From positions 1-22,187 of the forward strand of contig CAZZIO010000004.1 in assembly GCA_964654465.1 (NCBI GenBank): a stretch of 22,187 nucleotides of DNA, given 5' to 3'. The translations under genes and the position numbers were made by a program. This document shows, piece by piece, positions 1 through 22,187 of this stretch (the first letter of the stretch is position 1; each line of letters opens with the position of its first letter). The DNA is from an uncultured Dictyoglomota bacterium (GTDB taxonomy: Bacteria; Dictyoglomota; Dictyoglomia; Dictyoglomales; Dictyoglomaceae). The notes beneath the pieces were generated by a model. That model ran no database searches and was not told where the DNA came from. It worked only from the letters and a program-made list of their open reading frames with translations.

Positions 1-157
1 TGTTTGCCTTACAGAATTAGCCCAGTCATCACTACTTCCCCTATATGTTTTTTTGCCAAACACTTATTGAAACTTCGGATTCATATTTAGATGTTAAACC
101 AGATATTGAAAGGGTAAAAAGAAAAAAGACTAAGAGAAGATTAATAATCTTTTTCAT
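1..157 (-). pseudogene. 5' fragment of a secreted beta-propeller-repeat protein gene, frameshifted in an A7 run (runs off the window start)
   Basis: ATG at 157 gives MKKIINLLLVFFLFTLSISG (signal-peptide-like)...SISVWQKNI* with the stop at 41-43. Removing one base from the run at 48-54 gives WQKTYRGSSDDWANSVRQT, which matches the WQKTYGGSxxDxAxSxxQT repeat of secreted propeller proteins. Confidence 0.7.
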
Positions 158-722
158 AAGCCTTCTTTAACCTTTTTTTAAACAAATTTGGAGAAAAGAA
201 AATATAGCTGAAGTTGTGATTTATCTTTAACAATAAGCTTTTGTTTATATTCTTCTCTTTTTTATTTTAAAAAGTTCTTTAAAAACAAGTATATTTTTCT
301 TAAGCTAATAATCAATGATGAAATTAAATGAAAGTTTTGTATGGGAAGTGACAGAAAATTGAGAGATCCCAATTTGTTATTTACTTAATATCAATTTACT
401 TTTTCAAAGACTCGTGAGGAAATATTTTATTAAAAGGACTATCTTCATCTGCTACACTTATATCATTTATTGAAATAGCTTGAATTGTTATAGTTACAGA
501 TACTGTTTTTCTATTTTTGGGTAAATAATTGAAACTTGTGGGGTTGCGTATGAAAAGAATATTATAAGTGAGTTTAATTTTGCTTGTCTTTAACAGTGAG
601 CTTTATTTTCTGCCTTGTAATTATTTTAAAAATTTCCAGGGAGGGGTGGTGCCGATTATAGGTTAGTACGAATTGCCTGATTCTCTAATCATTATTTAAT
701 CTTCTATCCTCCTTTATCTATA

Positions 723-731
723 TGGTAAACT
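723..731 (+). promoter_or_regulatory. Putative extended -10 promoter (TGgTAAACT) for the DUF2961 gene
   Basis: TGn plus TAAACT about 30 nt upstream of the start; SD AGGAGG at 755-760. Confidence 0.4.
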
Positions 732-766
732 ATGTTAATAAATTTTGAAAATTCAGGAGGATGAAT

Positions 767-1870
767 ATGGAATATGCATATACATCTTTAAGATCTCTGA
801 TGTTTCAGAGGAACATAAAGAGAAAGAGAATATCAAGTTATGATAAAAGTGGGGGGAATAAAGATTTTATACAAATAAAGGCAGGAGAAAGTAAGGTTTT
901 AGCAGATATAGAAGGTCCAGGGGCAATAGTTCATATATGGATGACTTTTAGGTCAAATGAGAAGCATTTTTTGAGATTAGGGATTTTAAGAATGTGGTGG
1001 GATGAGGAGGAAAATCCGAGTGTTGAGGTTCCTATAGGAGACTTTTTTGGAGGTGGTCATTGTAAGACTGAGAATTTTGTTTCTTTACCAATACAGATGA
1101 GTCCAGAAAATGGTAAAGGATTTAACTTATGGTTTCCTATGCCCTTTAAAAAGAGAGCTGTTATTTCTATAGAAAATCAGAATTTTTCTCAAGATTTAAT
1201 TGTATATTTTTATATTGATTACGAGTTGTGGCCAGAGTTTCCAGAGAATACATTATATTTTCATTCCCAATGGAGAAGGGAGATTGCGAAGGGTAAAAGT
1301 GAAGAAGATATAGTAAAGGAGATAATTTCAGGACCGGAATCTGCATTTGGTATAAGCTCAGGTTTTATCATGAATGATGTTTTTCAATTTGGGGGTGAAA
1401 ATAGGACTGGTGAGAGTAATTATGTAATATTAGAGGCAGAAGGTAAAGGGCATTATGTGGGATGCTTTTTGTTTATACATAATAGGAGAGAAGTGGATTT
1501 ATTCAATTGGTATGGAGAGGGAGATGATATGATATTCATTGATGGTGAAAAATGGCCACCATCATTACATGGCACAGGTACTGAAGATTATTTTAATATG
1601 GCATGGTGTCCTACTCAAAAATATTCTGCTCCTTACCATGGTTTGATATTACCAGGTGAGAATAATTGGAAGGGATATATTACTCTTTATAGGTTCCATA
1701 TAGAGGATCCTATTTATTTTGAGAAGTCTATAAAGGTAACTATAGAAAAGGGACATAACAATAATAGATATGATGATTATTCCTCTACTGCCTTTTGGTA
1801 CCAAACAGAACCTCATTTACCTTTTCCTAAGATTCTTGATCCTATATTGAGGATACCTTTCTCAGATTAA
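767..1870 (+). CDS. DUF2961 / glycoside hydrolase family 172 protein
   Basis: Motifs SSYDKSGGNKD, GPGAIVHIWMT, PSVEVPIGDFFG, FPMPF, WYGEGD, GTGTEDYFN, YRFHIEDPIYF, STAFWYQ. SD AGGAGG (755-760) abuts ATG761 and is 6 nt from ATG767, so 767 is the preferred start. Confidence 0.9.
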   Translation: MEYAYTSLRSLMFQRNIKRKRISSYDKSGGNKDFIQIKAGESKVLADIEGPGAIVHIWMTFRSNEKHFLRLGILRMWWDEEENPSVEVPIGDFFGGGHCKTENFVSLPIQMSPENGKGFNLWFPMPFKKRAVISIENQNFSQDLIVYFYIDYELWPEFPENTLYFHSQWRREIAKGKSEEDIVKEIISGPESAFGISSGFIMNDVFQFGGENRTGESNYVILEAEGKGHYVGCFLFIHNRREVDLFNWYGEGDDMIFIDGEKWPPSLHGTGTEDYFNMAWCPTQKYSAPYHGLILPGENNWKGYITLYRFHIEDPIYFEKSIKVTIEKGHNNNRYDDYSSTAFWYQTEPHLPFPKILDPILRIPFSD

Positions 1871-1885
1871 TTTTTGGGATTAAAA

Positions 1886-2701
1886 ATGTCTATAAAGGAA
1901 AATAAGAAAAGAGAGGCTTTTATTAATAGGACGTTTATAGCCTTTATGGTTCTTTTTTCTATCTTATTTTTATTCACAAGTATTTATTTTTATATAAATT
2001 ATGGGGACAAGGAAGAAGAGCTTTCTGTTTTATTCATTATTTTGTTTTTGGCATCTTTTATTGGTGGTATAGTTTACATGCCGGTTCATCTTGAGTTCTT
2101 AAAGTATAAAGAATATAATTTATGCACTGCTATTTCTAATTATTTGTTAATGCTTATTGAGAGTACTATAATCTTTTATGGCTTTTCTCTAAGTGAGACA
2201 AATCTTGGATGGTATACCCAGTGGTTTATTATTGCTCTTTATATATTTTTGGGTATTCATTTTTTCTCATATCCTAAGTCTTTCAAAATGTCATTAATGT
2301 CGATAATGCCATATATTGTTTTTATCTTGCTAAATCTAAAAGATGGGGATGGAAAGATCAGCTCAATAATTTTTTTGATATCCAAGGAAGGATATATCTT
2401 TTCTCTTGCTCTTTTATTTTCTGGCTTTTTAATGTTTTTTATTCCTTGGTTAAGGTTAAGAGTAATTAATGCTGAAAAGAATGTTCTGTCAATTTTTAAG
2501 GTTTACAGTCTTTTATATTCTCTTTTTATTTTAATTCCTGGTTTATGGTTTCTAAGTTCAGGGTTAAGAAATTATTTTAGTAGTAGTACTCTTTATTCTA
2601 ATGTTATAAGTATTGTTTATTTTATCTATATATTGGTGGAAAAAATTAAGAGTCTGACCAAGGAATTTTTGTTTTTTATTACCTTAAAAGATAATGATTA
2701 A
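1886..2701 (+). CDS. Hypothetical polytopic membrane protein (about 8 TM segments)
   Basis: Alternating hydrophobic helices and no family motif recognised. ATG1886 is preferred over TTG1874. Confidence 0.7.
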   Translation: MSIKENKKREAFINRTFIAFMVLFSILFLFTSIYFYINYGDKEEELSVLFIILFLASFIGGIVYMPVHLEFLKYKEYNLCTAISNYLLMLIESTIIFYGFSLSETNLGWYTQWFIIALYIFLGIHFFSYPKSFKMSLMSIMPYIVFILLNLKDGDGKISSIIFLISKEGYIFSLALLFSGFLMFFIPWLRLRVINAEKNVLSIFKVYSLLYSLFILIPGLWFLSSGLRNYFSSSTLYSNVISIVYFIYILVEKIKSLTKEFLFFITLKDND

Positions 2702-2738
2702 AAGTAAGTGATGAAATTGTTAGAAAGGAGTATATGAA

Positions 2739-4007
2739 ATGATAAGTCTTGATAATTATTTTAAAATTTATCCAAAGGTAGTAGGAGCAAATACAAAATC
2801 GATTATAACTTTAGAACCTAAATTTTCCCATTGGAAAATACCCGAAGTTGAAGTTAAAGTTTTCCATTCTCCTGTTAGTTATAATAGTAGACAAGAATAT
2901 AAGAGGCTTGAAGTAAAGCGTGATAGGAATAAGCTTTATATAGAGGGTTTCTTTGAAGAGGAACAAGAACATGTGATCTATATAGATATAGGCAATAAAA
3001 ATTTTTCTTTTTCAATATATTCGGTGAATGATGATCTTTTAATGAGAATACCCTATAAAGGTGATTTGCATATTCATACTTATTATTCTGATGGATTAGA
3101 ATCTCCTTCCTATGTGGCAAGTTCTTGTAGAAGAATAGGTTTAGATTTTGTAGCTATTACAGATCATGGTAAATATTTTCCTTCTATTGAGGCTATTGAC
3201 ACCTTTAAAGATTTAGATTTGGGGTTTAAGATATTTCCTGGAGAAGAGGTCCATCCTCCCAATAATCCCTTACATATTGTAAACTTTGGAGGAAAGTTTA
3301 GTGTCAATGAATTATTTGAAAGAGAAAGAGAAAAATATAATCGGGAGGTCTGGGAGATAGAGGAAAAGTTAAAATTAGAAATACCAGATATTCCTGAAAG
3401 ATATCAATTAGCATCCTCTATATGGTCTTTTAATAAAATAAGAGAAGCAGAAGGACTTGGTATTTTATGTCATCCATTCTGGAGAATTAAAGAAGGCTAT
3501 TATATTTCAGAAAGACTCCTTCATCTCTTATATGAAAAGAGGGTTTTTGATGCTGTGGAGATAGTGGGAGGATATCATATTTCTGAATTATCCTCTAATA
3601 ATCTTCAAATGGTTTACCATTATGAAAAAAGTAAGGGTGAAAATATTCCTGTAGTTGGAGTTACAGATGCTCATGGGTGTGATACTGGAAGTCTTTTTGG
3701 TTGGTATTATACAGTAGTTTTTTCACCAAGTTTGGAATTAAAGGATATTATAGAAAGTATAAAACTTGGATATAGTGTAGGAGTGGAGGCTATTCCAGGG
3801 AGAGAAACTAGGGTTTATGGAAGTTCAAGATTGGTACTCTTTACCCTCTTTTTAATTAGAGAAGTTTTTCCTATTCATGATAGGATATGTCAGGAAGAAG
3901 GAAATTTTATGATGAGGCATATGATGGGAAAAAGTTATGAGGATATAAACTACTATAAAAAAGATCTGGATGAATTTTATAGTTCTATAATAAGAAGATA
4001 TGATTAA
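2739..4007 (+). CDS. PHP-domain metallohydrolase/phosphoesterase with N-terminal extension
   Basis: PHP metal-ligand motifs GDLHIHTYYSDG, AITDH, GEEV, LCHP and GVTDAH; SD AAGGAG upstream. Confidence 0.85.
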   Translation: MISLDNYFKIYPKVVGANTKSIITLEPKFSHWKIPEVEVKVFHSPVSYNSRQEYKRLEVKRDRNKLYIEGFFEEEQEHVIYIDIGNKNFSFSIYSVNDDLLMRIPYKGDLHIHTYYSDGLESPSYVASSCRRIGLDFVAITDHGKYFPSIEAIDTFKDLDLGFKIFPGEEVHPPNNPLHIVNFGGKFSVNELFEREREKYNREVWEIEEKLKLEIPDIPERYQLASSIWSFNKIREAEGLGILCHPFWRIKEGYYISERLLHLLYEKRVFDAVEIVGGYHISELSSNNLQMVYHYEKSKGENIPVVGVTDAHGCDTGSLFGWYYTVVFSPSLELKDIIESIKLGYSVGVEAIPGRETRVYGSSRLVLFTLFLIREVFPIHDRICQEEGNFMMRHMMGKSYEDINYYKKDLDEFYSSIIRRYD

Positions 4008-4013
4008 TATATT

Positions 4014-4022
4014 TGGTATAAT
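4014..4022 (+). promoter_or_regulatory. Extended -10 promoter (TGgTATAAT) for the SIMPL gene
   Basis: Consensus TGnTATAAT in the short gap upstream of 4041. Confidence 0.55.
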
Positions 4023-4040
4023 AAACTAAATTTTTTTATT

Positions 4041-4772
4041 ATGGGAAGCAAGATGAAGAATGATAATGTTTTGTGGGCATTAATATTGGGAATAAGTATA
4101 ATCATAAGTGCTTTTATTTTATCCTATACATTTATTAGGATAAGGTCTTTAGATAATACTTTAACGGTTACAGGTTCTGCAAGAAAAAGGGTTACATCAG
4201 ATATAGTGAAATGGGTAGGAGTTTTTACAAGGACTGTACCTGCTAATTCACTTAATAAAGGATATCAACAGATGAGTAGAGATTTAAATTTGGTTTTAGA
4301 ATTTTTGAAAAAGAATGGCATAGATACAAATACTGTTATCATATCTCCAGTATACCTTGAACAACCTTGGCTTTATAGTGATAGGCAATATTCAAGGGAT
4401 TCCATTTTAAGACAAACGGTAGAGGTGCAATCTAATGATATTCGAAAGATAACAGAGCTTGCTAAGAATTTTCAAGAGTTAACTGATAATGGTGTAGCCT
4501 TCTCAACCCAGTCCTTAGAGTATTATTATTCTAAACTTCCAGAGTTAAGAATTAATCTTCTTTCTGAGGCAATGCAGGATGCTAAAAATAGGGCGGAAAA
4601 GATTGCAGAAAGTACTGGACAAAAAGTAGGTCCAATTAGATCTGTACATATGGGGGCTGTACAAGTCTTGGCTCCAAACTCTACAGAGATAAGCGATTAT
4701 GGAACTTACAATACCTCAACAATTGAAAAAGAAGTTATGGTGGCAGTAGTTGCTACCTTTTACCTTAAGTAG
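4041..4772 (+). CDS. SIMPL / DUF541 family membrane-anchored protein
   Basis: N-terminal TM helix, TLTVTGSA..V.SD, LLSEAMQDAKNRAEKIA..G.KVG and C-terminal EKEV..VV..TF. The start may be ATG4053. Confidence 0.88.
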   Translation: MGSKMKNDNVLWALILGISIIISAFILSYTFIRIRSLDNTLTVTGSARKRVTSDIVKWVGVFTRTVPANSLNKGYQQMSRDLNLVLEFLKKNGIDTNTVIISPVYLEQPWLYSDRQYSRDSILRQTVEVQSNDIRKITELAKNFQELTDNGVAFSTQSLEYYYSKLPELRINLLSEAMQDAKNRAEKIAESTGQKVGPIRSVHMGAVQVLAPNSTEISDYGTYNTSTIEKEVMVAVVATFYLK

Positions 4773-4774
4773 TT

Positions 4775-7441
4775 TTACTTTTTCTCTTTTTTCTTTCTCT
4801 CCTCTTCTTTGAGATGGGCTATAAACATACGGGCTCTCATCTCCAAGGATACTGTTTCCAACATGGATGGAGATGAACTCCCTTTGAATTCTTCTAATAT
4901 CTTCTTTTCTACTTCTTTATACCATTCTTGATCTTCTATTATTTTTACTTTTCCAAGGAAGTTTAAGATTATCTCCTTTATCTCTTTTAATCTTCTAAGG
5001 AAAAGTTCTAAAAGGAAAAGTATAAGGGAAGTTATAAGTAATATGGGAAGAAGATTTTTTCTTTCTATATCGGGATAGGATATTCTACGAAATACTTCTG
5101 ATGGATTTGAGAGGAACTTTCCAGATGTAAAAGAAAGAATTTTTTGGGCTAAATTATTATTGAATTTTTTTGAGGAAAATTCAGGAGAGTTTCCAAACAT
5201 CCATGGAACCTTTGCAATAATTTTTTCTTTTTCATAAATAGTAATTTGATATTTTCCTAATCTATCAATAGGGAAGGTGCCCTCATAATTTCCTGCTGAT
5301 TTTTGTATCATATTTCCTGAGAATTCTTTTCCTTCCATATCTATTACTTTGTATTTTAAATCTGCAAAGTTTATGTAATTTCCTTTTTTATCAGTATAGA
5401 TTAAGTTTATAATTCCCTTTCCTCCTTCCCCCCTTATGCTTATTTGAACCTCTGAAATCTGATGAGGAATAGATTCTCTCAACATCTCACTAAAAAAGCT
5501 TCCTAACTTAATCCATGAAAGCCATTCTCTTCCCCAGTAGGGTTTTAAAGCAGATGTAAAGGCTATAACCTGTCCTAACCCAAACTGGCCTTTTGCTAAG
5601 ATGGGATCTCCTTCAGGAGATGATAACAAGACTGGGTAAGGATATCTAGAAGAAGTTAATACATATCCTTCAAGAGGCGGAAATTCTTCTTTTTCCTCTA
5701 AATTGGCTTGGGGTAAAAATCTTTTTTCTACTATGTTAGATCTTAATAACGCTTTAGTTTCAGAGAGAAGAAGTTGGGGAAGATTTCGGATATTCCATGT
5801 ATGATAGAATCTCCCATTTCCCCAACTGGCTATATCTTTTAATAGTGGGATATTTGCATCTTCTCCTATTCCAATAGTGGAAACTGTGATGTTATTTTTT
5901 GCAAGTTCTCTTACAAGATTATAAAAATCTCCTCCCTCAGTTTGACCATCAGTGATAGCTATAATATGTTTACTCTTTAAGGGTACGCGTTGCAGTACTT
6001 CTCCTGCAGATTTTAGCGGAGGATATAAAGCAGTACCTCCCCCTGGGGATATCTTATATATAAGGGAGGATGCCTTTTCTTTATCTGAAAGAGGCCCTAA
6101 AGGTACAATCCATTGATAGGAGTGATCAAAGGCAATAAGGCCAAAATAGTCTTTTTCTTCCAAAAGGTCTATTACAAGTTGAGATGATTCTTTAGCAAGT
6201 TCTATTTTTGCTTCTCCTCCCGAGTAGCTTCCCATACTTCCAGAAGCGTCAAGTACTATTACAATAGCTACATTGCTTTTTTTAAGAATCTGTTCTGGTT
6301 TCAATGTAACAGGAAGAATGTCTTCCAAAGGAGTTCCATGATAGTTTCCAGCAGAAAAACTTTTGTCTCCTCCAAGTATAAGTAAGGTACCTCCTTTTTC
6401 TGTTACATATCTTTTTATAAGGTCCATTTTATCCAAAGAAATATCACTGGTTGGCACATTATCTATTATTACTGCTTGATAGTTATCTATCATTGGTATT
6501 TTTTTGTATTTAGGATAATCAAAATCTATTTCCCAACCTTGATTAATGAGAGCTTGAGGAAAGATGGAGGAAAAGCCCTTACCTACAAGATAAAGAATCT
6601 TGGGTTTGCCTTGCACATATACATAAGAAGAATAAAGATTATTTTCTTTGTAGGTATCATCTGAGGATAAGATTTCAACTTCTATCTCTTTTAAACCTGT
6701 TTTCTGAGAGGTTAATGAGAAGGAAAGGATATTATCTTCTTTAAGATCCTTTAGCTCATAAGTATATAGCTTTCCTTCAAATCTTATTCTTAATTTGGCG
6801 TTTTTTACCCCATAACTTTTAATTTTTATTGTTACAGGAAAAACCTGTCCTAAATGTACCATTTCCGGATTTTGAATTTTTTCTATACCTATCTCTTTAT
6901 AGAAAGATGTATTAAGAGGAAAGATATCAATCTGTATTTTTTCCTCTTTTAATTTCCTGAGAATATTTTCTATATTTCCTGCATTTTCTTGTAAATCACT
7001 TAGTAATATAATTCTTGCTGGTGTATCTTTGCTTTTTAATCCAAGTACAGTATTTACCGCATCTTCTATGTTTGTAAAATATGGATTCTTTATCCCAGTA
7101 AGTGAGGATATATCTATGTTCTCTGAAAGATCATGTTCCACATTTGTATCTCCGCCAAAAGATACTATACCTACCCTATCATAGGATTTTTTATACCTTA
7201 GTGATTCTTTTATGAAGCTTATTGCTTTTTCTCTTTCCCAAGATGGTATACTGGCAGATTGGTCTAAAAGGAAAAATACATTTGTTCTATCAGAAAAAGA
7301 TACAATCTGAAAGCCTGATAGCGCAAAGATGATAAGCAATATTTCTAGGGATCTTAATAGAGATCTTTTTCCGTATCTTTTAATGATTATATATATTATG
7401 GGGATAAGTATTAAAAAGATGGGATTTTCAAAAGATATCAT
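4775..7441 (-). CDS. Membrane-anchored protein with two vWA domains and a glutamine-amidotransferase-like domain
   Basis: N-terminal TM pair; MIDAS motifs DQSAS and DASGS with downstream LSD and ITDG; GATase-like YVTEKGGTLLILGG..SF..G.Y..TPLEDILPV and G.G.V.AFTS; C-terminal TM helix. Confidence 0.85.
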   Translation of the reverse strand: MISFENPIFLILIPIIYIIIKRYGKRSLLRSLEILLIIFALSGFQIVSFSDRTNVFFLLDQSASIPSWEREKAISFIKESLRYKKSYDRVGIVSFGGDTNVEHDLSENIDISSLTGIKNPYFTNIEDAVNTVLGLKSKDTPARIILLSDLQENAGNIENILRKLKEEKIQIDIFPLNTSFYKEIGIEKIQNPEMVHLGQVFPVTIKIKSYGVKNAKLRIRFEGKLYTYELKDLKEDNILSFSLTSQKTGLKEIEVEILSSDDTYKENNLYSSYVYVQGKPKILYLVGKGFSSIFPQALINQGWEIDFDYPKYKKIPMIDNYQAVIIDNVPTSDISLDKMDLIKRYVTEKGGTLLILGGDKSFSAGNYHGTPLEDILPVTLKPEQILKKSNVAIVIVLDASGSMGSYSGGEAKIELAKESSQLVIDLLEEKDYFGLIAFDHSYQWIVPLGPLSDKEKASSLIYKISPGGGTALYPPLKSAGEVLQRVPLKSKHIIAITDGQTEGGDFYNLVRELAKNNITVSTIGIGEDANIPLLKDIASWGNGRFYHTWNIRNLPQLLLSETKALLRSNIVEKRFLPQANLEEKEEFPPLEGYVLTSSRYPYPVLLSSPEGDPILAKGQFGLGQVIAFTSALKPYWGREWLSWIKLGSFFSEMLRESIPHQISEVQISIRGEGGKGIINLIYTDKKGNYINFADLKYKVIDMEGKEFSGNMIQKSAGNYEGTFPIDRLGKYQITIYEKEKIIAKVPWMFGNSPEFSSKKFNNNLAQKILSFTSGKFLSNPSEVFRRISYPDIERKNLLPILLITSLILFLLELFLRRLKEIKEIILNFLGKVKIIEDQEWYKEVEKKILEEFKGSSSPSMLETVSLEMRARMFIAHLKEEERKKKEKK

Positions 7442-9111
7442 GAATAGTATTTTCCTCCTTGATAGAAGAAAATCTCCATTATAAGAAGAAGAAAGACTAA
7501 GAATATTAAAGGTTTGGAGAGATCTATTTGTATAAAGCCTTTTTCTTCCTTTTTACTTTCTTCCTTTTTTGTTTCCATATTTATTTTATTAGATATATCT
7601 GATTCTTTTTGTGAAAATATGTTTACAGCGTAAAGGTATCCATTATATTCTTTAAATCCTGGAGAATCCATATAATTATCGCATCTTTTTTGAGGATCAT
7701 AAGAAAGATAGTATCTTAATAAGTTGTATATGAAGATGGGGAAGGAATCACTATATATAAAAGATGAGGATAATAGGTCAAAGGATAATACTATACCTTT
7801 TGAATTGCCTTTTTCATAAATATAGGCTACTGGTCCCTTATCAGTATATATAAGGGGTTTTAAGTTTTCATCTTTAAAGGTATAAGCATTATCAATACCT
7901 ATTCCATAAAGTTGTAAAAATCTTGTGATAGGATGCTCTTCCCAGCTTAGTATCTTAACTTTTCCTATCTTTTCTATATTTTGAGGATTAATGCCAGGAT
8001 ATCCACCTATAAATAGAAAATTTCCTGATATATCTGAGTAAGGGATTAGTCCATCGAAGATGTAAAAGTTATAATTTTTTAGGTCTACATTTATAAAATC
8101 TCTTTTGACATCGATTTTTAGATTGGGTATTGATCTTAATGCTTTCTCTAAGAATGGATTTCCAAGGGTGATAAGCAAAACCTTTGGAGAAAAGGTTGGT
8201 ATATAAAAGAAGGCTTTATTATCTTCTTGAAGGTTATCTCTTACATCTATTTCTCCTACTATTTTTCCTTTAGCCTTTGTAATCTCAGTTTTTACTACTT
8301 TTATTTCCTTGGGTTCCATTCTTATTTTTTCTTCCTTTAATTTATTGTTGTCTTGTATTATCCTTAAATTAAATTCTTGAGGTTTATGTGAAAAATTCCC
8401 AATTTTTAAAAATATCTCATATATATATTCATTTTTGGGAAATATTCTTCCATCTAATATCCCTATATTAAAGCTTTCTCTTCCAATAATATGTAAAAAA
8501 TATTGGTTTATAGAATCTTTTGGAATAGAGATAGGATCGCTTCCGTCAGTAAAGATATGAATTTCATGAGAGATTCCTTTGGATATACTTTCTGCCTTTC
8601 TAATACTTTCCTCTAAATTTCCTTCTCCAAGAAAGACTTTTTCTTTCTCTAATTCCTTTTCTATTTCTCTTCCATTCTTATTTAAGATAATTTCTGGTTT
8701 TTCCTTTGCTATTATCATCTTTATGTTAAAGGGATTTCTTTTGATAAGTTTTATAATCTCTGATTTTGCTTCTTGAAATCTGGATGGTAATATATCCCTT
8801 GATGCCATACTGGCAGAGGAATCTAAGATGATTATTGTGGGTTTTGATCCTATGCTGGGAAGACTAAGTATAGGTTTTGATAGAGATAATACAAGGAAAA
8901 AGAGGATAAGAAGCTGAAATAGTAAAAGTAGATTTTTAGGAAGCTTCTTAAACCATCTTCCTAAATTTTTCTCTTCAATGGTCTTTTCCCAAAGTATTAA
9001 GCTTGGTACTTTTATCTTTAGTCTTTTTGGTTTTATTAAGTAAAGGATTATAATGATAGCTTCTAAAAATAATAGGAATAGGAAGGATGGATTAAGAAAT
9101 TTTATATTCAT
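7438..9111 (-). CDS. BatA-like N-terminal double-TM + vWA domain protein
   Basis: F.NP..LFLL...I.ILYL.K...VPSL.LW...LLLLFQLL.L..LVL.LS.P (BatA N-terminus); MIDAS DSSASM; SRF..AK; FTDG; C-terminal TM. Overlaps both neighbours by 4 nt. Confidence 0.85.
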   Translation of the reverse strand: MNIKFLNPSFLFLLFLEAIIIILYLIKPKRLKIKVPSLILWEKTIEEKNLGRWFKKLPKNLLLLFQLLILFFLVLSLSKPILSLPSIGSKPTIIILDSSASMASRDILPSRFQEAKSEIIKLIKRNPFNIKMIIAKEKPEIILNKNGREIEKELEKEKVFLGEGNLEESIRKAESISKGISHEIHIFTDGSDPISIPKDSINQYFLHIIGRESFNIGILDGRIFPKNEYIYEIFLKIGNFSHKPQEFNLRIIQDNNKLKEEKIRMEPKEIKVVKTEITKAKGKIVGEIDVRDNLQEDNKAFFYIPTFSPKVLLITLGNPFLEKALRSIPNLKIDVKRDFINVDLKNYNFYIFDGLIPYSDISGNFLFIGGYPGINPQNIEKIGKVKILSWEEHPITRFLQLYGIGIDNAYTFKDENLKPLIYTDKGPVAYIYEKGNSKGIVLSFDLLSSSFIYSDSFPIFIYNLLRYYLSYDPQKRCDNYMDSPGFKEYNGYLYAVNIFSQKESDISNKINMETKKEESKKEEKGFIQIDLSKPLIFLVFLLLIMEIFFYQGGKYYS

Positions 9112-9977
9112 TTAAGCCATCCTCCCATCCTTAAGTATCTAAAAAGTAGATCTTCCACCGGGATAACGGTGGATGTTCTCATATATTCTGCATTAGTTTT
9201 TAAAGCGAAATTTTCTATATCTTTTAGGAATTTATCTAAAGTCTTTTTGTAATTCTCTATTAGGGATTTATCCAAATATAGATTGATTATTTCATTGGTT
9301 TCGCTATCAATTAACTGGAGATTTCCTTCATATGGAGGAGATATTTCCTCTTCTGAGATCACATGAATTAAATATACTGGAAGTTTTTTGTATCTTGCAT
9401 ATAAGATTCCATCTTTATAGGGTGAAAGAAAATCTGATATTACCATTAAAATAGCTCTTCTTTTAAGAGATGAGACATATTTTTTTATGACTTCATTTAA
9501 ATTTGTTTTTCCTTGAGCCTCTAATTTATTAAGCTGATCTAATAATTTGAATATATTTTCTCTTTTCCTCTCTAAGGAGATGATTCCTTTTATATCATCT
9601 TGGAAGTATGTGACGGTGACTTTTTCCCAGGCTGAAAGGCTTAAATAACTGAAGGCTAAGGCTAATTTTTTCCCATAGAAGAATTTGGTTGGAATTCCAA
9701 AGTCCATAGATAAGGAGCTATCAAGTAGAATATGTACTTCTAAGTCTTCCTCTTCTTCAAAGAGTTTTACAAGAAATTTTTCAAAACGAGCGTATATATT
9801 CCAATCCAAATACCTAAGTTCATCTCCTATTTGATAAGTTCGGTAATCTGAAAACTCTGTGCCTTTTCCTGTTTTGGGACTTTTCCTTTCCCCCACATTA
9901 CTTATTATCCTAATTTTTTTAACTGCTAATCTTAATTTCTCTATTTTTTCTAAAAATTCTGTATCTAATATTTCCAT
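9108..9977 (-). CDS. DUF58 family protein (MoxR-associated, vWA-like)
   Basis: G.G.EFSDYR.Y..GDELRYLDWNIYAR, VKLFEEE, LDSSLSM, ISDFL. Confidence 0.92.
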   Translation of the reverse strand: MEILDTEFLEKIEKLRLAVKKIRIISNVGERKSPKTGKGTEFSDYRTYQIGDELRYLDWNIYARFEKFLVKLFEEEEDLEVHILLDSSLSMDFGIPTKFFYGKKLALAFSYLSLSAWEKVTVTYFQDDIKGIISLERKRENIFKLLDQLNKLEAQGKTNLNEVIKKYVSSLKRRAILMVISDFLSPYKDGILYARYKKLPVYLIHVISEEEISPPYEGNLQLIDSETNEIINLYLDKSLIENYKKTLDKFLKDIENFALKTNAEYMRTSTVIPVEDLLFRYLRMGGWLK

Positions 9978-9979
9978 AG

Positions 9980-10954
9980 TTATTCTTTCACCTTCTCTAA
10001 TATGTCTTCTATTATTTCATCTGTGGTTATTCCTTCAGCTTCTCCTTCAAAGCTCAATATTATTCTGTGCCTTAATGCAGGAATGGCTACCTTTTTGATA
10101 TTTTTGAAACTTACGTTTGATTTACCTTCTATTAGGGCTAAAGCCTTTCCTCCAAGAATTAGAGCTTGGGCTCCTCTTGGACTTGCCCCATATCTTACAT
10201 ATTTTTTTACCTTTTCTGTAGCATGGGGGCTTTCGGGATGTGTCGCCAGTACAATCTTTACAGCATATTCTTTTACAGCCATTGGTATAGGTACACTTCT
10301 TACAATTTTCTTTAATTCTTCTATAGTATTACCGTCTGCCACTTTATTAACCTTAGGTGTCTCAATATTTGTAGTTCTTTCAATAATCTCTAATAGTTCC
10401 TCTTGGGATGGAGGGGTAAGAATAAGTTTAAAGAAAAATCTATCAAGTTGGGCTTCGGGTAATGGATAAGTTCCTTCCATCTCAATAGGATTTTGGGTTG
10501 CCATTACGAAGAAGGGTTTTGGAAGGCTATATATTACTCCTCCAGATGTAACACTTCCTTCTTGCATAGCTTCTAATAAGGCAGATTGGGTTTTAGGTGT
10601 AGCTCTATTTATTTCATCTGCTAATACTATATTGGCAAAGATTGGACCTTCTTGGAATTTGAAATATTTTCTTCCGTTTTCATCCTCTAAAATGATGTTG
10701 GTACCAGTAATATCTGCAGGCATAAGGTCCGGAGTAAATTGAATACGAGAAAATTTCAAATCCAAAATTTCACTTAAGGTTCTTACAAGTAGAGTTTTTC
10801 CAATACCAGGTACTCCCTCTAAAAGTACATGTCCTCCTGAGAGAAGAGATATAATAGTAAAATTAATAATTTCATCATATCCAACGATTACTTTACTTAT
10901 CTCCTTTTTGATTCTATCTACCACAGCTGTAAAATCTTGTATTGATAAAGTCAA
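9980..10954 (-). CDS. moxR: MoxR family AAA+ ATPase
   Basis: GHVLLEGVPGIGKT (Walker A), RIQFTPDLMPADITG, LADEINRATPKTQSALLEAMQE, ATQNPIEMEGTYPLPEAQLDRF, GASPR. TTG start with SD AAGGAGG at 10964-10970. Confidence 0.96.
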   Translation of the reverse strand: MTLSIQDFTAVVDRIKKEISKVIVGYDEIINFTIISLLSGGHVLLEGVPGIGKTLLVRTLSEILDLKFSRIQFTPDLMPADITGTNIILEDENGRKYFKFQEGPIFANIVLADEINRATPKTQSALLEAMQEGSVTSGGVIYSLPKPFFVMATQNPIEMEGTYPLPEAQLDRFFFKLILTPPSQEELLEIIERTTNIETPKVNKVADGNTIEELKKIVRSVPIPMAVKEYAVKIVLATHPESPHATEKVKKYVRYGASPRGAQALILGGKALALIEGKSNVSFKNIKKVAIPALRHRIILSFEGEAEGITTDEIIEDILEKVKE

Positions 10955-10969
10955 TTTGTTAAACCTCCT

Positions 10970-12218
10970 TTACTGAGAAAAATAGGTTTTTAAAATCTCT
11001 TTAAATTCTAAAGGGAGAATTCTTGATGATACTGCTTTCTCCTTAGCATAAGAAGGATTGAAAGATAGGCTCTTATCTTGAGAAAGTCTTCTTCCTTCTA
11101 AGGTTGGTGCTTGAAATAGATAATTTTTGCCCAGTTCTTCAGATTGAGATGGTGGTACATATATCTTCTCTCCTGTAAAGACTTTTCTTTGAGTTTCTTG
11201 ACCAAGTTTATCTGGCCTTTCTTCTGTACCTGGTAAGTTTCCTAATTTTGCATTTTTATCTACCTCTTTCCCACTCTCTGTAGGAACTGGTAATGTTCCC
11301 TCTTGATTTGATGGAGTTTCACTACCCTTCATATCTTCCTTAAGAGCTTTTTCATCTTGAAGAGTGCTCTTTTCTTTGGATTCATAAGGATTAGCATAAG
11401 CGTAGGATTTTCCTGCTCCTTGGAAGGGAAGATTACTTATATTCTGCTCTTTTCCCTCTTCTCCCTTTTCTTGATTATTATTTTTACTTGATGCTTCTTT
11501 TCTTTCTTCTTTATGTTTTTCAGCTTGATTATTTTCTTTTTTTAGGGTATTTTTATCCAAGTTATATTGGGATAGAAATTCTTCTAAGGATTTTGGTTTT
11601 TCCATTTCTTTTAACTTCTCTTTGTCAAACTCTTCTTGAGATATCTTTTCTTTTGGAATATTCTTCTTGGAAAGTTCTTCGTTAAGAGCTAACTTTTCTT
11701 CAGGTATTCTACTGACCTTACTTTCTTGATTTTCTTTGTTTTCCAATATATGAGGAATACTTTTTGGCATATCCTTAGAGGTTATAAGATTTAGTATTAA
11801 AAGAAATACAAAGATAAGGAATAGAATTTTCAAAAGAGGAGAGGGTTTAAATTTGTAAGCCTTTGATAAGTCTATTTTAGAAAGCTTTTCTTCTAATCTT
11901 TTTCTTAATCTTTCCATAAGTCCGTATGGATCATCGTAATCTTTGTATTCCCAAAAAGTTATTAACTCTTCATCTAAAGAGAAATATTTATCTGTTTGAA
12001 GAATTATCTGATAATAATTAGGTTTCTTCTTTTTTATAAAATATAAATAAAAAATAGGGAATGGAAGAAGAAGGATAAAAAAGTTCATTTTCACGGAAAG
12101 AAGATTAAAAATGAGAATAGTGTTTAAAAAAATTAATATAGAAACAAAAATGATATCGAGAAGGTGGTAGGAATTTACTTTATTAATAAGTTTTTCTATG
12201 TTATCAAAAAAATCTCAT
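10970..12218 (-). CDS. Membrane protein with a charged low-complexity linker (MoxR-cluster type); likely true start ATG12218 is disconnected by a +1 frameshift
   Basis: The ORF-track frame (GTG12094) stays open upstream to 12214 (DFFDNIEKLINKVNSYHLLDIIFVSILIFLNTILIFNLLS). ATG12218 overlaps the upstream TGA (ATGA) and has SD AAGGAG at 12229-12234, but reads MRFF* because of a T7 run at 12206-12212. The C-terminus ILPLEFKEILKTYFSQ resembles the ending I associate with this cluster type. Confidence 0.7.
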
Positions 12219-12955
12219 CTTTTATCAACTCCTTGATAATATTTTAACCTTTTTTCGGCGATAAGTATAGAGATTAAAAAAATAATTAAGTAGAAAATTA
12301 TAATAATAGGAAGGTCTCTTGAAGGGTAAAAATTTACCTTTAAATATAGGATGTTTTCTGCCTTTACAAGCCAGAGGATGTTATTTAAAGGAAATAAAAA
12401 GAAGGTTGATGGGAAGAGAAAGGGAAAAATTATAAATAGGATATAGGTGGTCCAGTGGAGAAGCCAGTTTATAGATGGATTGGAAAAGGTTGACCAGAGA
12501 ATTCCTAATCCCATAATGGGAAGGGAATCTAAAAGAAGAAGAAAGTAAAGAATAATTATTTTTGAAAAATCAACAGAGAAACCTATCATTAAATTAAAGG
12601 GAAGAAGGATAAGAAGGATAAAGATAAGATAAAGTAAGTTAGATAAAAATCTTCCCCTTATTATTTCTCTTATTTTAAATGGTGAAAAGCGAGCAAGGTT
12701 TATAATCTTAAATTCTCTTTCTGCAATAAGATTTCCTGAGAAAGTAAGGGAAGAAAGGTATGTTATGAATATGAAATGAGCAATGGAAAATATAAGAAAA
12801 AGATCTGTTATAGAATACTTATTTAGATCAAAGGATTTAGATGGCCAAATTATGACGGTAATTAGGGTTATGATAAAGAAATAAGTATAGATAATTCTTA
12901 GATATTTCTTATCAGAAATTTTTGCTTTTAAATCAATAAACCACCATATTCTCAT
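12215..12955 (-). CDS. ABC-2-type permease-like membrane protein
   Basis: About 6 TM segments and the motif IAERE...I.L.R.SP....EIIRGRF, which resembles the ABC-2 'ERE.GTLE.L..TP....I..GK' signature. Confidence 0.7.
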   Translation of the reverse strand: MRIWWFIDLKAKISDKKYLRIIYTYFFIITLITVIIWPSKSFDLNKYSITDLFLIFSIAHFIFITYLSSLTFSGNLIAEREFKIINLARFSPFKIREIIRGRFLSNLLYLIFILLILLPFNLMIGFSVDFSKIIILYFLLLLDSLPIMGLGILWSTFSNPSINWLLHWTTYILFIIFPFLFPSTFFLFPLNNILWLVKAENILYLKVNFYPSRDLPIIIIFYLIIFLISILIAEKRLKYYQGVDKR

Positions 12956-12962
12956 ATTTTCC

Positions 12963-14471
12963 TCATCCTTCTATAGGAATTATAATAATCCCGTCTATAC
13001 TTTTTTGGGTTTTAATATTTAAAATCTTTACATGGTTCAGGGGCTCATCTATTCTTCCCCAAATTATTAATTTATCTCCAATAGGAGGTATTATCCTATA
13101 TTTTTTTATGAATTCGTTTAAAAGAGAAGGCTCTTTTAATCCACTTTTCCAGATAATGAACTCTTTATATGCGTTTTTAGGAATATATCCCACATAATTT
13201 TCTTTATTTCCATGCTTAAATACACAATCTTTTATATTTATAGGAGAATTGTTGGAGATCTCCAATATATATCTATCATTTAACTCCTTAATTTTAATAT
13301 CTATGGGTATAAAATGATAAGATATGCCTTCTAAAAAATATATTCTATTTCTTTCCAGGGATAAATTGGCTCTTTGATTATTGATATCTACCAATAGAGT
13401 AGTTTTGTTTTTTTGAGGCTGATAGTAGGCATTATAGAGAAGAAATATATTGGGGGGATATTCTATAGTGATATCTCTTTTGAAGGGAGAAAAAAGAGAT
13501 ATATGGATAAGGTTTTCTGCAACATATGTATTTTTATCAAGAAAAATTAGATATTTTTCTCCATAGGCTATGGCATCCTTGGTAAAGGATTGGTTTATCC
13601 CAAAACCTATTAATGATGAAAAAATAATTATGAATAAGAAAGAGATAAAAGAGTATCTTTTCTGAAAAAGAAATCTTATCCAAAGAAAGATAAGGATAAA
13701 GTACAGAGATAAAAAGATAAGGATCTGCCATCTATCAGGATAAAGGAACATTTGGCCTTGTAATGTAGAAGGATCAGGTGTGTATAGGAAAGTGTTATGA
13801 GGAATGCTTATAGTATAAGGTGTGGGTTTTATAGATTTGGAAAGTTTATTTATTTCATCGTTAAATAAGACCCTTTTTGTAAATATCTTTGCCATTATTA
13901 AAGAATTTTTTATAGAGTTTGAAAAGGAGTTAAATAAATTCCTATCTATAATTATTAAATCGTAGTTGTCATAAGCTTTATAATTGATAGGTAAAAGCTT
14001 CTCATCATATACTCTTACTATTCTTGCTTTTTTAAAGAAATCTATCTTTGGTATTTCTCTTCCTATTATTAATACAAGGGGTAAGGTTATTCTTTCTAAT
14101 GAAAAATCTATTTTCTCTTCTTTGATAGTCTTATTATCTTTTAAAACTCTGGCTCTAACTGGATAGCGGAAATCTATTGGGGGAAGGAGAAATTCAAACC
14201 TTTTTTGAGAAAGAGGTGGTACTTCTACTTCTTTCTTGTATGTGGATTCACAATACCCTGCATATCGAAGTCCCTGAGTATATATTACTTCTAATATGAG
14301 TTTTACTTTGTTTCCTTCATTATAGATCTCAACAAATAGGGGGAGGAATCTATCAATTCTCCATTCAGAATTTATACCTAAGGAAAAATCTATCTTAATA
14401 TCTTGTGCGTATAAGATATTTATTATGAATATGGTTAAAATAATTAATTTTATAAAAACCTTTTCTCTCAT
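12963..14471 (-). CDS. Exported/membrane hypothetical protein, first gene of the MoxR/vWA operon
   Basis: Signal peptide (..ILYA-Q), a G.NSEWR....LP.FVEI.NEG N-domain, a central TM pair and a beta-rich C-domain. Confidence 0.7.
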   Translation of the reverse strand: MREKVFIKLIILTIFIINILYAQDIKIDFSLGINSEWRIDRFLPLFVEIYNEGNKVKLILEVIYTQGLRYAGYCESTYKKEVEVPPLSQKRFEFLLPPIDFRYPVRARVLKDNKTIKEEKIDFSLERITLPLVLIIGREIPKIDFFKKARIVRVYDEKLLPINYKAYDNYDLIIIDRNLFNSFSNSIKNSLIMAKIFTKRVLFNDEINKLSKSIKPTPYTISIPHNTFLYTPDPSTLQGQMFLYPDRWQILIFLSLYFILIFLWIRFLFQKRYSFISFLFIIIFSSLIGFGINQSFTKDAIAYGEKYLIFLDKNTYVAENLIHISLFSPFKRDITIEYPPNIFLLYNAYYQPQKNKTTLLVDINNQRANLSLERNRIYFLEGISYHFIPIDIKIKELNDRYILEISNNSPINIKDCVFKHGNKENYVGYIPKNAYKEFIIWKSGLKEPSLLNEFIKKYRIIPPIGDKLIIWGRIDEPLNHVKILNIKTQKSIDGIIIIPIEG

Positions 14472-14481
14472 TCCACTTTAA

Positions 14482-14504
14482 ATTATACAATCTTATAGTA
14501 AAAT
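14482..14504. promoter_or_regulatory. Back-to-back divergent -10 elements
   Basis: TATAAT on the minus strand (14487-14482) lies 10 nt before ATG14471. TAAAAT on the plus strand (14499-14504) lies 7 nt before ATG14512. The spacer is only 40 bp. Confidence 0.55.
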
Positions 14505-14511
14505 ATTCATT

Positions 14512-15363
14512 ATGATGGCCTATATATTTTTGCTTGGAAGAATTATTCTTTTAGGTTATGAAAAAATTGTAGTTAAGAAGGTAGGAACAGATAGTAATAG
14601 TATAGTTACATCTTTTTTATTTTTTGGTATTGCTGTTTTATTTTTACTTCCCTTCGCCATTATCAATCCTTCTTTTGATTTATCCACTCTTAAATATGGC
14701 ATCCTTAGTGGATTCATATATTCCATCTCCTTTGTGTTATACGTTAAATCCCTTTCCATTGGTGAAGCTTCTCTTGTTGGTCCATTATATAATTTCAATG
14801 TTTTCTTTCTTCTTATTCTTACCAGTATATTTTTAAAGGAGCCTTTTACCATATCAAAGATTGTGGGACTTTCTTTATTAGTATATGGAGCTTCCTTTTT
14901 AAATCGCCAAGAAAATCTATATAAATCTCTCTATGGGCTCTTTAAAAGAAAGGATACCCTTTTTATGATGGGAAGTTCTTTTCTTATTGCTATTGGTAGG
15001 ACTATTGATGGATTTGTAGTTGGTAAGATAGATTCTCTTTTTTATTGCTTTTTCTTGTATCTTGTTATTACTATATATCAGTTTTTTTATATACTTCTTA
15101 GAAAAGAATTAAAGGAAATATTCAAACTCTTAAAAGAAAAGACTTTATTAGTAACTATAGCTGCAGGTATTAATGCTTATTCTTATATGTTTCTTCTTAT
15201 TGCTTTCAGAAGTATAGATGTAAGTGTTGCTGAACCCCTTTCTATGTTGAGTATGTTGGTCACTTTGTTTCTTGCTAAAAATGTCTTTAAAGAAGATATA
15301 AGAAAGAGAATAATAGGGGTTATAATAATGATCTTGGGGGCATGGATTTTGAATTGGAGGTAG
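14512..15363 (+). CDS. EamA/DMT family transporter
   Basis: About 10 TM segments in two repeats: LSIGEASLVGPL...FLKE and IDVSVAEPL...FKE...RIIG...MILG. Confidence 0.9.
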   Translation: MMAYIFLLGRIILLGYEKIVVKKVGTDSNSIVTSFLFFGIAVLFLLPFAIINPSFDLSTLKYGILSGFIYSISFVLYVKSLSIGEASLVGPLYNFNVFFLLILTSIFLKEPFTISKIVGLSLLVYGASFLNRQENLYKSLYGLFKRKDTLFMMGSSFLIAIGRTIDGFVVGKIDSLFYCFFLYLVITIYQFFYILLRKELKEIFKLLKEKTLLVTIAAGINAYSYMFLLIAFRSIDVSVAEPLSMLSMLVTLFLAKNVFKEDIRKRIIGVIIMILGAWILNWR

Positions 15364-15366
15364 GTT

Positions 15367-16437
15367 ATGAATATATGTTCACCTCTTTTAGAGATTAATT
15401 TGAAGGCTATTTATCATAATGCTAAATTAATTGTAGAAAAGGGAAAGGAAATGGGAATATATATAGATGGAGTTACAAAGGTCTCCTTAGGGGATCCTAA
15501 AATAGCAGATATTCTTGTAAAGGCTGGGGTAAGAGGACTTTCTGATTCTCGGATTGAGAGCATAAAAAGAATGAGAGAAGAGGTAGATATAGAGTATACT
15601 CTTATTAGGCTTCCTTGCTTTTCTCAAGTGGAAGAAGAAGTAAAGTATGCAGATGTTTCTTTAAATTCAGAGATTATGACTTTAAGGGCTTTAGAGGAAG
15701 CTTCAGAAAGATTAGGAAAAAAGCATAAGGTAATAATTATGGTAGAGATGGGGGATATTAGAGAAGGAATATGGAAAAAAGATGAACTGATAATGGTGGT
15801 AAAGGAAGTTCTTAGGATGAAAAATTTAGAACTCTATGGTCTGGGTACTAATTTTACATGTTTTGGGGGTGTAGTACCTACTGTAGAGACTTATTGGGAA
15901 TTTATAGATTTAGTGGAAAAAATTGAAAAAACTTTTTCTATAAATTTGCCTCTTATATCTGCTGGAAATTCCAGTAGTATTCCTCTTCTTTTTGAAGGGA
16001 AAATTCCAAAAAAAATAAATCATCTGAGAATTGGCGAAGGAATTATGCTGGGGAAGGACACTGCTTTTAGAAATCCTATTCCAGGGGCTCGTCTTGATAC
16101 CTTTAGATTTATAGGGGAGATCTTAGAGATAAAGGAAAAGCCATCGATGCCTTGGGGAGTTATAAATGAGGATGCCTTTGCCCATAAGCCTTCCTTTGTA
16201 GATAAAGGGATAAGGAGAAGAGCTCTTATGAATTTTGGAAGACAAGATATTGATCCTCAAGGAATTATTCCTGAAATTCCAGGTATTGAAGTATTAGGAG
16301 CTACATCAGATTATACAGTAGTGGATATAGGAGATTATGATCTTAAAGTAGGAGATAGTTTAAGCTTTTCCTTAAATTATTCTGCCCTTCTTCAAGCCTT
16401 TACATCTCCTTATGTGAAAAAGATATATAAAGAATAA
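15367..16437 (+). CDS. PLP-dependent alanine/ornithine(lysine) racemase family enzyme
   Basis: GVTK (PLP Lys), DSRIE, DVSLNSE, MVEMGDIREG, GLGTNFTCFGG, SAGNSS, NHLRIGEG, GRQD, GATSD. This is the Orr/Lys-racemase-type subfamily rather than canonical Alr. Confidence 0.88.
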   Translation: MNICSPLLEINLKAIYHNAKLIVEKGKEMGIYIDGVTKVSLGDPKIADILVKAGVRGLSDSRIESIKRMREEVDIEYTLIRLPCFSQVEEEVKYADVSLNSEIMTLRALEEASERLGKKHKVIIMVEMGDIREGIWKKDELIMVVKEVLRMKNLELYGLGTNFTCFGGVVPTVETYWEFIDLVEKIEKTFSINLPLISAGNSSSIPLLFEGKIPKKINHLRIGEGIMLGKDTAFRNPIPGARLDTFRFIGEILEIKEKPSMPWGVINEDAFAHKPSFVDKGIRRRALMNFGRQDIDPQGIIPEIPGIEVLGATSDYTVVDIGDYDLKVGDSLSFSLNYSALLQAFTSPYVKKIYKE

Positions 16438-16454
16438 ATTAGGGGAGTGATATT

Positions 16455-17768
16455 ATGAGAAGAAAAGTCATTATAATGGGGGCAGGTGGGAGAGACTTTC
16501 ATAATTTTAATGTCTATTTTAAAGATAATTCTGATTATGAGGTAGTAGCTTTTACTGCTACCCAGATTCCTGGTATAGAAGGAAGAATATATCCACCTGA
16601 ACTTGCTGGAGAACTTTATCCCAATGGTATTCCTATAATTAGTGAGGATAGATTGGAAGAAACCATTAAAGAATATAATGTGGATGAAGTAATTTTTTCA
16701 TATAGCGATGTATCCCATGAGTATGTGATGCAGAGAGCAAGTCTTGTATTATCTCTTTCTGCAGATTTTAAAATTCTTGGAACGGAGACCATGTTAAAAA
16801 GTGAAAAGCCAGTTATAGCTATTTGTGCAGTAAGAACAGGATCAGGGAAAAGTCAAACCTCAAGATATGTGGTTAAAACTTTAAGAGAAAGAGGATTTAA
16901 AGTAGTAGTGGTAAGGCATCCTATGCCTTATGGTGATCTTTTAAAACAGAGGATTCAGAGATTTGAAAAATTAGAGGATTTGGATAAATATGAATGTACT
17001 ATAGAGGAGAGAGAGGAATACGAGCCCCATCTTAAAGAGGGGGCTATTTTATATGCAGGAGTAGATTATAAAGAGATATTAAAGGAAATAGAAAAGGAAG
17101 CAGATATAATAGTTTGGGATGGAGGGAATAATGACTTTCCCTTTTATAAGCCTGATCTTTTTATCACTGTAGTTGATCCTTACAGAGTAGGTCATGAATT
17201 ATCTTACTTTCCGGGGGAGATTAATGTATATCTTGCAGATATAATAGTGATAAATAAGGTAGATACTGCTCCTTCTGAGAATATTAATAGGGTAATGGAG
17301 AATGTGAGAAAGAGAAATAAGAAGGCAAAGATTGTTTTAGCAAAATCACCCATAATATCCGAGAAGGAAGAAGATATTAAAGGAAAGAGAGTATTGGTGA
17401 TAGAAGATGGACCTACTGTGACTCATGGAGAAATGCCTTTTGGAGCTGGATATCTATTTGCAAAGGAGAGAGGGGCTATATTGGTGGATCCTAGACCTTA
17501 TGCAGTTGGAAGTATAAAGGAGGCTTATGAAAAATATAAACATATAGACAAGGTACTTCCTGCTTTGGGTTATAGTAAAGAACAATTAAAAGAGCTGGAA
17601 GAAACTATTAATAATGTAGATTGTGACTATGTAATTATAGGAACTCCTGTAGATTTGAGATCTGTGATAAATATAAGACATAAGACTATAAGAATTTATT
17701 ACCATTATGAAGATGCAGGAATTCCCACATTAAAGGAATTAATAATGGATTTTGTAAGTAAGTTTTAA
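16455..17768 (+). CDS. COG2403 P-loop protein: cyclic 2,3-diphosphoglycerate synthase-like / arginine synthetase (ArcE)-like
   Basis: IMGAGGRDFHNFN, AFTATQIPGI, AVRTGSGKSQTSR, RHPMPYGDL, TIEEREEYEPH, WDGGNNDFPF, EDGPT.THG, DPRPYAVGSI, LPALGY. Confidence 0.85.
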   Translation: MRRKVIIMGAGGRDFHNFNVYFKDNSDYEVVAFTATQIPGIEGRIYPPELAGELYPNGIPIISEDRLEETIKEYNVDEVIFSYSDVSHEYVMQRASLVLSLSADFKILGTETMLKSEKPVIAICAVRTGSGKSQTSRYVVKTLRERGFKVVVVRHPMPYGDLLKQRIQRFEKLEDLDKYECTIEEREEYEPHLKEGAILYAGVDYKEILKEIEKEADIIVWDGGNNDFPFYKPDLFITVVDPYRVGHELSYFPGEINVYLADIIVINKVDTAPSENINRVMENVRKRNKKAKIVLAKSPIISEKEEDIKGKRVLVIEDGPTVTHGEMPFGAGYLFAKERGAILVDPRPYAVGSIKEAYEKYKHIDKVLPALGYSKEQLKELEETINNVDCDYVIIGTPVDLRSVINIRHKTIRIYYHYEDAGIPTLKELIMDFVSKF

Positions 17769-20057
17769 TTATTTTATTGGCTTAGTCTCTTTTAGAATGA
17801 ATTCTATAAAATAATCTGAAAGCTCTGGATCAAATTGGGTACCTTTATACCTTTTTATCTCTTGAATAGCTTCATCGATGGTTAATTGTCTTTTATATGG
17901 TCTAAAAGCAGTCATGGCTTGAAAGCTATCAGCTAATGTAATAATTCTTGATAAAAAGGGTATATCATTTCCTGATAATCCATCAGGATAACCCTTTCCA
18001 TCCCATCTTTCATGGTGATGCCTAATTATTTTACTTATGTCTCTAAAGACTGATATATGGTGTAAAAGTTCTTCGCCCCATACAGGGTGCATTTTCATTA
18101 TCATATATTCCTCATCAGAAAGTTTTCCAGGTTTTTTCAGAATAAAATCTGGCACTTTTATCTTTCCAATATCATGAAGATAGGCAGAATACTCTAATCT
18201 TCTCATATCTTCCTCATTAAGAAGTAAACTTTTACCAAAATTTACTGTTATGTTACCTACTTCTTTTGAATGTCCTCCTGTATAAGGATCTCTTGCATCT
18301 ACCATCTCTACAATGGTGATTAATGTTTCACGATGAAGTTTAAATATCTTTTTTTCCATTTCCTCATTGTAAATATATGCAGAAATTAAAGGGGCAAATT
18401 TTTCTATAATGGAAAGGTCATCGTTAGTAAAAATTCTGTTTTCTCTTAGGCTGTTTATGTTTATTACCCCAACTGGTTCATTCTTGTGTATTAGCGGATA
18501 ACATATAGAGGATTTGATTTCAAAACGGGGTTCTATAATTTTAAATCTTTTATCTTTGTATACATCTTCTAATATTAAAGGTTCTCTGTGCTCTAAAACC
18601 CATCCTGCTATTCCCTCGCCTTCTTTTAGAACACTATTCTTTATTACCTCATGAGGTATATTTATCCCAACTTTAATTTTTAATATTTTATTTTCTTTAT
18701 CATAGATCATTATTGATCCTGCATCAGCTTTAAGAATATGTAAGACTCTTTTTAAAAGATTTTCTAAAAGAATATTTTCATCCTCTTTTTTGGAAAGTAG
18801 ATTCATAATTTCATTTATCTCTTTTTCCCTATCTATCTTCTCTTTTATATATAACCTTGTTAATGCATTTTGAAATTCTTCTGATAAAAGGTTAAAGTAA
18901 GTAATAGGATAAGGAATATTTTCTTCAATTATTAATACAGAATAAATATTTCCCTCTACCATAAAATATCTTCTATAACCTTCCATATTTTCTATGTCTT
19001 CAATTGTTAATGAATATCCTTTTTCTTGAGGATAGGAGTAGGCAAGAAAAAATTCTCCATTTTTTCTCTTGTAATATTTGATATTGGAATTGGGAAAAAG
19101 TTCTTTTAATTTTTCAAAATATACTTTTTCTATATCATCTAAGTTTTTTTGAGCTATATCTTTGAGAAAAGTGTATGCTAAATTGATCTCTTTAGTTCTC
19201 TTTTTTACTTCCCTCTTGAGATATTCTCTGCTTCCTAAAATGCCGATTAATAGAAGGATAATTATAGTAATCATAAAAATTAAAGCATTAGATACTGCTT
19301 CTTTCTTTTTATATTCCAGCCTTAGTAATACTTCTTCCCCAAACCATTTAGTTAAAAGATTTCTATAATGTGTACTATTTAGTATCTCAGTTAAGCCTTT
19401 TTTAATCTCAGAATAATAAGGGCTTCCTTTAGGAAGGGCAATACCTGCAAAACTTGAAAAGAGTTTATCTTGGAGTATTTTAAGTTGATCATTCCAATTA
19501 TTTTTATTTATGATATATCTTGCCACGTAGTAATTAAGTACTCCAGCCTCAGCTTTTCTTTCTATTAAAGCTTGAACAACAAGCTCAGAACTTTTAAAAG
19601 GAATAGTCTCTGTTATATCCTTTAAAAATATATGAGCTACATCTTGGTTTAAAACTGCAACTTTTTTATTTTTAAGATCACCAAAGCTTTGTATAGGTGA
19701 ATCAGAGGGTATTATTATTACACTAAAGCTCTCTAAATATGTGATAAAATCATATTTTCTTTTTCTTTCATCGGTTACCCTCATAAACTCTATGCCATCA
19801 ATTTCTCTTTTGTCAAGAAGTTCTACTGCTTCATTCCATGGTACTAGTATTATATTGATCTTTTTATTAATCCTTTTTTCCAACTCTCTTATAATATCTA
19901 CTGCAAACCCTTGAGGAATTCCCTGGGAGTCTATATATTCGATAGGAGGAAAGTTATAATCTCCTGCAAAGGTAAGAGTATTTGTGTTCTCACCTTTTGC
20001 AGGAAAAAACATTAATAATAGAAGTATTATGATTTTTAGGATTAGAAATTTTTTCAT
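17769..20057 (-). CDS. Membrane-bound HD-GYP c-di-GMP phosphodiesterase with extracytoplasmic solute-binding (family 3) sensor and GAF domain
   Basis: Signal sequence; SBP_bac_3 (DYNFPPIEY..QGFAVDI..PW..L...EID); TM helix; GAF (GEGIAGWVL..EPL...D..KDKRF, GVINI); DARDPYTGGHS, LHDIGK, KKPGKL, HHERWDGKGYPDGL, ADSFQAMT, GTQFDP. Confidence 0.92.
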   Translation of the reverse strand: MKKFLILKIIILLLLMFFPAKGENTNTLTFAGDYNFPPIEYIDSQGIPQGFAVDIIRELEKRINKKINIILVPWNEAVELLDKREIDGIEFMRVTDERKRKYDFITYLESFSVIIIPSDSPIQSFGDLKNKKVAVLNQDVAHIFLKDITETIPFKSSELVVQALIERKAEAGVLNYYVARYIINKNNWNDQLKILQDKLFSSFAGIALPKGSPYYSEIKKGLTEILNSTHYRNLLTKWFGEEVLLRLEYKKKEAVSNALIFMITIIILLLIGILGSREYLKREVKKRTKEINLAYTFLKDIAQKNLDDIEKVYFEKLKELFPNSNIKYYKRKNGEFFLAYSYPQEKGYSLTIEDIENMEGYRRYFMVEGNIYSVLIIEENIPYPITYFNLLSEEFQNALTRLYIKEKIDREKEINEIMNLLSKKEDENILLENLLKRVLHILKADAGSIMIYDKENKILKIKVGINIPHEVIKNSVLKEGEGIAGWVLEHREPLILEDVYKDKRFKIIEPRFEIKSSICYPLIHKNEPVGVININSLRENRIFTNDDLSIIEKFAPLISAYIYNEEMEKKIFKLHRETLITIVEMVDARDPYTGGHSKEVGNITVNFGKSLLLNEEDMRRLEYSAYLHDIGKIKVPDFILKKPGKLSDEEYMIMKMHPVWGEELLHHISVFRDISKIIRHHHERWDGKGYPDGLSGNDIPFLSRIITLADSFQAMTAFRPYKRQLTIDEAIQEIKRYKGTQFDPELSDYFIEFILKETKPIK

Positions 20058-20060
20058 GTA

Positions 20061-20095
20061 ATAAGAAAAAGAAGGACCCCCTTGAGGGTCCCCCT
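20061..20095 (-). terminator. Intrinsic terminator between the peptide gene and the HD-GYP gene
   Basis: The minus strand reads AGGGGGACCCT-CAAG-GGGGTCCTTCT (11-bp stem including G-U pairs) followed by TTTTCTT. The U-tract ends 5 nt before ATG20057. Confidence 0.8.
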
Positions 20096-20121
20096 CCCCC
20101 CTTCCAGATAATTTTTTTAGC

Positions 20122-20262
20122 TTACTTGTTAGAAAGATTTACTACAACCTCTACAGGTGGCTTAGAGGTATAGGTTTGGTTTTCACCTGGTGCTGGGTCA
20201 GCAAAAACAATATTAAATAATGATATAATCAATATTATTAAAATGGTTATTATTTTCTTCAT
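20122..20262 (-). CDS. Small secreted propeptide, 46 aa (not in the ORF track); candidate signalling peptide
   Basis: MKKIITILIILIISLFNIVFA-DPAPGENQTYTSKPPVEVVVNLSNK*. SD AAGGAGG (20277-20271) is 8 nt from the ATG. Classic Sec signal (KK, hydrophobic core, VFA cleavage). It has its own promoter and terminator. Confidence 0.85.
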   Translation of the reverse strand: MKKIITILIILIISLFNIVFADPAPGENQTYTSKPPVEVVVNLSNK

Positions 20263-20290
20263 TAACATATCCTCCTTTAAGATAACTTCT

Positions 20291-20320
20291 ATTTTAACAA
20301 TATATCTTTTTATTTGACAA
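20291..20320 (-). promoter_or_regulatory. Sigma70-type promoter of the peptide gene
   Basis: TTGTCA (20320-20315), 18 nt, then TAAAAT (20296-20291) with a TG extension (TGtTAAAAT). Confidence 0.65.
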
Positions 20321-20327
20321 TCAAATA
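20311..20327. promoter_or_regulatory. Perfect 7-3-7 inverted repeat, candidate operator
   Basis: TATTTGA-CAA-TCAAATA, overlapping the -35 of the peptide promoter. Confidence 0.55.
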
Positions 20328-20423
20328 TACTATTAATAAAGATTAAGATATTATCTACATTTTGAGATCCATGTTTCTATACTTTTTCTTATTTTTGATA
20401 TTGCTGTATCTAATATTACTTTT

Positions 20424-20432
20424 TGATATAAT
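20424..20432 (+). promoter_or_regulatory. Extended -10 promoter (TGaTATAAT) of the TPR-HTH gene; very short leader
   Basis: Consensus TGnTATAAT 11 nt before ATG20444, with no SD between them. Confidence 0.6.
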
Positions 20433-20443
20433 AAAACAAAAAT

Positions 20444-22090
20444 ATGTATAAAAAGGTACATACTATCTCTTATATTTTATTTAAATATGGTAATTTTTCC
20501 AAACCCTTTTTAAATCTTATGTTAGAGGAAAAATTGCCAAAGGAGTGGTATTATTATTTTGTTGCTCAGAGATATAAGTGGTCTCAGGATTATGAACTGG
20601 CTCTACAATATGTGGAAAAAGCCCTGAAACTTTCCAAAGATAATTTAACCCTATATTATATTTTGCTTTCGGATAAAGTTAATTTTCTTAGGTTTCTTAA
20701 AGACAAAAATGCTGAATTTATATTAGAGGATATTAGGAAAAATTTTTCTAAAATTCCCATTCTTGCCAGGAAGATAATTGCACCTATCCTGTATGATTAT
20801 TATCTAAAAAGGTCCTACGAGGGAAGATCTGCTAAGATACGTTTTTGGAGTAAGGAATATCTTAAAGATCCATCTACTTATGTTTTTATTCTTTGGAATA
20901 GGGCAAATATGGAAGTAATGGAGAATAACATAAGATCGGCAATAAGGCTATATTTTGAAGGAGCAAAAACTGCTTTAAAAATTCCCCATCCTACAGGAAT
21001 TTTATCTAATCTTAATAATGCTTCTTGGTATCTTAAAGATATACATCCTTGCTTTTCTCTTAACATATCTAAAAAGGCTTGTTATTATTTAGGCTGTTTT
21101 AGGGAGGATATGGAGGGAAGGTTTTATATTCTTGATACTTTGTTTGAGATACAAAAGATTGTAAGAGATGAAGATATATGGGAGACAGCGGAAATAATTT
21201 GTCTTTTATATGATGATCTTCCAGAAAAGGGAGGATGGGGAACAAAGGAGCATTATAAGAGTTTATTTGAGTTTTGTAATACTAAGAGAATTAATTTTGA
21301 TATCTCAAGTTATGAAAATACAAAAGAGCTTAGGGAGTATCTAATTAATATTGGAAAAGATAAAAAATTGTATGAGCTATCAGATATTTTGGGTATAAGT
21401 AAGCCTAATCTCTCAAAAATATTAAAAGGTTGGACTTTTAAGGTAAGATCAGAGACTATAAGAAATATACTTGAAAGGATAGATTTAAAAGTAGATTATA
21501 TGAATGATCCATATCCCATTGTAAATGAGTATGTAAAGTTAAAGATAATTATGGAATTTCTACAAAACAAAGAGAAGTTAAAGAAGATTTCAAAGGAAAA
21601 AAGGAAGATACTTTTTATAAGTACTTATATGAGTTTAATTAAGAGGAATGATTATAAAGGTAATTTTAATTTAAAAGAACTTTATAGTCTTTTTATAAAT
21701 GATATAGATCTTTTTATTCAAAAGGCTGAAAAAAATATGTTTATCATGTGGTTTACAAACAAGATTATTGGAAAATCTCATCCTCTTTTGGAGGGAAGAA
21801 AAGACCTTGCAGTTAAATTTTTTAATATATTGCCTTTGAAGAAAAGGGACAAATTTATAAATTACTATTTAAATCTTAATGAGAAAGATAGGATCTTAAT
21901 TGATGAATTTATAAGGAATTATGTGAGGTATGATAGGAAATGGGGTGTTTCTTTTTCTAAGGGTATGTTAAAAAATTTTATTCAAGAATTTAGATTAAAA
22001 CCTCTTCCTACATTACTTTCTGTCTACTCCTTGGATAAGAAATCAGAAAGAAAACGATTAGTAAATATACTTGATAAAATGGTGTTATAA
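20444..22090 (+). CDS. TPR-repeat + internal XRE-like helix-turn-helix protein, putative peptide-responsive regulator
   Basis: TPR-like helices YYYFVAQRYKWSQDYELALQYVEKALKL and ILWNRANMEVMENNIRSAIRLYFEGAKTALKIPHPTGILSNLNNASWYL. HTH at about aa 306-345: KKLYELSDILGISKPNLSKILKG..KVRSETIRNIL. Helical C-terminal domain. No signal peptide or TM segment. Confidence 0.72.
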   Translation: MYKKVHTISYILFKYGNFSKPFLNLMLEEKLPKEWYYYFVAQRYKWSQDYELALQYVEKALKLSKDNLTLYYILLSDKVNFLRFLKDKNAEFILEDIRKNFSKIPILARKIIAPILYDYYLKRSYEGRSAKIRFWSKEYLKDPSTYVFILWNRANMEVMENNIRSAIRLYFEGAKTALKIPHPTGILSNLNNASWYLKDIHPCFSLNISKKACYYLGCFREDMEGRFYILDTLFEIQKIVRDEDIWETAEIICLLYDDLPEKGGWGTKEHYKSLFEFCNTKRINFDISSYENTKELREYLINIGKDKKLYELSDILGISKPNLSKILKGWTFKVRSETIRNILERIDLKVDYMNDPYPIVNEYVKLKIIMEFLQNKEKLKKISKEKRKILFISTYMSLIKRNDYKGNFNLKELYSLFINDIDLFIQKAEKNMFIMWFTNKIIGKSHPLLEGRKDLAVKFFNILPLKKRDKFINYYLNLNEKDRILIDEFIRNYVRYDRKWGVSFSKGMLKNFIQEFRLKPLPTLLSVYSLDKKSERKRLVNILDKMVL

Positions 22091-22091
22091 T
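22083..22091 (+). promoter_or_regulatory. Extended -10 promoter (TGtTATAAT) for the last gene
   Basis: Consensus TGnTATAAT overlapping the stop codon of the TPR-HTH gene. Confidence 0.55.
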
Positions 22092-22123
22092 AAAGTATCC
22101 TCTTTTATAAAGAGGGTGTTAAT

Positions 22124-22187
22124 ATGAAATATATAGATACTTTGTCATTACTTCTCGAGGAAATAAAAAGGGAAAAAGAATCTATTG
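22124..22187 (+). CDS. 5' end of a gene, partial (MKYIDTLSLLLEEIKREKESI...), product unknown
   Basis: ATG with SD GAGGGTG 5 nt upstream; the frame is open to the window edge. Confidence 0.65.
   Translation, partial: MKYIDTLSLLLEEIKREKESI

Follow-up and report, generated by a model that had tools for sequence, protein, structure and literature searches.

The window analyzed here, a 22,187-nt stretch of DNA from an uncultured Dictyoglomota bacterium, carries between positions 17,769 and 22,090 an HD-GYP gene, a small peptide gene and a divergently transcribed regulator gene. This layout had been described in a first-pass annotation and was found to be present in full. The features are as follows, with the support for each in brackets:

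17769..20057, minus strand: gene for an HD-GYP membrane protein of 762 aa (Pfam, NCBIfam, HD and GYP motifs, orthologs)
17820-18311, minus strand: HD_5 (HD-GYP) domain, residues 583-746 (Pfam, 146 bits vs a cut-off of 27.2)
18378-18785, minus strand: GAF_2 domain, residues 425-560 (Pfam, 60 bits)
19335-19976, minus strand: periplasmic SBP_bac_3 domain, residues 28-241 (Pfam, 86 bits)
20063..20102, minus strand: G+C-rich hairpin with T-run, resembling an intrinsic terminator (separates the peptide gene from the HD-GYP ATG)
20122..20262, minus strand: pre-peptide gene, 46 aa (ORF read, conserved orthologous loci, family HMM, dN/dS)
20271..20275, minus strand: Shine-Dalgarno sequence GGAGG (8 nt ahead of the small ORF's second ATG; conserved in the Dictyoglomaceae locus alignment)
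20291..20320, minus strand: promoter-like site of the peptide gene, TTGTCA-18-TAAAAT with TG before the second hexamer (sigma-70-like consensus match only)
20312..20326, no strand: 15-bp palindromic box ATTTGA-N3-TCAAAT (covers the -35 region in the promoter of the peptide gene)
20424..20432, plus strand: extended -10 element TGATATAAT (11 nt before the regulator ATG)
20444..22090, plus strand: gene for a cytoplasmic regulator of 548 aa (AlphaFold models, fold searches, alignments)
20444-21289, plus strand: TPR-like superhelix, residues 1-282 (model and fold search)
21311-21526, plus strand: XRE-type helix-turn-helix (HTH), residues about 290-361 (model and fold search)
21548-22087, plus strand: conserved helical C-terminal domain, residues 369-548 (model and alignments)

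The small ORF sits 181 nt upstream of the regulator in divergent orientation. Read from its upstream ATG (20268), it spans 20122-20268 on the minus strand and encodes 48 aa, while its second ATG (20262) gives 46 aa. The pre-peptide consists of a predicted Sec-type signal peptide, MKKIITILIILIISLFNIVFA, and a 25-aa part, presumably exported, starting DPAPGENQT. Judged by a basic n-region, a hydrophobic h-region and small residues at -3/-1, the signal peptide reads directly from the sequence as MKK / IITILIILIISLF / NIVFA|D, and this layout of MKK, hydrophobic stretch and cleavage junction is common to all aligned homologs of the peptide. By its dN/dS among three same-genus orthologs (0.21-0.34), the small ORF is under purifying selection along its whole length. 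A family HMM trained on only 11 peptides, all from other phyla, ranked the window's peptide first of 11,314 small ORFs in the genome (E 5.4e-9; runner-up 0.084), suggesting that it belongs with the peptides of other phyla by more than chance. An HMM built from the mature part of the other-phylum peptides did not place it among the best 8 matches, so the cross-phylum signal rests largely on the signal peptide and cleavage junction. Promoter, palindrome and terminator, which the earlier reading had assigned to this signal-peptide gene, could each be located, as could the Shine-Dalgarno sequence.

The family of the regulator has 110 representatives in a set of 1.84 billion proteins and corresponds to no Pfam family. 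Pfam returned sub-threshold matches only (TPR_2, 16 bits; HTH_3, 15.2 bits vs a cut-off of 23); among 24 regulator homologs, HTH_26 matched nine (best E 2.2e-5) and HTH_3 seven (best E 3.3e-6). In the AlphaFold model (pLDDT 89.7), the HTH is of the five-helix Cro/C1 XRE type, and its fold matched some 40 XRE chains, with Z scores of 5.0-6.7 and 57-72 residues aligned. The TPR-like domain found its best match among 48,161 chains in phage phi105 Rap with bound peptide (Z 15.2, rmsd 4.6, 263 aligned). Other matches to RRNPP proteins were NprR-NprX (Z 13.5), RapI (13.0), PlcR-PapR (11.8), AimR (11.8) and pLS20 Rap (11.5), on a scale where helical repeats often score up to a Z of about 13. Generic TPR proteins match this domain as well (LGN, Z 14.7; Cut9, Z 14.0), so the RRNPP match shows the fold class only. 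The C-terminal domain (369-548), with the invariant residues R452, Y475, D487, F489, R491, Y493 and R495, had no clear structural match in the fold search. Model and fold searches thus bear out the proposed non-canonical make-up of this candidate TPR+HTH receptor, in which the TPR precedes the HTH and an extra C-terminal domain is present.

Proteins nearly identical to those of the window bear Dictyoglomus or Dictyoglomaceae source names, which places the host outside the Firmicutes. Regulator homologs were found in Dictyoglomota, Thermotogota and Atribacterota. Within the Dictyoglomaceae, a small ORF lies next to the regulator in all six other genomes in which the regulator's 5' flank is available (G002, G003, G004, G005, G007 and G008), with the HD-GYP gene on its other side. 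Regulator and peptide are both missing from G006 and G010 (co-loss), and in G009 a single deletion has removed the N-terminal part of the regulator, the intergenic region and the first ~166 HD-GYP codons. More broadly, we tabulated 81 homolog loci (20 of 30 from one set and 61 of 76 from a second, excluding partial matches) from Dictyoglomaceae, Mesoaciditoga, Athalassotoga, Atribacterota and unclassified MAGs. A divergent peptide match was present in 63 of the 78 loci with at least 350 nt upstream, or at 54 of 68 distinct loci after identical regulators were merged; these loci are related to each other and do not represent independent observations. The 14 distinct regulators without a peptide match comprise three with a tandem precursor, two at contig ends and nine of a short class that includes HTH-less paralogs. 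The first-pass annotation had treated the lack of a conserved neighbouring small secreted ORF as one sign that its reading was wrong; the scanned flanks do carry such an ORF, and this objection therefore does not apply.

A promoter scan of the region returned 31 sites vs 26.5 expected. The exact palindrome ATTTGA-N3-TCAAAT occurs once in the 1.91-Mb genome; allowing up to one mismatch, there are 24 genome sites vs 14 for a reversed control pattern. Its columns are invariant in an alignment of six Dictyoglomaceae loci. The core T[TC]TG[AG]-N3-TCA was present in 61 of 65 peptide loci, 48-72 nt 5' of the ATG, and TTG[AG]-N3-TCA in 15 of 16 further loci. TTGA-N3-TCA overlies the -35 of the divergent promoter at nearly all loci, and the box is the sole invariant stretch in alignments of otherwise diverged groups. 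The palindrome is presumably the operator of the adjacent HTH regulator, and the TTGA within it may simply be the -35 hexamer. The same box lies 5' of the genes for three HTH-less paralogs (loci L025, L026 and L027), so it could be bound by another factor. On the regulator side, the complementary block TTATTATATCAGAAA is kept in the Dictyoglomaceae locus alignment. The distance of 11 nt between the extended -10 element and the ATG, together with the absence of a Shine-Dalgarno sequence before this ATG, suggests that the regulator mRNA is leaderless or nearly so.

The hairpin lies 3' of the peptide stop codon and has a core dG of -25.8 kcal/mol (z -4.8 vs shuffles); the HD-GYP ATG follows about 5 nt after its T-run. 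A hairpin occupies this position in all seven Dictyoglomaceae loci, with differing stem sequences, and in none of 11 loci of other phyla. Since the hairpin ends a few bases before a start codon that lacks a Shine-Dalgarno sequence, the small ORF might be read as a leader peptide and the hairpin as an attenuator acting on the HD-GYP gene in cis, with no intercellular signalling. We consider this very improbable, because the ORF has the typical layout of a Sec signal peptide, is selected over its full length, and is kept in other phyla where both the hairpin and an adjacent HD-GYP gene are absent.

The 762-aa protein, with a signal peptide, a TM helix, and HD and GYP motifs at residues 628 and 689, is presumed to be a c-di-GMP phosphodiesterase, and its gene is the candidate output of the module. 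Full-length orthologs adjoin the module in G002, G003, G004, G007 and G008, and peptide and HD-GYP genes are adjacent in all seven module-bearing Dictyoglomaceae genomes. G006 has an HD-GYP ortholog without the module; given this genome and the terminator between the two genes, their coupling is not obligatory. The adjacency also fits a different reading, in which the Dictyoglomaceae peptide is a ligand of the periplasmic SBP_bac_3 domain and tunes the activity of the HD-GYP protein, while the regulator merely sets expression. Peptide and domain are both predicted, from their signal peptides, to lie outside the cytoplasmic membrane. However, the typical ligands of SBP_bac_3 domains are amino acids, and the NCBIfam matches of this one are glutamine, arginine and histidine binders. 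Elsewhere, moreover, the peptide family either adjoins HD-GYP proteins whose REC/PAS sensors are cytoplasmic or has no HD-GYP neighbour. We regard such a ligand role as improbable: with HD-GYP partners that vary or are absent outside the Dictyoglomaceae, the constant partner of the peptide is the regulator.

Of the 29 loci whose flank extends to 2.5 kb or more, 19 have an HD-GYP gene behind the peptide gene. The architectures, with unrelated sensor domains, comprise SBP-GAF-HD-GYP, REC-PAS-HD-GYP, DUF4118-PAS-HD-GYP and PAS-HD-GYP, so the link to HD-GYP genes proposed for the window recurs in other lineages with non-orthologous proteins. At a Petrotogaceae locus (L042), a multi-copy precursor takes the place of the single peptide: the same box precedes a divergent gene for a signal peptide and 15 tandem peptide units, five of 17 aa and ten of 23 aa, each beginning DP as the single peptides do, and an HD-GYP gene lies behind this precursor. 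At L040 and L055, the peptide gene is followed by a Cys-rich precursor ORF and then by genes for a radical-SAM/SPASM enzyme and a transporter. By analogy, these outputs resemble those of known peptide quorum-sensing circuits.

The regulator might nevertheless govern its divergent operon with the secreted peptide as a product and not a signal, for instance an antimicrobial peptide, a component of the matrix, or an effector that is extracellular or associated with the envelope; the TPR-like domain would then sense a protein, metabolite or nucleotide. Adjacency and a common promoter box show co-regulation, not sensing, TPR proteins unrelated to pheromones fit the fold equally well, and the HTH-less paralogs have the box before ABC-transporter and radical-SAM genes where there is no peptide gene. 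Against this, the first gene behind the box almost always encodes the peptide while later genes vary (HD-GYP, RiPP, arginase-family, secreted proteins), a pattern known from pheromone genes. L040 and L055, moreover, have in the separate Cys-rich precursor an evident RiPP substrate, and the 15-unit precursor is in keeping with an amplified output of a short, diffusible peptide. On balance, we judge a product role unlikely, albeit the most serious of the alternatives.

The closest parallel is with the RRNPP(A) systems (Rap/Phr, NprR/NprX, PlcR/PapR, PrgX, Rgg/SHP, ComR/XIP, AimR/AimP). In both, a cytoplasmic receptor (a candidate one here) with a TPR superhelix and an XRE HTH is encoded next to a pre-peptide of 40-50 aa that is exported or, here, predicted to be. 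The promoter of the pheromone gene has a palindromic box at its -35, and the output genes behind the pheromone gene vary. They differ in domain order, which is TPR, HTH and an extra 180-residue domain here but N-terminal HTH or three-helix bundle and C-terminal TPR in RRNPP, and in their hosts, which are Dictyoglomota, Thermotogota and Atribacterota and not Firmicutes. A 25-homolog profile searched against all PDB sequences (E <=10) matched no RRNPP chain and gave one unrelated match; no RNPP_C or TPR Pfam family scored above cut-off in the regulator, and the ESM Atlas offered only leads, to HTH_3+TPR clusters (score 0.91). The cassette is like the Firmicutes RRNPP systems in its proposed function and is not an RRNPP member by sequence or architecture. 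Searched by term, the main texts of two large RRNPP surveys do not mention Dictyoglomota, Thermotogota or Atribacterota (PMC10075063, PMC9765709).

Streptococcal Rgg/SHP systems are reported to drive radical-SAM RiPP (RaS-RiPP, streptide) operons (PMC13361665, PMC9389541), an arrangement to which L040 and L055 are alike in having a regulator, a divergent small hydrophobic peptide gene, a Cys-rich precursor, a radical-SAM/SPASM enzyme and a transporter. In contrast, the regulator families are unrelated by sequence, and the window's output is an HD-GYP gene and not a RiPP operon. SHP peptides are exported via PptAB, whereas a classical Sec signal peptide is predicted for the peptide of the window. 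In Xanthomonas, DSF/RpfC-RpfG likewise couples a cell-to-cell signal to an HD-GYP c-di-GMP phosphodiesterase, such that density lowers c-di-GMP. The Xanthomonas signal is a fatty acid that a membrane kinase detects, and phosphorylation activates the HD-GYP protein. In the window, a peptide would serve as the signal, and it would be coupled to the HD-GYP protein through transcription. Thermotoga maritima, also a thermophile outside the Firmicutes, is reported to have a small peptide linked to density-dependent behaviour (Johnson et al. 2005, cited in PMC6022435), for which the citing passages of PMC6022435 describe no cognate TPR/HTH receptor or HD-GYP link.

We consider it fairly probable that the triad in the window belongs to a new family of RRNPP-like cassettes, each made up of a pheromone and its receptor and in many cases linked to the degradation of c-di-GMP. 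In such a cassette, the small gene would yield the 46-aa pre-peptide, which would be exported by Sec and cleaved by signal peptidase after VFA, releasing a ~25-aa peptide (DPAPGENQT...VVVNLSNK) that might be trimmed further. At sufficient density, we infer, the peptide or a fragment would re-enter the cell, probably by an Opp/Dpp-type importer (the 1.91-Mb genome has 10 SBP_bac_5 genes), and be bound by the N-terminal TPR-like domain of the regulator. The central XRE helix-turn-helix would sit on ATTTGA-N3-TCAAAT over the peptide promoter -35, and peptide binding would thus alter transcription of the peptide gene, by activation or derepression, resulting in autoregulation. Read-through of the hairpin would also alter transcription of the HD-GYP gene, making its expression dependent on the peptide and lowering c-di-GMP.

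In summary, all computationally testable parts of the first-pass interpretation held, including a host, of the Dictyoglomaceae, outside the Firmicutes. The parts and anatomy of the cassette are in place, and the triad of regulator, peptide and box is kept across phyla with recurring HD-GYP or RiPP outputs. With the peptide/regulator pairing found in three or more bacterial phyla other than the Firmicutes, the cassette seems to represent a family of systems for peptide signalling between cells that has not been described before.

The secreted-peptide ORF, divergent TPR-HTH gene and SBP-GAF-HD-GYP gene described in the first-pass annotation were all confirmed as present in the window. The module and its associated elements are:

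17769–20057, minus strand: HD-GYP gene, 762 aa, with signal peptide, SBP_bac_3 (residues 28–241), membrane helix, GAF (425–560) and HD_5 (583–746), domains from Pfam
20063–20102 (core), minus strand: G+C-rich hairpin 3′ of the peptide stop codon (dG −25.8, z −4.8), followed by a T-run
20122–20268, minus strand: peptide gene, a small ORF 64 bases upstream of the HD-GYP gene on the shared strand
upstream of the peptide gene, minus strand: promoter-like site, a sequence match only
20312–20326, both strands: palindrome ATTTGA-N3-TCAAAT upstream of the peptide ORF
20444–22090, plus strand: regulator gene, a 548-aa ORF divergent from the peptide gene

In the HD-GYP protein, HD_5 scored 146 bits (cut-off 27.2), with the HD motif at residue 628 and the GYP motif at residue 689. 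The second ATG of the peptide gene (20262) is located 8 nt after a GGAGG sequence and yields a 46-aa product, in which MKK is followed by a hydrophobic stretch, VFA and a 25-residue polar/proline part; no Pfam or NCBIfam family matched this peptide. Upstream of the regulator gene, an extended −10 element (TGATATAAT, within 20424–20446) lies 11 nt 5′ of the ATG, with equal spacing in the Dictyoglomota genome G004, and no Shine-Dalgarno sequence precedes this ATG in the window. This combination of a close −10 element and a missing Shine-Dalgarno sequence suggests a leaderless regulator mRNA. Near-identical proteins carry source names that assign the organism to Dictyoglomus/Dictyoglomaceae. The contig stops 97 nt past the regulator gene. 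A 96% identical copy of the regulator’s last 79 residues occupies positions 3–239 of locus L003 on a 1.6-kb contig (C16) of the window’s own assembly (G000) and probably reflects strain heterogeneity or an assembly break.

We compared the module across 11 Dictyoglomota genomes. Full or partial regulator orthologs were found in G001–G005, G007 and G008, and a 46–49-aa ORF separated the regulator and HD-GYP genes in all six genomes with 5′ flank (G002, G003, G004, G005, G007, G008). The Dictyoglomaceae peptides share the layout MKK-hydrophobic-A|D-x4-5-GNQT-x3-4-P-x-V-E-V, and the peptide gene displayed dN/dS values of 0.21–0.34 among G000, G003 and G004, the last two being complete single-contig genomes. 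Neither regulator nor peptide was found in G006 and G010, with G006 keeping the HD-GYP ortholog without the module. In G009 (locus L060, 3980–6117), a single deletion took out the N-terminal portion of the regulator along with the peptide gene and the HD-GYP start; a 90-aa regulator remnant now adjoins an HD-GYP gene without its first ~166 codons. G003 additionally carries a degenerate second module (L027, 985–1970), in which a 136-aa N-terminal paralog fragment and a signal-peptide ORF (its mature part being DPLEDDNKKKESKIL; peptide HMM E 5.5e-4) are divergently oriented. Next to the signal-peptide ORF, on its 3′ side, comes a Cys-rich ORF of 48 aa resembling a RiPP precursor.

A locus scan with a 9-sequence alignment, using one genome per species, yielded 30 loci from Dictyoglomaceae, Mesoaciditoga, Athalassotoga, Kosmotogales, Petrotogaceae, Atribacterota and unclassified MAGs, and a metagenome scan added 76. 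For the table we kept 81 loci in which the match includes the regulator N-terminus, leaving out 25 partial ones. At least 350 nt of upstream sequence was available in 78 of the 81, and 63 of these 78 contained a divergent ORF matching (E ≤ 0.01) an HMM built from the 18 first-found peptides, which themselves match by construction. With identical regulators merged, the flanks of the homologs held both companions named in the first-pass annotation: the small secreted ORF at 54 of 68 distinct loci (39/44 long and 15/24 short regulator forms) and a same-strand HD-GYP gene behind the peptide gene at 19 of the 29 whose flank extends for 2.5 kb or more, counts that overstate independence because the loci are related to one another, with roughly four diverged lineage groups carrying the signal. 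An HMM of 11 non-Dictyoglomaceae peptides ranked the window ORF first among 11,314 small ORFs in the genome (E 5.4e-9; runner-up 0.084), and when the HMM was restricted to the mature portions, the window’s peptide was not among the 8 best matches. Judging from these sequence comparisons, the small ORF is real and linked to the regulator.

Among 26 closely related pairs of group B, peptide identity correlated with that of the TPR region (r = 0.63), the C-terminal domain (0.58) and the HTH (0.28), with a partial r of 0.39 for peptide versus TPR given the C-terminal domain. Since the sequences are related, this co-variation is suggestive at most. Within the group-B metagenome loci (L074–L114), regulators are ~88% identical to one another, and the mature peptides can be sorted by their C-termini into distinct types (...PVVCVME, ...VVVETIR, ...VVxSVER), a pattern that resembles pherotypes. 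Two Thermotogota loci (L046, L049) carry a strong GGAGG and a 7-codon micro-ORF (MFRYKPP, MYKCKSP) directly 3′ of the peptide stop codon.

Pfam and NCBIfam yielded TPR and HTH in the regulator only below threshold. Its family comprises 110 cluster representatives at E ≤ 0.001, mostly 450–580 aa long, in an all-against-all HMMER comparison of 1.84 billion proteins. In the AlphaFold model (25 homologs; pLDDT 89.7, pTM 0.89), residues 1–282 are predicted to form a helical-repeat superhelix. Its top match among 48,161 chains was the phage phi105 Rap with its peptide (Z 15.2); NprR-NprX, RapI, PlcR-PapR, AimR and the pLS20 Rap were also among the matches (Z 11.5–13.5), and unrelated TPR proteins scored comparably (LGN, 14.7; Cut9, 14.0). 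What the model shares with the receptors of RRNPP systems (peptide quorum sensing in Firmicutes) is thus a common repeat fold only. A fold search with a second model (285–548, pLDDT 91.0) assigned residues ~290–361 to an XRE-type HTH, backed by Pfam in homologs (HTH_26 in 9/24, HTH_3 in 7/24). The predicted superhelix and HTH bear out the initial description as a TPR and HTH regulator, with the domain order permuted and an extra domain added. This conserved helical domain (369–548) has invariant R452, Y475, D487, F489, R491, Y493 and R495; a wide structural search gave microtubule inner proteins as its best match (Z 8.3 over 93 residues), which is not interpretable. Foldseek against the PDB returned no match at E ≤ 0.001 for either the whole regulator model or the C-terminal model, and the family profile found no RRNPP chain among PDB sequences. 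A complex prediction of the regulator with pre-peptide residues 19–48 scored 0.00 and, run without controls, carries no weight for or against binding.

The most conserved stretch of the anchored intergenic regions is a box at the −35 of the peptide promoter, represented in the window by the palindrome. The motif T[TC]TG[AG]-N3-TCA was found at 61 of 65 peptide loci, 48–72 nt 5′ of the peptide ATG, and the looser TTG[AG]-N3-TCA in 15 of 16 further loci, against a rough expectation of ~0.1 per 700 nt. The Dictyoglomaceae form of the box is lengthened to a 15-bp palindrome. Its position overlaps that of the −35 region, with TTGA perhaps serving as the −35 hexamer as well, and the neighboring HTH protein is its presumed binding partner. 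The exact palindrome has a single site in the 1.91-Mb genome, that of the window, and allowing up to one mismatch gave 24 sites versus 14 for the control, too weak for naming more targets. In groups outside Dictyoglomaceae (L036, L040, L046 and relatives), a second conserved, partly palindromic element of the CCTTATT-N-CATAAGG type lies ~25–35 nt upstream of the box and is possibly a second operator.

At three Kosmotogales/Petrotogaceae loci (L041, L042, L043), the gene after the shared promoter box encodes a signal peptide and tandem peptide units, which in L042 number 5 of 17 aa and 10 of 23 aa, every one starting with DP. This gene reads as a multi-copy peptide precursor. At two loci (L047, L033) the contig ends just past the box, L047 retaining the start of a peptide. 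The other peptide-less loci are mostly short paralogs, the aligned ones of which (L025, L026, L027) are without the HTH segment and are reminiscent of the HTH-less Rap proteins. These Dictyoglomus paralogs (L025 in G004; L026 and L027 in G003), 483–507 aa long, keep the TPR-like and C-terminal domains (alignment A4), have a TTGAAAGTCA box ~150 nt upstream, and adjoin radical-SAM and ABC-transporter genes. Two Mesoaciditoga-type loci (L037, 3876–4595; L098) have the box but yielded no peptide ORF; there, the divergent gene that comes next codes for a secreted protein, solute-binding-protein-like to judge from its N-terminus.

Of the 19 HD-GYP loci, eleven have the Dictyoglomaceae architecture (SBP-GAF-HD-GYP) and eight belong to an Atribacterota-like group; the four of the latter scanned in Pfam encode REC-PAS-HD-GYP (two), DUF4118-PAS-HD-GYP and PAS-HD-GYP proteins with HD and GYP motifs present. 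Additional to the 19, L042 has a stand-alone HD-GYP gene behind its tandem precursor. That HD-GYP recurs in combination with sensor domains unrelated to each other speaks for a functional tie between the module and c-di-GMP turnover. The ten of 29 loci without an HD-GYP gene carry differing outputs. L040 (Athalassotoga saccharophila NAS-01) and L055 combine a Cys-rich precursor ORF, a radical-SAM/SPASM enzyme and a transporter; L086 has a radical-SAM gene, and an ORF at L137 begins almost identically; L036 has an arginase-family gene, and an ORF at L039 shares its N-terminus. The peptide-precursor-rSAM-transporter arrangement mirrors the layout of streptococcal Rgg/SHP RaS-RiPP loci, as described in the sections consulted of two papers (PMC13361665, PMC9389541).

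A hairpin separates the peptide and HD-GYP genes in 7/7 Dictyoglomaceae loci. Read as an attenuator, with the small ORF as its leader peptide, this arrangement would do without a secreted signal; we give that reading low weight beside the exported-peptide reading. Given the conserved hairpin, the HD-GYP gene may be transcribed either via read-through or from its own promoter; G003 and G004 have −10-like elements 7–8 nt 5′ of the HD-GYP start codon. In parallel to the Dictyoglomaceae loci, L081, L087, L088 and L092 contain a conserved near-perfect hairpin (GACCTGGCAC...GTGCCAGGTC) in the 260–690-nt gap from the peptide gene to the REC-PAS-HD-GYP gene.

The quorum-sensing-like cassette proposed initially is supported as far as computation goes. 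Like RRNPP systems, it would pair a putative peptide receptor with the gene of a predicted exported peptide. Two defining RRNPP features, sequence homology and domain order, are missing, and for this reason we do not file the module as an RRNPP member. In the portions of the RRNPP papers considered (including PMC10075063 and PMC9765709), quorum sensing through cytoplasmic peptide receptors is described as characteristic of Firmicutes, which are Gram-positive, and of the mobile elements they carry, and a 2018 thermophile survey, in the part consulted, reported none of its searched quorum-sensing proteins in Dictyoglomi (PMC6022435). Our search of the literature on Dictyoglomus, Thermotogae, RRNPP beyond Firmicutes and HD-GYP/peptide pheromones found no description of this system; nor did term searches in the main text of the two RRNPP surveys (PMC10075063, PMC9765709).

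We give an even chance to the reading that Dictyoglomota, Thermotogota and Atribacterota share an unrecognized family of cytoplasmic peptide-pheromone receptors (TPR, XRE-HTH and a new C-terminal domain). Each receptor would have as its partner a gene for a Sec-exported pheromone, replaced in Petrotogaceae by a poly-pheromone precursor of 15 tandem units, and with one family-specific operator the system would couple cell density to HD-GYP-mediated c-di-GMP degradation and to RiPP production. If true, RRNPP-type quorum sensing would not be a Firmicutes invention, or would have arisen twice. Should the cassette signal as proposed, peptide quorum sensing would reach another three phyla, with several thermophiles among their members, and a defined receptor, peptide and operator would be at hand in cultivable Dictyoglomus and Athalassotoga strains. 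The tandem-unit precursor and permuted receptor architecture also bear on the evolution of such systems, and the family-specific box offers a handle to mine further outputs, new RiPP clusters included. Aggregation and the formation of biofilms are under c-di-GMP control, and multicellular ‘rotund bodies’ are formed by Dictyoglomus; peptide signaling would, if the reading holds, be tied to c-di-GMP turnover in these organisms.
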